Source: a virus. Taken from it: a stretch of DNA of 64,000 bases. This document shows, one piece after another, positions 1 to 64,000 of this stretch; position 1 is the stretch's first letter; each line of letters opens with the position of its first letter. The DNA lies in IMG/VR virus record IMGVR_UViG_3300032144_000003, positions 1-64,000 of that record. One strand, 5' to 3'. The notes beneath the pieces are model-generated. The model saw only the letters and a program-made list of their open reading frames with translations, had not been told where the DNA came from and searched no databases. The position numbers were made by a program, and so were the translations under genes.

Positions 1-2
1 CA

Positions 3-173
3 ATGGCTGCGTGGATTCAGACGACCGCGACGGCCTCGAATCCGACGCTCTCGTGGGGTGCGAGCGGACAGGCGGCGGCTTCTCAGGTTGTATTCAAGTC
101 AGATTCTGGTGGTGGCGGCGGCGGAGTGACGCCTCTCGTCTCCAAGGGATTGCTTTTGGGAGTTGGAATCTAA
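3..173 (+). CDS. 3' end of an upstream phage gene (partial, enters from window edge)
   Basis: The frame is open from the window edge and ends ...VTPLVSKGLLLGVGI. TAA 171-173 overlaps the next ATG (TAATG coupling). Confidence 0.35.
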   Translation: MAAWIQTTATASNPTLSWGASGQAAASQVVFKSDSGGGGGGVTPLVSKGLLLGVGI

Positions 174-694
174 TGGCCGACAATATCACACTCAATTCAG
201 GTTCCGGCGGCGCGGTCCTCAAGACAGACGACGACGGCACGGCGCATTGGCAGGAAGTCAAGGTGGCGTTTGGCGCTGACGGCACGCAGACGCGCGTCAC
301 TGCGTCCGCCCCACTGCCAGTGACGGAGTACCCAGTCACAACCGGCGGACTGAGCGTCTTCAAGGGACTTGACGTTGACGAGTCCGAAGACGAAGTGAAA
401 GGCAGTGCCGGACAAGTCTACGGCATTCATGCCATGAACCTCGCGAACGCCAAGCGATATCTCAAATTCTACAACGACACAGCGGCGAACGTCTCCGTGG
501 GAACAACCACCCCGGTAATGACGATTCCCCTGCCAACTCAAGGGGACACAAACGGCGCGGGATTTACCTGGACTATCCCGCAAGGAATTGCCTTCTCTGC
601 CGCTATCTGCGTAGCCTGTACGACGGGCATTGCAGACAACGATACCGGTGCACCGGGGGCAAATGAATGCGTCGTAACCATCTTGTACAAGTAG
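173..694 (+). CDS. hypothetical virion-associated protein
   Basis: ATG 173 is preceded by GGGAG. The product is 173 aa and beta-rich (MADNITLNSGSGG...). It sits at the head of the structural block. No catalytic motif recognised. Confidence 0.45.
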   Translation: MADNITLNSGSGGAVLKTDDDGTAHWQEVKVAFGADGTQTRVTASAPLPVTEYPVTTGGLSVFKGLDVDESEDEVKGSAGQVYGIHAMNLANAKRYLKFYNDTAANVSVGTTTPVMTIPLPTQGDTNGAGFTWTIPQGIAFSAAICVACTTGIADNDTGAPGANECVVTILYK

Positions 695-1860
695 GTCTGG
701 CAACCGTAGCAGGAGTGTTTGTCTTGGCTGCGTTAGCCTGGCTCAACAATCTGGACAATGCGGGATCGGCGTCAGGTCCGGTGACAATCACCGTGGCCGA
801 CGCGGATGTCTTTTTCTCGCCGTACAACTGGTACAAGAGCGGCTCAACCTACGCCCTGACGAACACTCCCGGCGCATACATCAAGACGCGGTTTACGGGC
901 ACGTCGTTCAAGCTGAACGTGGATGTGTCGGAGTTGACGGGAGCCTCAACATCGGCGGGAGATTACCCGCGAATCCTGTACAGCGTGAACGGCGGGGCGT
1001 GGACGTCGCGGCTTCTCACCAGTGCCGACACTCAGATTACTCTGGCTACTGGACTCGCGGATTCCACGCACAACATTGAGATCACTTTCGCAGCGGTGGC
1101 GTGGGCATCTGAAGACCGCTGGACGACTCCAGTGATGGCCCTGAAGATCACAGGCTTTGAAGTCGATACCGGCAAGGACGTGGCCACACCGACGACGTTT
1201 GCCGGTCGCATGCTTGTCTACGGCGACAGCCATACTGAAGGACACGAAGCCCTCGCGGCGGGAGTGAGCGTCACGAATCAGGACGCATCGCAGGCGTTCC
1301 CGATTCTTCTCGCGAGAGCGTTTGAATGCGAAGTCGGGATTATCGGATTCGCGGGACAGGGATACACGGCGGCCATCGGCAGCAATCACAATCTGGTCGA
1401 TGTGGAAGCGGCATGGGATGAGTATTACAGCGGGCAGTCTCGACTGAGCGGCGGACTATTGGACCCGGCCCCGGATTACATCGTCACATCACACGGAACG
1501 AACGATTCCGGTGCCAGTGACGGTGATGTCACGACGGCGGTGGAGAACCTGATCGGAGCGTGGCGGACAGCCGCACCCGACGCCACGATCTTCGTTGCCC
1601 TGCCTCCCGCACTGATCAAGGAATCAGCCATCCGGAGCGGTGTGACGAATGCCGCCGACGCGAACACGTTCGTCATCGATCATGGGGAAGCGCTCAACGT
1701 CGGTCGGTACTACAACGGCGATCACCTGTCCGTCAGGGGCCATGCGTGGTATGGGGCGGCGTTGATCGGTCTGGCGAAAGACGAACTCAACACCGGCGGC
1801 GGGGGCGTGGCGACATCGCCCATTGGGGTCGGGTCAGCCGTGATTAGAGGAGTCAACTGA
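667..1860 (+). CDS. SGNH/GDSL-family hydrolase domain protein with N-terminal membrane/signal segment (putative receptor-glycan esterase)
   Basis: Hydrophobic N-terminus VGLATVAGVFVLAALAWL. SGNH blocks are present: YGDSHTEG (I), SHGTNDS (III), GDHLSVRGH (V). Confidence 0.6.
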   Translation: MRRNHLVQVGLATVAGVFVLAALAWLNNLDNAGSASGPVTITVADADVFFSPYNWYKSGSTYALTNTPGAYIKTRFTGTSFKLNVDVSELTGASTSAGDYPRILYSVNGGAWTSRLLTSADTQITLATGLADSTHNIEITFAAVAWASEDRWTTPVMALKITGFEVDTGKDVATPTTFAGRMLVYGDSHTEGHEALAAGVSVTNQDASQAFPILLARAFECEVGIIGFAGQGYTAAIGSNHNLVDVEAAWDEYYSGQSRLSGGLLDPAPDYIVTSHGTNDSGASDGDVTTAVENLIGAWRTAAPDATIFVALPPALIKESAIRSGVTNAADANTFVIDHGEALNVGRYYNGDHLSVRGHAWYGAALIGLAKDELNTGGGGVATSPIGVGSAVIRGVN

Positions 1861-4436
1861 TGCGTGTTCCAATTGACGAAGTCGTGACGTTCGACTGCAT
1901 CACTTCCAACCCCTCTACAAGCGAAGTGTCCGATGCAGATTCTACACCGACATTCGAAGTGTTTGAGGACACTACCGACACAGATATCGGCGTAGGCGGC
2001 AATCTGACGAAGCGAACGTCCAAGACCGGGAATTACCGAGGATCGTTTACCGCGTCTGGCGCAAATGGTTTCGAGGCCGGGAAGTGGTACAACGTAATTG
2101 CCAGTGCGACGGTGGACGGGGTGGCAGGTAAGGCTCGCGTGATGCACTTCATGTGCGTTCCGGCGGAAGTCTCTCCGGGAGTGCCGCAAGTTGCCGCCGT
2201 TGCCCCCACATCCAGCCTGACATTCTTCGCCCCCTACAGCGTTCAAAACACATTCGTGTTCCGGCTCGCCAAGGCGGACGGTTCGGGGCCAGCAACCAGT
2301 TCCGATTGGACTCCGGCATCTGGTGATGTGAAGATCACCAAGCACACGGGATCGGCACCGGGAGCCACGGCCAATGTGACGAACCTGCCAGTCTATCTGT
2401 CTGATAACCTGTGGTACATCACGCTCACGGCGGCAGAACTGACGACGGCCCGCATGGCCAGTGTGGCCATCAATGACGCGGCGGTACAACCGACGATTTT
2501 GAACATCGCGACGATCAATGGCGCGGGCAGCGGTTCGCTGATTGATTACTTCGTCTCTGATGTTGAGCGGCTGTCTGGGGGAACGCTGACTGAGACGGCG
2601 GGCGGACGCATCGCGGTCAACTTCTCCAGTTGGTTCGGGTCGGGTGCGGCCACGTCGCGCAACCTGGAAACGCAACACGCACTGATGGATGGGCTGATAG
2701 TCGCTAAAGGCACGATCGGCTCCACCGGCAACAGCACGACCGCATTGCACCTGACGGGACTGCCGTTCGGCGACGACGAGATCAACGATCTACTGCTGGT
2801 CGTCCGCGATGTGTCGGCGTCGGAATATCATCCCCGCTGGATTGCCGATTGGGCGGACACTGGGGACTTGGCGACGGTGGCGACGCTGCCGTTCACGCCT
2901 GAGAACGCGGTGGACACGTACACGATCTTCGCCATCCGGCGGGACGTGACGGGGAGCGGTGGCCTCGATGCAGCGGGAGTCCGTTCGGCCATCGGCATGG
3001 CTTCCGCCAACATGGACACCCAGCTAAGCGCGATTCAATCGACAGCAGACGATGTGGAGGCGGATACCCAAGACATTCAGTCCCGCCTGCCAGTAGCGTT
3101 GGTGTCTGGGCGAATCGACTCCAGTGTCGGGGCAATGGCGGCGAACGTCCTGACGGCAACGGCCATTGCCACAGACGCTATTACCGCTGCCAAGATCGCA
3201 GCCGACGCCATCGGGGCCAGTGAACTCGCTGCGGATGCTATCGCGGAGATTCAATCGGGACTGGCCACGGCGGCTTCCATTGCAGCACTAAACAACCTGT
3301 CCGCAGCAGAGGTCAACGCCGAAGTTGACGACGCACTCGTGGAAATCCACCTCGATCACCTGTTGGCCGCCACGTACGACCCGGCATCCAAGCCCGGTGC
3401 GGCAGACGCGCTGCTCAACGAACTGGTCGAGAGTGACGGGGGAGTCTCCCGGTACACGGCGAATGCCTTGGAGCAGGCACCATCCGGTGGGGCATCCGCA
3501 GCCGACATCGCCGATGCAGTCTGGGAAGAAGCCATTGCCGATCACAGTGGCACGGCGGGCAGCACGGCGGAAGCACTCAACGCCGCTGGCTCTGCCGGTG
3601 ATCCGTGGGTCACGGCGCTGCCTGGGGCATACGGTGCAGGTTCGGCGGGCAAGATCGTGGGCGACAACCTCAACGCGGCTGTCAGTAGTCGTTCGTCTCA
3701 CAGTGCGGCGGATGTGTGGGCCGTTGGGACTCGCGTTTTGACCGCTGCCACGAACATCACCAGCACGGGCGGGACGACTGTGCCGCAAACTGGGGACAGT
3801 TTTGCCAGGCTCGGCGCTCCCGCCAATGCGTCCGTCAGTGCGGATATCGCAGCGGTCAAGGTAGACACGGCGACGACGCTGGTGGACACCAACGAACTGC
3901 AAACCGATTGGACCAACGGCGGACGGTTGGACAACATCCTCGATTCGCGGGCCAGTCAGACCAGCGTGGACACGATCGACGATCTGATTGACACGGAGAT
4001 TGCCGCGATTCAAGCCGCCATTGCCGCCCTACCGACGCGGGCGCAAATCACCGGCGGCAACTACGCCCTCGACACCGACGCCAATGGACGTATCAGAATC
4101 GTGGACGGCACTGGCACCGGTGAACTCGATACGCTGTCCGGGACGGTGCTTCTCAGAGCGGCGACGGAAAGCCAGATCGACGCGATTGAAACCGCCGTCA
4201 ACGCACTGAACGACATCTCGATTGCCGACGTTCTTCAGACGCAACTCACCGAAAGCTATGCTGCCAACGGCGTCGCCCCGACGCTGACGCAGGCAATCCT
4301 GGCCATCCATCAGGCGTTGATGGATTTCAGCATCAGCGGCACGACGTGGCAGGTGAAGCGGCTCGACAGTTCGACCAACGCCTACGCCATGACTCTTAAC
4401 GACGCGACCAACCCAACAGCAGTGGAAAGGGTGTAA
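1860..4436 (+). CDS. phage fibre protein (tail or head fibre)
   Basis: 858 aa, rich in Ala/Thr/Gly/Asp, with a repetitive segment ATAIATDAITAAKIAADAIGASELAADAIAEIQ. Start is ATGA-coupled to the esterase gene. Composition is typical of fibres. Confidence 0.55.
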   Translation: MRVPIDEVVTFDCITSNPSTSEVSDADSTPTFEVFEDTTDTDIGVGGNLTKRTSKTGNYRGSFTASGANGFEAGKWYNVIASATVDGVAGKARVMHFMCVPAEVSPGVPQVAAVAPTSSLTFFAPYSVQNTFVFRLAKADGSGPATSSDWTPASGDVKITKHTGSAPGATANVTNLPVYLSDNLWYITLTAAELTTARMASVAINDAAVQPTILNIATINGAGSGSLIDYFVSDVERLSGGTLTETAGGRIAVNFSSWFGSGAATSRNLETQHALMDGLIVAKGTIGSTGNSTTALHLTGLPFGDDEINDLLLVVRDVSASEYHPRWIADWADTGDLATVATLPFTPENAVDTYTIFAIRRDVTGSGGLDAAGVRSAIGMASANMDTQLSAIQSTADDVEADTQDIQSRLPVALVSGRIDSSVGAMAANVLTATAIATDAITAAKIAADAIGASELAADAIAEIQSGLATAASIAALNNLSAAEVNAEVDDALVEIHLDHLLAATYDPASKPGAADALLNELVESDGGVSRYTANALEQAPSGGASAADIADAVWEEAIADHSGTAGSTAEALNAAGSAGDPWVTALPGAYGAGSAGKIVGDNLNAAVSSRSSHSAADVWAVGTRVLTAATNITSTGGTTVPQTGDSFARLGAPANASVSADIAAVKVDTATTLVDTNELQTDWTNGGRLDNILDSRASQTSVDTIDDLIDTEIAAIQAAIAALPTRAQITGGNYALDTDANGRIRIVDGTGTGELDTLSGTVLLRAATESQIDAIETAVNALNDISIADVLQTQLTESYAANGVAPTLTQAILAIHQALMDFSISGTTWQVKRLDSSTNAYAMTLNDATNPTAVERV

Positions 4437-4442
4437 CCAGCC

Positions 4443-4841
4443 ATGACAGTCCAGGAAGTCCAACAGACCATCGCCCAGAAACAGGCGCGGGCGGCGCAGC
4501 TCGAAACGGAAGCCCGCCAGAACGAACAGATCGCGCGGGAGAAGCGCACCGAGCGGGAGCAGCTACGGGCGGAACTCCAGCAACTGGGGACGCAATTGCA
4601 GGACGTGCAGTTGCTGACCAGTTCACAGGAAGCCCTCAAGGCCACCCGCACGGCGCAGGCCCACGCCGAACAGCACGCGGCCAGCCTTGTCGCCAGCCGT
4701 CAGGAGTTCGACGCTCTGACTCGTCGTCAGGGAGACGCGGTGTCCCGCATGGAGGCGGGGCTGCAAAAGCTGGACGAGAAGCTCCAGCAACTGGATGAAG
4801 CACTCAACGCGGTGCGTAGCGCACAAGCCCCGGAAGCCTAA
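4443..4841 (+). CDS. coiled-coil protein (fibre-associated?)
   Basis: 132 aa, Q/E/A/L-rich with heptad-like sequence (QLETEARQNEQIAREKRTEREQLRAELQQL). Confidence 0.45.
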   Translation: MTVQEVQQTIAQKQARAAQLETEARQNEQIAREKRTEREQLRAELQQLGTQLQDVQLLTSSQEALKATRTAQAHAEQHAASLVASRQEFDALTRRQGDAVSRMEAGLQKLDEKLQQLDEALNAVRSAQAPEA

Positions 4842-4856
4842 CGCAATAACCACACG

Positions 4857-5657
4857 ATGGCTCTGAATCGTTCTATTGTGACTCGCGGGTTCGGCGTCGC
4901 CGCCGGTGGGGGCGGCGTCCCTCCCACGTTGCCCACGATCACCGTCGTCAATAACGATGACGGCACGGCCACGGTCACGATTGCCGACAGCGAAGTCACG
5001 GCCACCAACGAGGTCCGGGTCATCCGGGTCGATACGCAGTGGACGTGGAACGAGTGGCTCGACACGGGAGCCACTCGAACAGGCGATGGAAACATCATCG
5101 TCACGCTTGATCCGGGGGTCTACTGGTTTCAGGTCACGAGCGTCGGCGGGGGGAGCGAAGCCAGTTCCCTGCCAGTCTACGCCTGGGTCAGCGACGGCAC
5201 CGATCCGATCCTGATGCAGATCGTGGATGCCGTGACCGCCAAGATTATTGGCCTGAATCTGACCAGCGTAGACTCCGATCAGGTCAAAGACTTGACGGCA
5301 GTAGACGTATCCGGGCTGGGGGAACTGTCGGCCAACACGATCATGGTCGCCCCATTGGACCGGCAGTCCGTTGACCCCGGCGGGCCGACGAACGCCGATT
5401 TCATCAACTATTCCGTGCTGGTCGCCATCGCCGCCCCGGCCAACCGCAGTCATACGCGGGCGAATCGCAAGCTCTGGCTGCTGTGGCACGAACGGGTCCG
5501 ACAGGCCCTCATCACGGACAAGCTGACGATTGCCAACGGCACGATTGTCTATACCAGGCTGATCGATTCACGCCCCTATGACCGGGACTACTGGCAACGC
5601 AACGGATTCGTGGGGGCGCTGGTGTTCGGCTTCGTCGCCAAGGAGCAGCGGACATGA
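4857..5657 (+). CDS. hypothetical structural protein (Ig-like N-terminal half, possible connector/neck C-terminal half)
   Basis: 266-aa ORF in the structural block. Assignment is by position only. Confidence 0.4.
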   Translation: MALNRSIVTRGFGVAAGGGGVPPTLPTITVVNNDDGTATVTIADSEVTATNEVRVIRVDTQWTWNEWLDTGATRTGDGNIIVTLDPGVYWFQVTSVGGGSEASSLPVYAWVSDGTDPILMQIVDAVTAKIIGLNLTSVDSDQVKDLTAVDVSGLGELSANTIMVAPLDRQSVDPGGPTNADFINYSVLVAIAAPANRSHTRANRKLWLLWHERVRQALITDKLTIANGTIVYTRLIDSRPYDRDYWQRNGFVGALVFGFVAKEQRT

Positions 5658-5775
5658 CCGATCGGCAGACTACTGGAGCAATCAGCACTTGCCGTGGGGG
5701 TAGGCCCCTACGTATTCTCACGTCTGGAATACTACGAAACGTAGTAACTGTCAGCCGTCCCGTGGAGGACCAGTG

Positions 5776-6123
5776 ATGCCCGGTACAACGCCCTTTATTC
5801 CCCAGCCGAAGTTTGACCCGCACATCAAGGTCACGTGGGAGGTCCGCTGCGGCATGTTGGGACGGCAACGGATCAAGAAACTGGCCTGCCCCACGCCGGA
5901 CAGCGCCGTGCGGTACTACGCCGCCGTCCATCGTCTGGAAGTCATCTCGCGGGGCGGGAGACTGTGGGGCCGTTGGTCAAGCGGAGATGTGCGACACGAA
6001 CACCCATTCTTCGTGAACGACGAAGAATCGGCGGAAGCCAAAGACAAGTTGCAGGTGATCGATGCCCCGGACGGTGACGACGGAAGCGGACGCGCTGGCG
6101 ATGATCGACCGGCTGGAGAATGA
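5776..6123 (+). CDS. hypothetical protein
   Basis: ATG 5776 lies 6 nt after GGAGG. The track ORF begins at GTG 5773. Confidence 0.35.
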   Translation: MPGTTPFIPQPKFDPHIKVTWEVRCGMLGRQRIKKLACPTPDSAVRYYAAVHRLEVISRGGRLWGRWSSGDVRHEHPFFVNDEESAEAKDKLQVIDAPDGDDGSGRAGDDRPAGE

Positions 6124-6586
6124 ACTCAAGACACCACGGCAGAAAGCGGCGCTGCAGCGGTGGGTGGATGAAGTGCAGGTCCGGATTGGCCAGACCTTTG
6201 AACAGGAACAAGACCCGACAGGCGCAGCATGGCCGCAGTGGCAACTCCGCAGCATTCACGTTTCCTCGTCCGGAAAAAAGACGCTGCAAAGCACCGGTCT
6301 GCTGTTGGCCTCCATCGTGCAGGACATCAGCGAGCACATCGAGGACGTGTCGGAATTCGAAGCGAAGATGGGGACCAGCGTCCCGTATGCCCACAAGCAT
6401 ATGACGGGAGGGATGTTCCCCTCCACGGAATGGCTGGCCCCGAGAAGCGGCACAGGCATGATCCCGCCGGGGACGAACATCCGCATTCCGCAGCGGGAGT
6501 TCATCGGGGTCACGCCGGAGTTCGCGGAACGGGCGGATGAGTTGATCGGCGACGGAATCATGGAGCGACTGGAAGCAGTCCTGTAA
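6062..6586 (+). CDS. tail completion / virion morphogenesis protein (Mu gpG / Phage_tail_S-like)
   Basis: Motifs resemble the virion-morphogenesis family: GTSVPYAHKHMTGG ... IPQREFIGVTPEFAERADELI. It lies upstream of the tube gene. Start is uncertain (alternative ATG 6101). Confidence 0.45.
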   Translation: MPRTVTTEADALAMIDRLENELKTPRQKAALQRWVDEVQVRIGQTFEQEQDPTGAAWPQWQLRSIHVSSSGKKTLQSTGLLLASIVQDISEHIEDVSEFEAKMGTSVPYAHKHMTGGMFPSTEWLAPRSGTGMIPPGTNIRIPQREFIGVTPEFAERADELIGDGIMERLEAVL

Positions 6587-6607
6587 GTCACCAATGGAGT
6601 ACAAGCG

Positions 6608-7522
6608 ATGGCCGAAACAGCCGGTTCACTGGCCCGCATGGCGGTTGATAGCGCCACGCCTTTTGACGTCAACAGTTTCTGGACGGAGTTCGACAGCGAG
6701 AACATCGTGTTCGATCAGCCGACGTTAGCGCGAGAGGGGATTCGCGGCACGCGCATGCGTGATTCTTCCGGTAACGTCCGGGGTGGCCTCCGGGTGGGCG
6801 GCTCCATCACCATGAACCTGACGCGATATGTTCTGGACAGCTTCCTGCCATTCGCGCTGGGGTCTGCTGAAGCTGCCAACGTGTTCGATGTGGCGGAAGC
6901 GCTGCCCGACTTCTACATGCTGCTGGACAAGAAGTTCGACATCTACTTGCTGAGTGAAGGCAAGATCGGCGGCATGACGCTGGCCGGGGAACAGAACCAA
7001 CTCGTCAAGGCCACGTTCGACACGGAGTTTGAGTCGTACACCGGCGGTCAGTCATGGCCGGGGACGTTGGTTCAGGCGGACCTGTCCAAGCCCTATTTCT
7101 TCGCCGACGCCGGGAAGATCAGTCTGCTATCCACGGACCGGGAAATCTTCGGGTTCGAAGTCAGGGTGGACAACGGCCTGTCGGCTGACCAGTGGGGGAC
7201 GAATCTCACGCGGGATGAGTTGATCATCCCCACGGACCGGATCGTGACGTGTACGCTCACCGTCTCCGGTGACAGTACCAACGCAGACCTGTTGGCGCAC
7301 ACGCTGGACGGCGAGCTAACGTCACTCGTGCTGACATCGGCCAATGAGGCCAGCAGCGTCATCACCATCACGTTCGGGCGGCTGCACATTCAGCGGGTGG
7401 TGCCGGTGATTACCAGCAAGGGTCCGATCCGGCATCAGTTGCAGGGCTTCTCCCAAGGCTACCTGCATCCCGGCCACGTGGATCACAAGCCGGACATCAA
7501 GATCACCAACGCGCATGCGTGA
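6608..7522 (+). CDS. putative major tail tube protein
   Basis: 304 aa, located between the completion protein and the chaperones. The N-terminal pattern ...EGIRGTRMRDSSGNVRGGLRVGGSITMNL... is typical of siphovirus tube proteins. No sheath gene is present. Confidence 0.45.
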   Translation: MAETAGSLARMAVDSATPFDVNSFWTEFDSENIVFDQPTLAREGIRGTRMRDSSGNVRGGLRVGGSITMNLTRYVLDSFLPFALGSAEAANVFDVAEALPDFYMLLDKKFDIYLLSEGKIGGMTLAGEQNQLVKATFDTEFESYTGGQSWPGTLVQADLSKPYFFADAGKISLLSTDREIFGFEVRVDNGLSADQWGTNLTRDELIIPTDRIVTCTLTVSGDSTNADLLAHTLDGELTSLVLTSANEASSVITITFGRLHIQRVVPVITSKGPIRHQLQGFSQGYLHPGHVDHKPDIKITNAHA

Positions 7523-7568
7523 TGACTACGAATCGTAGGGTTTATCGGCGTTACAAAGGGACATCGCA

Positions 7569-8204
7569 ATGGCAGTGCAAAGCACGACGTTGGCCGGGAT
7601 TCTGGAGATTCCAGCCGCCTCACTGACGGACGCGCACCTCTCTGGTAATGCCAACATCTCGCGCACCAAGCAGGCCCTCAACTCACAGGACTATTTCGGC
7701 ATCCCGGTGCATCTCTGGCGACAGGTGGCCGCTGGTCATCCTGTGCTGGGGACGGCGGGGTCCACGAATCTGGGGGTCGGGACTGCCGCAGCCGGGGCCA
7801 CCGGAGTAGATGTGCGCACATCCCCATCGAACGGGACGACGATCACCCAGACGGCGATGTTTGAGTTTTATTTGCCGCCGGAATATGCCGCGACGACGAA
7901 CATCTACGCCTCATTCTGGGCGGCGATGAACGTCATCTCGTCGGCGTCCTGCACACTGGACATCACCGCGTACAAGGTGGGGACGGATGGGGCGCACGGA
8001 TCGGACCTGAACTCGACATCCGCCATCGATATCCGCACGGTTACGTATGCCGAGCGAGTCTTCACGATCGACGGTTCCGGACTGTCGCCGGGAGACAAGC
8101 TGGAAATCTACGTGACGGTGGCCGCGACGGACGGCGGCGGCGCAGGGACCGACAAGTACGCCAAGATTGTCAAGACCGGCGTCAAATGTGATTGCCGGGG
8201 ATAA
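7569..8204 (+). CDS. hypothetical structural protein
   Basis: 211-aa ORF between the tube and chaperone genes. Confidence 0.4.
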   Translation: MAVQSTTLAGILEIPAASLTDAHLSGNANISRTKQALNSQDYFGIPVHLWRQVAAGHPVLGTAGSTNLGVGTAAAGATGVDVRTSPSNGTTITQTAMFEFYLPPEYAATTNIYASFWAAMNVISSASCTLDITAYKVGTDGAHGSDLNSTSAIDIRTVTYAERVFTIDGSGLSPGDKLEIYVTVAATDGGGAGTDKYAKIVKTGVKCDCRG

Positions 8205-8240
8205 GCACGGTTTTCAGTTCTCAGGAGCGACACGCACGCA

Positions 8241-8627
8241 ATGCCCATTCATCTGTTTATCGAGGACGGTCAGGTCTACGACGGCTGCATTTCCAATGTG
8301 CAGGGCCATCCGCTGACGCCGCCGCTGACGTTCAAGTTTCGGCCCGCCGACTACATGGACCTCAACCGGCACTATGACGCCGTGGCCAAAGATGAGGCGT
8401 TGGGCAAGCTGCCGGAGAGCGAGAAGGACGCGGCGGCGAATCTGAGACTGATTGCCGAGCGACTCCAGTCATGGAGCGCCGCCGGGCCTCTGAACGTGGA
8501 CCGTCTCCGCAGGCTGAATCCATTCGTGGCGTCACGTCTGTACCGGATCGTGATTGGCAACGATGCGAGCGATCCACTGCCGGACGGAACGACGCCTGAG
8601 ACGCCGGAGAACGCCGCAAAAAACTGA
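8241..8627 (+). CDS. tail assembly chaperone (gpG analogue)
   Basis: It lies immediately upstream of the tape measure and ends ...GCA AAA AAC TGA, with a slippery heptamer in the last codons. Confidence 0.6.
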   Translation: MPIHLFIEDGQVYDGCISNVQGHPLTPPLTFKFRPADYMDLNRHYDAVAKDEALGKLPESEKDAAANLRLIAERLQSWSAAGPLNVDRLRRLNPFVASRLYRIVIGNDASDPLPDGTTPETPENAAKN

Positions 8628-9031
8628 TCCTGGGGGTGGAACTGTTGCAGCTTCATCCCGAGGTCTACCGCCGCGACTGCTCACTGTGCCTGAAGTATGC
8701 GTGGGATGAAGAGAAGGGAGTGATGAACAAGGATGGACGGGGGAATCCGATTGAAAGGCCCCCCCTGACGTACGCTCCGTGCCGCAAGCCGAAGGGGAGC
8801 GAGTGCCCCAAGGGTTGCCCGGAAAAGCCCAACACGCTGACCAACCGCAGCCGGATGTTGTGGCGACGGTTTCAGGAGTGCAAGTTGACCGGACGCTGGC
8901 CGGAGGATCACTGGACGATTGCCTTGTACGCACAACTGGACGACCTCGTCAGGCGGTGCGATGAGATCAAGGCCAGCCGGTCGAGGACGGCGGAGATGCA
9001 GATCATCCTGGCGTCGGTCATTGGAAGATGA
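8241..9031 (+). CDS. tail assembly chaperone G-T fusion made by -1 programmed frameshift
   Basis: The -1 frame is open across the G stop. After a slip at A_AAA_AAC it reads K-K-L-I-L-G-V-E-L-L-Q..., joining the 8636-9031 ORF. This matches the conserved dsDNA-phage G/GT arrangement. Confidence 0.55.
8618..8624 (+). other. -1 ribosomal frameshift slippery heptamer A_AAA_AAC
   Basis: X_XXY_YYZ in the zero frame of the chaperone gene, 1 nt before its stop. The downstream ORF is in the -1 frame. Confidence 0.6.
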
Positions 9032-9263
9032 GTTGCCAGAAGTAGACCACGAGAAACCCCACACACCCCCAACCGATCATGTTCACCAGCGTTCTGAGTT
9101 CCTTGGCTTCTGCTGAGACGGGCGGTTCGGCGGGCTTTGATGACGACCCGTATTTCTTGTTGTGCCAGTAAGCGATGCCAGCGAACAGGCCACCAAAAGC
9201 AACCACAACCATGACAAGCACTGCAATGCCTTGATCGATGCCTTGTTGGTCTGCACCTTCCAT
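9018..9263 (-). CDS. small two-TM membrane protein (antisense moron between chaperone and tape measure)
   Basis: ATG (rc) at 9263 lies 8 nt after GGGAGA. Two hydrophobic spans are present (IAVLVMVVVAFGGLFAGIAYW; MIGWGCVGFLVVYFWQLIF). It fills an otherwise non-coding 250-bp gap. Confidence 0.5.
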   Translation of the reverse strand: MEGADQQGIDQGIAVLVMVVVAFGGLFAGIAYWHNKKYGSSSKPAEPPVSAEAKELRTLVNMIGWGCVGFLVVYFWQLIFQ

Positions 9264-9280
9264 TTTGAGAGTCTCCCGCG

Positions 9281-11308
9281 ATGGCAATTGAACGTGATGT
9301 AGTCATCACCCTGAAGCTGAAAAGCGACACGGCTGCCGCTGGCCAGTTCCGCAAAGAGATTCAGTCTGCCTATGGAGCGGCAGCAAAAGCAAGCGCACAG
9401 GCCGATAAGGGGACGGACGCGGTGAGCAAGCGCATCTCCAAGATGGAGAAGGACGCGACGAAGCTGGAGAAAGACCTCGACCGTATTCGGATCAATCGGG
9501 AAAAGAAAGAGGCGGCTGCGGCGCAGGCGGAAGAACGGCAATTGCAGCGGGTATTCGCGAACCGCATGAAGCTGTTGGACCGGATCGAGAAAGAGCGTCA
9601 GCAGAAACTGAAGCAGCAGGAGCGGGACGATGCCGCTGCGGCAAAATCTTGGGAGAAGCAGCAAAAGGATGCCGAGAAGAGTGCAACGCAGTCGATGAAG
9701 GCAATTGAGAAAGCGCAGCGGGATCGTGAAGCCGCGACCGCGCGGGCTGACGCCACGCATCAGCAGGCGACTGGCAAACTCCAGGCCGCGAACCAGAAGG
9801 TTATCACGTCCACCAGAGAAGCTGGTGAAGGCTTCCTGCGAATGGCCAGGGGACTGGCGATTCTCGGCATCTCCGGGGAAGAGAATCTGGCGATCTTCGC
9901 CAAGCACTTCGTGATGATCCAGGCCGGGTTCGACGTGTTCTCCGGCGGCCTCAAGGTGATCCTGAGCGTCAAGGACGCCTACGTGGCCCTGGCATCAGCG
10001 CAGAAGGCCGCAGCCATTGCCGGGGCGGCAGCGGCAGCGGCGGGGCTGGGTGGTGGCGCGGCGGGCGGCGCAGCCAGAGCGGGCGGGTCGATGCTGGGTA
10101 ACTTCGGAGCGGGAGCCGCCGGGGCTGGGGCGGCCACGTGGGGAGGTCGTCTGGCGGGAATGGCGTCTGGGGCTGGCGCTGGCCTTAAAGCCGCTGCCAC
10201 GGGAACCTTGGGGCTGGCGGGAGCAGGCTACGCCATCGGCTCATCGGTCAATCAGGTCACGGGCCGCATGGGCATGCCGAATATCGGTAACGCCATTTGG
10301 AAAGATCGCGGCGGCTCAAGTAACTCTGAACGCTTTGACGTCGCATTCATTTCAATGATCAAAGCCAAGTTCTTCGATCTCGCCAAAAGTGCGGACGCCG
10401 TGAAGGCCGCCGAACAAAAGCGGCTGGTGGTGATCGAAGCCGTGCGTCAGGCTGAACTGCAAATGGTCAATCTGCGGGGTCAGACGCAGGCCGGTCTGGA
10501 GAGCATCGCGTCACGGCGTGACCGGGCGCTGGGGCTGAGTGATGGAGAAGCGTCGGGCCGGGCGCGAGGCAGGCTGGCGTCGGCATTGGAGCGGGAAGAA
10601 GCCGCGATGGCCAACGCCCGGCGGGACAACCCCGATGCGATCCTGGCGCATCAGCAGAACATTCTGTCAATCAAGGAACAGATTGCCCAGGTGGATGAGT
10701 CGGCGGCGGAATCCGCCAAGCGCACCAAAGAGGAACTGACGCAGCAGCTTGACCGCGCCAATCAACTGTTGCAGGCCAGCCGGGAACGCATCCGGGCTGA
10801 AGAGGCGGGAGCCAAGTCCAATCTAGCGAAGTTCGGCGAACTCGACATCACGCAACAGCAGTCCCTGCGGAAGATCAGCGAGAAGCTGCAGTCAGGCGGC
10901 AAGCTCAATCAACCGGAAGCGGACATTCTGAAGAACAGCGGTTTGGGCGGTCGCTTTGCCGAAGACTTCTATGCCGACAAGGGCCGCGCCGCGGGTGGGG
11001 AAAATGTCCTGCGCGGGCTGGGAGAGATGGACGCTCTCGAAGCCGCCCGGCGTGACGAAGCCGAGAAGGTGGCCGAAGTCGCCCGGCTCCGGGTCGAAGA
11101 ACAGCAGGCGATTGAGCGGCACACGGAGACGACGAATCGGCTGGTGGAATCGCTGGGCCGCTTGGAAGCGGTGTTTCAGGAACTGGCCCGGTTGCAGGAA
11201 CAGCAGATCAACCGCCAGCGGGATCAGACGATCAACCCCGTTCAGGCTACGGCGGGAGCGCTGCAAGGTGGCGCGCGTCAGACGGGCATTCAACAGGTCT
11301 GGGAGTAA
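9281..11308 (+). CDS. tail tape measure protein
   Basis: 675 aa with long coiled-coil segments and a Gly/Ala-rich hydrophobic core (AAAAAGLGGGAAGGAARAGG...). It follows the G/GT chaperone. Confidence 0.8.
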   Translation: MAIERDVVITLKLKSDTAAAGQFRKEIQSAYGAAAKASAQADKGTDAVSKRISKMEKDATKLEKDLDRIRINREKKEAAAAQAEERQLQRVFANRMKLLDRIEKERQQKLKQQERDDAAAAKSWEKQQKDAEKSATQSMKAIEKAQRDREAATARADATHQQATGKLQAANQKVITSTREAGEGFLRMARGLAILGISGEENLAIFAKHFVMIQAGFDVFSGGLKVILSVKDAYVALASAQKAAAIAGAAAAAAGLGGGAAGGAARAGGSMLGNFGAGAAGAGAATWGGRLAGMASGAGAGLKAAATGTLGLAGAGYAIGSSVNQVTGRMGMPNIGNAIWKDRGGSSNSERFDVAFISMIKAKFFDLAKSADAVKAAEQKRLVVIEAVRQAELQMVNLRGQTQAGLESIASRRDRALGLSDGEASGRARGRLASALEREEAAMANARRDNPDAILAHQQNILSIKEQIAQVDESAAESAKRTKEELTQQLDRANQLLQASRERIRAEEAGAKSNLAKFGELDITQQQSLRKISEKLQSGGKLNQPEADILKNSGLGGRFAEDFYADKGRAAGGENVLRGLGEMDALEAARRDEAEKVAEVARLRVEEQQAIERHTETTNRLVESLGRLEAVFQELARLQEQQINRQRDQTINPVQATAGALQGGARQTGIQQVWE

Positions 11309-11317
11309 TCGAGTCCA

Positions 11318-12082
11318 GTGAAGTACGCGTACTCGACATATACGAGCGACAGCTACGAAGTCCTCAGTTCTCCGATCAGCTACACGGAGCTACTGTCAGG
11401 GACAGGCTTCATGTACGCCGTGGAACTCGTGCACCGGATCAATGGACGCATCATCCGTAGTACGCAGACGGAACTGATCACCCGCATTGACGACCTGTTG
11501 GATGCGTCGCGCGTGCGTGGCGGGAATCTGACCTACCTGACCAGCGACAACATCCCCGTCGGCCTGTCGCTCGACTCCGTGGACACGCTGGGGGGGATTG
11601 GATGCAGCGTCGTTTCACTTCCGCAAGCCATCGCCGGTGAGATGGGGCTGTTCGTCGATTACAGCCTGGAGTTCAACGCCATCATTCCCGTCGGCGCAGC
11701 GGCCAGCAACGGCAATCCAGTGGTGGAGTTCAGCGAAGAGGTCAGCGCCCGCAACCCGCATGGGCTGGGTGAATTCATCATGGTGCCCATCGAGGCTGAC
11801 CGTCCCCAGCGGCATGATACCTATCCGTTCTTATCGTCGTCGTACGTTCAGACCGGAAGAGTCGTCTGGCTGAGACAGGGACCGCCGGAGCCAATCGGAG
11901 TGATTCCACCCCCCTTGAGTCCGGTGGACGTGCACTGGAGCGAAGTCACCATCACGCGGCCTGTGTCCCTCAAGATCGTCAACGGCACGCGGATGTTCTT
12001 CGCGGTCGATTACAGCTACCCGATGGAACTGCGCCAGCCGCTGCCGGGATCGGCATGGCAGCCGCGACTAACGTACCCGTAA
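11318..12082 (+). CDS. putative distal tail protein
   Basis: GTG start. 254 aa, directly after the tape measure. Assignment is by position only. Confidence 0.4.
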   Translation: MKYAYSTYTSDSYEVLSSPISYTELLSGTGFMYAVELVHRINGRIIRSTQTELITRIDDLLDASRVRGGNLTYLTSDNIPVGLSLDSVDTLGGIGCSVVSLPQAIAGEMGLFVDYSLEFNAIIPVGAAASNGNPVVEFSEEVSARNPHGLGEFIMVPIEADRPQRHDTYPFLSSSYVQTGRVVWLRQGPPEPIGVIPPPLSPVDVHWSEVTITRPVSLKIVNGTRMFFAVDYSYPMELRQPLPGSAWQPRLTYP

Positions 12083-12086
12083 ACCT

Positions 12087-15000
12087 ATGGCGTTTCATTC
12101 GATTACTTATCCGGGATTCGATCAGCGCACGGGAAATGCGTCCGTGCCGTGGAGTCGAGGGACGGAACCGTCGATCATCCAGATTGACGTGGCCCCGGAC
12201 TACTCTCCTAACCCGGCGATCGGCAACGTCTCCTTGACGGTGGATGGCGTGCCCACCGTGACGTTTTACGACTGTGCTGGGGATGGCGTCAGCTACTCCA
12301 GCCAAGGTGGCATCTATTCGACGACGATCCTTGACCGGCGGTGGCGGTGGGTCAAGGCTGGGGGCTACATCAGCGGGCACTGGAACCGCCGGTTCACGGA
12401 CGGGTCGATTGTCACCGGGACGGAGAAGTCGCCCAAACAGTTGATTGAACTGCTGCTGGTGGCGCTGGGCGAAACCGGTTACGACACGTCGGCGGTCACG
12501 GCCTCACTGGACGATCCCCCGGAAGTGGTCTGGGATCATGTGCACGTCGTCGATGCACTGAGTTCGCTGCTTCAGGTGCTGGGTCTGGACCTCGTGCTAC
12601 GGCTGACGCCCGGCAACCCCGTCAGGATCGTCGTGCCGGGCGTGGGGGACTCGCTCCCCGTGGTGGCGAGACAGGACCGGCGGGTTACAACGGCGGGCAT
12701 TGCCATCCCCGCGGCTCTGGCGCTGATTGGCGGGGAAACGCAGGTCGAATGCCTGCTGGAGCTGGAGCCGGTCGGGATCGACGACGACGACCAATGGAAG
12801 CCGGTCGATGACCTCGACATGACTCCGTCAGGCGGCTGGCTACTGGAGAACCCGGAAACTTTCTCCGGCATCACCGGGGCGAGCGATGCCGCCAAGAAGC
12901 TCCGCGTGGACAAAGCCCGCTCTACGGTCTTCAAGGCATACCGCGTGGTCGGTCCGGCGCATGGTGGAACGGAGATTCCGGGCATCGGGTTCACCGTCGA
13001 TGAGGTGTGGCAGTACATCCTGTCGGATCAGCTTTTAGAGAAGATCGTCCGGGCCGACAACCAACTGCAACGCAAACCTGCCGAGTTGTTCGGCCTGTGG
13101 TGGCGCGGTGGCTTCAACATGGACAACGAGGTGTTCGGCACCAAGTACGACGGTTCAATCAGCGTACTCAGCGATCAGCCGATTGTGATGGTCGATAAGC
13201 CGCTCCGCCGGATCGTGACGCTCAGCGACACGGAGACGGAGTTCGGCTATGCCAAGCTGTACCTCAAGACCGCGTTCACGCTGCGGTACAACGTGACTCG
13301 TGCTCCGGTCCGGCATATCCGGTCATTGACGCTCAACAGCAACGGGTCAGGGTCATTGCCGATCCGGCATGAGGACGTTTATCGTCAGGTCCGGATCACT
13401 CACAGCGCCAACGTCGGCGCGGAAACGTGGTCACTCGGCACCGTCACGGATTCACTGGCCGATGCCAATGCCCAGGCGGATTATTACCTGACGGCGGAAG
13501 CGAGACTGATTCAGCCCGTCACGGGGGAGGACAACCCCTACGCTGGTTTTCTGCCGATCGAACTGGACGGCAAGATTGCGCAGGTGACATGGCAGTTGCA
13601 GGGGGGCGTGGCCACCACCAGGGCGTCCACAAGCAGCGAGCATTCCAACGTTATTCCCAAGCCCAACGCCCGGCGCAGGCTGCGGGCCAACAAGACGCGG
13701 GAGAAGCAGGAGCAGCCGGACAAGGCAGGCGTGAAGGCCCGGCCCGGCCAGGACAACGGCGGGGTATCTTCACCAGTAGCGGCGTCGGCAACCAGTCCGG
13801 AACTGTTGTCGGCGAAAGTCCAGTACCCATCCGAATCGGTGCGCGGACTCCAGTGTAAGAACGTGTCGGCGTCGATCGATATTCCGCCGTGGTGCCCGTT
13901 CAAGATGGTGGATGACTCCGCACCGGCGGATTCGAACGACGTGCGGGACAAGGTGCTCAAGGTCATCCCGCTGACTGAGACGACGGACGAGATCGGCGGC
14001 ATGGATGCGCAGGCCGTGGGGTTCGCTGGTCCGTTGGGGATTGCGTCCGGTGACATCGGGATCGGCACGTTCACGTTTCCGACGCTGGCGTTGATCGCAG
14101 GGTCCGTATCTCCGGGTCCGGTTTATGCGGGGCCGGATGAACTGCAATTGGTGACGGACGAGCCAGCCAGTTCGTACGCGCAGTTTCAGGCGATGCACAA
14201 GGTCGAGGACGTGGGCGACCATGAACTGTGGCTGGTCAATCAGTCCGCTCCAGGTGTCACGGACACGATCATCCAGCAGGGGGCCGGAACGTGCGGTTGC
14301 GGTGTGCAGTACCAGCGTGGTTCGCAGTCTGTGACGCTCAACAGCGTGGCGTATGAGCACGCGACGACGTACACGATTGGCACGGCGTGCTTTACCGGGA
14401 CGTGGCCGTTTCCTGAAGCGACGTTTGATTCGGGGTCTGACTGGACAACGCCGGAGGAAGAACTGCCTGGGTTCGAGTGCTACACCGGGTCTGTCGAGGG
14501 GCAGTTGACGCTGACGCCGTGCGGGTTCGAGACGATCTGCGGCGTGGATGTGCTGCAGGCGACGATTACGCTGGCGACGACGACGAACGATTGTCAGGAC
14601 GAGTCGGCGGAAGATGTGACGGACGACCCGGCGGCGGTGTGGGTCTGCCGGAACTGGAACCCGTTGGGGCCGACGAGCACGTTCGAGTTGGTAGGGGGGA
14701 CGAAGGCTGGGGAGTGGACGCTGCCGAAGTTCTTGTGCGTCCATCCGCAAGCACAGGAGGTGATCTGCCAGGATTTGGTAATGCCGCTGATATACGCGGA
14801 GGTTGGTGCTGGCAACGCCGGGACTTTTCTGTGCAGCGGAGGCACCTGCGAGGAGCCGCCGTTTTCAACATTTCTGGAATTTCCAAGCGCGCCGGCAAGC
14901 TGTGCGGGCGCATCGGCGCAGCTACCTGGCGAGTGTCACACACAACCTTCCACACAGTACGTTTCCGCACAATTGGCTATTATATCGGTAAACCAAGTGT

Positions 15001-15170
15001 GGGTCGAAGTGTCAGCTCAACCACGCTTTTCAGTGTCCGTGATGCTCGGGACGACAGAAGAATTACCAACTGTGCTAGACCGATGGGCTGCTGCAATGGG
15101 GGCGTATAGTCTCGTAGACGCAAATGGTCTGTGTGCGAACTTGAGCGTTACTCTATTTCAAGCGGTATGA
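12087..15170 (+). CDS. large tail tip / hub (host-specificity-like) protein
   Basis: 1027 aa, following the tape measure and distal tail genes, with a Cys-rich C-terminal region. Assignment is by size and position. Confidence 0.5.
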   Translation: MAFHSITYPGFDQRTGNASVPWSRGTEPSIIQIDVAPDYSPNPAIGNVSLTVDGVPTVTFYDCAGDGVSYSSQGGIYSTTILDRRWRWVKAGGYISGHWNRRFTDGSIVTGTEKSPKQLIELLLVALGETGYDTSAVTASLDDPPEVVWDHVHVVDALSSLLQVLGLDLVLRLTPGNPVRIVVPGVGDSLPVVARQDRRVTTAGIAIPAALALIGGETQVECLLELEPVGIDDDDQWKPVDDLDMTPSGGWLLENPETFSGITGASDAAKKLRVDKARSTVFKAYRVVGPAHGGTEIPGIGFTVDEVWQYILSDQLLEKIVRADNQLQRKPAELFGLWWRGGFNMDNEVFGTKYDGSISVLSDQPIVMVDKPLRRIVTLSDTETEFGYAKLYLKTAFTLRYNVTRAPVRHIRSLTLNSNGSGSLPIRHEDVYRQVRITHSANVGAETWSLGTVTDSLADANAQADYYLTAEARLIQPVTGEDNPYAGFLPIELDGKIAQVTWQLQGGVATTRASTSSEHSNVIPKPNARRRLRANKTREKQEQPDKAGVKARPGQDNGGVSSPVAASATSPELLSAKVQYPSESVRGLQCKNVSASIDIPPWCPFKMVDDSAPADSNDVRDKVLKVIPLTETTDEIGGMDAQAVGFAGPLGIASGDIGIGTFTFPTLALIAGSVSPGPVYAGPDELQLVTDEPASSYAQFQAMHKVEDVGDHELWLVNQSAPGVTDTIIQQGAGTCGCGVQYQRGSQSVTLNSVAYEHATTYTIGTACFTGTWPFPEATFDSGSDWTTPEEELPGFECYTGSVEGQLTLTPCGFETICGVDVLQATITLATTTNDCQDESAEDVTDDPAAVWVCRNWNPLGPTSTFELVGGTKAGEWTLPKFLCVHPQAQEVICQDLVMPLIYAEVGAGNAGTFLCSGGTCEEPPFSTFLEFPSAPASCAGASAQLPGECHTQPSTQYVSAQLAIISVNQVWVEVSAQPRFSVSVMLGTTEELPTVLDRWAAAMGAYSLVDANGLCANLSVTLFQAV

Positions 15171-17032
15171 CCTGCACCTACGCCTCCCCCGTCGGCTCCC
15201 GCGTCGCCTGCCATCACCCGCAGATTGCGAAAGGCAAGAAATACAGATTCGTTGCCGCCAGCCGCTGCGAGACATGCCAGTACCGGACGCATCCCGGCAC
15301 GCCAACGGAAGCCCCGCCTGTTGTCGAGTGCATGCACCGGGGCGAGGCGGAAGCCATCCTGGCGAACTGTGGCTGCCAAGGGATCAAGACGCTCGACCTG
15401 TACCAGTGCGAACTGCTGCATCAGCCATGCGCGAAGACGGTCCTCGACCATGAACGGATCAAGGAAACGCTCCGGCGGTCCCTGGATGAGAAATACGTCA
15501 TCTCCTGTCCCGGCTGTCCGCACCGTGCCGCTGTGGGACAGCGACCGCAGAACCTGCACGTTATCACCTGCCTGTTCAACCCGACGAACTCAGACCGTTT
15601 GCGTGCGAACTATCGGCGGTTTCTGGCGGGCATCAAAGTCCCGCTGCACACGGTGGAACTGCTGCTACCCGGACAGAAGCCCATCGCCGATCATGGCATC
15701 TACCTGTACGGGGATCCCCGGAAACACCTGTTGTGGCAGAAAGAACGGCTGCTGAACATTGCCCTGTCCCGGCTGCCGGGCGAAGCTGATGCTGTGGCAT
15801 GGATCGACGCCGACATTCTGTTCCCCGACGATACATGGGTGGACAAGACGCTCGACATGCTCAAGGACTACCACGTCGGCCAACTGTGGGCACAGGCGGA
15901 ATGGTTGGGTCCGGATGGCGAGCCGGTCGAACAGGACAAGTTCGTCATTGGCACGGTGTACAAGGCAGCCTCACGCATCCAGAAGCATGGGCATCCCGGC
16001 ATGGCGTGGGCGGCACGTCGTGAGTTCCTCGATGCCATCGGTGGGTTCTTCGACGCGGAAGCAGCCGTCGGCGGGGGCGATTCGTGGATGGCGGCGGCGT
16101 TCCGCGACGACGCTGAGATCCCAGCATGGCGAAACCCAACACCGGGACTGATGGCAGCCTACCAACCGTGGGCGGACAAGGTGCGCGCAATCACCCAGGG
16201 GCGAGTCGGCTACGTGCCGGTCACGATCCGGCACCTGTACCACGGACGCAAGGCAGACCGCCGGTATCAAGAGCGGTTCGAACAGCGGCACGGCTTTGAC
16301 CCGGCGACGGACCTGACAATCGACCACAACGGCCTGTGGGCCTGGACGGGCAACAACCCTGCGCTCGAACAGCACGCTCGCGACCACTTCAAGCGACGCC
16401 AGACTGACACGCTCCCGCACGTCATCGCCATCCGGGCCGCGTACACCGATGCCGAGTTGAGTCAACGGCGATTGGACCTGACCCGGCAGTGGTGCATCCC
16501 GTCCCTGAAGGCACAGACGGCCCCGTACACGCTGCTGATCAAGGTGGACGACTCCGACCCGCACCTGACAGACCGGAAGGCCATGTTCGAATCCGTGGGC
16601 GTTCCTGTGGAGTTTGTGACTCAATGGGGCGGCAATCCAGCGGCGTACATCACCCGCATGGACGACGACGACGCCATTTCGCCAGATTTTATGATCCGGC
16701 TGCAACGCGGCGTCGTTCAGAATCCGGACCACGAATGGTATCAGTTCACGGAGGGGTATCTCGTCAAGGACGGGAAGGCGTGGAACCGCACCTATCCGGC
16801 GAACCAGTTCGTGACAAGACGTTGCACCGCCGGGCAGTCGCCGTATGATAGGGATCACTCGACTGTCACCGGTCATCACGTCATCGACCGCAAACCCGCG
16901 TGGGTCTGGATTCGCCATGCCGACAACAAAAGCCCCGAAAAAGATGAGCACTTGGGCTGCTACGGCGAGCCTCAACGGGTGGACGATTACGCCGACATCT
17001 TCGGTCGCGAAGTGGCGGGGGACAGTCCTTGA
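15167..17032 (+). CDS. two-domain glycosyltransferase (GT-A-like plus rhamnosyltransferase-like)
   Basis: ATGA overlap with the hub gene. The first domain carries VAWIDADILFPDD (DxD). The second carries HVIAIRAAY...CIPSLKAQT... and ITRMDDDDAISPDF, as in putative rhamnosyl transferases. Confidence 0.55.
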   Translation: MTCTYASPVGSRVACHHPQIAKGKKYRFVAASRCETCQYRTHPGTPTEAPPVVECMHRGEAEAILANCGCQGIKTLDLYQCELLHQPCAKTVLDHERIKETLRRSLDEKYVISCPGCPHRAAVGQRPQNLHVITCLFNPTNSDRLRANYRRFLAGIKVPLHTVELLLPGQKPIADHGIYLYGDPRKHLLWQKERLLNIALSRLPGEADAVAWIDADILFPDDTWVDKTLDMLKDYHVGQLWAQAEWLGPDGEPVEQDKFVIGTVYKAASRIQKHGHPGMAWAARREFLDAIGGFFDAEAAVGGGDSWMAAAFRDDAEIPAWRNPTPGLMAAYQPWADKVRAITQGRVGYVPVTIRHLYHGRKADRRYQERFEQRHGFDPATDLTIDHNGLWAWTGNNPALEQHARDHFKRRQTDTLPHVIAIRAAYTDAELSQRRLDLTRQWCIPSLKAQTAPYTLLIKVDDSDPHLTDRKAMFESVGVPVEFVTQWGGNPAAYITRMDDDDAISPDFMIRLQRGVVQNPDHEWYQFTEGYLVKDGKAWNRTYPANQFVTRRCTAGQSPYDRDHSTVTGHHVIDRKPAWVWIRHADNKSPEKDEHLGCYGEPQRVDDYADIFGREVAGDSP

Positions 17033-17237
17033 CCGCTGGGAAGTGCTGTCGTTCTGTGCCGCGTTCACACTGGCGTTCGTGGTCACGATGGCCTGCCTCG
17101 ACTCCCGCATGATCCATGAGCGGCTGTTGCAGGACGAAGCGGAGCGGATGAACCGGAATACGAACCGGATGAACGCCGTGAGCAATGACGCGCTGGGGCT
17201 GCCGGACCAACGGTACGAAATCAAGTACAGGGAGTAA
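17028..17237 (+). CDS. possible small membrane protein
   Basis: TTG 17028 overlaps the glycosyltransferase stop. It contains a hydrophobic span VLSFCAAFTLAFVVTMACL. Support is weak. Confidence 0.25.
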   Translation, partial: LDRWEVLSFCAAFTLAFVVTMACLDSRMIHERLLQDEAERMNRNTNRMNAVSNDALGLPDQRYEIKYRE

Positions 17238-17239
17238 CG

Positions 17240-17584
17240 ATGCGAGCGCCCATTGAGGAACGCGAGATTGACTCGACCGACGCATTCTTGGCGCGATGCA
17301 CAAGCGCAGCACAAGCCGGACAACTACAGGCAGCAATCGTGAGTATTCACACGAGAATTGCCGAGCTTTGCATGTCAGGCAATTTCCGCGAGTGCGACGC
17401 CATGCTCAGGGCTATTGACCCCACAAAGATCGGAGGGGAAATGATGCTGTCGTTCTACATGGCGACGGCCAGTTGTAGCGATCTACTGGAATATCGCGCA
17501 GCATTCGCAGGCAAACTACGGGCGAAGCTGGAAGAGGAATTGGGAACCGAGGAAGCGAGCGAGATTTTAAGGTGCATCCGGTGA
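17240..17584 (+). CDS. hypothetical protein
   Basis: 114-aa helical ORF. Confidence 0.35.
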   Translation: MRAPIEEREIDSTDAFLARCTSAAQAGQLQAAIVSIHTRIAELCMSGNFRECDAMLRAIDPTKIGGEMMLSFYMATASCSDLLEYRAAFAGKLRAKLEEELGTEEASEILRCIR

Positions 17585-17586
17585 CG

Positions 17587-18276
17587 ATGCGTGACTACCA
17601 GCCCGTCCCATTCGCTGAAGCTGGCAAAGTACAGGTACGTTTGCAGGGCGTCTCGGAACTGAAACCCAGAGCGATCACCGTGGAGGACTGTGACGACATG
17701 CCGAAGCCGGAATGGATCATCGAGGCGACCAAGCACCGCACGGACTGGACGATCGAGGAACTCTACGATCTGGTCTGCGGCACGCCGTCGGATATCAGCG
17801 AGCATTTGCCGCTGCTGCGGGACCTTGTGATCGAGCACTGCGATTCCGTCACTGAGTTTGGCATGCGCCACGGCGTGTCAACGATTGCCCTGCTGGCTGG
17901 CGGGCCGTGCTGGTTGACAAGCTACGACCTCGTGCCGTCACCGATGGCCACGCTGCTGATGCGAGCCGACGAAGCGTTCTCTTTCATCGAGGGTGACTCC
18001 CGCAACGTCACGATTCGACCGACGGACCTGCTGTTTATCGACACAGTTCACACGTACGCGCAGCTCCACGCCGAACTCACCCGCCACGCCGACAAGGTGG
18101 CAAAGTACATCGTGCTGCATGACACCGCGACGTACGGCGAGGTCGGTGAAGACGGCGGGCCGGGACTGGACAAGGCCGTGTCCGAACTGATCGAGCGTGG
18201 GCGGTGGGAGGTGCAGGAGCACCACCGGAACAACAACGGGCTGACGGTGCTGCGGAGAACTGGCGGCACGCATTGA
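17587..18276 (+). CDS. class I SAM-dependent methyltransferase (Methyltransf_24/CmcI-like)
   Basis: Motifs SVTEFGMRHGVSTIALLAGG ... DLLFIDTVHTYAQLHAELTRHADKVAKYIVLHD. The track ORF begins at GTG 17572. Confidence 0.55.
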   Translation: MRDYQPVPFAEAGKVQVRLQGVSELKPRAITVEDCDDMPKPEWIIEATKHRTDWTIEELYDLVCGTPSDISEHLPLLRDLVIEHCDSVTEFGMRHGVSTIALLAGGPCWLTSYDLVPSPMATLLMRADEAFSFIEGDSRNVTIRPTDLLFIDTVHTYAQLHAELTRHADKVAKYIVLHDTATYGEVGEDGGPGLDKAVSELIERGRWEVQEHHRNNNGLTVLRRTGGTH

Positions 18277-18306
18277 CGCGGCAACGCCACGTGATACAGT
18301 GGGGGG

Positions 18307-18564
18307 ATGAAACCCACACTCTACGGCACGGCTGCGGCCACTGCTCTGATTTCTCAACTGCGCGGTGAGCCTGTTTCCCGCCGCACAGTCCAGCGGGCTG
18401 CGAAAGACCACGGCGTTGGCACGCGGGTTGGATCGACTCTCGCCCTCACGGAAGCCGACTGCAAGCGGCTGGCGAAGCTGATTCCGGGCGTTGAAGGACG
18501 ACACAAGTTCGAAGCCGGAAACGACTTGTGGAAACTCGGAAAAAACCAGAAGAATTCCCGCTAA
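18307..18564 (+). CDS. hypothetical protein (possible HTH)
   Basis: 85 aa. AATALISQLRGEPVSRRTVQRAAKDHG resembles a helix-turn-helix. Confidence 0.35.
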   Translation: MKPTLYGTAAATALISQLRGEPVSRRTVQRAAKDHGVGTRVGSTLALTEADCKRLAKLIPGVEGRHKFEAGNDLWKLGKNQKNSR

Positions 18565-18569
18565 ACTCA

Positions 18570-18597
18570 TTGACGCGGACGCGACGATAGGTATAAT
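18570..18597 (+). promoter_or_regulatory. near-consensus sigma70-type promoter
   Basis: TTGACG (18570-75), a 16-nt spacer, then TATAAT (18592-97). Confidence 0.6.
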
Positions 18598-18634
18598 ACA
18601 TCCATGACGCGAACGACTGATCGAGTGAATCAGC

Positions 18635-18669
18635 GACGCGGCCAACAGCCCTGGCAGGGGCAGGAGAAA
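18635..18669 (+). repeat. 35-nt leader repeat, copy 1 (GACGCGGCCAACAGCCCTGGCAGGGGCAGGAGAAA)
   Basis: 34 of 35 nt identical to 19137-19171. It ends in an AGGAGA SD just upstream of ATG 18673. Confidence 0.8.
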
Positions 18670-18672
18670 CGA

Positions 18673-19134
18673 ATGTACGTAGGCAACAGAGAAATAATCA
18701 GCAGTCCACGGGCAATCCTCACGCTCACCGCGTGGACTCCGAGTGGCGACGGATACCACATCGACGTGCAGTGCCCGGGTGAGTACGCCGGACGCGCTGG
18801 GGCGTGGGTCTATGATATCGGCGACTATACGGTCGCATCCGACGAGTCCTATCCTGACGAGGTGCAGGCAGCAGTGACGCGGCTGGCGGCAGTCGACTGG
18901 CATGCCAGTCGACCCGAGAAACTGGAGCAATATTACGAGGATGGCCGACGACAATGGGGGTGGACCCAATACACGGGGGACGAGGCTATCTCGCAGGCCC
19001 ACGCCGACCGCGCCGCTGCGATTGCAGCCGCCAAGGCGGACCCCGTGGCCATGCGGCTCGTCTCTCTGGCGATGGACCTGGTGCGACAGCACGATCACCC
19101 CACGCCGACAGTGTGCCGCTTGCTCGCCGACTGA
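18673..19134 (+). CDS. hypothetical moron protein 1
   Basis: ATG follows the AGGAGA of the repeated leader. 153 aa. The track ORF begins at 18604. Confidence 0.45.
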   Translation: MYVGNREIISSPRAILTLTAWTPSGDGYHIDVQCPGEYAGRAGAWVYDIGDYTVASDESYPDEVQAAVTRLAAVDWHASRPEKLEQYYEDGRRQWGWTQYTGDEAISQAHADRAAAIAAAKADPVAMRLVSLAMDLVRQHDHPTPTVCRLLAD

Positions 19135-19136
19135 CC

Positions 19137-19171
19137 GACGCGGCCAACAGCCCCGGCAGGGGCAGGAGAAA
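19137..19171 (+). repeat. 35-nt leader repeat, copy 2
   Basis: Same sequence as 18635-18669 with one T/C difference, just upstream of ATG 19176. Confidence 0.8.
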
Positions 19172-19175
19172 ACAG

Positions 19176-19358
19176 ATGGCTGTAAAACTTGTCACCAGAC
19201 GTGAATATGACCTCCTTGTCACCCGGTGCCAATCGTGGATGGAACGACATTGGCACGAGTATTCGCGACGCTGGTGCATTGGTGGCGTGTTCGTGTCAGG
19301 GCCAGCCCACGCAATTGAGAATCTGTTAATCCAGATCGATTGGGCTACGCAAGGTTAG
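19176..19358 (+). CDS. hypothetical moron protein 2
   Basis: 60 aa (MAVKLVTRREYDLLVTRCQSW...), preceded by the repeated SD-containing leader. Confidence 0.4.
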   Translation: MAVKLVTRREYDLLVTRCQSWMERHWHEYSRRWCIGGVFVSGPAHAIENLLIQIDWATQG

Positions 19359-19365
19359 TTCTCCT

Positions 19366-19422
19366 CCCCCGCCGCCTCCGGGATTTGCACCCCGGCTTGA
19401 ACGGGCGGCGGGGGTATCTTTC
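19366..19422 (+). terminator. strong stem-loop terminator closing the structural/moron transcription unit
   Basis: Perfect 11-bp GC stem CCCCCGCCGCC (19366-76) / GGCGGCGGGGG (19404-14), with a nested CCGGG/CCCGG hairpin, followed by TATCTTTC. Confidence 0.6.
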
Positions 19423-19534
19423 ACGCCCTGTGTAGCCTGCGTCCCGACCTGATGCCAACGGCGTAGCCCGCTGAAAACTGATCTGGCCCATCCCCTGCAA
19501 CGGCTCTGGCCGTCCAATCTCGAAAGGTTCTGCA

Positions 19535-20410
19535 ATGGTTCACACGCTCGAAAACAACCTGGTTCCCTATTCGACGGCCACGCAGCTTGCGGAAACCTAC
19601 GCCGAAACAACGGCCGCCATTCGGCAGGCGCTCGAAACCGTCCGCGACAACTGCGAGCAGCTGTCCCAGGCGTTCGCGTTCGAAGCGACAGAACACGACA
19701 CGACTCGCGCCAACTTTCGCCTGGAGGTCAAATACGGCTACCAGCAATCCCATTCACTGGGGGAGCTGGAGCGCGTGCTCAAGGAATTCAAGCGGGAAGC
19801 CTGGTCGCTGTTATTCGCCAAACTGGAATTGGGCAAGTTGCTCAGCACGAAACGGCGAGAGGAGTTGAACGAGGTCTTTTACTATGGCCGCCCGCGCTAC
19901 AATTCCGGACCCGATCCCATCGACACGCTGCCCGAGATCAACGGCGACAATATCGTTTCCGTCCTGCAGGGGATGCTGTCGAGCGCCGGCGACTTCCTGA
20001 CTGAAAAGATTCGGGAGGAATTCGACTACTTCCGGCCCGGCCTGTATTCGCGCAGCAAGTACAAGACGAATCAGAACGAATCGGCTGCCGTGGGCCGGAA
20101 GGTGATCAAAGGCTATGCCGTTCAATCCGGATACGGAACGCCGTTCAGATTTCACTACAAGGCCGAGCCGCATTTCCAGGCGCTCGACTCGATTTTCCAT
20201 GCCCTGGACGGCAAAGGACCATTGCCGGGAACATTCGGCCCGCTGGTGGACAGCGTGAAGACCATCCAGGAAGGCGAGGTGGGAGAAACCGATTATTTCC
20301 GCCTCCGCTGTTTCCGCAACGGCAACATTCATCTGGAATTCAAGCGGCTGGACTTGCTGGCCGAATTCAACCGCCTCGCCGGTGGCGCAGCGCTGGCCGC
20401 CCCGCTGTGA
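19535..20410 (+). CDS. DUF4942-like protein
   Basis: 291 aa. The C-terminus DYFRLRCFRNGNIHLEFKRLDLLAEFN resembles the DUF4942 signature. Recalled from memory, not searched. Confidence 0.4.
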   Translation: MVHTLENNLVPYSTATQLAETYAETTAAIRQALETVRDNCEQLSQAFAFEATEHDTTRANFRLEVKYGYQQSHSLGELERVLKEFKREAWSLLFAKLELGKLLSTKRREELNEVFYYGRPRYNSGPDPIDTLPEINGDNIVSVLQGMLSSAGDFLTEKIREEFDYFRPGLYSRSKYKTNQNESAAVGRKVIKGYAVQSGYGTPFRFHYKAEPHFQALDSIFHALDGKGPLPGTFGPLVDSVKTIQEGEVGETDYFRLRCFRNGNIHLEFKRLDLLAEFNRLAGGAALAAPL

Positions 20411-20470
20411 TGCTCCCGACAACGTCCCCTGAAACGCTCCTGAGCGTTCAATCTCCAAAGGAATCCCCTC

Positions 20471-21091
20471 ATGCCCACAACCCATCCCCAGCGGCCTGCC
20501 GCTCCCCTGTCTGATCTATCCGACGCCGCACTGATGCGTGGCGTGAAATCTGGCCTGCCCGGTGCGGACGCCGAACTGGCCAGCCGTTATCGATCCACGC
20601 TGGTCGGTCTGTTCGCATACTTTCTGCGCCGCTCCCGACTGCCAATGGATGACGCCGAAGACCTGGCGCATGAGGCGCTGCTGCGCGTCTTCACCCGCTG
20701 TCACCAGTTCGAAGGCGAGCGGTTCACGGCCTGGCTCAACGCGCTGGCCCGCAATCTGTTCGTGTCGTCCCTGCGGCGACGCCAGACCGACCCGCTGTAC
20801 GGAACGGTGCCGCTGGAGCACGCCGGAGACTGCCTGCGAGCGCGGGGGCAGCAGGCGACGGCTGACACGGACCCGGCAACACGGGAACTGCATTGCGACT
20901 TGCGGGCGGCGCTCGACAGCCTGCCGGAGCAGCAGCAACGCATCGTCCGCCTGCACGGCACGGGCTTGAGCCTGCGAGTGATTGCGGCAATGATCGGCCT
21001 GCCCGCCGGAACGGTCAAAGGCCGACTGCGGGCCGCCCATCAGCGACTGGGGCGACAACTCCGATACCGGGGATGGAATCCCACAACCTGA
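20471..21091 (+). CDS. ECF-type sigma-70 family sigma factor
   Basis: Region 2 (DAEDLAHEALLRVFTRCHQFEGERFTAWLNALARN) and region 4 HTH (QQQRIVRLHGTGLSLRVIAAMIGLPAGTVKGRLRAAHQRL). Confidence 0.85.
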   Translation: MPTTHPQRPAAPLSDLSDAALMRGVKSGLPGADAELASRYRSTLVGLFAYFLRRSRLPMDDAEDLAHEALLRVFTRCHQFEGERFTAWLNALARNLFVSSLRRRQTDPLYGTVPLEHAGDCLRARGQQATADTDPATRELHCDLRAALDSLPEQQQRIVRLHGTGLSLRVIAAMIGLPAGTVKGRLRAAHQRLGRQLRYRGWNPTT

Positions 21092-21110
21092 TCTGCCATC
21101 AAGGCTCGCC

Positions 21111-21521
21111 ATGCAATACCACCTGTCCAACCGCCAGAGATCTGCGCTGTTCGTCCGCTGCGAGACGCTGCCGCTCGCTCTGTTGCCCCCGTTCCCCACG
21201 CCGGTCGATCCGTTGACGTTCGCCCGGTCCGTGCTGCCGGTGGATGTGGCCGAGCGGGTCGCGAGTGCAGTCGAGACGACGCTTGTCGTGTACGCCATGC
21301 GGCCCGGCTGCGGTCCGGGGGAAAAACAGACCCTGACGCATCACCTGGGGGTGATCGTGCCCGATGACTCGCCCGACCTGACCCGGCCTGACATGCCGAT
21401 TCAGCGCGTGCCGGTGATCCTGGCGCTGTGCGTTCCCACGGCCCCCGCCGGTAAGACGCTCCCCGTACAGTGGCCCGTGTCGCTGGTGATGGGGCAACGC
21501 CGGTTTCCGGGGGCGGACTGA
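21111..21521 (+). CDS. hypothetical protein downstream of the sigma factor (anti-sigma role not supported)
   Basis: 136-aa ORF with no HxxxCxxC or TM anti-sigma hallmark. Confidence 0.3.
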   Translation: MQYHLSNRQRSALFVRCETLPLALLPPFPTPVDPLTFARSVLPVDVAERVASAVETTLVVYAMRPGCGPGEKQTLTHHLGVIVPDDSPDLTRPDMPIQRVPVILALCVPTAPAGKTLPVQWPVSLVMGQRRFPGAD

Positions 21522-21554
21522 TACCCACTGGACCAGCCTGTTCCGCTGCCTGTC

Positions 21555-21584
21555 TTGACGGACATTCAGACCGAATCGTAGTAT
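21555..21584 (+). promoter_or_regulatory. candidate promoter of the lysis operon
   Basis: TTGACG (21555-60), an 18-nt spacer, then TAGTAT (21579-84). It overlaps a CGAATCGTAG half-palindrome. Confidence 0.35.
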
Positions 21585-21620
21585 TCTGGCGTCGATCAAT
21601 CAGAATCGTGCGATCTTCTG

Positions 21621-21971
21621 ATGGAGTGGGGACCGGTGCTGACTCCGACTGCTTGGCTGTTTCTGCTCGCGCTGGCGGCTCTGGCCGTGCTGGCTGTCCG
21701 TGACTCCCGCACCGATCCTGTCAGCCGATATCGCCGATACGAATCGGAATCATCGTGTGGCTGTTCCGCCTGCCAGCCGGGCGACATACATCTGCATGCC
21801 GATATCCGCTCGATTCACCTGTGGCCCGAATCAGAAGCGGCGCTGCACGCCCCGACGGAGTCCTGTCACTGCGTCCCGGAAGTGGTGACGGAAGACGCCG
21901 AAACCGGCAGGCCGTTGTCGTACAAGGTCGTCCAGCATCGGGCGCTGCAGCTTTCGCGGGAGATCGTCTGA
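21621..21971 (+). CDS. membrane-anchored hypothetical protein
   Basis: N-terminal TM AWLFLLALAALAVLAV. 116 aa. Confidence 0.4.
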   Translation: MEWGPVLTPTAWLFLLALAALAVLAVRDSRTDPVSRYRRYESESSCGCSACQPGDIHLHADIRSIHLWPESEAALHAPTESCHCVPEVVTEDAETGRPLSYKVVQHRALQLSREIV

Positions 21972-22246
21972 TGAACAACAGCAAGCGGTTCACGCTGAAC
22001 GGGACGGACCTGCACAAGATTGCCGTCGGGGCGCTGATGGCGGCGCTGGGGGCACTGCTGACGTACCTCAACGCGTGGGTGATGGGGACGGACTTCACGT
22101 TCGACGTCGGCGGGACGGAACTCAACATGACGCCGGTCGTCGTCAGTGTGTGGGCGATCGTGGCCAACGCCATTCGCAAGCTGATTGCCGATCACTCCGG
22201 GGGTGAACCGGACCCGCCGCAACCGCCAAGTGAACCACGTGCATGA
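21971..22246 (+). CDS. holin-like two-TM protein
   Basis: 91 aa with two hydrophobic helices (IAVGALMAALGALLTYL; VVVSVWAIVANAI) and a charged C-terminal tail. It lies upstream of the putative endolysin. Confidence 0.4.
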   Translation: MNNSKRFTLNGTDLHKIAVGALMAALGALLTYLNAWVMGTDFTFDVGGTELNMTPVVVSVWAIVANAIRKLIADHSGGEPDPPQPPSEPRA

Positions 22247-22476
22247 CCGAGCAGACGACGGCGAAGCTGGATCGATACACCGCGCACCGGCTGACGTGGG
22301 AGTTCGGTGGGCTGCGGTATTCGGCATGGCGACCGACGCTGGATGAGGCGCTAGCGATGCAGCGGGAACTGTTGGAGGAATACGGCGTCGTCGCGGATGT
22401 GAATCAACTGCTTCTGCATCCGAGCACGACGATGCCTGGAGTCACGGTGAATGGCCACGCAAGTGGGACAGGGTGA
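22243..22476 (+). CDS. hypothetical protein
   Basis: 77 aa, ATGA-coupled. Confidence 0.3.
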   Translation: MTEQTTAKLDRYTAHRLTWEFGGLRYSAWRPTLDEALAMQRELLEEYGVVADVNQLLLHPSTTMPGVTVNGHASGTG

Positions 22477-22480
22477 ACGC

Positions 22481-23224
22481 ATGAAACCATTTCTCAAGTC
22501 GTGGCGGTGGCTATGCGTGCTGCCCGTGCTGTGCGGTCTGGCGTCGGTTGTCTCCGCTGCCGAGTCCCCGCCGCTGATTGTGACGCCCGCCGGTCACTGG
22601 CTGGTGATCGTGGGGGAAGATGGAATTCCGTGCCTGGAGAAGGTGGGGACGGTTTTGACGTTCACCGGTGCCAATGGAGGTCCGGGGGTAGGCTCTGATT
22701 CAGGTGGAGCAGGGAGTGCTCCAGTCGCACCGGTTCCGGAGCCTACCCCCGTTCCCCCCTCGGTGCCTGTTCCGCCTGCCGTGCCGGTCGTTCTCAATCA
22801 GCGGGTTGTGGACTGGTCGCGGGATGCTGCGGAGACGGTGGCCGGGTGGGACGATTGCCAGCGGATTGGGCTGGTGTATGACGCGATGGCGGATCACTTG
22901 CGGCGGGGGAATCTGACGCGGTCGAACGTGTGGAGTGCGGTCGTCAAGGGGACGGAGATCGTGACGGAAGCGAGCGGAACTCAGTCGGCGTGGAAGCCGT
23001 GGCGTCAGGAGATGGGTCGGCTGACAACGGAACTCAGCCAGGCCGGGAAGCTGGACGATGAGGATGAGATTTTCGTGTACCTCAAGAGCGTGACGGCAGG
23101 GCTACAACAGGCCGTGCCGCCAGAAGCCCCGAAGCTGGGACTGGGTGAGGGGGTCAAGGTGGTTGAGTTCAGCGGGCGGATTGTCGAGGCGTTGGTGACG
23201 GGGAGCAATGGAGGGGCGAACTGA
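22481..23224 (+). CDS. secreted protein with Pro-rich linker (lysis-cassette accessory?)
   Basis: Signal-like N-terminus MKPFLKSWRWLCVLPVLCGLASVVSAAE, and a linker PVAPVPEPTPVPPSVPVPPAVP. Confidence 0.4.
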   Translation: MKPFLKSWRWLCVLPVLCGLASVVSAAESPPLIVTPAGHWLVIVGEDGIPCLEKVGTVLTFTGANGGPGVGSDSGGAGSAPVAPVPEPTPVPPSVPVPPAVPVVLNQRVVDWSRDAAETVAGWDDCQRIGLVYDAMADHLRRGNLTRSNVWSAVVKGTEIVTEASGTQSAWKPWRQEMGRLTTELSQAGKLDDEDEIFVYLKSVTAGLQQAVPPEAPKLGLGEGVKVVEFSGRIVEALVTGSNGGAN

Positions 23225-24201
23225 TGCCAGCACTCACTGCACAGGACATCATCGGCGAACTGTTCCGGCTGGGACACTTTCGCAACCCGTCCACGCCAAC
23301 GGGCATCACGGAAGCGGACCTGCCCCGGCTGACACTGGCTGACGCGGAGGTGGTCACCGCCGTCAAGAGTTATCAAGACTTCAACCGCGTGGCGCTGACG
23401 CAGATTTACGCCCGCGAGAAGGGGCATGTGAATGTCGCGATTGATGGCGAAGTGGGGCCGCTCACTGCTCAGCTACTCGGCCTGGATCGCTGCGCGTGCC
23501 CGGACTTTCAGCCGCTTGAGGAAGTGGCGGAGGCGACGGGCAACGGGAGTTGGGTCCACTCGTGCGACGTGAAACGGCCCGGTGTGCATGTGATCCGGGT
23601 GTTCGTGGACAAGGACGGACTGGCCCGGCAGAACTCACCCCGCACCGTGCCGATGCCCGCGTTCCTGGAGCCGGTGTTCGAGTCGAAGGTCTGGCCGCTG
23701 GTGGTGGCGGCGTACCGGGACATTGGGGTCGATTTTGTCCGGGTGAACACTTATCAGGAATGCCAGATTGATCTGGGTTGGAAGATTCCGCAGCAGTACG
23801 CGGGAGGCGGAACAATCGGTCTGGCGGAACTGCCGGGATCGCCGCAGAGTTGTGCCAACCGTCGCTGGGGCCGGTTCAATGAACTCTACCAGCCTGGCGA
23901 CCTGATCAACATGCAGGCCCGGCTGATTGCGCACGAACTCGGCCACATCATGCGGCTGCAACACACGACCGGCGGGATCATGAATCCGAGCATCCTGTCG
24001 GGGCCATTCACGATGCAAGCATGGCGCGGCGATCCGAGCTTCGGCATTCTGGTCCGCTACTTTGGCGGCGAGTCAATCGTGGACCAGCCGGACGAACCGA
24101 ACCTGCCCGTGCCGCCGGTGATCAAGCCGTTCGACTACACGCGGGCCGTGATGGCGTACGACGGGCAACTGTTTGAACTCAAGCCGAAGGTGATGACATG
24201 A
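23224..24201 (+). CDS. peptidoglycan-binding domain + metzincin-type zinc peptidase (endolysin candidate)
   Basis: PG_binding_1-like segment VTAVKSYQDF...AIDGEVGPLTAQLL. Zinc site HELGHIMRLQH (HExxHxxxxxH). Confidence 0.6.
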   Translation: MPALTAQDIIGELFRLGHFRNPSTPTGITEADLPRLTLADAEVVTAVKSYQDFNRVALTQIYAREKGHVNVAIDGEVGPLTAQLLGLDRCACPDFQPLEEVAEATGNGSWVHSCDVKRPGVHVIRVFVDKDGLARQNSPRTVPMPAFLEPVFESKVWPLVVAAYRDIGVDFVRVNTYQECQIDLGWKIPQQYAGGGTIGLAELPGSPQSCANRRWGRFNELYQPGDLINMQARLIAHELGHIMRLQHTTGGIMNPSILSGPFTMQAWRGDPSFGILVRYFGGESIVDQPDEPNLPVPPVIKPFDYTRAVMAYDGQLFELKPKVMT

Positions 24202-25247
24202 AAGAACCCAAACTGTTCGACTGCGTGTTCTGGGCGATGGCCGCCCTGTTCATGGCGTTCGCGATTACCAGCCTGTGCAAGGCGCAGGAATTCAACGACG
24301 AGTCCTACGATGCCCGCCTTGAACGTGCCGTGCAAAACGCGCTGGGGGAACTGACGGGCCGCGTGGGAGTTGTCGAGACTCGTGTCGATTCATTGGAGCA
24401 GCGCGTGGCGGGGCTGGAGCAGAACACCCCAACCCCACTCGGTCCGGGGCAGACTGCACCGACAAGCCCAGTCCCCGCCACGTCGCATTCCGCCGCCAGT
24501 GTCAAGATCAACGAGGCCGACCTGCCGTGGCAAGCTAAGCCGACGCCCCGTGCGGAAGTGATCCGGATTCTGGGGACGCTCAAGCCGCGTGCCGACGAGA
24601 CGCTCGTGGATTTCGGCTGTGGGTTCGACGCCCGGTATCTGATTGAAGCGGTGAAGCGTTACGGCTGCCGTGGGATCGGCGTGGAGATTGATCATGCCCG
24701 TGCGGCATCGGCCCGGCAGTACGTCGCGGAAGCGGGGCTGTCGGATCAAATCGAGATCGTCGAGGGAGATGCCCGGACGGTGGAGGTCAATGCCGATGTG
24801 GGCGTGGTCTATCTTGAGCCAGGGATGCTGGATGAACTCAAGCCGCAACTGGTCAAGCTGAACCGGTTCGTCAGTTACCAGCATGCCATTCCCGGTCTGG
24901 CGATGACGAAGGGGCAGGATGCGTATTACTGGCAGCAATCGCAAGCGATGACCGTGGCCAGCGTCACTGTCTCATCCGGCAAGCGGGCGGTCTGGGACGG
25001 GCAGTTCTACTCCGGGCCGCTGTGCACGAGTCCCAACTGCGCAATGTGCAACTCCATCCGCTCGCAACTGGCGCGGAGCGTGGTCACGACTCAGGTGCAA
25101 CAGGTCCGTCAGGTCCAACCTGCCAAGCCGCAGCCCGTCGTGACCTACCAGCGGACCTACACAGCGAACTGCGTCGGCTGCCGGAACTGTGTCAACGGCA
25201 ACTGCCAACGCCCCGTGCGGCGGTTCTTTCGCAACGTGTTCAACTGA
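24198..25247 (+). CDS. membrane-anchored coiled-coil protein with SAM-methyltransferase-like domain and Cys-rich tail
   Basis: TM FWAMAALFMAFAITSL. Motif I-like LVDFGCGFDARYL...GIGVEID...EIVEGDA. C-terminal CxxC clusters. Confidence 0.45.
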   Translation: MKEPKLFDCVFWAMAALFMAFAITSLCKAQEFNDESYDARLERAVQNALGELTGRVGVVETRVDSLEQRVAGLEQNTPTPLGPGQTAPTSPVPATSHSAASVKINEADLPWQAKPTPRAEVIRILGTLKPRADETLVDFGCGFDARYLIEAVKRYGCRGIGVEIDHARAASARQYVAEAGLSDQIEIVEGDARTVEVNADVGVVYLEPGMLDELKPQLVKLNRFVSYQHAIPGLAMTKGQDAYYWQQSQAMTVASVTVSSGKRAVWDGQFYSGPLCTSPNCAMCNSIRSQLARSVVTTQVQQVRQVQPAKPQPVVTYQRTYTANCVGCRNCVNGNCQRPVRRFFRNVFN

Positions 25248-25375
25248 ATCACAGGTGCCTTATCGATACTTCTGATAGAAAACCAAACGTACACTTGCTT
25301 GTTTTTGCGGTGACGCTCGCTGGTGGCCCAGCACTGGGAGCGCTCGCTGGGTGGTGTACGCATTCACCGTGGGCA

Positions 25376-25600
25376 ATGTGTGTTCCATTGGCATTTATCG
25401 GTGCAGTGTTTTGTCGGTTCCAGATGGCCAATCGCGCGACACGTCACTTGCTGCTTGCGGCGACAAAGCTAGGGCGAGGGCAGTACGAGCGACTGCCCAG
25501 TTACAACGACACTCTCTGGTGCCTGTTTTGCGGCGAGTCTCAAGATCATTTACTGCTCCGCTGCGGACTCTCGCCGCAAGGAAAAAAACCGCATGTATGA
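25376..25600 (+). CDS. possible small protein upstream of the Clp_N gene
   Basis: ATG 25376 (or TTG 25295). The stop overlaps ATG 25593. Support is weak. Confidence 0.2.
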   Translation: MCVPLAFIGAVFCRFQMANRATRHLLLAATKLGRGQYERLPSYNDTLWCLFCGESQDHLLLRCGLSPQGKKPHV

Positions 25601-26552
25601 ACGCTTCACAGGCCGACTCCGCACGGTCATGCAACTGGCCAATCAGGAGGCCCAGCGGTTCCATCACGAATACATCGGCACCGAGCACATCCTGTTAGGG
25701 CTGGTCAAGGAGGGCACGGGCGCCGCGGGACTAATCTTCGCGTCGCGAAACATCGACCTTCAGGACGTGCGCCGTGAAGTCGAGAAGCTCATTCAGGCTG
25801 GCCCTGACCTGAACTTCGCTGGCAAGTTGCCGCAAACGCCGCGAGCCAAGAATGTGATCACCTTTGCGGCGGAAGAAGCCCGCAACCTTAACCACAACTA
25901 CATCGACACGGCTCACCTGCTGCTGGGCCTACTCCGGGAACAGGATGGCATTGGCGGTCACGTGCTGTCCAAGCTCGGTCTGGAATACGGCGAAGTCAAG
26001 GAAATCATTTGTGGCATCATTCACTCGTCAACCACACCATCCATCCAACCAAGGAACCCCATGAACCCCTTCGACCGCTTCGTTTCCGACGTGACCCTGA
26101 CCGCCAACCCCAACGCCTCATCGGCCATCATCTGGGGGCCGCTGCTGACGGACTTCCTGTCCCGGCTGATGGACTGCCTGTTCAGCCGCTTTGGCGGGGG
26201 TGGCACGGCCAATCCCAATGCCCCCGCGATCGATGACGAATGGCCGGAACCACTAGAGGTCGCTGCTGCCGACGATTGGATCAGCAAGGCGGAAGCGCTC
26301 CAGACCCGGCTGCGAAGAATGGAGTCGAACCGCCGCGTGCATTCGGACCAGTGGGGCGGATACAAGCCCGCCGGAGTGCGCCGGGGGATGGCGACGCTGC
26401 GGAGAACGGTGCGAGACAATGGCCAGCGGGCATCAGAGCAGGAAATCCGGCAGCACGTCATCGCTACCTACGACAACGCCAGCGGCATGCGGGTCGAGGA
26501 ACTGGCGGAAGTCCTCAAGAGTGAGAGCGAACGACACGCCGCGACCGCCTGA
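25593..26552 (+). CDS. Clp_N (ClpA/ClpC N-terminal repeat) domain protein lacking AAA+ modules
   Basis: MYERFTGRLRTVMQLANQEAQRFHHEYIGTEHILLGLVKEG plus a second repeat TPRAKNVITFAAEEARNLNHNYIDTAHLLLGLLREQDG. No Walker motifs in the remaining ~170 aa. Confidence 0.75.
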   Translation: MYERFTGRLRTVMQLANQEAQRFHHEYIGTEHILLGLVKEGTGAAGLIFASRNIDLQDVRREVEKLIQAGPDLNFAGKLPQTPRAKNVITFAAEEARNLNHNYIDTAHLLLGLLREQDGIGGHVLSKLGLEYGEVKEIICGIIHSSTTPSIQPRNPMNPFDRFVSDVTLTANPNASSAIIWGPLLTDFLSRLMDCLFSRFGGGGTANPNAPAIDDEWPEPLEVAAADDWISKAEALQTRLRRMESNRRVHSDQWGGYKPAGVRRGMATLRRTVRDNGQRASEQEIRQHVIATYDNASGMRVEELAEVLKSESERHAATA

Positions 26553-26581
26553 CGGTCCATCCAATCCCAGCGAGGCCAGTC

Positions 26582-26854
26582 ATGCTGCACGCCCATCATC
26601 CGATCTGGAAAACGATCAACGTCGCGGTGATTACGCTCTGCGCCGGGTTCGTCTTGTGGCTCAATGCGTCCCACTTCGACGAGACGGAATGGAAGGCCCT
26701 GGGTCAACTGGCTATCGCCCTGGGGGGCTGGCAGGGGATTCAGCACGTATTGGATGGACGGAAAGCGAAACGCGACAGGGAAGGAACTGGTTCAACTGGC
26801 CCATGCGCACCCGGCGCAGGCGACTCCACCGTTCACCGAACGGGCGGCGGATAG
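26582..26854 (+). CDS. small membrane protein
   Basis: 90 aa with TM VAVITLCAGFVLWL. Confidence 0.3.
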   Translation: MLHAHHPIWKTINVAVITLCAGFVLWLNASHFDETEWKALGQLAIALGGWQGIQHVLDGRKAKRDREGTGSTGPCAPGAGDSTVHRTGGG

Positions 26855-26983
26855 CCAACACGGGGCGGCGGCTGTCGTCCGCTCGACTTGCCTGACTTGC
26901 GAATTGGTCAGGACGATACCCCCACTTCGGCGACTCTTCCCGGCAGAGTGCAACGACAGCAGCTGGGTGTTTTTTCCTAGGGA

Positions 26984-27211
26984 TCAGCGTCTGACAACGT
27001 CTTTCGCACGCGGCGTGATATTTCTGCGGAGCCAGTCGATTCCCTGCTGAGTGAGCAGGTAGAAGCCGCGAGAAGTTCCGGGAAACTCGTGATACTCCGC
27101 TGGGCATTTCTTCGTCTGGCAGCAACGCGCAACAATGGCGCGGGACAAGCCAAGCTGCAAAGCAACTTCCCGGACGGTGTAGGTCTTCGGCGGAATCGTG
27201 GACACTCTCAT
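26984..27211 (-). CDS. excisionase/AlpA-like HTH DNA-binding protein
   Basis: MRVSTIPPKTYTVREVALQLGLSRAIVARC... It is divergent from and adjacent to the integrase. The track ORF extends to 27259. Confidence 0.5.
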   Translation of the reverse strand: MRVSTIPPKTYTVREVALQLGLSRAIVARCCQTKKCPAEYHEFPGTSRGFYLLTQQGIDWLRRNITPRAKDVVRR

Positions 27212-27487
27212 GTCTCCAGTTATAGCGAGGTGGTGAGATTTTTCAAGATTTTCTCTCAACTTGAGTTGACAGTCCGTAGCGACACGTCTACAACGGTCGC
27301 CAGTGGAGTCGTGAGTCGAAGCTCACAACCGTGCATTGCCCGACTAGGATTTGAATCCACGCGAGCAACGCACGGTCGAAACGGATAGGGGCGTTTACAA
27401 CGCCTCGTTGCAAACTGTCATCGTGAAAAACATGACAGCAAGCGCCGAAGGGACCGGGGATGTCTGGGTCGTGCCATAACATGAACT
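27212..27487. other. xis-int intergenic region, candidate attP/regulatory region
   Basis: Non-coding, with hairpins GTGAG-TCGAAG-CTCAC, GGCGTT-TAC-AACGCC and CTGTCAT-N10-ATGACAG. The core site cannot be defined without the host junction. Confidence 0.25.
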
Positions 27488-28435
27488 GTGCGAAATCGCT
27501 GGTTCATGGGGCATCGCGTGAACATTCTTGCGTATTTCGAAGAACGGTATGTGCCGTCCCGGCTCAACTTGTCGGAGGCGGGTGCGCTGCAGATGCGGAT
27601 TGCAATCCGGCAGTTTTCGGACCTGACGACGACAGCGGCAATAGCGGACTTAACCGACACAACCATCGTTTTGTATTTGCGGGCACTGCTGAAAAAAGGG
27701 CTGTCGCCAGCGACAGTCAACACGCGGCGCGGATACCTGTTGGTGCTTTGGACGCATGCCTTCAAAGCGGGGGTCAATCCGCACGATCCAAGGCTGGCGG
27801 ACGTGCAACGAGCAGTCGAGCCGAAACGGCAACCGAAGGCGTGGTCGGTCGGCGACGTGCGGGTCATGCTGGAGCAGGCAGAGAAAACAAGGCGGCGCGG
27901 GTCGTGCGGCTGGTCTGCCAAAGAATGGCAGGCGTTGATTCTGCTGGTGTACTACACGGGGTTGAGGATTGGTGCGGTTCTGCATCTGAGGCGGGAGCAC
28001 TTGCGGGGACACTTGCTATTTGTGCCTGCGGAGATTCAGAAGGATCGCGAAGAAATGGTCTTCCGCCTGCCGGAGCACCTCTGCCGGATGCTGTTGAGTA
28101 TGCCGCGACCACTACTGGTCAGGCATGGGCGAAACATTGGAGAGTACCTGCTGCCGTGGCCGTGGGCGTTTCACGATCCACAGGGCAAGTTCACGTATCA
28201 CATTTTGCGGCCCGCTGGTCTGCCGATCAGTCGGCACCTGAAGTTTCACGCGATTCGGCGAACCGTGGCGACTCTGGTCGATCATCACTGCGGACGCGAC
28301 GCGGCAATGCGAATCATGGGGCATTCATCGCAGAAGGTGACGGAGCGTTACCTCGCGGATGCTCACACGGTAGACCCGTCATTGCCTGGGCGGCTGTGCC
28401 CGGTGGACGTGCTGCCAATCTTGGAAGTTGGCTGA
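27488..28435 (+). CDS. int: tyrosine recombinase / phage integrase
   Basis: Catalytic signatures YYTGLRIGAVLHLRREHL, HAIRRTVATLV and MGHSSQKVTERYL. GTG 27488 or ATG 27506. Confidence 0.9.
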   Translation: MRNRWFMGHRVNILAYFEERYVPSRLNLSEAGALQMRIAIRQFSDLTTTAAIADLTDTTIVLYLRALLKKGLSPATVNTRRGYLLVLWTHAFKAGVNPHDPRLADVQRAVEPKRQPKAWSVGDVRVMLEQAEKTRRRGSCGWSAKEWQALILLVYYTGLRIGAVLHLRREHLRGHLLFVPAEIQKDREEMVFRLPEHLCRMLLSMPRPLLVRHGRNIGEYLLPWPWAFHDPQGKFTYHILRPAGLPISRHLKFHAIRRTVATLVDHHCGRDAAMRIMGHSSQKVTERYLADAHTVDPSLPGRLCPVDVLPILEVG

Positions 28436-28553
28436 ATCTGCGCATACTCGCGGCGGTGTTCTGGCCCGCATGCCGCCGTGGGCAGGGGGAGTCGGTTGCT
28501 ATTCCTACCGGCACCGGCTCCCCCGTCTTTGAAATCATCAACGGAGTTGTGCC

Positions 28554-28910
28554 GTGCTGAGAGAAACCTTCGACCGTTTCACCGTCGTACAGGAAGTCGC
28601 CGGGATGACGATCACCGTGGACAACGCCAGTAAAACCGGCGATGTGATGCTCACTGGAGAGGTCGCAGCGTCGTTTTCATTCGGCGAGTGGGACGAACTG
28701 CGGACGACCATTGAGCGGCTGATTGCCGAAGCCAAGCCCCGTGTGGTGGCGTTCGATGCATGGTATCGCGAGGCCATCGATGCGTACGGCAAGTCTGACA
28801 ATCTGGAGCGTGGTCGGTTCGACTGGTTCTGGCTGTTCCAACAGGGCCGTTCGCCACATGAGGCAGCAGCGATTATACGCGGGGATCGTCTGATTCCCGT
28901 TGAGGACTGA
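28554..28910 (+). CDS. hypothetical protein
   Basis: GTG start, 118 aa. Confidence 0.3.
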   Translation: MLRETFDRFTVVQEVAGMTITVDNASKTGDVMLTGEVAASFSFGEWDELRTTIERLIAEAKPRVVAFDAWYREAIDAYGKSDNLERGRFDWFWLFQQGRSPHEAAAIIRGDRLIPVED

Positions 28911-29233
28911 GAACAAAGTGAGGGTGCCCCGGACGTGGCTGCTGGCACACGGGGCGTCATAGCAATGGTCCGGCCCGGATCAAGACAGCAGCAGGGCAAT
29001 ATGTCGCGACGGAAGCCCAGGGATGTTTTTGAGCGGACCTTTCTGGGGAGGCCGACTTGGCGTTCGAGACGCCACGCGACTCCTGACAGTGTGAGTGAGA
29101 GAGCCGGGGTCAGCCGCAACTTGCTGGTCGGAGGCCAGTGTGGATCGACGACGGAGCGGTACATGAAGGAGCGTATCGGGACGGATCGAACGCGGCTGGC
29201 CCCGGATTCTACTCCGCACAGAGACGATGAGAG

Positions 29234-29262
29234 TTGACACGATGAGAACGATTCGTTCTATT
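29234..29262 (+). promoter_or_regulatory. candidate early promoter
   Basis: TTGACA (29234-39), a 17-nt spacer, then TCTATT (29257-62). The -10 region CGTTCTATT matches the conserved box of the four repeated promoter-like elements. Confidence 0.45.
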
Positions 29263-29330
29263 GGCAACTGGATGAAAACAAACTGAGTGTACAGAACTCA
29301 GAATGGAAACGGGGGCAACCCCGCACAAAG

Positions 29331-29368
29331 CCCGTCTCAGGTGTCTGTACCACCTGGGGCGGGTTTTT
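29331..29368 (+). terminator. intrinsic terminator/attenuator in the early leader
   Basis: 13-bp stem (29331-43 / 2951-63, 2 G-U pairs) with a 7-nt loop, followed by TTTTT (29364-68). It lies 20 nt upstream of ATG 29388. Confidence 0.55.
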
Positions 29369-29387
29369 CGTGTTTACGGAGTGGGTG

Positions 29388-29873
29388 ATGAAGACCTCTA
29401 AGCAGACATGGTACTCGCTGCTTTTGAAAGACCCCCGCTGGCAGAAGAAGCGATTGGACATTCTGTCCCGCGATGATTGGGCATGCCGCGAGTGTGGCAA
29501 TCGCGAAAAGACACTGAATGTGCATCACTGTTACTACATCTATGGGAAGAAGCCGTGGGAGTATTCGGACGATTCACTCATAACTCTTTGCGAGCCGTGT
29601 CACGAAGTGGCTCCACCTGCCCCACTGGTTCCAAGAGAAATCCCCGATTACATCAACGCAGCAACCGCCGAATTGAAAGTGATTCGTCCAGCACTTATGG
29701 AGTTGTATCAGGCGGCTCTTGGAAACCGTCCAGGGATGGATCGAAAGCAATTGGCGAACCTCATGGAAAGTGTGTGGTGTTACAGTGATGCAACTATTGA
29801 CGCCAGAGACGTGTTCTTAAGGCGATTTCTGCCAGTATTTGCGAGTCAAGACGAAAACTTCATGCATTGTTAA
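29388..29873 (+). CDS. HNH-like zinc-finger nuclease family protein
   Basis: DPRWQKKRLDILSRDDWACRECGNREKTLNVHHCYY...LITLCEPCHE. ATG is preceded by GGAG. Confidence 0.5.
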   Translation: MKTSKQTWYSLLLKDPRWQKKRLDILSRDDWACRECGNREKTLNVHHCYYIYGKKPWEYSDDSLITLCEPCHEVAPPAPLVPREIPDYINAATAELKVIRPALMELYQAALGNRPGMDRKQLANLMESVWCYSDATIDARDVFLRRFLPVFASQDENFMHC

Positions 29874-29968
29874 GTCAACTAAAAAAGGAGCAATAACGGC
29901 GATTGTGTTCGCCCCGCATCCCTGGCTCGGAAGTCAGAAGGGTGTGTGGTGTTCGGGACTGATAACTC

Positions 29969-30769
29969 ATGGTGGAGCGGATGAAAGTCATTGTGATTGT
30001 CGGTTGGGATGAACTCTTCGAAACCGGTGAATCTCGGAAGATCAAAGGTCCGTTGAAGTACGTTTGCATCCCTACAAAACATGACGGGAAGACCTACCGG
30101 AAGCTCTTGCGCCGCGCGGACGCGGACCGGGTATATGGAGCTTGGGTCATCCTTCTGAGCATCGCGGCAAAGTGCCCCCGGAGGGGCGTGCTGGCTGATG
30201 ATTCAGGTCCGCTCTCTGTGGAAGACTTGTCTCTCAAGACAGACTTTCCACAAGAGACGCTATCGCTGGCGATCGACACGCTGTCATCCCCGGAAATTGG
30301 GTGGCTTGCGCAGGTTGACTACAGCGAAAACGTCACTCGCGGAGGCCCCCGGATATCCCCGGATATCCCCGGAGATATGCCTGATAACGGAGAGGAGCGG
30401 AAAGGAGACGGAAGGAGATTGAATAAATCTCCGTCCGTCTCTCCGGAATCCGTCGCCCAGCCCTTTGGGGGCGGCGACGGTCCGTTGTCCGGTTCCGTTG
30501 TTCCGGGGTCCGCGGGAGCAGCCAAGGCCAGTGTCTTTGACCGGCTGACTGTCGAAGTCCTGCGAAACCGCGACAAGTTGCGGCGTTGGTTTGCGTGGCA
30601 ACAGGCGGCCCCGAATGTGCCGGTGTTCGGCAAGGAAGATTGGAATCACTGCGAGGCGCTGGCTGAGCAGGCCCTGGGAAAAGACAAGCCCGCGAATTGG
30701 TTTGCCAGTCGCGCTGGCCGGAAGCAGTCGAAGCGAACGGAAGTCCGGAATGGCCAAAAGCACGGATGA
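29969..30769 (+). CDS. putative replication initiator / helicase-loading protein
   Basis: It lies immediately upstream of and overlapping dnaB, and contains internal iterons and an inverted repeat. Function is inferred from position. Confidence 0.4.
   Translation: MVERMKVIVIVGWDELFETGESRKIKGPLKYVCIPTKHDGKTYRKLLRRADADRVYGAWVILLSIAAKCPRRGVLADDSGPLSVEDLSLKTDFPQETLSLAIDTLSSPEIGWLAQVDYSENVTRGGPRISPDIPGDMPDNGEERKGDGRRLNKSPSVSPESVAQPFGGGDGPLSGSVVPGSAGAAKASVFDRLTVEVLRNRDKLRRWFAWQQAAPNVPVFGKEDWNHCEALAEQALGKDKPANWFASRAGRKQSKRTEVRNGQKHG
30347..30380 (+). repeat. tandem iterons CCCCGGATAT x2 + CCCCGGAGATAT
   Basis: Direct tandem repeat inside the initiator-like gene. Confidence 0.7.
30404..30442 (+). 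repeat. 16-bp inverted repeat GGAGACGGAAGGAGAT-N7-ATCTCCGTCCGTCTCC
   Basis: 15 of 16 positions are complementary. It lies 24 nt downstream of the iterons. Confidence 0.7.
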
Positions 30770-32057
30770 GTTACACCTCCCCCCCCAAGACCTCGAAGCC
30801 GAGCGGAGCGTCTTGGGATCGATGCTGTTTCACCCGCCGTGCATCGACGAGGTGATTCAGAAAATCAAACCGGGGGACTTCTACGCGGAGTCGAACCGGC
30901 TGCTGTTCAGCGCGTTCGTGGAGATGCACAACGCGGGCCGGGCGCTGGACGTGGTGACGGCGGCGAATCTGCTTCAAACGAAGGGTCAGCTTGTCCAGGC
31001 TGGTGGCGTCGCGTACCTGAATCAGGTGATGGAATCCGTGCCGCACGCGGCGCACGCGGAATACTACGCGGGCATTGTTGCAGAAGCGGCGTTCCGTAGG
31101 CGGCTGGGGGAGACGGCGGAGCAACTCATCCGGCTGTCGCGAGACAAGTCGAAGGACTTTGAGTCGGTGCTGCAACAGTCGATGCAGTCGCTGACTGATC
31201 TGGCGGAAACACGGACGCGGGGCGACGCCACGGATATCACGTCGGTCCTGATGGGGGTGATGCAGGAGATTGAGTCCGGGACAGTGCAGGGCCGGAACGT
31301 CGGGCTGTGTGACGTGGATGAAATCACAGGCGGGATACGCGGCGGGGAGGTGATCATCATTGCTGCCCGACCGTCAGTGGGGAAGTCGGCATTGGCGACG
31401 ACGTTGGCGTATATCGGCGGGCAGGCGTTCCGACCGTCACTGCTGTTCAGCTTTGAGATGTCGCCGCTCCAGATCGGCGAACGGTTACTGGCGATGGAAA
31501 GTGGCATCTCGACTCACAACTTGCGGAGCGGGGATTTGACGCATGAGCAGCACGACAAATTGAACCGGGCGTCCAACCAGTTGTCGTCACTGCCGATCTA
31601 CATCAAGTGTGACCCGACGATGACGATGATCGACGTTCAGGGAGCGACGCGGACCTATCACCGCAAACACTCAATCGAGATGGTCGTGATCGACTATCTG
31701 CAACTCATTAGCCCGGCGGACAGGCGGATACCGCGTGAACAGCAGGTGTCAGAAATCAGCCGGGCGTGCAAGTGTCTGGCGCTATCACTCAATATCCCGA
31801 TTCTGTTGTTGTCACAACTGAACCGGCAGGCGGACGGGCGTGATCCTAAGTTGTCGGATTTGCGTGAGAGTGGATCGATCGAACAAGACGCCGACCAAGT
31901 CTGGTTGCTGCACCGCGAAGAAGACGGGCCAGTCGGCGAGATCGATCTCATCGTGGCGAAGAACCGTTCCGGCAAGCGGGGCCGCGCCAAACTCCAGTTC
32001 AACGAGCAGACCACCCAGTTCCGGAATCATGCCGCCGCCCATTTCGACAATTTTTGA
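30750..32057 (+). CDS. dnaB: replicative DNA helicase DnaB
   Basis: N-terminal PPQDLEAERSVLGSMLF. Walker A AARPSVGKSALA, plus SFEMS, VIDYLQL, SQLNRQ and LRESGSIEQDAD. Confidence 0.9.
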   Translation: MAKSTDELHLPPQDLEAERSVLGSMLFHPPCIDEVIQKIKPGDFYAESNRLLFSAFVEMHNAGRALDVVTAANLLQTKGQLVQAGGVAYLNQVMESVPHAAHAEYYAGIVAEAAFRRRLGETAEQLIRLSRDKSKDFESVLQQSMQSLTDLAETRTRGDATDITSVLMGVMQEIESGTVQGRNVGLCDVDEITGGIRGGEVIIIAARPSVGKSALATTLAYIGGQAFRPSLLFSFEMSPLQIGERLLAMESGISTHNLRSGDLTHEQHDKLNRASNQLSSLPIYIKCDPTMTMIDVQGATRTYHRKHSIEMVVIDYLQLISPADRRIPREQQVSEISRACKCLALSLNIPILLLSQLNRQADGRDPKLSDLRESGSIEQDADQVWLLHREEDGPVGEIDLIVAKNRSGKRGRAKLQFNEQTTQFRNHAAAHFDNF

Positions 32058-32096
32058 AAACTCCGTGATCCAACCAAGGCAACGCAGCGTTCTACT
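32052..32096 (+). promoter_or_regulatory. conserved promoter-like element, copy D (TGATCC-N16-CGTTCTACT)
   Basis: TTTTGAAAACTCCG TGATCC(32066-71) N16 CGTTCTACT(32088-96), 27 nt upstream of ATG 32123. Confidence 0.5.
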
Positions 32097-32122
32097 GGTG
32101 TCACGAACCGGGAGTCTGTTGC

Positions 32123-32374
32123 ATGCTGAAGGTAATGGAGTTGTCCAAACGCATCCGATCCGCCGTCGCCTGGGACCAGGAATTCCCCATCGGCACGCCG
32201 GTGTACTACATCGACCCCAAGAATCTCGTCTGGCAGACCCGCACGACCAGCGCCAGCTTCCTGGGGGCGAACCTGGAGCCGGAGGTCTTCATTGAGGGCC
32301 AGAGCGTTTCCATCCCGTGTGCAGTGCTGCGGAAGGTGGAGGACTTCACCCCGAGTGGACGTCTGGGTCGATGA
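32123..32374 (+). CDS. hypothetical protein
   Basis: 83-aa ORF. Confidence 0.35.
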   Translation: MLKVMELSKRIRSAVAWDQEFPIGTPVYYIDPKNLVWQTRTTSASFLGANLEPEVFIEGQSVSIPCAVLRKVEDFTPSGRLGR

Positions 32375-32407
32375 TGACCCGTGGGCAATTACTGGAGGGA
32401 AGAAACC

Positions 32408-32689
32408 ATGAGCACACGACGAGCATACCCGCTGGAAAACGTGACCGTCCAAGAAAAGATTCGTCTGCTGCAAACAGTCGAGGGGCTGAAGCATCTCGGT
32501 TTCTACGCCATCAAGCACGAGAGCAAAGACGCTCGCGTATGCGGTCGAGAGGCGACGTTGCCGTGCATGTCAGAGTCTGAGGCAAATGAACTGGCCACGA
32601 AACTGAACAAGGCCATTGAAGTCGTCTTGGCGGAGCACGCCGATCACCTGTTGGCGAAAGCCGCGAACTCAATGAGGAACTGGTTATGA
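32408..32689 (+). CDS. hypothetical protein
   Basis: ATG follows GGAGGG. 93 aa. Confidence 0.35.
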   Translation: MSTRRAYPLENVTVQEKIRLLQTVEGLKHLGFYAIKHESKDARVCGREATLPCMSESEANELATKLNKAIEVVLAEHADHLLAKAANSMRNWL

Positions 32690-32919
32690 GCAACGAGAGC
32701 ATGGAAGTCTTTCGCGAGGACTTACAGAACGCACTGAATCGTTTATTGGCGGCACGTGGGGTGGGGCCGGTACTTGTTTGTGGCGACGCGAGAATGACGA
32801 TTCAGGGCCACTTGGCGACTTTCAATCTTTTTAGCACCTACGAAGACGATGTAATCACGAAGTGGGACAGGGAGACTCTTAATGTGACAATCGCCTTTTC
32901 TACACACCCGGCAGAGTAG
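32686..32919 (+). CDS. hypothetical protein
   Basis: 77 aa, ATGA-coupled. Confidence 0.35.
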   Translation: MSNESMEVFREDLQNALNRLLAARGVGPVLVCGDARMTIQGHLATFNLFSTYEDDVITKWDRETLNVTIAFSTHPAE

Positions 32920-32944
32920 CCGCGAACTCAATGAGGAGCTGGTT

Positions 32945-33217
32945 ATGAGCAACGAAGACAAAAAACGCCTGTGTTCCGGATGCCGGGACGACTACTACAA
33001 CCAACCCGGAAACAGTCCAAACGGTGAATGTTGGGCGCTGGCCACGGCGAAAATCGTGGAGCGTACATCGGTAGGGTATTTCCAGAATCCGCCTTATGAG
33101 TGGATCCCGCAGAAGACGCTGTCGTGCCATTCACCGCCAGGGAAAACATGGATTGCTGCGGACGACTGCCGACTGACAAAGAATGGTGCAATCGACTATT
33201 GGAAGGAAACGCAATGA
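32945..33217 (+). CDS. hypothetical Cys-containing protein
   Basis: 90 aa. Its start lies inside the duplicated 37-nt junction. Confidence 0.35.
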   Translation: MSNEDKKRLCSGCRDDYYNQPGNSPNGECWALATAKIVERTSVGYFQNPPYEWIPQKTLSCHSPPGKTWIAADDCRLTKNGAIDYWKETQ

Positions 33218-33387
33218 CCACCAGCAACGAACATCCCGACATGAGCGGCAACCCCTGCGATGAGCCGGTTGAATGCGCCCACTGTTGCAAGATGATTCGC
33301 GACGGAGATGAGTACAGCGACGTGGACGAAGTTCTTTGTTACGACTGTGCGAAAGACGCAGGTTGGTTTGATGAGGATGACGAATAA
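33214..33387 (+). CDS. small zinc-ribbon-like acidic protein
   Basis: ATGA-coupled. CAHCC...CYDC. Confidence 0.35.
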   Translation: MTTSNEHPDMSGNPCDEPVECAHCCKMIRDGDEYSDVDEVLCYDCAKDAGWFDEDDE

Positions 33388-33426
33388 CGTCAAAGACAGT
33401 GATCCATTGTGGTGAAAGGAACTGAC

Positions 33427-33699
33427 ATGAGGGGAGTTACCGTAAAAGACATTCTATGCACGATATTTAGTCTTCGAACTATCGAAGCGATGACGACTAT
33501 CGACGTTGAAATATGTCCATCCGGTCCACAGAACTGGCGTCAGAAACCCGTCAAGGCAAAGCAAACATGGTTGACTATCTTGGGAATTTCGTTCCTCTTG
33601 CGTGAAGTTCCAGAATACACAGGAGAAACACATCCGGATTCGTGGCAGTCGCAATTCGCGGCGGGCAAATGCCCGGATTGGTGGTTTTACGACGCTTAG
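33427..33699 (+). CDS. hypothetical protein
   Basis: ATG follows the conserved TTGTGGTGAAAGGAA box. Confidence 0.3.
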   Translation: MRGVTVKDILCTIFSLRTIEAMTTIDVEICPSGPQNWRQKPVKAKQTWLTILGISFLLREVPEYTGETHPDSWQSQFAAGKCPDWWFYDA

Positions 33700-33730
33700 A
33701 CACTGACCCGTTGTGGTGAAAGGAAACGTG

Positions 33731-33958
33731 ATGTTACTTAGCCAAGAACACAAACAGATATTCATCGACTACCTGTCCCGACAGGCGGAGTCCTGCCGGT
33801 TGATGATTCAGCAGTTGGAAAAGCTGAATCATCCGGCAGTAGTCGAAAACGAGAAGCGGAAGTGTGCAGCGTTTCTGATAGTCCTGAAATACTTGACGGA
33901 CGCGGAGACGATGACGATTGGAAGCAGCAGCGAACCTGAACCAGAAAGGAAAGAATGA
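33731..33958 (+). CDS. hypothetical protein
   Basis: ATG follows the second TTGTGGTGAAAGGAA box. Confidence 0.3.
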   Translation: MLLSQEHKQIFIDYLSRQAESCRLMIQQLEKLNHPAVVENEKRKCAAFLIVLKYLTDAETMTIGSSSEPEPERKE

Positions 33959-34179
33959 TGAACGAGCAAGCGACGACGGTGAACGAAGAACGCATGTTGA
34001 AGTGGTTCGAGTACGCCCACTTACCGGAGAAGTTGCAGAACATTTCCCGGCCATTCGGCGAACTCGCCAAGGCACTGTGCGACGTGATTGAACGCGGCCC
34101 GGAGCGGACGGTGTTTCTGCGGAAGCTCCTAGAGGCGAAAGACGCTGCTGTGCGGGCGGCATTGAACCCAGGCGGCTGA
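33955..34179 (+). CDS. hypothetical protein
   Basis: 74 aa, ATGA-coupled. Confidence 0.35.
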   Translation: MMNEQATTVNEERMLKWFEYAHLPEKLQNISRPFGELAKALCDVIERGPERTVFLRKLLEAKDAAVRAALNPGG

Positions 34180-34278
34180 GCAAATCCCGTTGAACACGAA
34201 TGGGCTGGGCAACCAGCGGTAAAAGGCAGCCGGAGTGAACCATTCGCACGCCCGGTATTTTCAACCAAGGAAAGAACT

Positions 34279-34509
34279 ATGCATTACAAGAACGGACGAG
34301 AAGCGAAGAACGGCGACAAGGTTGTGCTGGTCGAGGGCTACGGTGCTCCGATGACTGGCATTCTGTACGACGCGACGCCCGGCAACGATTACTGCAACGG
34401 CAAGTTGGCGGCGATCAAGCCGAACGATCCGACGCCGAATCTGAAAGAATGCCTGCACTGGGATGATGTGAAAGAGGCGTTGACGCCCCCGACAAAAGAG
34501 GATGCATGA
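34279..34509 (+). CDS. hypothetical protein
   Basis: 76 aa, with AAGGAAAG upstream. Confidence 0.35.
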   Translation: MHYKNGREAKNGDKVVLVEGYGAPMTGILYDATPGNDYCNGKLAAIKPNDPTPNLKECLHWDDVKEALTPPTKEDA

Positions 34510-34721
34510 GTCCAGTGTTGTTTTCCGGCGTCAGTGAACTGTTGAAATCACGAAAACCGGAGGTGTCGTTCCCCAGTGAACGGAGCGGGTGGCCGGTAGC
34601 TCTCAATCGCGGCCCAGTCATGTCGGACATAAAGCGACCGAGACACATGCGAAGTTGTGTGGCTTGCGGGAAAGAAGGTTCCCGACAAAGTGGATCGGCT
34701 CCAATTGGAATGCGTTGCTAA
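34506..34721 (+). CDS. possible small protein
   Basis: ATGA-coupled 71-aa ORF with weak composition. Confidence 0.2.
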   Translation: MSPVLFSGVSELLKSRKPEVSFPSERSGWPVALNRGPVMSDIKRPRHMRSCVACGKEGSRQSGSAPIGMRC

Positions 34722-34776
34722 AAGTCCACCAGCCGGGATGACCCAAGCTAGGCCCGGTAATTTCAAGGAACAAACA

Positions 34777-35109
34777 ATGAACAACATCGCGGACACGATA
34801 AAACAACTCGAAGACCGGGAGGCGGCCTACGCGGAGTTGCTCGGCGAAATCATTGCCACGTTCAGCATCGAACGAAACCGAGAGATGATTTCCAAGTGGG
34901 AGCATGGCCACTTATTACTTGGGCATGCTGATCGATGGACCGACCGCTACGAAAGAATCAAAGGTCCGCAGTGCACGGATACTTCCGCGAACTGGTGTCC
35001 GATTCACGGCGACTGTTGCTGCAAGAATCCAGAAGAGGCTAAGGCTGACGACGAATGTCCGTTGCATTCTCCATTGAGCCAGCACGGACAGGGAGGGGAT
35101 GGAACATGA
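34777..35109 (+). CDS. hypothetical Cys-rich protein
   Basis: ATG follows AAGGA. 110 aa. Confidence 0.35.
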   Translation: MNNIADTIKQLEDREAAYAELLGEIIATFSIERNREMISKWEHGHLLLGHADRWTDRYERIKGPQCTDTSANWCPIHGDCCCKNPEEAKADDECPLHSPLSQHGQGGDGT

Positions 35110-35636
35110 AACACGGCACCTACATACGCGGTTGGCAATACGACTGGGACGAGGGCAGGAAGGACTACGACCGCCTGATGGCCGCTGGTCGCGATATCGC
35201 CGCGTCGTTCTGTGCCGATCCGGGCGTGACAATGTGTCCCGTCTGCGGCGAGCATCACTGGAATGAATTCGAAGTCTATCTCTGCTCACGCTGCGGAGCG
35301 GAAGTGGACACGAAGAATAAGACGGCGAGCGAGCCTGTGAAGCCAGAGAAAGTCAGGCCCAAACTGTTTGATGGCATGCGAGTGCGGTTCGTCTCGCACG
35401 ACATGACTGGCATCGACGGCAAGCCGAAGAAAAGGCCGGGTATATGGTTTGCTGGAAAGATTGCTCTTGGCACATTGGGAACGATTCGCAAACACGACGA
35501 CCCAGAGAACAGGCTCACCGGCTGGCGAATCGACTTCGACGGCATCACGCCGAAACCGGGCTACATCTTCGGCGTGTTTGGCCCGTTCCTGGATGACGAT
35601 TTTGAAGTGATCAACACCCCAACAGGAGCCCTATGA
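35106..35636 (+). CDS. zinc-ribbon-containing hypothetical protein
   Basis: ATGA-coupled. CPVCGEHHW...CSRCG. Confidence 0.4.
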   Translation: MKHGTYIRGWQYDWDEGRKDYDRLMAAGRDIAASFCADPGVTMCPVCGEHHWNEFEVYLCSRCGAEVDTKNKTASEPVKPEKVRPKLFDGMRVRFVSHDMTGIDGKPKKRPGIWFAGKIALGTLGTIRKHDDPENRLTGWRIDFDGITPKPGYIFGVFGPFLDDDFEVINTPTGAL

Positions 35637-36127
35637 AGATTTATCTCGCAGCCCGTTACTCACGTCGCATGGAACTCTGCGGATACCGAGAGCAGTTACA
35701 GGCGCTGGGCCACACTGTCACCAGCCGCTGGTTGAACGGTAATCATCAGATCGACACGAGTGGCAAGCCCATCGGCGAGACGGGAGAGGCACTAGTTGAA
35801 GGTGATGACGGTTCGCAGGACGCACGGGCGACGCAACTGCGAGAGTCGTTTGCACGGGAAGACATGAACGACGTGGCCGCCGCAGACCTGTTGATCGCTT
35901 TCACGGAACCGCCCCGCTCCAACGCCAGTCGGGGCGGGCGTCACGTCGAACTGGGGATCGCCCTTGGCATGGGAAAGGATGTGACCGTCATCGGCCATCG
36001 TGAGAACATTTTCTGCTGGTTGCCGGAGGTGGTGTTTTACGACACGTTCGAGGACATGTTGGCGACATGGGCCGTCATGGGGGCGGCATCAGACGCGATT
36101 GCTGCCAGTTTGGAAAGTGATGACTAA
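35633..36127 (+). CDS. nucleoside 2-deoxyribosyltransferase-like protein
   Basis: MKIYLAARYSRR... and GGRHVELGIALGMGKDVTVIG, typical of the Nuc_deoxyrib_tr/DUF4406 fold. Confidence 0.45.
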   Translation: MKIYLAARYSRRMELCGYREQLQALGHTVTSRWLNGNHQIDTSGKPIGETGEALVEGDDGSQDARATQLRESFAREDMNDVAAADLLIAFTEPPRSNASRGGRHVELGIALGMGKDVTVIGHRENIFCWLPEVVFYDTFEDMLATWAVMGAASDAIAASLESDD

Positions 36128-36332
36128 ACCCCAGACCATCCTGATTGGCGAGGCCCGCGACTGTGAAGGCTGTCGGCATCTCCGCGTCTCGACCCGCCGC
36201 GAGTACCTGCCCCAAGTCACGGACTACTGGTGCGTCGCCAATGGTCAGGAGTGGCTGGGGTTCCTGCCGGTGTTCAGTGAGACGTGTCAGGGTGAGCAGT
36301 ATGAACCCACCCCGCCAACGGAGCCTGTTTGA
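36120..36332 (+). CDS. hypothetical protein
   Basis: 70-aa ORF overlapping the upstream stop. Confidence 0.3.
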   Translation: MTKPQTILIGEARDCEGCRHLRVSTRREYLPQVTDYWCVANGQEWLGFLPVFSETCQGEQYEPTPPTEPV

Positions 36333-36335
36333 ACG

Positions 36336-36587
36336 ATGACCAAGCAACAACAGCAGCCAGATAACGACCCATTCCTGAAAATCCGCCTCGATGGTCGCGT
36401 ACTCCGCATTAGGAGAAGCGCATACGTGGCGGCGAGGAGGCGGACTCTCTTAGAGAGCTACCCCGATCTGACAGAAGCGGAGATTGAGCATCAACTTGAT
36501 CGGCTACTGTCCGGAAAACAGTGGACAGATGTGGTCGGTGCGGTTATCGAGGGTGATTTAGTCTTAGACGACAAGGACCGTCAATGA
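36336..36587 (+). CDS. hypothetical protein
   Basis: 83-aa ORF. Confidence 0.35.
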   Translation: MTKQQQQPDNDPFLKIRLDGRVLRIRRSAYVAARRRTLLESYPDLTEAEIEHQLDRLLSGKQWTDVVGAVIEGDLVLDDKDRQ

Positions 36588-36856
36588 CCGAGCAACAAAA
36601 GCAACGATTCGACGCCGCGTGCAAGGTGCTTGATTACGGGGCTTTCATTCCTCCGACTGGCCACTTTATCCAAGTGGCATTGCCGTGGCTCTCCCAGAAC
36701 ACGGAAGGTTTCGACCTGTCATGCAACCGCATTCCATCCAAGGGGCATGAATGGCGGCTGTCGCTCAACGCCGCCAACAGATTCACCGGCCCCGACCTCG
36801 TGAGCGTGCTAGTCGATGCCGTGCTGAAAGTGGCGGAAAAGAAAGGTGATCCATGA
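36584..36856 (+). CDS. hypothetical protein
   Basis: 90 aa, ATGA-coupled. Confidence 0.35.
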   Translation: MTEQQKQRFDAACKVLDYGAFIPPTGHFIQVALPWLSQNTEGFDLSCNRIPSKGHEWRLSLNAANRFTGPDLVSVLVDAVLKVAEKKGDP

Positions 36857-37014
36857 TCCCCAAGAGTGAGCGACAATTCGGCACGGGCGGTGGCGGACAA
36901 TCAAAGTCTGGAAAGACGGTCCCGTTTTTCTGCAAGCGGTGCGGGAAGATTGTCTCGCGAAAAATGGTTCTCCAGTACGTAGACGTGTGCCGGAAATGCC
37001 GGACAACCAAATGA
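36853..37014 (+). CDS. small zinc-ribbon protein (below ORF-track cutoff)
   Basis: ATGA-coupled 53-aa ORF read by hand: ...FFCKRCGKIVSRKMVLQYVDVCRKCRTTK. Confidence 0.3.
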   Translation: MIPKSERQFGTGGGGQSKSGKTVPFFCKRCGKIVSRKMVLQYVDVCRKCRTTK

Positions 37015-37024
37015 GGAAATAGCA

Positions 37025-37429
37025 ATGAGCCGCAGTAACTACAGCGACGAGCTTTATGATAAAGAGGTGAACCACTGGCGAAGAAAAGTGAACAGAGCCA
37101 TCCGCAGTAAGCGGGGGCAGAAGTTCCTGGCCGAATTGGCAGCGGCGCTAGATGCCATGCCAAATCGGAGGCTGATAACCGGCACGCTCGCCACTGAAGC
37201 GGGCGAATGCTGCGCGCTGGGGGCAGTCTGTCTCGCACGCGGAATAGACGCTGATGAGATACCTCAATACGACCCCAAGGCTGTTGGCAATGCCCTTGGC
37301 ATTTCCGAAGCGATGGCGGCGGAGATCGCATATCTGAACGACGAAGATTTCGATTCCGAGACGCCGCAGCAGAGATGGTCTTCGATGCGTGAATGGGTCG
37401 CGAAGCAAATCAAGGAGCACAACCAATGA
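37025..37429 (+). CDS. hypothetical protein
   Basis: 134-aa ORF. Confidence 0.4.
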   Translation: MSRSNYSDELYDKEVNHWRRKVNRAIRSKRGQKFLAELAAALDAMPNRRLITGTLATEAGECCALGAVCLARGIDADEIPQYDPKAVGNALGISEAMAAEIAYLNDEDFDSETPQQRWSSMREWVAKQIKEHNQ

Positions 37430-37929
37430 CTGACGACAGAATCCCGCAGCGGTTTCGGTATAAAAGGAATAACATCGTGCAATGGGGCGTGGCAAGCCCA
37501 TTGCCGGGGTCCGTCGATTGGATTGTTCGTCGGCTATCAGAGAAAGGCTGGAGCGATCAATGCGGCGAGAAAAGAATTAACGTCCTGCTGGAAAGCATAG
37601 GCTGCATCGAGATCAAATGGCTCGACCACGACTACGACTGGTCCGGCAAGCCAACGGACCCTGAGCCGCCGGTGAAGCTGTACAGCGTGGCGGTCACATA
37701 CGAGCGAGTCCTGATGATCGCCGCCGTCAGCGAGCAGGACGCACTGGAGTGTACCGAGAAGTGGTATGAATCGGCGATCACCAAATATGCCGTGCGTTCA
37801 GACACAGTGACCGGCGCGGAACCTATGCCGCCGGGGCCTTTCGATTCTCACGCGGACGACTGCACGGGCAAGGCTGCTCACTACTTCAAGGACGGCGTGT
37901 ACTCACCGCAGGGGGCAACCAATGGCTGA
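37426..37929 (+). CDS. hypothetical protein
   Basis: ATGA-coupled, 167 aa. Confidence 0.4.
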   Translation: MTDDRIPQRFRYKRNNIVQWGVASPLPGSVDWIVRRLSEKGWSDQCGEKRINVLLESIGCIEIKWLDHDYDWSGKPTDPEPPVKLYSVAVTYERVLMIAAVSEQDALECTEKWYESAITKYAVRSDTVTGAEPMPPGPFDSHADDCTGKAAHYFKDGVYSPQGATNG

Positions 37930-38899
37930 GCAGACCAAGATTCAGTGGTGCGATCACACGCTTAACCCTTGGCGTGGATGTTCGCACGTCCATGCTGGTT
38001 GCGACAACTGCTACGCCGAAGCACTGGGCAAGCGATTTCCGCAGACGCTCGGGGCGTGGGGCGACAATGGAACACGCGTCGTCGCTGCCGAGAGCTACTG
38101 GAAGCTGCCAGAGAAGTGGAACCGTCAGGCCGAACAGGTGGGCGTTCGCCGCAAGGTGTTCTGCGCGTCGCTGGCGGACGTGTTCGAGGATTGGTGTGGG
38201 CCGATGCTCGACAATAGGGGACGCGAACTGTTTGTGGATGGAGACGAATGGTTCGCGCCAGGCAAGGATTTCTTTGCCATGAGTCCAGGGGTGACTATGC
38301 ACGACGTGCGGTATCGACTGTTCAGCGTCATTGACGCCACTCCGCATCTTGATTGGCTGCTGGTGACGAAGCGACCAGAGAACATTCGGCGGATGTGGCC
38401 GCTGCTGTTTCCGAATGGGGCTGAGACGCATGGTTGCCCGCATTGCCTGGGCGCGGGATGCAGTGGATGCCACGACGGGGAAACCGCGCACCGTCCCAAC
38501 GTCTGGCTGCTGACCAGCGTGTCCGACCAAGCGACGGCAGACAAGATGATCCCCGACTTGCTCCAGTGCCGCGACCTGTCGCCCGTGCTGGGGATCAGTG
38601 CCGAGCCGCTGCTATCGGAGATTGACCTGTCGCGGTGGCTGCAATTCCAAGGCCCGTCGTGGCGATTCACCAAGGATGGCATCGGGTATCCGCCCCTCGG
38701 CTGGGTCATCATCGGCTGCGAGTCCGGCCCCAACCGCCGCCCAACTCCTGACGGGGCCATCGAGTCCATTGTGGACCAATGCGCCGCCGCCGGAGTGGCC
38801 TGTTTCGTCAAGCAGATCGAGGTTCACGGCAAAGTCACCGGCGACATCGACCAGTTCCCCCAGCGGCTGCAAGTCAGACAGTACCCAGAGGTGAAGTGA
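37922..38899 (+). CDS. phage Gp37/Gp68 family protein (DUF5131)
   Basis: The N-terminus MAEQTKIQWCDHTLNPWRGCSHVHAGCDNCYAEALGKRF matches the family hallmark (IEWT..TWNP..GC...S.GC.NCYA). Confidence 0.75.
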   Translation: MAEQTKIQWCDHTLNPWRGCSHVHAGCDNCYAEALGKRFPQTLGAWGDNGTRVVAAESYWKLPEKWNRQAEQVGVRRKVFCASLADVFEDWCGPMLDNRGRELFVDGDEWFAPGKDFFAMSPGVTMHDVRYRLFSVIDATPHLDWLLVTKRPENIRRMWPLLFPNGAETHGCPHCLGAGCSGCHDGETAHRPNVWLLTSVSDQATADKMIPDLLQCRDLSPVLGISAEPLLSEIDLSRWLQFQGPSWRFTKDGIGYPPLGWVIIGCESGPNRRPTPDGAIESIVDQCAAAGVACFVKQIEVHGKVTGDIDQFPQRLQVRQYPEVK

Positions 38900-39102
38900 T
38901 GTGGCAGAGAATCGTGAACTGGTACGACTGGAAAATCTACAAGCTGGCAGGCTACTCGCTCCGGCGACTGGCTCGCAGCGACGGTGGCGGATTCGTCTAC
39001 CTGTTGAAACTCCGCTTGGACAACTGGTTGGAAGAACACCCCGTCAGCGACAGCCTGAAGCGGGCGACGGAAGAATTTCACAACGCGCTGAGGAAGAAGT
39101 GA
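38899..39102 (+). CDS. hypothetical protein
   Basis: ATG overlaps the upstream TGA. 67 aa. Confidence 0.3.
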   Translation: MWQRIVNWYDWKIYKLAGYSLRRLARSDGGGFVYLLKLRLDNWLEEHPVSDSLKRATEEFHNALRKK

Positions 39103-39488
39103 TGTGGATAACCATTGACCGCACGAATGATGAAACGCTGAAGGCCACGCTGCCGACTGAGGCGGATGCTGATGAACATGGGGAAGTGTTGTGGATGACA
39201 CCGCACCTCGGCTCTGTAGCATGTACATGGGACGACGGAGGCTGGCACAGAGCCCCAGTTGCCTGGATGCCGATTCCGCCGCTCGTCCAATGGCCGTTCC
39301 CATTCAACCGCTCTCCAAGCACTTTGTACACGGTGGTCACGCGACAGGGAGCACTCACCACACAATCGTCGCCGACACTAGAAAGCGCACGGACGATGGT
39401 GAAATTGCAGGATCGATTTTTCCCACAAGGTGCCCCTCACGTTGTCGTCGAATATCGTCCCTACCGAATCATGGAGAAGCCAGAATGA
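39102..39488 (+). CDS. hypothetical protein
   Basis: 128 aa, coupled start. Confidence 0.35.
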   Translation: MWITIDRTNDETLKATLPTEADADEHGEVLWMTPHLGSVACTWDDGGWHRAPVAWMPIPPLVQWPFPFNRSPSTLYTVVTRQGALTTQSSPTLESARTMVKLQDRFFPQGAPHVVVEYRPYRIMEKPE

Positions 39489-39901
39489 GCACGCACAAAG
39501 AAACAATCATGTTCACCATCGATGTACCTGATGAGTATACAGCGGATTTGGATGGCAAGGGGAACGGTGAGTTCAGGCCGTGGGAGGTGGGAGAGTCGTT
39601 TCTTACCTCCATCGGGGCTGTTTGCAAGTACACCCACTGCGGCAGTAAAGGTGATAGTCGCATTATCCTCAAACCCAAGCCTCACCCTTGGCCGGAGTGC
39701 CCGGAGAAGCTGAAGGGGAAGGGTTGGCGGCTGAGACGAAACAAACACACAAAGGACACGTTCCTCGAATCCAAAGCCGCGCCCGCGCTTCCGGTTATAT
39801 TTTTGGAGCGGTCCGGAAAACAGACTCTAATATGCGAAGACCTCGGTATCGACCCATCCACCATCCCAACCAACATCCCGCCAGAAGGGATTGAATTATG
39901 A
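39485..39901 (+). CDS. hypothetical protein
   Basis: 138 aa, ATGA-coupled. Confidence 0.35.
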   Translation: MSTHKETIMFTIDVPDEYTADLDGKGNGEFRPWEVGESFLTSIGAVCKYTHCGSKGDSRIILKPKPHPWPECPEKLKGKGWRLRRNKHTKDTFLESKAAPALPVIFLERSGKQTLICEDLGIDPSTIPTNIPPEGIEL

Positions 39902-40362
39902 ACAACACGCAAACACTCCAACTGATCATTCCAGGGTACGTGCAGATTCCCGCAGACTGCGAGCCGATAGCCAAAGCAAAGCTGGCAGAGAAGGGCGACA
40001 CATTCCTGGGCGTGGAACCGGGCACAGGCCGCACGCACTTCAGCGTCGCCATCAACCGGGAGGACATCGGCTCTATTCGCGTCGTCCTCCGCAAAAAACG
40101 CCAGTACCCGGACTTCCTTCGCGGCAAGGGGCTGTGGATTGCGGAGGATAAGTGCGGGAACGTGTCTGTCTACGACGACAAGCCAGAGGCAAATAACTAT
40201 CAATGGCTACAGACTCCGCCTGGCAAACTCCACTCAAACGATCCGAATAATGTTCGTCGTGGCGACAAGTGGTCCGCACTCGCCGTGAAACTCGGCTTCG
40301 ACTTCACCCCGCCGGAGTGGGAAGGCCGTCCCTGGACTGAACGCTGCACGGAGATTGTGTGA
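39898..40362 (+). CDS. hypothetical protein
   Basis: 154 aa, ATGA-coupled. Confidence 0.35.
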   Translation: MNNTQTLQLIIPGYVQIPADCEPIAKAKLAEKGDTFLGVEPGTGRTHFSVAINREDIGSIRVVLRKKRQYPDFLRGKGLWIAEDKCGNVSVYDDKPEANNYQWLQTPPGKLHSNDPNNVRRGDKWSALAVKLGFDFTPPEWEGRPWTERCTEIV

Positions 40363-40760
40363 TGACCGACCCCGCAACCCTAACCGAAGACCACGTGCGG
40401 ACCCTGACCGGCGAAGACCTCGACCGGGCCGTGGAGTATTGGGTGTACGGCGACGAATGGCTGTCCTTCGCCCGCGAGTGCGACGCCAAGCTCCGTGCCG
40501 TGCTGTCGCAGGTGGCCACCACTGTGACGGACGCGGACGCACGCCCCCGCCGGTTCCACGCCGACGCCAACCTGTGCCTGCCGTGGTTTGAGAAGGGCGG
40601 GCCATTGCACATAGCGGCATTAGACTGCTACCCGGAGTGGGCCATCGCGGTCTACGGCTTAACTCGCCCGGTACGACTGGCGGACAGCACGTTCATGGAA
40701 GCCGCCTGCCGCGCGGCGGTGCTGGTGAAGATGCGCGAGAAGGCAAAGGAAGCGACGTGA
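40362..40760 (+). CDS. hypothetical protein
   Basis: ATG 40362 (or GTG 40359) overlaps the upstream stop. Confidence 0.35.
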   Translation: MTDPATLTEDHVRTLTGEDLDRAVEYWVYGDEWLSFARECDAKLRAVLSQVATTVTDADARPRRFHADANLCLPWFEKGGPLHIAALDCYPEWAIAVYGLTRPVRLADSTFMEAACRAAVLVKMREKAKEAT

Positions 40761-40776
40761 CGGCGTGCGGAACGAT

Positions 40777-40837
40777 TTTCAGAAAATCCGCAAATCACAT
40801 GATCCAACCATCAGTACCGTGCGTTCTATTGATGTCT
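40777..40837 (+). promoter_or_regulatory. conserved promoter-like element, copy A
   Basis: TTTCAGAAAATCCGCAAATCACA TGATCC(40800-05) N16 CGTTCTATT(40822-30), 40 nt upstream of ATG 40870. Confidence 0.5.
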
Positions 40838-40869
40838 GTCCGCTTCACCAATTCACGGGAGCATCACAA

Positions 40870-41289
40870 ATGTCAGCCATCTACGAACACGACTTCAGCG
40901 ACTCGGAAATCAATCCCGGCCCGGACACGCGCGACGAGCACCTGTACGCCATCTACGTCGCGGAGCGGAATTCCCTTGCCGGATGGGTCATGGTGGATGA
41001 TGACGACGAACGGACCAATGCCAGTGACAAGCTGGCGGCATGGCTGTTTACGCACGCTCCGTTGGACTTCAGCGACGGGTATCTGCTTGATCTGACCTGG
41101 GACGTGCGGCTGACGGCGCATCCTCAAGAGGCGTCCACGGACCGGGGCACGATGCGCTGGACGGACTGGGACACCGAGATCATCGGGCTGACCGTGAAGA
41201 TGGGCGACAAGTCCGTCAAGGTCCGGGACTGCGATCTGGAAGCGTTCGAGGAACTGCTGCCGGAGGGATGGGAGCAGCGGCTGCTGTAA
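40870..41289 (+). CDS. hypothetical acidic protein
   Basis: First ATG downstream of element A. 139 aa. Confidence 0.35.
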   Translation: MSAIYEHDFSDSEINPGPDTRDEHLYAIYVAERNSLAGWVMVDDDDERTNASDKLAAWLFTHAPLDFSDGYLLDLTWDVRLTAHPQEASTDRGTMRWTDWDTEIIGLTVKMGDKSVKVRDCDLEAFEELLPEGWEQRLL

Positions 41290-41382
41290 TGAATCTCAGA
41301 AATTGTGTGATCCATGCAAGACTCCGCTGCGTTCTGATTGTGTCCTGTCCATTTCAACCACAATCAGACACGAGGGAAATAG

Positions 41383-42894
41383 ATGCCCGCTTACATCGAC
41401 CAGTTTCGAGCCGTTCGCCGCGTTGGGGTGCCCATCGTGGCGCTCAACACGCCAGACCCAGCAGCGGCAATGAACACCCTGACGCCGTACTGCAATGGTC
41501 GCCAGGACGGCCAGGAAAGCGACCCGCCGCGAATCGAATGGGACTTGGTTCGCGGCATGACGGGCCGCAACAAAGAGGGGCGGGACTGGGTGTCCCAGCA
41601 CGCCAATCCCCTCGACGCCACGAAGAATAATCCGGTGGCGCTGGCCACGCTGATTCGCGAGAAGCTGGACGCCGGTGGCATCGTGTTCATGCACATGGGC
41701 CATCGCTTCATCGAGAATCCGGGAGTCATCCAAGCGATCTGGAACCTGCGAGATGTCTTCAAGCAGGACCATCGCACGCTCATCATTCTGACCCGCGGCC
41801 TGAAGCTGCCTGTGGAATTGCAGGACGATGTGATCGTGTTGGAGGAAGAACTGCCGGACGCTGCCAAGCTGACGTTGATCGTCAACGAGATGCACGAGGC
41901 GGCAGACTTGGAGGTGCCGAGCGAAGATCAGACCGGCAAGGCAATCGAGGCGTTGCGTGGTTTGTCGGCGTTCGCCGCAGAACAAGTGACGGCCATGAGC
42001 CTGACCCCGCAGGGACTCGACATGGCCAACCTGTGGAAGCGAAAGAAGCAGCAGGTGGAGCAGTGTCCGGCGCTCAAGGTGCTGGATGACCCAGAAGCCC
42101 GGTTTGAAAACATTGGCGGATGCGCTGTGGTGAAGGACTTTACCAGCCGCATCATGCGTGGCAACGGACGGCCCAACGCCATCGTGTTTGTGGACGAGAT
42201 TGAAAAGTCGCTGGCCGGTCAGGGCGACACGTCGGGCGTGTCTCAGGATCAACTGGGGGTGATCCTGTCCTACATGCAGGATCAGAAGTCAACAGGCATG
42301 ATTTTTGTGGGACCACCCGGAGCCGCCAAGTCGGCCATCGCCAAGGCAATGGGCACTGAGGGGGGGGTGCCGACGCTCCAGTTGGACCTGGGTGGAGCGA
42401 AAGGGTCTTTGGTGGGACAGAGCGAAGCGCAGATTCGTCAGGCGCTGAGCGTTGTTACGGCGGTCAGCAACGGTAAGGCTATGTGGGTCGCGACGTGCAA
42501 CAGCATTGCAGACCTGCCACCGGAATTGCGGAGGCGGTTCACGCTGGGGACATACTTTTTCGACCTGCCGACCGCTGACGAGAGGGCCAAGATTTGGGCC
42601 ATCTACCTGAAGCAGTTCGAGATCGAATATGCGAACGTGGCTGATGAAGGGTGGACTGGCGCGGAGATCAAGCAGTGCTGCGAGATCGCGTGGCGGTTGG
42701 GGTGTTCTCTGAAAGAGGCGGCGGCGTTCATTGTTCCGGTCGCAAAAAGCGCTGGCGACAAGATTAGCGACCTGCGGAAACAGGCCAGCGGGCGGTTTCT
42801 CTCCGCGAGCTACGCTGGCGTCTACGAGCAGGACCGTAAACAGGACGGTAAGGCGGAAGGAAGTACGCGGGCACGGAAGCTGGCCATCGGATAG
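41383..42894 (+). CDS. AAA-family ATPase (Ycf46-like) with unusual motif order
   Basis: GPPGAAKSAIAKAMG (Walker A), AIVFVDEIEK (Walker-B-like), VATCNSIADLPPELRRRF (sensor / Arg finger region). Confidence 0.75.
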   Translation: MPAYIDQFRAVRRVGVPIVALNTPDPAAAMNTLTPYCNGRQDGQESDPPRIEWDLVRGMTGRNKEGRDWVSQHANPLDATKNNPVALATLIREKLDAGGIVFMHMGHRFIENPGVIQAIWNLRDVFKQDHRTLIILTRGLKLPVELQDDVIVLEEELPDAAKLTLIVNEMHEAADLEVPSEDQTGKAIEALRGLSAFAAEQVTAMSLTPQGLDMANLWKRKKQQVEQCPALKVLDDPEARFENIGGCAVVKDFTSRIMRGNGRPNAIVFVDEIEKSLAGQGDTSGVSQDQLGVILSYMQDQKSTGMIFVGPPGAAKSAIAKAMGTEGGVPTLQLDLGGAKGSLVGQSEAQIRQALSVVTAVSNGKAMWVATCNSIADLPPELRRRFTLGTYFFDLPTADERAKIWAIYLKQFEIEYANVADEGWTGAEIKQCCEIAWRLGCSLKEAAAFIVPVAKSAGDKISDLRKQASGRFLSASYAGVYEQDRKQDGKAEGSTRARKLAIG

Positions 42895-42901
42895 GGCGAC
42901 A

Positions 42902-42961
42902 TTTCAGAAAATCTACAAATCACGTGATCCAATCATTAGTACCGTGCGTTCTATTAGTGTC
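42902..42961 (+). promoter_or_regulatory. conserved promoter-like element, copy B
   Basis: TTTCAGAAAATCTACAAATCACG TGATCC(42925-30) N16 CGTTCTATT(42947-55), 42 nt upstream of ATG 42997. Confidence 0.5.
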
Positions 42962-42996
42962 CTCAGTCACACACCCACACACCTCAGGAGACAATC

Positions 42997-44037
42997 ATGT
43001 CGGCCGATCTTTTTCCGATGCAGACAGACGACCAAGTTGACGACAGCATCATTGACGCGGAGTTTGAATTCACGGACGAGCCGGTCAACGAGTTCGCTCC
43101 TGTCTCGCAGGCGACGCCGTCTGGACCGGCTCCTGATTTCGTCCGGCAGTTGCGGGAGGAGACGCTGGGGTGCAAGATCACCATTCACCGCTTCGGGACG
43201 TCGCGGCAACTGCCCACGGAACAGGTCCGCCAGGCAGCGGAGACGTTCCATGCGTCAGCGGGAATGATGAGTGCCAGTAAGAAGCTTTTGGACCGGCGCG
43301 ACCCACGGGTGAAGCGGGTGGCGGCTGTGCTGTCTCAGGCGTCGCAGTTCTGGTACGCATCCACGATTGATTTCCCAGTCAATGGCATCCGCCTGATCAA
43401 CAAGAAACGCATCGGGACATTCAACAGCCGCATTCAGGAGATGCAGGAGACACTCGCGGAAGCCTGTGCGGACCTGCAAGCGGCATGGGACGAGATCAAG
43501 GCCAATGCCCGAAACACGCTGGGCGATCTGTACAACGAACTGGATTACCCTCCGAACATCGCGTCGATGTTTTCCATCGAGGTGGACTATCCCAGTGTCG
43601 AGCCGCCGAACCACCTCAAGGAACTCAACCCCGAACTGTATGAGGCGCAGCAGCAGAAAATCGCGGCGCGTTTCCAGGAGGCGCTGGCGGAAGCCGAAGA
43701 GGCGTTGACGACCTCTCTGGCGGACATGGTAAATCATCTAGTGGAGAAGCTGTCGCCGGAAGATGATGGCAAGAAGAAGGTGCTGTACGAGTCGAGCGTC
43801 GGCAACTTGATGGCGTTCTTTGACGACTTCGAGTCGGTCAACATCCGCTCGAATGAGCAGCTAAACCACGTTGTCGCCCAAGCCAAGAGCATTCTGAGCG
43901 GCGTGGACGTGAAAGAGATTCGCAAGGATGGCAGTCTCCGCCAGAAACTGCTGGACACACTGGCCCCCGTGAAAGAGTCACTGGACGGCATGGTTGCTAC
44001 CAAGCCCAGCCGAGCAATCAGCTTTGACCTGAACTGA
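42997..44037 (+). CDS. hypothetical protein (possibly DUF3150-like)
   Basis: 346 aa. The family guess is from memory of ...LGDLYNELDYPP... type motifs only. Confidence 0.35.
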   Translation: MSADLFPMQTDDQVDDSIIDAEFEFTDEPVNEFAPVSQATPSGPAPDFVRQLREETLGCKITIHRFGTSRQLPTEQVRQAAETFHASAGMMSASKKLLDRRDPRVKRVAAVLSQASQFWYASTIDFPVNGIRLINKKRIGTFNSRIQEMQETLAEACADLQAAWDEIKANARNTLGDLYNELDYPPNIASMFSIEVDYPSVEPPNHLKELNPELYEAQQQKIAARFQEALAEAEEALTTSLADMVNHLVEKLSPEDDGKKKVLYESSVGNLMAFFDDFESVNIRSNEQLNHVVAQAKSILSGVDVKEIRKDGSLRQKLLDTLAPVKESLDGMVATKPSRAISFDLN

Positions 44038-44073
44038 GTCCATCAAGTTTCCAGAAACCAAGCGAGCAGGCCT

Positions 44074-44550
44074 ATGTCTCACATTGCACAAGTCGCGGTC
44101 GAAATCAAATCGCTGGAAGCGCTCAAGGTGGCAGCCGCCCGGTGCGGTCTTGAGTTTCGCGAAGGGAAGCAGACGTACAACTGGTACGGACGCAGCGTCG
44201 GGGACTACCCACTCCCGATGGGATTCACGGCCAGCGAACTGGGGAAGTGCGAGCACGCCATCGGCATACCGGGTTGTCACGCGACAGGCCGTTACGAGCC
44301 TTACGAATTGGGCGTCGTGCGGCGGCGGGACGGCGGAGAAGGGTACACGCTGCTGTGGGATTTCTGGGACGGCGGGCACGGACTGGAGGCGCTGGTGGGG
44401 CAAGACGCCTGCAAGTTGCGACAGGCTTACGCCATCGAAGCTGCCAAGCTGGAATGTCCGGCGGGGTTCTCGTTCTTTGAAACCGTTCTGGCCGACGGAA
44501 CGGTGGAACTCCAGATGGTAGAGCAGGTGTCAATGGGCGCTGGCTGGTAG
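44074..44550 (+). CDS. DUF1257 (Ycf35-like) protein
   Basis: MSHIAQVAVEIKSLEALKVAAARCGLEF...YELGVVRR...GYTLLWDFW. Typical partner of Ycf46-like ATPases. Confidence 0.5.
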   Translation: MSHIAQVAVEIKSLEALKVAAARCGLEFREGKQTYNWYGRSVGDYPLPMGFTASELGKCEHAIGIPGCHATGRYEPYELGVVRRRDGGEGYTLLWDFWDGGHGLEALVGQDACKLRQAYAIEAAKLECPAGFSFFETVLADGTVELQMVEQVSMGAGW

Positions 44551-44609
44551 GCGGCTGGTCGTCGTTACTGAACTGCAAAACAACAACGCAAGGCGAAGGA
44601 ACATGAGCA

Positions 44610-44837
44610 ATGCCACAACCATTTCAGATGCCACGCAAGATCGTCGTCACGGCGAAGCCGGACGGGAGTACCTCAATCCGAGTGGAGGGATCACCGGGGG
44701 CGACGTGCAAAGACCTGACGAAGGCCCTGGAGCAATCGCTGGGAGCCGTTACCGCCGACACGCCAACGGCGGAAATGCACGAACAACCACAGGGGCAGTA
44801 TGCCGGTCAGTCTTCGTTGGCCCAGATGGGTCAGTGA
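44610..44837 (+). CDS. DUF2997-like small protein
   Basis: KIVVTAKPDGSTSIRVEGSPGATCKDLTKALEQSLGAV. Start may be ATG 44628. Confidence 0.45.
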   Translation: MPQPFQMPRKIVVTAKPDGSTSIRVEGSPGATCKDLTKALEQSLGAVTADTPTAEMHEQPQGQYAGQSSLAQMGQ

Positions 44838-45046
44838 AGTTCATCTGGGCGGATGACCTCCGCGACATGCTGTCTCTTGGAGCGGGCGAAATCAGGCGTG
44901 CGTCACACGTGGAACCTACTGTGGACAACCGGTGGGGAGCAGACCTGACGCCGTTCGGGGGGCCAATCCTGGGTCCATTCGAGACTCATGGTGAAGCCAT
45001 CCGGGCAGAGGTTGCGTGGATTCAGAATAAGCTGAGAGGACTGTAA
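44834..45046 (+). CDS. possible small protein
   Basis: GTGA overlap with the upstream stop. 70 aa. Confidence 0.25.
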   Translation: MKFIWADDLRDMLSLGAGEIRRASHVEPTVDNRWGADLTPFGGPILGPFETHGEAIRAEVAWIQNKLRGL

Positions 45047-45145
45047 GGGGTCACGGCGGACCGACGACAACACCCCCGCCCCGTGGTATCGTGACTGTTC
45101 GCGCACTTCGCCGAACATCACCACAAACCCTGGGGCATTTCGAAG

Positions 45146-45664
45146 ATGGCACAACACTTGTCTGAAGACGATCTGACAACACCTGAAGGGCGATTCGCGG
45201 CCAACCTGCGGCGACTGCGATTGCGGGCTGGTATCCGCACTCAACAGGAACTGGCGGACAAGCTGGGCGTCGCACAGAAGGCCGTGTCGCACTGGGAAGT
45301 GGGGCGTCAGCGGCCCGGTACGCTGGCGATGGAATTCCTGCTGTCCGATGCGCTCGGCGTCGCGATTACTGACCTGTATGGGGACTGGCTGCGGAGCGAC
45401 GATCCCGCGAAGTGGCCGATAGACCTGGAGGTCTACGGCTACATGCGGGATGTGCAGGACGTGGCGCTGGACGTGGTGCGGAGACTGCCGGACCGCGCCC
45501 CGGTGACGCGGCTGGTGCAGGACGTGCTGGTGTTGGATCGCAAGCCGGTGGGGGTCACGGAGAAGCTGAAGGCGGAAGCGGTGGAGCAGTTGCAGGAAGT
45601 CCTGCCCAAGCGGACGGACCCGGCCATTGCGCGGTATCTGGTGAGAAAGTTGAGGGAAGCATGA
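45146..45664 (+). CDS. XRE-family (Cro/CI-type) HTH transcriptional regulator
   Basis: FAANLRRLRLRAGIRTQQELADKLGVAQKAVSHWEVGRQRP. Confidence 0.75.
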   Translation: MAQHLSEDDLTTPEGRFAANLRRLRLRAGIRTQQELADKLGVAQKAVSHWEVGRQRPGTLAMEFLLSDALGVAITDLYGDWLRSDDPAKWPIDLEVYGYMRDVQDVALDVVRRLPDRAPVTRLVQDVLVLDRKPVGVTEKLKAEAVEQLQEVLPKRTDPAIARYLVRKLREA

Positions 45665-45951
45665 AGGGCGACATTCTGGAGATCATCGTCAGCGTCGGGG
45701 ACAAGGAACTGCGGATGGGCGCAATGATGCCGGACGATACGCCACTGGATGCGGTGTTCGGGTGCATCAAGGGGGCTGTGGCCGCGACGCTCGGCACGCC
45801 GCTGGAGACTGAGGATGAGGCGGAAGAACGGCAGGTCATCGCGGGCGATTTTCTCAAGCGACTTCGCTGTGCCATCGGGGAGATTTCCCAGGATGACTGG
45901 CGAGTCAATGATGAGCATGTTGCCACGCCAGCACCGGAGTCTGACGCATGA
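45661..45951 (+). CDS. hypothetical protein
   Basis: ATGA-coupled, 96 aa. Confidence 0.35.
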   Translation: MKGDILEIIVSVGDKELRMGAMMPDDTPLDAVFGCIKGAVAATLGTPLETEDEAEERQVIAGDFLKRLRCAIGEISQDDWRVNDEHVATPAPESDA

Positions 45952-47129
45952 CCCCCACCCTACTCACCACTGCCCCCGCCGGTTCCCCGGACTGGCTCGC
46001 CGCCCGTCGGACTGGGATCGGTGCCAGCGAATGCGCCGCCGCCTGTACCGGCTGGTACGGCACGGGGGACAACGCCGTCTATCGGCAGTTCGATCCCCGC
46101 CGCCAGCCGCGCGACCTGTACCACCTGCTGCGGGGCGAGATCGAACCGACCGAGGACAACGACTACATGGCCTGGGGCCGGTTCATGGAGCCGTCCGTGG
46201 TGCAGTTCTACGAATGGAAGCACGGCGTCAAGCTCCAGTACCCGCTGGGAGTCTATCAGCATCCGCAGTATGACTGGATGGTCGCGTCGCCAGATGCCGC
46301 GTTTGATAACCGGCGGGGCATGGAGATCAAGCACACGGGATACCAGAAGATCAAGGCCATCGAGGAATGCGGGCTGGATGCCGTCGTGCCGGAGTACGTT
46401 CTGCAATGCACGCATCAGATGGCTGTCATGGGATGGGAGTCCGTGGAACTGGTGTTCCTGGCCGAACGGCAGTTGTATCCGTTCACGATTGAGCGGAACG
46501 AGCGGCTGATTGACCTGATTATTGAGCGGGAGTCGGAGTTCTGGAGTAGAGTGGAGCGGGGTGATCCCCCGCCCATCCAGCCGGAGCATGAGAACGTATC
46601 CGTCTCATTGCGGCACGCCTACCCAGAGATGGAGTCCCATGCGGTTCGGCTGTCGCCGGTGGCCGTGGCGGCATGGCGCGAGGCGCAGACCCTGAAAGAG
46701 CAGATTGCCGCCCTGGAGCGTCGCCGGGGCCGGTCTGAGGCAATTGTCGCTGCCGAGATTGGAGCAGCGTCAGCGGGCATTCTGGGGGACGGACGGGCCG
46801 TCAGGCGGAAGATCAACCGGGAATCGGTCAGCCTGCGGGAAACGAGTGACGCTGGGTTGTCTGTGGTCGATTCGGCGGACGGACCGCAGGAACGGCTGGA
46901 AACGCTGCGGCGATACTTGTCACAGCACGGATTCATGGGGACCAGCACGACTCCGGACCGGGCGGAATTCGTCCACGTGCGGAGCGGGCAGCGGGTCGCG
47001 GCGCTGCTGGCCGGGGAGCATGAGAACGGAGCGTTGGAAAAATCTGGAGAAACTTTGATCCACTTGGGATCATCCAGCGTTCATCCATTAGACGCGGCGA
47101 AACTGATTCTCGACACGATGGGAGTGTGA
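45948..47129 (+). CDS. YqaJ-type (lambda Exo-like) recombination exonuclease with C-terminal extension
   Basis: SPDWLAARRTGIGASECAAA..., MAWGRFMEPSVVQFYE..., ASPDAAF...GMEIKH (PD-(D/E)xK). Confidence 0.7.
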   Translation: MTPTLLTTAPAGSPDWLAARRTGIGASECAAACTGWYGTGDNAVYRQFDPRRQPRDLYHLLRGEIEPTEDNDYMAWGRFMEPSVVQFYEWKHGVKLQYPLGVYQHPQYDWMVASPDAAFDNRRGMEIKHTGYQKIKAIEECGLDAVVPEYVLQCTHQMAVMGWESVELVFLAERQLYPFTIERNERLIDLIIERESEFWSRVERGDPPPIQPEHENVSVSLRHAYPEMESHAVRLSPVAVAAWREAQTLKEQIAALERRRGRSEAIVAAEIGAASAGILGDGRAVRRKINRESVSLRETSDAGLSVVDSADGPQERLETLRRYLSQHGFMGTSTTPDRAEFVHVRSGQRVAALLAGEHENGALEKSGETLIHLGSSSVHPLDAAKLILDTMGV

Positions 47130-47132
47130 GCG

Positions 47133-47630
47133 ATGGGGCTGGATATCACGGCATACGGCAAGCTGATCCCAATTCCCGGAGAGCGTGTCGGCGATTGGAT
47201 CGCAGAGGCGCGCGACGTGGTTATTCTGACGCAGAAAATCAACACATCATCTGTGTTCCCAGGTCGAACCGAGGGGCTGGAGCCTCCGGGGACGTATTGG
47301 TGGCGCGCGGCTAGAAAGTTCAAGGCAGGCAGTTACACCGGATACAGAGAGTGGCGGCATTCGCTGTCCTTGTTGGCTGGATACAAGTCTCTGGAAGACT
47401 GCTGGGAGAACCATACCAGCGGTCCATTCTGGGAACTGATCAACTTCACGGACAGTGATGGCGTCATCGGCCCGGTGGTCAGTCGCAAGCTGCTCGCAGA
47501 TTTTCTGGAATATCGACCGAAGCTGGATGCGTGCGAACACCCCGACAAGGAGTGGTTCGCGGAACTGTACGACGAATGGCAGCGGGCATTTGAGGTGGGC
47601 TCTGATAGCGGCGCGGTGGTGTTTCACTAA
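47133..47630 (+). CDS. hypothetical protein
   Basis: 165-aa ORF. Confidence 0.4.
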   Translation: MGLDITAYGKLIPIPGERVGDWIAEARDVVILTQKINTSSVFPGRTEGLEPPGTYWWRAARKFKAGSYTGYREWRHSLSLLAGYKSLEDCWENHTSGPFWELINFTDSDGVIGPVVSRKLLADFLEYRPKLDACEHPDKEWFAELYDEWQRAFEVGSDSGAVVFH

Positions 47631-47652
47631 ACCATGAGAACGGAGCGGAGCA

Positions 47653-47775
47653 ATGACGGAACTCTTGGCGTTGAATCACGCAATCCTGGGCCTGCTGTCG
47701 TTTGGCGGCGGCGTGGCCATCGGTCTGACACTGGCGATTGTCTGCGGACACTTGCTTCTGGATGAGGATGGGTGA
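47653..47775 (+). CDS. possible 40-aa single-TM peptide (below ORF-track cutoff)
   Basis: Read by hand: MTELLALNHAILGLLSFGGGVAIGLTLAIVCGHLLLDEDG. Confidence 0.25.
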   Translation: MTELLALNHAILGLLSFGGGVAIGLTLAIVCGHLLLDEDG

Positions 47776-47779
47776 TGAC

Positions 47780-48076
47780 ATGACAGACACGATCAACGAT
47801 TGCGACGAAGTGGAACCAGACGTTCAGCAGCGAGCGGACACGCTGATGGCGACCATGCGAGTGATTGTCACGAACATCGAGGGCGTCGCTGGTCCTCAAG
47901 CCGCTCGCGACTACCTGTGCGGAGTCATCCGCCGCATGACACGCTGTCCGGGCTGCGAGCGAATGGAGGTCGCCCTTGGCGGATGGCTCGGATCAGTGGA
48001 CGCAGACCGCCTGTTGAGACACATCGAATCCTATGCCATCGACGCGATGGATCGTGGAGGATACTTTGATACGTGA
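47780..48076 (+). CDS. hypothetical protein
   Basis: 98 aa. Other in-frame starts at 47738, 47762 and 47768. Confidence 0.35.
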   Translation: MTDTINDCDEVEPDVQQRADTLMATMRVIVTNIEGVAGPQAARDYLCGVIRRMTRCPGCERMEVALGGWLGSVDADRLLRHIESYAIDAMDRGGYFDT

Positions 48077-48085
48077 GAAGCGAAC

Positions 48086-49018
48086 ATGAAAAAGAAAACA
48101 ATTAAAACTGTTATCGCGAAGAAGATGAGTGAATGGTGGAAGACGATCGACGATCCGCGAGTGCAGGAGTTGGCGGCCTCATCGACGATTGTTACCGGCG
48201 GGTGCATTGCAAGCATGCTGCTGCGAGAGCGGGTAAACGACTACGATATTTATCTGCGCACAAAAGAGGCGGCCAAAGCGCTCGCTGAATACTACGTGAA
48301 GAGATTCGAAATCAAGGACAAGGAAGGAATCCCTTGTGGGATCTACGTGCACGACGAGAACGATAGAGTCAAAATCGTCGTGAAGTCGGCTGGAATTGCC
48401 AGCGAAAATGGCACGGCCCGTCCCTACGAGTATTTCGAGTCTTCGGAAGAGGGGCAGGCGGGTGAGTATGTGCATGAAGTGATGCAGGACCCTGGGGCAA
48501 TCCAAGATGCAGCCGACGCGATTAAAGATACTGAGGTGGCCGATGACGGACTGCCGTATCGCCCCGTGTTCCTGTCCACGAATGCCATCACGCTCTCCAA
48601 GGGCGTTCAAATTGTGATCCGGTTCTACGGGGAACCGGATGAAATCCACAAGAACTATGACTTTGTGCATTGCACGAATTACTGGACAAGCTGGGACGGC
48701 GAGTTGGTGCTCAGGCAGCCTGCGCTCGAATCTCTACTATCCAAAGAGTTGCAATACGTGGGCAGTAAGTATCCGATCTGTTCGTTGTTTCGGCTGCGGA
48801 AGTTTATTAAGCGGAATTGGACCGTTAATGCTGGCCAGATTTTGAAAATTGCATTGCAGGTCAGCGAGTTGGACTTGAAGGACCACAACGTACTGGAAGA
48901 TCAACTGATCGGGGTTGACGTGGCTTATTTCATCGAGGTGGTCAACAAGGTGAGAGAGCATGACCCAGAGAAGGTGAATGCTGCGTATCTTGTGGAAATA
49001 CTTGATCGAATGTTTTAG
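48086..49018 (+). CDS. hypothetical protein with Pol-beta-type nucleotidyltransferase-like N-terminal motif, lower GC than neighbours
   Basis: IVTGGCIASMLLRERVNDYDIYL resembles GGxVRDxLLxxxxxDxD of CCA-adding and poly(A) polymerase heads. The gene looks visibly more AT-rich. Confidence 0.35.
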   Translation: MKKKTIKTVIAKKMSEWWKTIDDPRVQELAASSTIVTGGCIASMLLRERVNDYDIYLRTKEAAKALAEYYVKRFEIKDKEGIPCGIYVHDENDRVKIVVKSAGIASENGTARPYEYFESSEEGQAGEYVHEVMQDPGAIQDAADAIKDTEVADDGLPYRPVFLSTNAITLSKGVQIVIRFYGEPDEIHKNYDFVHCTNYWTSWDGELVLRQPALESLLSKELQYVGSKYPICSLFRLRKFIKRNWTVNAGQILKIALQVSELDLKDHNVLEDQLIGVDVAYFIEVVNKVREHDPEKVNAAYLVEILDRMF

Positions 49019-49579
49019 GCCCGCCGGTGCCAGAAACCGGCCACGTGCCTGCCCGTGTCACGAGAGAAGACGGCCACTCATCTGAGAGACAGGCAAAAAT
49101 CCCCCTGTGTGAGGTGAGCAGGAATCGAGCGACCGAAGCCCAATGGCAGGGCGGGCAGTCCTGAAGGGTCATCCGCAGTCGGCACGCTGGTCGTCGCCGT
49201 GCCATCCAACGGGAGACTGAGATGTAGACCTGACGAGAGTGTGAAGGAATGAGACCGGACTACAGCAGGGATAGACCTGCCGTGGGGAACCCGCAAGAAA
49301 GTTCCACGTAAAAGCACCGTTGCGGGCTGGCGGATGATGAATCCGCCAGAACATGGATCGGCGGCGTGGACAAGTGACACGCAGGCAACTGTCCTCGGCT
49401 CACACTGGGGGCAGCTACTTGAGGCGGCGAGCCGGGAGTGATGGGCGTTCAGGAGCAGTGCTCGACACTGACGAAGAACCCGATAACCGGGCCGAAATAA
49501 TTCACCGCGAATGACCTCAGCAGGTGCAAGTCCTGTCCGATCCACTGGACGTCAACAACCCCCAACAAGGAGTCAAAGC
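49019..49579 (+). ncRNA. long non-coding gap with multiple stable hairpins (candidate structured RNA or cis element)
   Basis: No + strand ORF of 60 aa or more. The - strand ORFs are Arg/Ser/Leu-rich shadow ORFs. Hairpins at 49023-41, 49181-203 and 49327-49 (9-bp stem). Confidence 0.3.
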
Positions 49580-51787
49580 ATGGCCACTGAAATCGCACAA
49601 CCTGGCACTGAACGTCGCCCGCAAGCCAATCTCCCGTCCATTCGCCCGGAACGTCTTCCATACCACCCTGCATTGCAGGAGAAGTTCAACATCGGGAGAT
49701 CAGAATGGCGGGCATTGGTCGAGGCCGTATTTCCTCTGGCACAGTCTATCGATTCGGTGATCCTGGCACTGTCGTACTGCAAGGCCCGCCGGTTGGACCC
49801 TTTCAAGCGAGTCGTGCACATCGTGCCGATCTGGGATTCCAAGCAGCGGTGCACTGTGGACACGATCTGGCCTGGCATCGGAGAACTGAGAACGACTGCC
49901 ATGCGGACGAAAGAGTACGCCGGACGCGACAAAACGGAGTTCGGTCCGGATGTCACGCGGCGGGTCGGCACGCTGGAAATCACATTTCCTGAGTGGGCAC
50001 AGGTCACGGTGTATCGGATGGTGAACGGGCAGCGAGTGGCGTTCGCTGGTCCGCAGGTGTACTGGCTGGAGACGTACGCAGAGCGGGGCGGCAAAGACCA
50101 CGACAGGACTCCCAACAGCATGTGGGCGAAGCGAACGCGGGGGCAACTCGACAAATGCTTTGATGAGCACACCGAGGTACTAACAACCGAAGGATTCCAG
50201 AGATTTTCGGAAGTGACCGGACTGATTATGCAGGTCACGGACCACGGCCTAGAGCCAACCAACGCCGTTCCGTTCGCTCGCGAATACGACGGCCCGATGG
50301 TGACATGCGACGGAAACGTGCTGAACTTCAGTGTCACGCCGAATCACGACATGGTCACCACGAATGGAAAGGTAGAGGCGGCAGAAGTTGTCGCCAAAAG
50401 CACAAGCACCGGGGGATTCGATATCCCGCTGGTAATTGATGGGTCTGGCCCGGACGCCAACTTTACTGACAGGCAGATCATGGTGGCCGCAGCACTCGCC
50501 TGCGATGGGTATCGACATGGAGGTGAACTGTGCATTGCCGTCAGCAGGAAGCGGAAGGTTCAATTCCTTCGGCAGATTGGAATGCACAAGTCAATGCACG
50601 TGCGGCAGTGTGCTGGGGAGGACACAGTCTCGTCATCAGGGCGGGTCATCACAACGACGGCCAATAAGATGGTGTTCGGCTACCGCAGGGACGTTGCTGG
50701 TGATTTATTGATTGAAGGAACGAAGCTGCTCGACAGCGCGCAGGTGGTTCGCCTGAGCAGACGACAGGCAAGGCTGCTTGTTGATTCAATGCTCCAGTGT
50801 GATGGGCACGAATCCCGAACGGCCAGACGATTCTTTGCCTCGTCGCGGTCGATCCTGGCCGCCTTCGAGGTTGCAGCCTGCGTTGCGGGGTACGCGATCA
50901 GTTACCGACGAGTACGGAAATCTGACATTGGCGGCAAGAACTACTACGTGACGGTGAGCACAAAGACGACGGCCCGTACCATGAGAGCAAGTCGTAGCCA
51001 ATCCAGGCTGAAAGGTGGTCTACGGCACACGCTCAATGAGTCAGGCATTGTCTGGTGCTGCACGGTGCCGACTGGACAAATCGTCGTGCGACGTAAAGGG
51101 CTGTCGATGATCTGCGGCAATTGCGCCGAGGCCGCCGCCCTGCGAGCGGCTTTCCCAGAAGAGATCGGAAACGAGTACATCGCAGAAGAGGCGCATGCGC
51201 CGTCCGGATCAGAGGCGAGACAGGTACAGTCCATCGTCAAGGTGTCCGGAGCATCGGCCACGGAGAACCTTGCACAAATGATGCAGGGTGAAGCCAGAGA
51301 AGAGTCCCAGGTTGACCAAGAGGCAGTAGGACCGCATGATCCGGATGTCAACGCCGACGAACCCCTCGAATCCGCCGACGTTCTGGAGATCATCAGCGAC
51401 CCGCCCGCGGACCAGACGCAGTCCAGCCAGCCTCAAACGGACGAACCAGCGGCGGAAACGAAGCCCGCCCGCAAGCCCGCCAAGCAGCAGAAAACACTGA
51501 CGGATGCGCCGCCGCAAACGCAGTCCGCCAGTCCGCCACCTGTCGATCCCCGCGAATGGGCGAAGTACGGCAGTGTCGGAACGGACAACCCGCAGCGGTA
51601 CTGCAACCGAATCAAGATTGCCGTCGGCAAAGCCAAGACTGCCGAGCATCTGGCAATTCTCAACGAGGCGCTGAACACCGCCTGTCAGGTCGGAGATGTG
51701 ACGGCGGAGCACGCGGACCCCGTGTACGCCGCCATCGACGCCGCCCATGCTGGTCTGGAAATGGAATCGTCCCAGGCCGCGTCCTGA
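49580..51787 (+). CDS. recT: RecT-family single-strand annealing protein interrupted by an intein
   Basis: AAGGAG precedes ATG 49580. RecT-like CKARRLDPFKRVVHIVPIWD ... NSMWAKRTRGQLDK / CAEAAALRAAFPEE flanks a 322-aa insert. Confidence 0.8.
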   Translation: MATEIAQPGTERRPQANLPSIRPERLPYHPALQEKFNIGRSEWRALVEAVFPLAQSIDSVILALSYCKARRLDPFKRVVHIVPIWDSKQRCTVDTIWPGIGELRTTAMRTKEYAGRDKTEFGPDVTRRVGTLEITFPEWAQVTVYRMVNGQRVAFAGPQVYWLETYAERGGKDHDRTPNSMWAKRTRGQLDKCFDEHTEVLTTEGFQRFSEVTGLIMQVTDHGLEPTNAVPFAREYDGPMVTCDGNVLNFSVTPNHDMVTTNGKVEAAEVVAKSTSTGGFDIPLVIDGSGPDANFTDRQIMVAAALACDGYRHGGELCIAVSRKRKVQFLRQIGMHKSMHVRQCAGEDTVSSSGRVITTTANKMVFGYRRDVAGDLLIEGTKLLDSAQVVRLSRRQARLLVDSMLQCDGHESRTARRFFASSRSILAAFEVAACVAGYAISYRRVRKSDIGGKNYYVTVSTKTTARTMRASRSQSRLKGGLRHTLNESGIVWCCTVPTGQIVVRRKGLSMICGNCAEAAALRAAFPEEIGNEYIAEEAHAPSGSEARQVQSIVKVSGASATENLAQMMQGEAREESQVDQEAVGPHDPDVNADEPLESADVLEIISDPPADQTQSSQPQTDEPAAETKPARKPAKQQKTLTDAPPQTQSASPPPVDPREWAKYGSVGTDNPQRYCNRIKIAVGKAKTAEHLAILNEALNTACQVGDVTAEHADPVYAAIDAAHAGLEMESSQAAS
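50156..51121 (+). mobile_element. intein with LAGLIDADG-type homing endonuclease domain
   Basis: Block A CFDEHTEVLTTEG, block B VTPNHDMVT, two LAGLIDADG-like motifs (IMVAAALACDGY; LLVDSMLQCDGH), blocks F/G VWCCTVPTGQIVVRRKGLSMICGN followed by +1 Cys. Confidence 0.75.
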
Positions 51788-51835
51788 AAAATCTGAAAAC
51801 TCTGTGATCCACCGATTAGAACCGAGCGTTCTATT
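51785..51835 (+). promoter_or_regulatory. conserved promoter-like element, copy C
   Basis: TGAAAAATCTGAAAACTCTG TGATCC(51805-10) N16 CGTTCTATT(51827-35), 58 nt upstream of ATG 51893. Confidence 0.5.
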
Positions 51836-51892
51836 CGCAGCCACGGGGACTCGCCCCGGACAACAACCGCGACACCAGCAAGGGTTACCACA

Positions 51893-53215
51893 ATGACAGC
51901 AGCGACAGCGACTCCCAAGACCGCCCCCAAGGCCAATCACCTCAAGTCTGCCGAGGTCCACAACTTCAAGGGGCTGCATCAGGCCAAGGTGACGTTTCCT
52001 GGCAGCGGGGTGATCATCATTGGCGGTCGCAATGGCAGCGGCAAGACGTCGTTCACGGATGCCATCTGGGCCGCGTTGGGAGGTGCATCCGCACTGGACG
52101 ACGTGCCGGTGATGCAGGGGCAGGAAGAGGCGACGATCCGGCTGGAGATTGATACCGATCCCCCGTTGATTGTGGAGCGGACGATCAAGTCCTCCGGCGG
52201 TTCCCCAGCGCTCAAGGTCTACACGGAGATGCCTGGCCCGACGGGCAAGCCGATCAAGTCTAACCTGTCCGGTCCGCAGTCCGTGCTCAATACGCTGGTG
52301 GGCAAGGTCGCGTTCGACCCACTGGAGTTCATCCGCCTCAAGCCCGCCGATCAGGTCAAGCTGCTGGCGGAACTGGTGGGGGTCGATGTGTCGAGGCTGG
52401 ACGGCGAGATTGCCGCTCTGATGCAGGAACGCCAGTCGGTCAAGAAAGAGCGGGACAAGCTGTCCGCCGTGGTCGAGGGGATGCCGCACCATACCGACGC
52501 CCCATCAGAGATCGTCAGTACCGAGGCACTCGTCAAGGAACTGTCCCATGCGGAAGCGGCGAACACCAAGCGGGCGCAGTTGGAACACCGCGCCAAAGAG
52601 CAGACGACGCAGAAAGCGAGTCTGGAGAAGCGGGAGCAGGAACTGCTGGCACAACTGGAGAAAGTGCGGTTCGATATTCAGGCGGCGGCGCAGGCCGTAA
52701 CGGAATTCTCAGCGCAGGCGGAACAATCTCCGGTCATCGACGTGGAGCCGATCAAGCAACGGATCAGCATGGCGTCCAGCATCAACCGCAAGGTGGAGGA
52801 CAACCGGCAGCGGGCCACGTCGCAACAGGCACTGGAGAACAAGGACACGGAAGTCACGGTGTTGACCAACGAGATCGAAGCCAAGCGCCAGGCCCGGCTC
52901 AAGATGATGGAGGAAGCGGAGTGGCCTGTGCCGGGGCTGGGGTTCAGCGACGCGGGCGTGACGTACAACGATCTGCCGATCGGCCAGATTTGCAGCGCCG
53001 AGAAGATCAAAGTGTCCACCGCCATCGGGCTGGGACAGAATCCGCAACTCAAGCTGATGTTCATCCACGATGGATCGCTGCTGGACGATGAGGGTCTGGC
53101 GATCATCGAGGAACTGGCGGTCGCGCACGATGCCCAGGTGTTCGTGGAGCGAGTCGGGACCGGTGACGAAGGGGCGATCATCATCGAGGAAGGGTACGTC
53201 AGGCAGGCGGTGTGA
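51893..53215 (+). CDS. SMC/SbcC/RecF-like AAA ATPase
   Basis: VHNFKGLHQAKVTFPGSGVIIIGGRNGSGKTS (Walker A), a central coiled coil, and C-terminal KLMFIHDGSLLDDEG (Walker B). Confidence 0.7.
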   Translation: MTAATATPKTAPKANHLKSAEVHNFKGLHQAKVTFPGSGVIIIGGRNGSGKTSFTDAIWAALGGASALDDVPVMQGQEEATIRLEIDTDPPLIVERTIKSSGGSPALKVYTEMPGPTGKPIKSNLSGPQSVLNTLVGKVAFDPLEFIRLKPADQVKLLAELVGVDVSRLDGEIAALMQERQSVKKERDKLSAVVEGMPHHTDAPSEIVSTEALVKELSHAEAANTKRAQLEHRAKEQTTQKASLEKREQELLAQLEKVRFDIQAAAQAVTEFSAQAEQSPVIDVEPIKQRISMASSINRKVEDNRQRATSQQALENKDTEVTVLTNEIEAKRQARLKMMEEAEWPVPGLGFSDAGVTYNDLPIGQICSAEKIKVSTAIGLGQNPQLKLMFIHDGSLLDDEGLAIIEELAVAHDAQVFVERVGTGDEGAIIIEEGYVRQAV

Positions 53216-53476
53216 TGCGAATCAATGAACACAATGAATTCATCGGGGTGCTTGCAGCCCCATGAGAGGCGAGAAGTGGCGACCAGCACGAACGAGAACA
53301 GGTGCGACAACGGGTGAACACACGCCCGCTCCGGAATGGGCAACCAGACCGGCCCCTGCGTTCAGCGACGCGCAAACACTCGCAGAAGGCTCCCGAAACG
53401 ATGGCCCGGATATGCAGTGAGCCTGGGCCGCACACGCTTTTTCACTTTTGGTTCTGTTCACTTAGGAGAATGACTG
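53216..53476 (+). other. 260-bp non-coding region upstream of the CRISPR module
   Basis: It contains GCGACAACGGGTGAAC (53304-19), identical to the start of the terminal repeat of array 2, and GCCGCACACGCTTTTTC (53427-43), partly complementary to the repeat 3' handles. Confidence 0.4.
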
Positions 53477-54073
53477 ATGGTCACGAGCAAGGAGAAGATG
53501 GTGGGACTCAAGCAGTTGTCGAAGGACGGGAACAGCAACGTGTTCCGCCGGGTGCAACTGGCGGCAGAGATTCTGGCGGACAGGGAGTTCGTCTCGTCGG
53601 AGTGGGGGGATGAGTTCCGGGCGTGGTCGGCGATGGAGGATGAGTGTTTCTCGATGCTCAAAGGACTCATGCCGTTCGCCCGGTTGCTCCAGATTCACCA
53701 GCGGTTTCCGACGGAGCGGCATTGGCTGGAGTACAACTACAACCTGGCCGTGATGGACGACCTGTGCTGTCAGGCGGAAGCGGAAGAGCGCGCCAAGGCC
53801 GGTGAGGTCCAACCTGTGGCGACGCGCCGCCGGGCGACGCTGGAACAGGTCGAGAAGCTGGAGGCGGAGAACCAGGCACTGGCGGTGCAGGTGCAGGAAC
53901 TCAGGCAGAAGGTCACGCCGGACGATCTCGACCGGGTCGAGGTGCTGGAGCAGGAGAACGCCCGGCTGCATCAGGAGCTTGGAAAACTGCGTCAGGAGAA
54001 CCTGGAACTGCGCCGTCAGGTTCAGAAACTCCGCGTGGGATCGTCGCGAACTCCGGAGCCTGTCGCGTGTTAG
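53477..54073 (+). CDS. coiled-coil protein directly upstream of CRISPR array 1
   Basis: AGGAGA lies 7 nt upstream. It has an N-terminal ~100-aa domain and a Leu-zipper-like C-terminal half (LEQVEKLEAENQALAVQVQELRQK...). The stop is 10 nt before the first repeat. Confidence 0.45.
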   Translation: MVTSKEKMVGLKQLSKDGNSNVFRRVQLAAEILADREFVSSEWGDEFRAWSAMEDECFSMLKGLMPFARLLQIHQRFPTERHWLEYNYNLAVMDDLCCQAEAEERAKAGEVQPVATRRRATLEQVEKLEAENQALAVQVQELRQKVTPDDLDRVEVLEQENARLHQELGKLRQENLELRRQVQKLRVGSSRTPEPVAC

Positions 54074-54082
54074 GTTCGTGGA

Positions 54083-54313
54083 GTTGTAAGGCCACCGGAA
54101 ATGAAGTGTGTGCGCAAGTGGTCGAGTCCCTCGTCCGTCGACTTGCGGTTGTAAGGCCACCGGAAATGAAGTGTGTGCGCAAGGCTCGAATTCTTCCGTG
54201 GTGATGGCCCGGCGCTGTAAGGCCACCGGAAATGAAGTGTGTGCGCAAGTTCACAGGGCCATGCAACTGGCCAATATGGGGTGTAACAGACCGTGAAGCG
54301 AAGTGTGTGCAAG
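54083..54313 (+). CRISPR. mini-CRISPR array 1 (3 repeats + degenerate terminal repeat, 3 spacers)
   Basis: 36-nt repeats at 54083-118, 54148-183 and 54214-249 (GTTGTAAGGCCACCGGAAATGAAGTGTGTGCGCAAG). Degenerate copy at 54280-313. Unique spacers of 29/30/30 nt. Confidence 0.8.
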
Positions 54314-54326
54314 AAAGGTCAAAAGA

Positions 54327-55637
54327 ATGCCCAAAGCAGTGATCGAAATTAAGCTCGGTGCGTGCCTCACCAGCCGCACGGAAGCGTTTCATCGTGAACT
54401 GATGAAACTCGCCGTCGGATGTCGGCAGATTCGTAACGGGGCGATGTCGGCCTGGCTGCAATGGATCGACGCCAATCCAGACTATCAGCCACAACAACGC
54501 AAGGACCGCAATGGGAAACTCAAGGTCACAAAAGATGGCACGCCAATTATGGAGTCGGCGTGGCTCCCGCAGCACGTCCAGAAGCTGCTGTATGATTCCG
54601 GACGCAAGGCGAACATCGCCGTTAGTTCCCACGTCGCATCACACTGTGTGAATGCGGTGATGCAGTATCTCGCCGGAGACCTGCCGTACAACCAGATCGA
54701 ACGCGGCGCGCCACGCTGCAAGGTCTGGCAGGCCATCCGTGACAGGCACATCAACGCCCCGTCCTACAGTGCGCTGGTGATCCCCGTCCCCAAGGCCAAT
54801 AGCGACCTGTGTTACAACGGCCAGACGACGAGCCGCAACGCCCTGCTGAAAGAGTGTGGGAAATCGTCGGCTGTGGTTTCCATTCCAATGTGGTCGCGCG
54901 AGGCGGGCCGGGAGAAGACAACCGCTATCTGCCGGATCGAGACGCGGCAACTCTCGCGCGGCAACCGGCAACTGCTGCAACGCATCGCACGCGACAAGGA
55001 CATGCACAGGGACAGCCAGATTGTCCTCAAGGATGGCCGCTGGCAGTTCCAACTCACGTATCAGGTGGAGCAGGAACTCTACCAGTTCGATCCGGCGCGG
55101 CAGGCCCGGCTGGTGATCTGCGACGGCACATCCGGCACGCCGTTCCGCCTGGAACTGCCCGGTGTCCCCGACTGGTCGATCTGTCGTGAGGAATCCAAGT
55201 TGCTGGTCAATGAACTGGCCCGCCTCGAAACCCGCCGCAAGACGATTGGCAAGTTCTACCGTGAGGGTCGCGGCCACGGTCACGGACGGCGGAAGGCGAT
55301 GGCCAACGCGAAGCGGATTGGAGCGCACGAAACCGGCCTGCGGCTCAACTTCATGCGGAAGACGATTGCGGAAGTGGTCAAGGCCGTGACCCGCTTCGAG
55401 TGCGGCACGCTGATTGTCGAGTCACCGAATCTGTTCGTGAAGAACTGCCGGAACAGGCCCACGTGGTTCAGCGACCGGGGTGTCACGTTCGCCTGGCATC
55501 AGGTGGTCAACACGTTGGGGCAGAAGTTGCCGGGCGTGCAGGTCGATCAACTCAGAATAGGGAAGGAAGAATGGCTCGGTTCAATTGCGAATGCGGAAAC
55601 TGCAAACGCCCCATGCGAGTCAGCAAGTCCCGCCTGA
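54327..55637 (+). CDS. TnpB/Cas12f-like RuvC-domain CRISPR effector candidate (N-terminal ~420 aa of the fold)
   Basis: SD AAAGG lies 8 nt upstream. TnpB-like order of elements: IVLKDGRWQFQLTYQVE, LVICDGTSG (RuvC-I Asp), RRKTIGKF...RRKAMANAKR, NFMRKTIAEVVKAVTRFECGTLIVESPNL (RuvC-II Glu). Flanked by arrays on both sides. Confidence 0.6.
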   Translation: MPKAVIEIKLGACLTSRTEAFHRELMKLAVGCRQIRNGAMSAWLQWIDANPDYQPQQRKDRNGKLKVTKDGTPIMESAWLPQHVQKLLYDSGRKANIAVSSHVASHCVNAVMQYLAGDLPYNQIERGAPRCKVWQAIRDRHINAPSYSALVIPVPKANSDLCYNGQTTSRNALLKECGKSSAVVSIPMWSREAGREKTTAICRIETRQLSRGNRQLLQRIARDKDMHRDSQIVLKDGRWQFQLTYQVEQELYQFDPARQARLVICDGTSGTPFRLELPGVPDWSICREESKLLVNELARLETRRKTIGKFYREGRGHGHGRRKAMANAKRIGAHETGLRLNFMRKTIAEVVKAVTRFECGTLIVESPNLFVKNCRNRPTWFSDRGVTFAWHQVVNTLGQKLPGVQVDQLRIGKEEWLGSIANAETANAPCESASPA

Positions 55638-55909
55638 AGGTGATTGCACGGGACAGGATCGTGCCGTTGTGCGAGACGTGCCGTCCATTCCGGAGCTACT
55701 TGATTGGACTCACAGAAGTCGAGCGGTTGCAGGCTGCAACATTGGCCGGGACCGATCGCAGAAAGGAAGAGGTGACATGTCAGGGACTTACGAACGACGG
55801 GTTGATACGGGATAGGGCGAAAGGTGGCCAGCATTCCGGACCTCTCGCAGGCGGACGCCTAACGTGTGTGACAGACAGGCGATGCATTGCGGGCGGTGAC
55901 AATACCTGA
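55571..55909 (+). CDS. zinc-ribbon module (TnpB/Cas12 C-terminal-like) in the -1 frame relative to the effector ORF
   Basis: GGAAGGAAG precedes ATG 55571. MARFNCECGNCKRPMRVSKSRLKVIARDRIVPLCETC. It overlaps the effector ORF end by 67 nt and runs into the first repeat of array 2. Confidence 0.45.
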   Translation: MARFNCECGNCKRPMRVSKSRLKVIARDRIVPLCETCRPFRSYLIGLTEVERLQAATLAGTDRRKEEVTCQGLTNDGLIRDRAKGGQHSGPLAGGRLTCVTDRRCIAGGDNT

Positions 55910-56145
55910 GAAAGCGAAGTGTGTGTGCAAGTTGATGCCTATTATCGCCGCCGGGGAATACCGGCGTGTGACAATACCTGAGAAAGCGAAGTGTGTGTGC
56001 AAGTTGATCTGGTTGTTCGCATCAATGCGGCCTCGGGTGGTGACAATACCTGAGAAAGCGAAGTGTGTGTGCAAGATCACCGCCGAACCCAACGGCACCC
56101 CGGATAGGTTGCGACAACGGGTGAACGAAAGAAAGTGTGTGCAAC
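55896..56145 (+). CRISPR. mini-CRISPR array 2 (3 identical repeats + degenerate terminal repeat, 3 spacers)
   Basis: 36-nt repeats at 55896-931, 55968-56003 and 56040-075 (GTGACAATACCTGAGAAAGCGAAGTGTGTGTGCAAG). Degenerate copy at 56111-145. Unique spacers of 36/36/35 nt. Confidence 0.8.
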
Positions 56146-56495
56146 GCTGGCTATACCACCAACTGACCGCCCTCGCGACAGCCATCGCCGTCGTGGCGTA
56201 CCTGTCGCTGCGGTTCATTCGCCGGGAACTGCTCCGACTGGAGCGGGACAGCCAGCACCGGCAAGAACAACTGGACGAGGCGCAGCGACGCATGAGCGAC
56301 CCTGAACAACGCGACACGATCCCCTGCGAACCGGGTGAGGTCTGCTGCATGTGCAAGGCTCCCGCCACCAAGATCACCTATTCCAAACACCACACGGACG
56401 TCCGGATCAAGTTCGTCATGCTCTGCGACGCCTGCGCCCGCGAAGCAGACGAGATGCATCTGGCGTATTTTGAGCACCAACCCCCAACGGAGTGA
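56139..56495 (+). CDS. small TM + zinc-ribbon protein downstream of array 2
   Basis: GTG 56139 (or 56121). TM LTALATAIAVVAYLSL. CCMCK...CDAC. The upstream part of the track ORF is array-encoded and is not counted. Confidence 0.35.
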   Translation: MQRWLYHQLTALATAIAVVAYLSLRFIRRELLRLERDSQHRQEQLDEAQRRMSDPEQRDTIPCEPGEVCCMCKAPATKITYSKHHTDVRIKFVMLCDACAREADEMHLAYFEHQPPTE

Positions 56496-56502
56496 ACCGA
56501 CG

Positions 56503-57000
56503 ATGAGTCACCGGAAGGCCAACGCAGCCCGCACAACCGCCACGGATGGACAGGACGCCCCTGCCGCCCAGCGCGTCAAGCTGCACCTGCAATGCAACGA
56601 TCATTGGGGCCGGGCGGACACCCTGATTGCCCTGGAAGTGCTCAACATCGCGGGACAGGTCGTCATCGAACTGGAGGGGGATGAAGCCGCCGGGGAACGG
56701 ATCAGCTTCGAACAGGCCCCTCGCTACTGGCGGCTGCATCTGTTCGCCTCCGGCGTAGACATGTTCGACGATCCCGCGACCGCCGAAGTCCATTGCAGGA
56801 TGGCGGACTACGTCCCCAGGTACGGCAACAACAACAGTTGGGCACTGGTCGAGGTGGACCTCGCGGACGCCAGCCGGATCGTCACGGCTCTGCTGCAATT
56901 CAAGCACTGGGTTGTCGTCCAGGCCCCGGCGCACGACGCGGATAGCGTCTCCCGGTTGCGGTCGATCAGCCCGGACGAACTGTGGAGGGTGGTCGAATGA
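56503..57000 (+). CDS. hypothetical protein
   Basis: 165-aa ORF. Confidence 0.4.
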   Translation: MSHRKANAARTTATDGQDAPAAQRVKLHLQCNDHWGRADTLIALEVLNIAGQVVIELEGDEAAGERISFEQAPRYWRLHLFASGVDMFDDPATAEVHCRMADYVPRYGNNNSWALVEVDLADASRIVTALLQFKHWVVVQAPAHDADSVSRLRSISPDELWRVVE

Positions 57001-57170
57001 ACGCCGTCGCCACGATCCCGGAAGTCATCACGTTCACCGTCCCGGCGAGCCCTAGCGACATCGAGGGATTCGGCGAATCAAAAGTGACGAAGATCACTGA
57101 CAATCTGCTTGAGTTCCGCAAGGCCATTCCCGTGTCTGAAGAGGTAGACACGCCAGCCGCAAAGGAGTAG
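56997..57170 (+). CDS. hypothetical small protein
   Basis: ATGA-coupled, 57 aa. Confidence 0.3.
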   Translation: MNAVATIPEVITFTVPASPSDIEGFGESKVTKITDNLLEFRKAIPVSEEVDTPAAKE

Positions 57171-57175
57171 CACGA

Positions 57176-57733
57176 ATGGAATCGACCATGCTGTTCATCG
57201 GCATCGACCCCGGCAAGACGGGCGGCATTGCGGTCATTGATTACGAATCAGTGATCGTGGCCGTGCTGCATTCCGAGAAGGCGACCGAGCGTGACATGTT
57301 CGCGTTCTTCGACGACCTCGATGAACGGTTCGGCACCGTGCCGCGACGGGCTGTGATTGAGCAGGTCGCATCGTCTCCGCAGATGGGAGTTGTGTCGGCG
57401 TTCGCGTTTGGGCAGTCGTTCGGCTTCCTGCGCGGGCTGCTGACAGGGACAGAGACACCATTCGAACTGGCGAGACCTCAAAAATGGCAAAAGGCAATGG
57501 GCTGCCTAAGCAAGGGTGACAAGAACGTGACGAAGGCAGCGGCACAGCGACTGTGGCCACAGTGGAAGATCACACACGCCAATGCGGACGCGTTATTGAT
57601 TGCGGAGTTTTGCCGTCGCCAGTGGTGGAATTCGGCCACATTCGAGAAATGGATTGCCGCCGGAGACGAGCAGCCGCACGCCGTCGTGACCATCACTCCC
57701 CTGTCCATCAACTCCGGAGCTTCCTCCCCATGA
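57176..57733 (+). CDS. ruvC: RuvC-like Holliday junction resolvase
   Basis: MLFIGIDPGKTGGIAVID ... VIEQV ... HANADALLIAEF. Confidence 0.75.
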   Translation: MESTMLFIGIDPGKTGGIAVIDYESVIVAVLHSEKATERDMFAFFDDLDERFGTVPRRAVIEQVASSPQMGVVSAFAFGQSFGFLRGLLTGTETPFELARPQKWQKAMGCLSKGDKNVTKAAAQRLWPQWKITHANADALLIAEFCRRQWWNSATFEKWIAAGDEQPHAVVTITPLSINSGASSP

Positions 57734-57966
57734 TCACTATCCCCGTCTGGCTGCTGATCTATCTGCTGCTGTCCGTGCTATTCACGGCACACTTCGCCTA
57801 CCGGATGCTGACCGATCCACCTGACGACGCGTCGCCATTGCAGAGACCACTGCTGTTTCATTTCGTGCTGGCCGGTATCGGTCTGTCGTGGCTATTGATT
57901 CTGGTCCTTGAGGTCATCGCCAGAATCCTGTTTCCGGCACATCCCAAGCACCCGAAGGATCGCTAA
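57730..57966 (+). CDS. small two-TM membrane protein
   Basis: ATGA-coupled. IPVWLLIYLLLSVLF and FVLAGIGLSWLLILVL. Confidence 0.4.
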   Translation: MITIPVWLLIYLLLSVLFTAHFAYRMLTDPPDDASPLQRPLLFHFVLAGIGLSWLLILVLEVIARILFPAHPKHPKDR

Positions 57967-57969
57967 CCC

Positions 57970-58239
57970 ATGCGGGCACGAGCCAGCAAAACCAAGCCGC
58001 AATCCGCGAACGGCGCAGCCAAGACGCTGGACACCGCGACAACGCAGGAACTGATCGCCGCGCTGCAAGACCGCGTGGGGAGCCTGTTGTGCGGGTACAC
58101 CGATCTGTCCCGGTCCGGAGCCGATGACATCTGCGTCGCCACCCACGGCAACGCGGCCACGCTGTACGGCCTGTCGCGCGTGCTCCAGGCCACGGCAGCG
58201 ACGGCGCTGCATGAAGTTCTGACGGGAGGTGAACAGTGA
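57970..58239 (+). CDS. hypothetical protein
   Basis: 89-aa ORF. Confidence 0.35.
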   Translation: MRARASKTKPQSANGAAKTLDTATTQELIAALQDRVGSLLCGYTDLSRSGADDICVATHGNAATLYGLSRVLQATAATALHEVLTGGEQ

Positions 58240-58389
58240 CATAGACCTAGACCAGACTCAACGTGACCAGACTGGACGCGACATGACTCGACTCGACTCG
58301 ACATGACGTGACAGGACAAGATTCGACGGGACGTGACAAGACCGGACAAGACAAGATTCCTCTCCAGTAGGCGGGAACAGGCAGACGCA
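58240..58389 (+). repeat. GAC-rich repeat region with three ACGTGACNAGAC boxes
   Basis: Boxes at 58261-72, 58306-17 and 58331-42. Also GACTCGACTCGACTCGAC, and GACAAGATT twice. Non-coding. Confidence 0.6.
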
Positions 58390-58719
58390 ATGACCAAGCA
58401 GGAACAGGACGACATTCTCCGCGAGTGGCTGCATCAGGCTATGCGCGACCTAAGCGAAGAGGCGTACTGCGCTGGGTGGATACACAGCAACGAGTACCAC
58501 ATCTGGAACGGAATTCAGCAACTGCCGGGCGACTGGCGGTACGGCATGTCCACTGTCCCTGCGGAATACCTGCGCCGGATCAAGTCGTGTGCTGAAGCAC
58601 TAGGGCAGTGGCTGTGGTGGAGCGACGACAGCGATGAAGTTGAACCGATCCCGTTGGACCAGTGGCGAGCGAAGTACGCCGCTTGGTTGGCGAAAGGAAA
58701 TACTACATGCTCGCCATAG
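58390..58719 (+). CDS. hypothetical protein
   Basis: ATG 58390. The track ORF starts at GTG 58333, inside the repeat region. Confidence 0.4.
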   Translation: MTKQEQDDILREWLHQAMRDLSEEAYCAGWIHSNEYHIWNGIQQLPGDWRYGMSTVPAEYLRRIKSCAEALGQWLWWSDDSDEVEPIPLDQWRAKYAAWLAKGNTTCSP

Positions 58720-59243
58720 ACGACCTGCTCGACACCGACGAACTGCAACTGACCGTCACGGCCACGATTACCGATGCCATGATTCAGGCGGTCCGCGAGG
58801 ACATGATCCCCGCCATCAGCCACGCCATCGAACTCGGCTGGCTGGCCCGTACGGCCTGTCTGTCCACGCTCCGCAGTCAATGCGACTGCCCCCTTGAGTC
58901 AGAACCGTGGCGGCGGCTATGGCAACTCGGATGGAACTACGCCCAGGCCCGGATCGAAGCCGCGCACTGGCTGCACCGGGCGGCGACACTGGAACAGCAA
59001 CGGGAGCAACGAGCCATGCAACAACCCCACGCAGAGCCTCAAGGCTGGACGACAACGATGCCTGACGAGACGACGACTGGAAACCTGTACTGGCTGTGGG
59101 AAGCAGGACGCCCTTTCCCGCGCTCCGTGTTCGTGCAACGCTGTGCGTTCCTGGGGGACATTGTGGTGTTCGATCCCAAGGGCGGACCGCGACAGGCTGC
59201 CCAGTACAAGGACGCGAAGTGGAAAGGACCGGTGGTGCCGTGA
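58707..59243 (+). CDS. hypothetical protein
   Basis: ATG follows AAAGGAAA. 178 aa. Confidence 0.4.
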   Translation: MLAIDDLLDTDELQLTVTATITDAMIQAVREDMIPAISHAIELGWLARTACLSTLRSQCDCPLESEPWRRLWQLGWNYAQARIEAAHWLHRAATLEQQREQRAMQQPHAEPQGWTTTMPDETTTGNLYWLWEAGRPFPRSVFVQRCAFLGDIVVFDPKGGPRQAAQYKDAKWKGPVVP

Positions 59244-59300
59244 GTAGCCGTCACAACGCCTACCGCGACGGCAAGGTCCACGTCTGCCGCGAGATGTGAA

Positions 59301-59492
59301 ATGACATTTCCAACCGTCAAATCATCGCCATACGGACGACGTGCAAGCCCCAAGATGGCACACATCTGGAGCGAGGCAGAGTGGAGGCGTAAGGTGTTGG
59401 ACGTGCTGCTGACGTTGTCACCAGTGGAGCGGCGATTCCAGATTGCAACAGCGGGGTCGTTTCGGTTTACGTCAAGCGAACTAGAGGGATAG
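59301..59492 (+). CDS. hypothetical protein
   Basis: 63-aa ORF. Confidence 0.3.
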   Translation: MTFPTVKSSPYGRRASPKMAHIWSEAEWRRKVLDVLLTLSPVERRFQIATAGSFRFTSSELEG

Positions 59493-59525
59493 GAGTGATC
59501 GAAACGACGCCGCTGCGGGTGGCAG

Positions 59526-60878
59526 TCAGGCTGGTGGTGGTGCGGGAGGTGACGGTGGGACAGCCTGTGGATTGAGCAGGACGGGAGCAGTCCCAGTTGC
59601 ATCCATGAATCGCTGTAGAATGACCGCCGCAAACCCTGGATCGATCTCTATAGCGCGGCAAGCCCTGCCGACCTGCTCACTGGCGATAATAGCCGTGCCT
59701 GATCCACAGTAAGGATCAAAAGTGATATCCCCGTGATCGGAATGATTCAGGTACGCGTTGATGTAAAGGTCCACGGGCTTCATTGTCGGGTGCACGTCAC
59801 ACGTTCGTGGTTTATCCACTTCCCAAACGCTCGTCTGGTATAAGCCATTCCTCAGACGCTTGTGCCGTTGTCCCCAGGTCATCAGGATCGGCTCGTGCTG
59901 GTAGTCGTAATCCAGGCGATTTATGGAGAATGTGGGCTGGTTCTTTTTCCAAACCAGGACATGACGTGGACGCAGGCATGCGTTTTGCATCATCATCATC
60001 ATCATCATCGATAGCTCGCCTACTTGTGGAGAACAGACGAAGACTGTGGCATCGTCCGCCATTGTGTCTCTGATGTTCTCGAATGCAGGGAGCAAATAAG
60101 CTGCCAGTTGATCCGGGGAAAGGTCGTCAGAAGCAAGAGACTCTAAACACCTTCCAGAAGGATGGAACGTGTTTAGAGTCTCGTTCTTGTGGCCGATCGA
60201 CACCCCATATGGTGGGTCAGTAAAGATGACCGTTGGCCGGTCGCCACGCAACACTGCGTCTACATGCACTCTCTGAGCGGAGTCGCCACACAGTAACCGA
60301 TGGCGTCCCAACTCCCAGAGTTGACCAACGCCAGTACCCCATTTCTGGGCGAGGATGTCTTTCTCAGAGACTCTCGGTTCAGCATCGTCACCAGTTGGGA
60401 CAACAGGTTCTTCGCCAGCCAGTTCCGCCAGTTCTTCCTCACTGAACCCCAAGTCCACGTCCAGATCAAACCCCTCATCGGCCAGCGCATCAAGCTGGCG
60501 CAGCAGGGCCGCGTCGTCGAACTCGGAGAACTGAGCGGACCGGTTCAAGGCGATCGCCAGGGCCGTCGCTTCCGACTTCGTTCCCGGATATTCGTGCACA
60601 TCACAGTGCGTCCAGCCAAGCTGACGCATGGCCCGCAAGCGACCATTGCCGCCAATCACAATCCCCCGGTGGACCACCAGCGGTTCCACCTGCCCGAACC
60701 GTTTCAGTGATCCCGCAATCGCAGTAATCGACCGTTCAGGATGCTGATTGACGTTGGCCGGGTCTTCCGTCAGAGAATCCAGCGGCACGCGAATCACACT
60801 CAGGCCCGTCGTCACAGGTGGCGTGGCTATCACGTCAGGCAGCGGTGAATCAGGCACTACGGCAGGTTGCTTCTTCAT
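59526..60878 (-). CDS. ParB-like nuclease domain fused to a DNA (N6-adenine/N4-cytosine) methyltransferase
   Basis: ParB N-terminal domain LTEDPANVNQHPERSITAIAGSLKRFGQVEPLVV...GNGRLRAMRQLGW. Motif IV VIFTDPPYGV. Motif I FDPYCGSGTAIIASE. Start at 60878 or 60923. Confidence 0.8.
   Translation of the reverse strand: MKKQPAVVPDSPLPDVIATPPVTTGLSVIRVPLDSLTEDPANVNQHPERSITAIAGSLKRFGQVEPLVVHRGIVIGGNGRLRAMRQLGWTHCDVHEYPGTKSEATALAIALNRSAQFSEFDDAALLRQLDALADEGFDLDVDLGFSEEELAELAGEEPVVPTGDDAEPRVSEKDILAQKWGTGVGQLWELGRHRLLCGDSAQRVHVDAVLRGDRPTVIFTDPPYGVSIGHKNETLNTFHPSGRCLESLASDDLSPDQLAAYLLPAFENIRDTMADDATVFVCSPQVGELSMMMMMMMQNACLRPRHVLVWKKNQPTFSINRLDYDYQHEPILMTWGQRHKRLRNGLYQTSVWEVDKPRTCDVHPTMKPVDLYINAYLNHSDHGDITFDPYCGSGTAIIASEQVGRACRAIEIDPGFAAVILQRFMDATGTAPVLLNPQAVPPSPPAPPPA
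59988..60008 (-). repeat. (CAT)7 / (ATG)7 microsatellite encoding seven consecutive Met
   Basis: catcatcatcatcatcatcat on the + strand, giving ...ELSMMMMMMMQNA... inside the methyltransferase. Confidence 0.9.
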
Positions 60879-61224
60879 CGGCTTACGACAGTCATCCAGC
60901 GGGTTGAGGTTGACAAACGGCATGAGAACGCAACAGTATGAATACCAACACGGACTGATTCCGAACAGGGCGACACGGTTCCCCGGCCCAGTGGTTGAGA
61001 CCGACAACGGGGGGACGGACCATCCGGAGCGGCGGCATCCTCAACTCATCGAGGGGCTGTCAGGCCGGACACGGACCACGGGTGTAGGACTCCCCTGATG
61101 AGGGCAACCGGATACGGGGAGCGATTGCGGCCCAGCCTTGATCGGCAAATACGCGGTGGGTTCGGGGAAGGTACGGATTGAGGGTTATCAGAATGCGATC
61201 TGTAATGGAGAATGGTTCCCCAAT

Positions 61225-61704
61225 ATGACAGAATCAGCCATGCCGATGGATCAGATTGGGGGGCAAGGGGGAGCCAATATGCTCCCCGCTTCGATTTCTC
61301 CCGGTGGTCAGACCAGCGACACTCGCCTGCTGGCGCGAGCGATCAAAGAGCGCTGGCCGATGACAGATGCTCTTCGCAAAGCGGTCGTCTCGTGCCTGTC
61401 TCGCATCATTCTGGATAGCGGCCTAGCTCCCCGTGAACGTGTCTCCGCCGCGAAAGCCTTGTTGCTCGCAGACAGAATCAATCTTGCCGAACAACAAGGC
61501 CCTGCCAAAGAACAACACAGCCACTTGCATTTGCATGGAAATCCTGACTCAATCCGATCGTCTCTGGCTGCACTCTCGGATCGCTACGGACTTTCAGGCA
61601 GTTCAGGAGTGGATGGATCAGCAGGCCCCACGAACACGGACTTCGCTAATTCGTCAGTTGATAGCGGAATCGAATCCGGGGACGCCGGGCCTGAGTCTGC
61701 ATGA
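61225..61704 (+). CDS. putative terminase small subunit
   Basis: It lies directly upstream of and overlapping terL. Helical segment TRLLARAIKERWPMTDALRKAVV...RERVSAAKALLLADRINLAEQQ. Assignment is by position. Start is uncertain (61138 TTG / 61225 ATG). Confidence 0.4.
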   Translation: MTESAMPMDQIGGQGGANMLPASISPGGQTSDTRLLARAIKERWPMTDALRKAVVSCLSRIILDSGLAPRERVSAAKALLLADRINLAEQQGPAKEQHSHLHLHGNPDSIRSSLAALSDRYGLSGSSGVDGSAGPTNTDFANSSVDSGIESGDAGPESA

Positions 61705-63148
61705 ATTTTTAATTGGCATTTGGCCAACGCTGGAGCCAGCGCATCCGTTTAATGATTCGTGGCACGTCCGTGCGATCTGCGATCACGCGCAGGAATGTGT
61801 TATCGGGCACAGCTTCAAGAGGCTGCTTGTCAACATTCCACCGGGTATGTCGAAATCGCTGATTGCTTCGGTAGTGCTGCCGTGCTGGTCTTGGACGTTC
61901 CGACCGTGGTTCCGTTGGCTATGCGCGAGCTATGATCAGCCGACTGCGGACGATTTTTCGACGAAGCGCCGCAACGTTCTCTTGAGTGAATGGTATCGCG
62001 AGCGATGGCCGGAAGCGGCGAATCTCCAGACAACCAAAGAATCCAAAAAGCGGGACACGATCCGGCTGATTCAGAATGCAACCGGCGGGGAAATGTTGGC
62101 CACCTCACCGAAGGGGAGGGCGCTTGGAAAACACCCGATGGGGGTTGTAATAGACGATCCCCACAATCCCAAGGTTGACGAAGCATTGGGCGATGTGAGC
62201 CTACGTGATGTTCGTAACTGGATTGATGGCGTACTCTCGACTCGCGGCGTGGCGGTCGATGTTGATGTGCGACTGTTGCTTATCATGCAAAGACTGTCGG
62301 AAGATGATGCTTCGCAAGTCATGCTGAATTACGGCGACTGTGAGCACCTTTGCCTGCCGATGGAATACGATCCGGATCATCCTGTAAGAAACCCCAGGCA
62401 GCCGACTACGCTGGGATTCACCGATCCCCGAACGACGCGGGGAGAGCTACTTTGTCCGGAGCGGTTCCCGGCACATGTGGTCGATGGGATGCAACGCCGC
62501 CTGCGGTCGCGGGCTGCGGGCCAGCTACAGCAAATGCCCAAAGACCCCGAAGGAGATCGGTTCAAGCGAGCGTGGTTCACGACTGTGACGCGGGCTGCGT
62601 TACCCAAAGATATCAATCAAAAAGGCGTGGCCGTTCGTTATTGGGATAAGGCGGGAACTGAAGGTGGCGGTGACTGGACTGCCGGTGTGCTGTTAGTCCG
62701 GCACGAAGGACTGTACTACGTTGTCGATGTGGAGCGGGGGCAATGGTCAGCGGCCAATCGCAAAATGCACATGGAGAGAGTCGCGAAATACGATGCCGAG
62801 ATTTGGAAAAACTACACGATCTGGCAGGAGCAGGAGCCTGGTTCCGGTGGCAAAGAGTCTGCGGAAAATACAGTACGGGAGCTCTCCAGCTTCAGCGTTC
62901 GCACCGAGCGGGTCACAGGACCGAAGTCGGCCCGCTACAATAACTGGGAAGAAGAGCTTGATTCGACAACCAATACCCGCGTACCCACTGTACTGCTAGT
63001 GGACGCACACTGGAACCGGCCATTTATCGAAGAACATTGTGAGTGGCGCTGGGAAGACAAGAGTCCGACGGACGATCAGATTGACGCGGCAGCGGGAGCG
63101 TACATGAAACTGAAAAAGCAGCGTTCCTTTGTGGCGGCGTGCAGTTAA
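61535..63148 (+). CDS. terL: terminase large subunit
   Basis: FLIGIWPTLEPAHPFNDSWHVRAICDHAQE...RLLVNIPPGMSKSLIASV (Walker A-like), LLIMQRLSEDD, and C-terminal nuclease DDQIDAAAGAYM. Alternative start at 61613. Confidence 0.85.
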   Translation: MEILTQSDRLWLHSRIATDFQAVQEWMDQQAPRTRTSLIRQLIAESNPGTPGLSLHEFLIGIWPTLEPAHPFNDSWHVRAICDHAQECVIGHSFKRLLVNIPPGMSKSLIASVVLPCWSWTFRPWFRWLCASYDQPTADDFSTKRRNVLLSEWYRERWPEAANLQTTKESKKRDTIRLIQNATGGEMLATSPKGRALGKHPMGVVIDDPHNPKVDEALGDVSLRDVRNWIDGVLSTRGVAVDVDVRLLLIMQRLSEDDASQVMLNYGDCEHLCLPMEYDPDHPVRNPRQPTTLGFTDPRTTRGELLCPERFPAHVVDGMQRRLRSRAAGQLQQMPKDPEGDRFKRAWFTTVTRAALPKDINQKGVAVRYWDKAGTEGGGDWTAGVLLVRHEGLYYVVDVERGQWSAANRKMHMERVAKYDAEIWKNYTIWQEQEPGSGGKESAENTVRELSSFSVRTERVTGPKSARYNNWEEELDSTTNTRVPTVLLVDAHWNRPFIEEHCEWRWEDKSPTDDQIDAAAGAYMKLKKQRSFVAACS

Positions 63149-63187
63149 ACTACGATTCGTTCTGATTCGACAGGGAGAGTACCGCCG

Positions 63188-64000
63188 ATGGCCAGACCCA
63201 AGACCAGCAAAGCCGCACCGGCCCGGAAGCCAGCCAAAGCCGCCCCCCGTCCGACTGCCAAGCGTGTGGCGGGTACGCCAGTCAGCGCCCTGGAGCGGAC
63301 GACGTTCCACGCGGTGAGCGGTTTGCGTCAGGCGTTGTCCGCGAATCAGCCCGGCAATTGGGCGACGGATCACCGGCGGGAAGCGGAGCACTGTACGGAT
63401 TGGGTGGCCATCGCCCTCAAAGCGATCTGCTTGCAGGCCATGCAGGCCACGGTCAACGTGTTCGATGATTCCGGTATGACCGGGCCGGTGCGGAAGTCAC
63501 ACCGGCAGCACGACCGCACCCTGTGGCGGGACTCGCCGTCGCTGCGATTGGGGAATCGCCCATACTGGAAACGACTCAAGGGACTGTACGGGCAGGAGCA
63601 GCAGAAGACGGACCCCTTGCCGGAAGACTCACGAATCGTCCGGTTGATGCGATATCCCAACCCCGCGCAGTCCGGGGCGCTGTTCCGCTACGAGCAGTCG
63701 ATGCAGATTCAACTGACGGGGACGTGCATCGTGTGGAACATCCCCAACAAGGCGGGAGCCACGGTGGAACGGCATGTGATCCCCACAGCCTGCGCTGCGC
63801 CCGTGCTGCCCAGCCGGGAACTCCCACGCGGCGGGTATCGCATTGACCCAATGTCGAGCCGCTTTTACTCGCCCGTGGATGAGCAGGGGTTTGTGGAGAT
63901 GAGCGGGTATTTCAACGCCATCGGTCGGGTGATCCCGGCGGAGCAATGTCAGGTCATTCGCTGGCCACATCCAATCCTGAAGGACGATGGCCTGTCGATG
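63188..64000 (+). CDS. portal protein (5' part, runs off the window)
   Basis: Hand-translated open frame with no stop up to position 64000. RLMRYPNPAQSGALFRYEQSMQIQLTGTCIVWNIP resembles the HK97-family portal motif. It follows terL. Confidence 0.65.
   Translation, partial: MARPKTSKAAPARKPAKAAPRPTAKRVAGTPVSALERTTFHAVSGLRQALSANQPGNWATDHRREAEHCTDWVAIALKAICLQAMQATVNVFDDSGMTGPVRKSHRQHDRTLWRDSPSLRLGNRPYWKRLKGLYGQEQQKTDPLPEDSRIVRLMRYPNPAQSGALFRYEQSMQIQLTGTCIVWNIPNKAGATVERHVIPTACAAPVLPSRELPRGGYRIDPMSSRFYSPVDEQGFVEMSGYFNAIGRVIPAEQCQVIRWPHPILKDDGLSM

Follow-up and report, generated by a model that had tools for sequence, protein, structure and literature searches.

A probable phage-borne, Cas12f-derived CRISPR system with a predicted nuclease-dead effector and a zinc-ribbon gene that is probably translated separately

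The window, which is the whole stretch of 64,000 nucleotides of viral DNA that was analysed (positions 1 to 64,000 of IMG/VR record IMGVR_UViG_3300032144_000003), contains a locus whose elements all lie on the + strand. In order, these are a tracrRNA-like RNA, a gene for a leucine-zipper protein, a first mini CRISPR array, a gene for a dCas12f-like effector, a short gene termed ORF2, and a second mini array. Besides this leucine-zipper (coiled-coil) protein, the genes neighbouring the effector encode an SbcC-like ATPase, a RecT fusion and a RuvC-like resolvase. Neither the effector nor ORF2 has a match in the GenBank phage collection, a search of IMG/VR with the single effector protein found nothing, and peptide patterns revealed no relatives in GTDB genomes.

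The tracrRNA-like element (53241 to 53452) is a predicted structured noncoding RNA defined by a covariance model and by covariation. It comprises a 5' hairpin, a long-range stem pairing GCGAG with CUCGC, and a 3' anti-repeat at about 53427-53440 (CGCACACGCTT) that is complementary to the conserved repeat end AAGTGTGTGCG. A 16-nucleotide repeat-like segment (53304-53319) also lies within the RNA. The element adjoins the effector family in six loci, to which the covariance model (R1) assigns 226 bits (window), 182 (L004), 169 (L009), 69 (L018), 59 (L001) and 50 (L002). Compensatory changes occur at 15 pairs, none of 500 shuffles attains the values observed, and slid controls score far lower. L009 and L004 likewise have anti-repeats at the equivalent 3' site, and no Rfam family matches the RNA. 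Locus L018 is a remnant, with a tracr-like RNA and a truncated coiled-coil gene. Two candidates from DNA pattern scans for the tracr element, L017 and L020, were rejected by the covariance model as chance matches.

The accessory gene (53477 to 54073) encodes a protein of 198 amino acids with a novel N-terminal domain and a C-terminal leucine-zipper-like coiled coil, for which Pfam gives sub-threshold coiled-coil/bZIP matches only. Homologues adjoin the effector in L009, L001, L005, L002 and L018.

The upstream mini array (54083 to 54313) has three 36-nucleotide repeats (GTTGTAAGGCCACCGGAAATGAAGTGTGTGCGCAAG) separated by spacers of 29-30 nucleotides; a fourth, degenerate copy stops 13 nucleotides short of the effector ATG. 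The downstream mini array (55896 to 56145) also has three 36-nucleotide repeats (GTGACAATACCTGAGAAAGCGAAGTGTGTGTGCAAG), with 36-nucleotide spacers and a degenerate terminal repeat at 56111-56145. Both arrays have the 3' handle GAAGTGTGTGyGCAAG. As in type V-F systems, the repeats are 36-37 nucleotides long, and their purine-rich 3' end resembles the Cas14a repeat (...GAAUGAAGGAAUGCAAC). Thus, the effector gene is adjacent to two CRISPR arrays and to a predicted, conserved tracrRNA with an anti-repeat. None of the spacers tested yielded a protospacer, so DNA targeting by the phage crRNAs is something that we infer. The best self-target in the window, for spacer D2, matches at 14 of 16 positions at 54685, where about 0.2 such matches are expected by chance, and is unconvincing. 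Exact searches of viral contigs with a merged D1/D2 pattern, U1[1-20] and U3[1-20] gave no matches.

The effector gene (54327 to 55637) encodes a Cas12f-like protein of 436 amino acids. Its reading frame could start at a GTG at 54303 or at the ATG at 54327, its stop codon is at 55635-55637, and the product ends in ...PGVQVDQLRIGKEEWLGSIANAETANAPCESASPA. Because searches of Pfam, NCBIfam and PDB sequences with the single protein returned nothing significant, profile and structure searches were needed. An AlphaFold2 model (pLDDT 80) has AsCas12f as its top Foldseek match (E 2e-16, TM 0.54-0.60), and dCas12f 9n9c is also among the top matches (E 1e-10). A profile of the effector family matches PDB Cas12f sequences with E 1e-14. 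PADLOC identifies the protein as Cas12u3 (1.5e-6) or Cas12f (2e-5), with a match that stops at about position 305 of the 398 in the profile. All three approaches indicate a Cas12f/TnpB-like fold with a WED-REC-RuvC core, in agreement with the preliminary description of this DNA. The family is large and metagenomic, with 158 clusters at 50% identity (E<=1e-30), and conservation was analysed over 140 aligned representatives.

These representatives do not retain the RuvC D-E-D catalytic triad. RuvC-I has no conserved acid, Arg occupies the RuvC-II position in 80 of the 140, and a RuvC-III or D.NAA motif is absent from every tail, as is a Cys knuckle after the last strand. With the ribbon, RuvC-III and any conserved RuvC acids all missing from the chain, the family looks nuclease-dead. 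The window protein keeps an Asp (D266) and a Glu (E365) close to where RuvC-I and RuvC-II used to be, so residual or rearranged catalysis is formally conceivable. Neither residue is conserved in the family, however, and the third Asp is missing. The early suggestion of a binding-only effector is the best reading.

ORF2 (55571 to 55909; 112 amino acids) is encoded within a mechanically called reading frame at 55400-55909, which is in the -1 frame relative to the effector gene, and it overlaps the last 67 nucleotides of that gene. Its ATG (55571-55573) lies one base past a Shine-Dalgarno-like sequence, GGAAGGAAG (55561-55569), and its stop codon falls within the first of the downstream repeats. 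The product begins MARFNCECGNCKRPMRVSKSRLKVIARDRIVPLCETC and has an N-terminal zinc ribbon of the form CxxC...CxxC (C8/C11 and C34/C37). Its tail contains the motif GGQHSGPLAGGRL, for which the family consensus is G.G..GHQxAPLAxGRV. A structural model shows a folded part over residues 1-40 (pLDDT 71-79), followed by disorder over residues 41-112. The ORF ends, frame, ribosome binding site, start codon and cysteine pattern had all been described previously, and re-reading bears them out. The ATG is embedded in the codon for a conserved Trp of the effector (A-TGG), which suggests that translation of ORF2 is coupled to that of the effector.

The preliminary description viewed the effector as split, with the ribbon as its detached C-terminal module. 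ORF2 is indeed separate, but the effector does not appear to be truncated. Its reading frame stops 26 residues past the PGVQVDQL strand, and all 140 aligned representatives end a median of about 20 residues beyond the same strand. Because all of them stop at the same place, the effector ORF is, judged from this alignment, full length. The ribbon is present only on the separate ORF2 and is absent from the effector chain, and neither Pfam nor Foldseek relates it to the Cas12f TNB. There is no match to PF07282, Foldseek with the ORF2 model yields generic zinc fingers only (E>1), and Pfam finds no TnpB or Cas12f_TNB match in ORF2 or in a hypothetical frameshift fusion. No RuvC-III-type motif follows the ribbon, as had been noted. 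We reject the closest candidate, LTNDGLIRDRAKG, which falls in a stretch of the disordered tail that lacks conservation, its Asp residues included.

It might be that a once-continuous Cas12f gene was split, either as a frameshift pseudogene or through an assembly or sequencing error. The ribbon is located where the Cas12f TNB would follow the last RuvC strand, which is a purely positional argument. However, none of the 140 representatives continues in frame into a ribbon, and the 0 frame of the window, including E415 and W416, agrees with the family consensus right up to the ORF2 ATG. Moreover, a Logan contig assembled independently from run SRR9694932 (L007, 1704 nucleotides) matches positions 54221-55924 exactly and so reproduces the base count at the junction. 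The same split is also present at three other loci that are 25-35% identical, one of which was assembled from four samples. Sequence comparisons therefore largely refute this explanation, which we regard as extremely improbable.

The three other loci are L009, L012 and L013, and ORF2 homologues occupy the same position in each (BLASTP E 5e-7; profile matches to P0009 at 1.6e-25 and P0010 at 1e-14). L009 represents a single phage (L009-L011/L019), which is the one recovered from four samples. Each homologue has its own start codon preceded by a Shine-Dalgarno-like sequence, namely AGGAA in L009, AAGGAGGAA in L012 and AAGGAGG in L013. The split, start codon and ribosome binding site are thus kept across homologous loci. 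The L013 copy starts with GTG and is in the +1 frame, whereas the copies in the window, L009 and L012 are in the -1 frame.

The -1 relation common to three loci, with overlaps of 31-67 nucleotides, could reflect programmed ribosomal frameshifting or other recoding that yields a longer effector isoform with ribbon and tail. Relatives in which the tail is fused in frame would fit such an isoform, as would a run of five A residues (GAAAAAG) just ahead of the 0-frame stop in L009. Genes of the dnaX or IS3 type use a slippery heptamer, but the window, L009 and L012 all lack an X_XXY_YYZ sequence. In the window, a script that scanned the 0 frame over 55380-55640 confirmed the earlier failure to find one. 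Also, all four ORF2 copies have independent starts, and L013 combines a different frame with a strong Shine-Dalgarno sequence. Common descent explains the shared -1 relation, since the ATG sits within the codon for a conserved Trp. Recoding is very unlikely on this evidence. Of the three possibilities raised initially, recoding and pseudogene or sequencing error are thus disfavoured, and a natural two-polypeptide arrangement is favoured by L009, L012, L013 and the fused tails.

Conservation downstream of the effector might instead mark a nucleic-acid element, such as an array leader or RNA, or an unrelated small gene, so that ORF2 is no partner of the effector. The motif is found at a fixed distance (about 36-60 nucleotides) 5' of the first repeat, ORF2 enters the repeat at all loci, and its ribbon has no detectable similarity to the Cas12f TNB. 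However, variation in the motif has three-base periodicity, with third positions accounting for 12 of the 15 variable sites in its 17 codons, and dN/dS among L009, L012 and L013 is 0.36-0.49. The same peptide is also fused in frame to the effector in relatives. An HMM built solely from ORF2 tails matches the C termini of eight effector representatives, with E values from 1e-15 to 3.5e-7. The motif is also present in a ninth, giving about nine fusions counted as representatives of 50%-identity clusters. A protein search with the ORF2 tail alignment returned P0010 as its sole match. An element or gene unconnected with the effector is therefore very improbable. On these sequence data, the tie between ORF2 and the effector is the disordered tail motif and not the ribbon. 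Together, the comparisons support ORF2 as a real, conserved gene that has its own start and is neither a detached fragment of the effector nor a product of faulty sequencing.

The window copy is less typical of its family. It is the most divergent of the ORF2 copies, an HMM of the other three tails gives its tail only 15 bits, and its motif is degenerate (GGQHSGPLAGG, compared with GHQHAPLANG). Its dN/dS relative to the other copies is about 0.8-1.0, a value that is unreliable because dS is saturated, and its codon-position GC signal is weak (GC3 0.62, compared with 0.67-0.82 in neighbouring genes). These properties mean that the window ORF2 could be under relaxed constraint. Many family loci lack ORF2, five other related loci among them, so ORF2 is not essential to the effector family. 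The ORF2 family might be real while the window copy is a decaying remnant, with an effector that works without it. Against this, the window reading frame is open over 112 codons, it keeps all four zinc ligands, the start, the Shine-Dalgarno sequence, the PLA core and the GR, and its stop is located inside the first repeat, as at other loci. We consider decay of the window copy unlikely.

The locus is probably best explained as a phage-borne, Cas12f-derived (type V-F-like) CRISPR system that has lost its nuclease, in which ORF2 is a separate partner gene. The effector ORF would be complete as it stands, and ORF2 would be translated separately from its own Shine-Dalgarno sequence and ATG. The product would be a small subunit in which a zinc ribbon is followed by an intrinsically disordered tail with the short, conserved peptide motif G.G..GHQxAPLA. 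Because the tail is covalently fused to the effector in some relatives, ORF2 at split loci most likely binds the effector noncovalently and thereby supplies the tail. An effector loaded with crRNA:tracrRNA might bind complementary DNA without cutting it, and so block transcription or replication at the target site. Alternately, the ORF2 tail, the leucine-zipper protein or both might recruit another factor to the site. A more specific and tentative proposal is that ORF2, or its fused equivalent, is an adaptor whose GHQxAPLA tail, possibly with the zipper protein, recruits a host or phage machine to DNA specified by the crRNA. Under the adaptor proposal, possible recruits are RNA polymerase, a nuclease and the recombination proteins encoded nearby.

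Cas12f/Cas14 (type V-F) proteins are the best structural and sequence match to the effector, and dependence on a tracrRNA, which is predicted for the effector, would be common to both. In contrast to these nucleases, the effector lacks the D-E-D triad, a TNB zinc ribbon in its chain and the RuvC-III helix motif. In its features, the family resembles published inactivated Cas12f groups, namely a CRISPR-associated nuclease-dead cluster (Hoffmann et al., Nature 2026, PMC13472631, Extended Data Fig. 1a,b) and inactivated Cas12f branches (Altae-Tran et al., PNAS 2023, PMC10691335). All have a Cas12f-like fold, a C-terminal truncation that removes RuvC-III, nearby CRISPR arrays, a structured guide-scaffold RNA and a predicted binding-only, repressor-like role. 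However, the published cases are chromosomal (a MAG from the Chitinophagaceae, in which a guide matches an efflux promoter), whereas the family described here is found on phage contigs. Its effector genes also lie beside a conserved leucine-zipper gene and, at some of the loci, are accompanied by a separate zinc-ribbon/tail subunit, neither of which was found described in our literature searches.

The dCas12f-sigmaE complex (PDB 9n9c/9n9m) is also built on a nuclease-dead Cas12f scaffold, to which a partner docks by a C-terminal extension, and its C-terminal truncation likewise removes part of RuvC. It matches the effector structurally (E 1e-10), but in sequence the match to active Cas12f (E 1e-14) is stronger than the one to 9n9c (E 1e-5). 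The dCas12f-sigmaE partner is an operonic rpoE (an ECF sigma factor with a CTD) and/or HTH gene, and its guides are single long gRNAs. In contrast, no sigma or HTH match is found near the effector described here, and its locus has arrays and a tracrRNA.

Cas12m, Cas12c, Cas12k and TldR are natural RNA-guided DNA binders that do not cleave their targets, as proposed for this effector, but they belong to other Cas12/TnpB lineages. Cas12k works with Tn7 genes. TldR is phage-encoded, like the present system, but it has a single omega-RNA-like guide beside its gene, at the 3' end, and linkage to fliC or oppF, whereas this locus has arrays, a separate tracr-like RNA and no such neighbours. To our knowledge, a tail subunit is not split off in any of these four.

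Recent work has shown that natural nuclease-dead proteins of the TnpB and Cas12f kinds can serve as RNA-guided regulators, TldR as a repressor and dCas12f-sigmaE as an activator. The locus suggests a further large, phage-borne branch of dead Cas12f with its own accessory proteins. Because the accessory tail is found both fused and as a separately translated subunit, it represents a natural experiment that points to a functional docking peptide. An effector of about 430 amino acids with a short peptide module could be a very compact programmable DNA-binding platform. For annotation, the locus indicates that out-of-frame ORFs overlapping the 3' end of cas12f-like genes should not be automatically "repaired" as frameshifts. 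It also raises the question of what a phage gains from carrying CRISPR guides without cleavage. If the adaptor proposal is true, a phage would be using RNA-guided recruitment in a natural form that is new, independent of dCas12f-sigmaE but parallel to it.

Single-sequence searches with the effector (54327-55637, + strand; 436 amino acids) were uninformative. A profile of seven homologues, which are 28-35% identical, retrieves 792 cluster representatives (50% identity clusters) at E<=1e-3, of which 158 remain at E<=1e-30, and nearly all of the best 150 of the 792 are 370-585 amino acids long. This family profile matches Cas12f sequences in the PDB (E 1e-14). The AlphaFold model of the effector (pLDDT 80) has AsCas12f as its top Foldseek match (E 2e-16, TM 0.54-0.60); the structural matches also include 9n9c, a natural dCas12f (1e-10). 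PADLOC recognizes the protein as Cas12u3 and Cas12f, with a match that ends at approximately position 305 of 398. These structure and profile matches, together with the point at which the PADLOC match stops, indicate that the effector is derived from Cas12f and that the C-terminal quarter is absent.

The truncation is not accidental, and the effector is a complete protein. Across 140 aligned representatives, a median of 20.5 residues follows the strand equivalent to GVQVDQL, and none of the 140 C-terminal tails contains a Cx(1-4)C knuckle or a D.NA[AGS] motif. The family alignment has no conserved acid at the RuvC-I position, and the RuvC-II position is Arg in 80 of the 140, within the motif Y-R-E-P. 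Acidic columns conserved in the family are few (window positions 141, 229, 349, 366 and 415), and the window protein is partly substituted at them (H141, S366); its D266 and E365 are not conserved in the family and have no third partner. Judged from these sequences, the best reading of the effector family is that it is naturally nuclease-dead, which agrees with the preliminary description, in which no clear RuvC-III motif was seen and an impaired nuclease was proposed as a possibility. Earlier work has noted branches of inactivated Cas12f, and also a cluster of dCas12f proteins associated with CRISPR (PMC10691335; PMC13472631, Extended Data Fig. 1).

The effector ORF extends from an ATG at 54327 to a stop codon at 55635-55637, and its C-terminus is ...PGVQVDQLRIGKEEWLGSIANAETANAPCESASPA. 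The -1 frame is open from 55400 to a stop codon at 55907-55909, and contains a 112-amino-acid zinc-ribbon ORF, termed ORF2 (55571-55909, +). The ORF2 ATG at 55571 lies one base past GGAAGGAAG and is embedded in an effector Trp codon (A-TGG), and the product begins MARFNCECGNCKRPMRVSKSRLKVIARDRIVPLCETC... The end of the main ORF and the -1-frame ORF with its own SD and ATG are thus as first described. Non-canonical recoding, one explanation offered for this arrangement, is unlikely; a script that scanned the 0 frame from 55380 to 55640 for X_XXY_YYZ heptamers found none, which confirms the reported lack of a slippery sequence. The explanation that the junction reflects a pseudogene or sequencing error is essentially excluded. 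Window positions 54221-55924 recur without any difference in a Logan assembly made independently from run SRR9694932 (L007), which reproduces the base count at the junction. Also, E415 and W416 of the 0 frame agree with the consensus of the family, in which 83/140 have E and 51/140 have W or Y; this implies that the 0 frame is correct up to the ORF2 ATG.

ORF2 is real, as a family. A 37.7-kb phage represented by four assemblies from different samples (L009-L011 and L019) encodes an effector 34% identical to that of the window and an overlapping -1-frame ORF (ATG at 5281; product MGSRRRKSKLTLPCRVCGEP...) that matches window ORF2 by BLASTP with 27% identity over 99 residues (E 5e-7). A profile search revealed two further copies, P0009 and P0010, on contigs L012 and L013, where ORF2 directly follows the effector gene as in the window. 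The split, SD and start codon are kept in L009, L012 and L013. SD-like sequences precede the start codon in all four copies (GGAAGGAAG in the window, AGGAA in L009, AAGGAGGAA in L012 and AAGGAGG in L013). Three copies use the -1 frame and an ATG inside the homologous Trp codon, and the L013 copy uses the +1 frame and GTG. Among L009, L012 and L013, ORF2 dN/dS is 0.36-0.49, and third positions account for 12 of the 15 variable sites within a 17-codon conserved motif; these are signatures of protein coding, not of a conserved RNA or DNA element. AlphaFold predicts a moderately confident N-terminal beta-hairpin and helix with four Cys residues (pLDDT 71-79), and disorder at residues 41-112. In all four loci ORF2 runs into the downstream array, whose first repeat encodes its last codons and stop (window, 55896-55909; L009, 5596-5613; L012, ~1213-1230; L013, ~1007-1024), with no untranslated leader between gene and array. 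The window copy is the most divergent: dN/dS against the others is ~0.8-1 with dS saturated, an HMM made from the tails of the other three gives its own tail 15 bits, and its GC3 is 0.62 versus 0.67-0.82 in neighbouring genes. It retains the Zn ligands, start, SD, PLA core and stop inside the first repeat.

The disordered tail of ORF2 carries a short conserved motif, ER.G...PG.AR..Q...G.G..GHQxAPLAxGRV. In P0025, P0045, P0052, P0056, P0101, P0112 and P0117, this module is fused in frame to the effector C-terminus, without the zinc ribbon, and an HMM built from the four ORF2 tails only detects eight effector C-termini (E 1e-15 to 3.5e-7). The tail is therefore a module associated with the effector, found both fused to it and on a separate chain, and this is the strongest argument that ORF2 probably belongs to the effector complex as a subunit. 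The module is missing from five other family loci (L001, L002, L004, L005 and L008), so it is accessory. No relation between the ORF2 ribbon and the zinc-ribbon domain of Cas12f (TNB) was found by Pfam, hypothetical frameshift fusions included, or by Foldseek, and the idea that the ribbon is a split-off TNB is prompted by position only. The earlier proposal of a two-polypeptide effector is therefore supported in modified form: the effector is complete by itself, and the element in common is the tail, not the ribbon.

Mini CRISPR arrays flank the effector gene upstream (54083-54313; spacers of 29-30 nt) and downstream (55896-56145; spacers of 36 nt). Their repeats differ in the 5' halves and have in common the 3' handle GAAGTGTGTGyGCAAG. 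Even a single array can contain differing 5' halves, as in L002, L004 and L005. All homologous loci examined, other than the short contig L008, have arrays, and a purine-rich 3' repeat end is similarly conserved in them. A structured RNA of ~210 nt (53241-53452, +), conserved beside the effector family in six loci, is a candidate tracrRNA. It shows compensatory changes at 15 base pairs, the observed values were reached by 0 of 500 shuffles, and slid controls were far lower. An anti-repeat at its 3' end is complementary to the handle of the repeats, and Rfam has no family for this RNA. The 16-mer GCGACAACGGGTGAAC occurs both within this RNA (53304-53319) and at 56111-56126, where it forms the 5' half of the downstream array's degenerate terminal repeat (0.01 expected by chance), suggesting that part of the RNA is repeat-derived.

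Between the tracr-like RNA and the upstream array is a gene (53477-54073, +) for a protein of 198 amino acids, whose N-terminal domain is novel and whose C-terminus resembles a leucine zipper. Homologues of ~200 amino acids are encoded beside the dCas12f-like gene in L009 (3426-4001), L001 (5249-5914), L005 (423-1010) and L002 (7667-8281). The upstream array closes with a degenerate repeat that ends only 13 nt before the effector start in the window (repeat to start, 54280-54326) and 4 nt before it in L004 (1190-1231). A cr-like RNA from this repeat would have the effector RBS and start as its 'spacer', which may permit autoregulation; alternatively, the arrangement may reflect no more than co-transcription. 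The locus lies inside a phage recombination module (49511-53215 and 57176-57733) encoding a RecT-type annealing protein fusion (758 amino acids), an SbcC-like AAA ATPase (440 amino acids) and a RuvC-like Holliday junction resolvase. Directly 3' of the downstream array, a small ORF (~56196-56495, +) encodes a hydrophobic helix at the N-terminus and, at the C-terminus, a CxxC...CxxC motif (...CCMCKAPATK...MLCDACAREADE); its only PADLOC match is a weak one to HEC-09 (E 0.014). The 126-kb contig L001 carries a canonical IS605-type TnpB (1260-2564; domains HTH_OrfB, OrfB_IS605 and Cas12f1-like_TNB) ~3.4 kb upstream of its dCas12f-like gene.

Spacers have no self-matches in the window beyond chance, and those tried against viral contigs gave no exact matches. 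Over its first 16 nt (56004-56019), downstream spacer 2 matches the effector gene's antisense strand (54685-54700) at 14 of 16 positions, which is probably chance because ~0.2 such matches are expected over all spacers.

At this locus, a protein with the Cas12f fold that lacks catalytic residues is accompanied by arrays, a tracr-like RNA and two accessory proteins, both conserved. The literature searched yielded no description of a family carried by phages that has a leucine-zipper partner together with a tail subunit, split off or fused. The dCas12f-sigmaE system shows that nuclease-dead Cas12f proteins can act through a docking partner. In the mechanism that we propose, the effector loaded with crRNA:tracrRNA would bind DNA without cleavage, and ORF2 would bind the effector and supply the tail peptide. 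The outcome might be a roadblock, or the recruitment of another factor.
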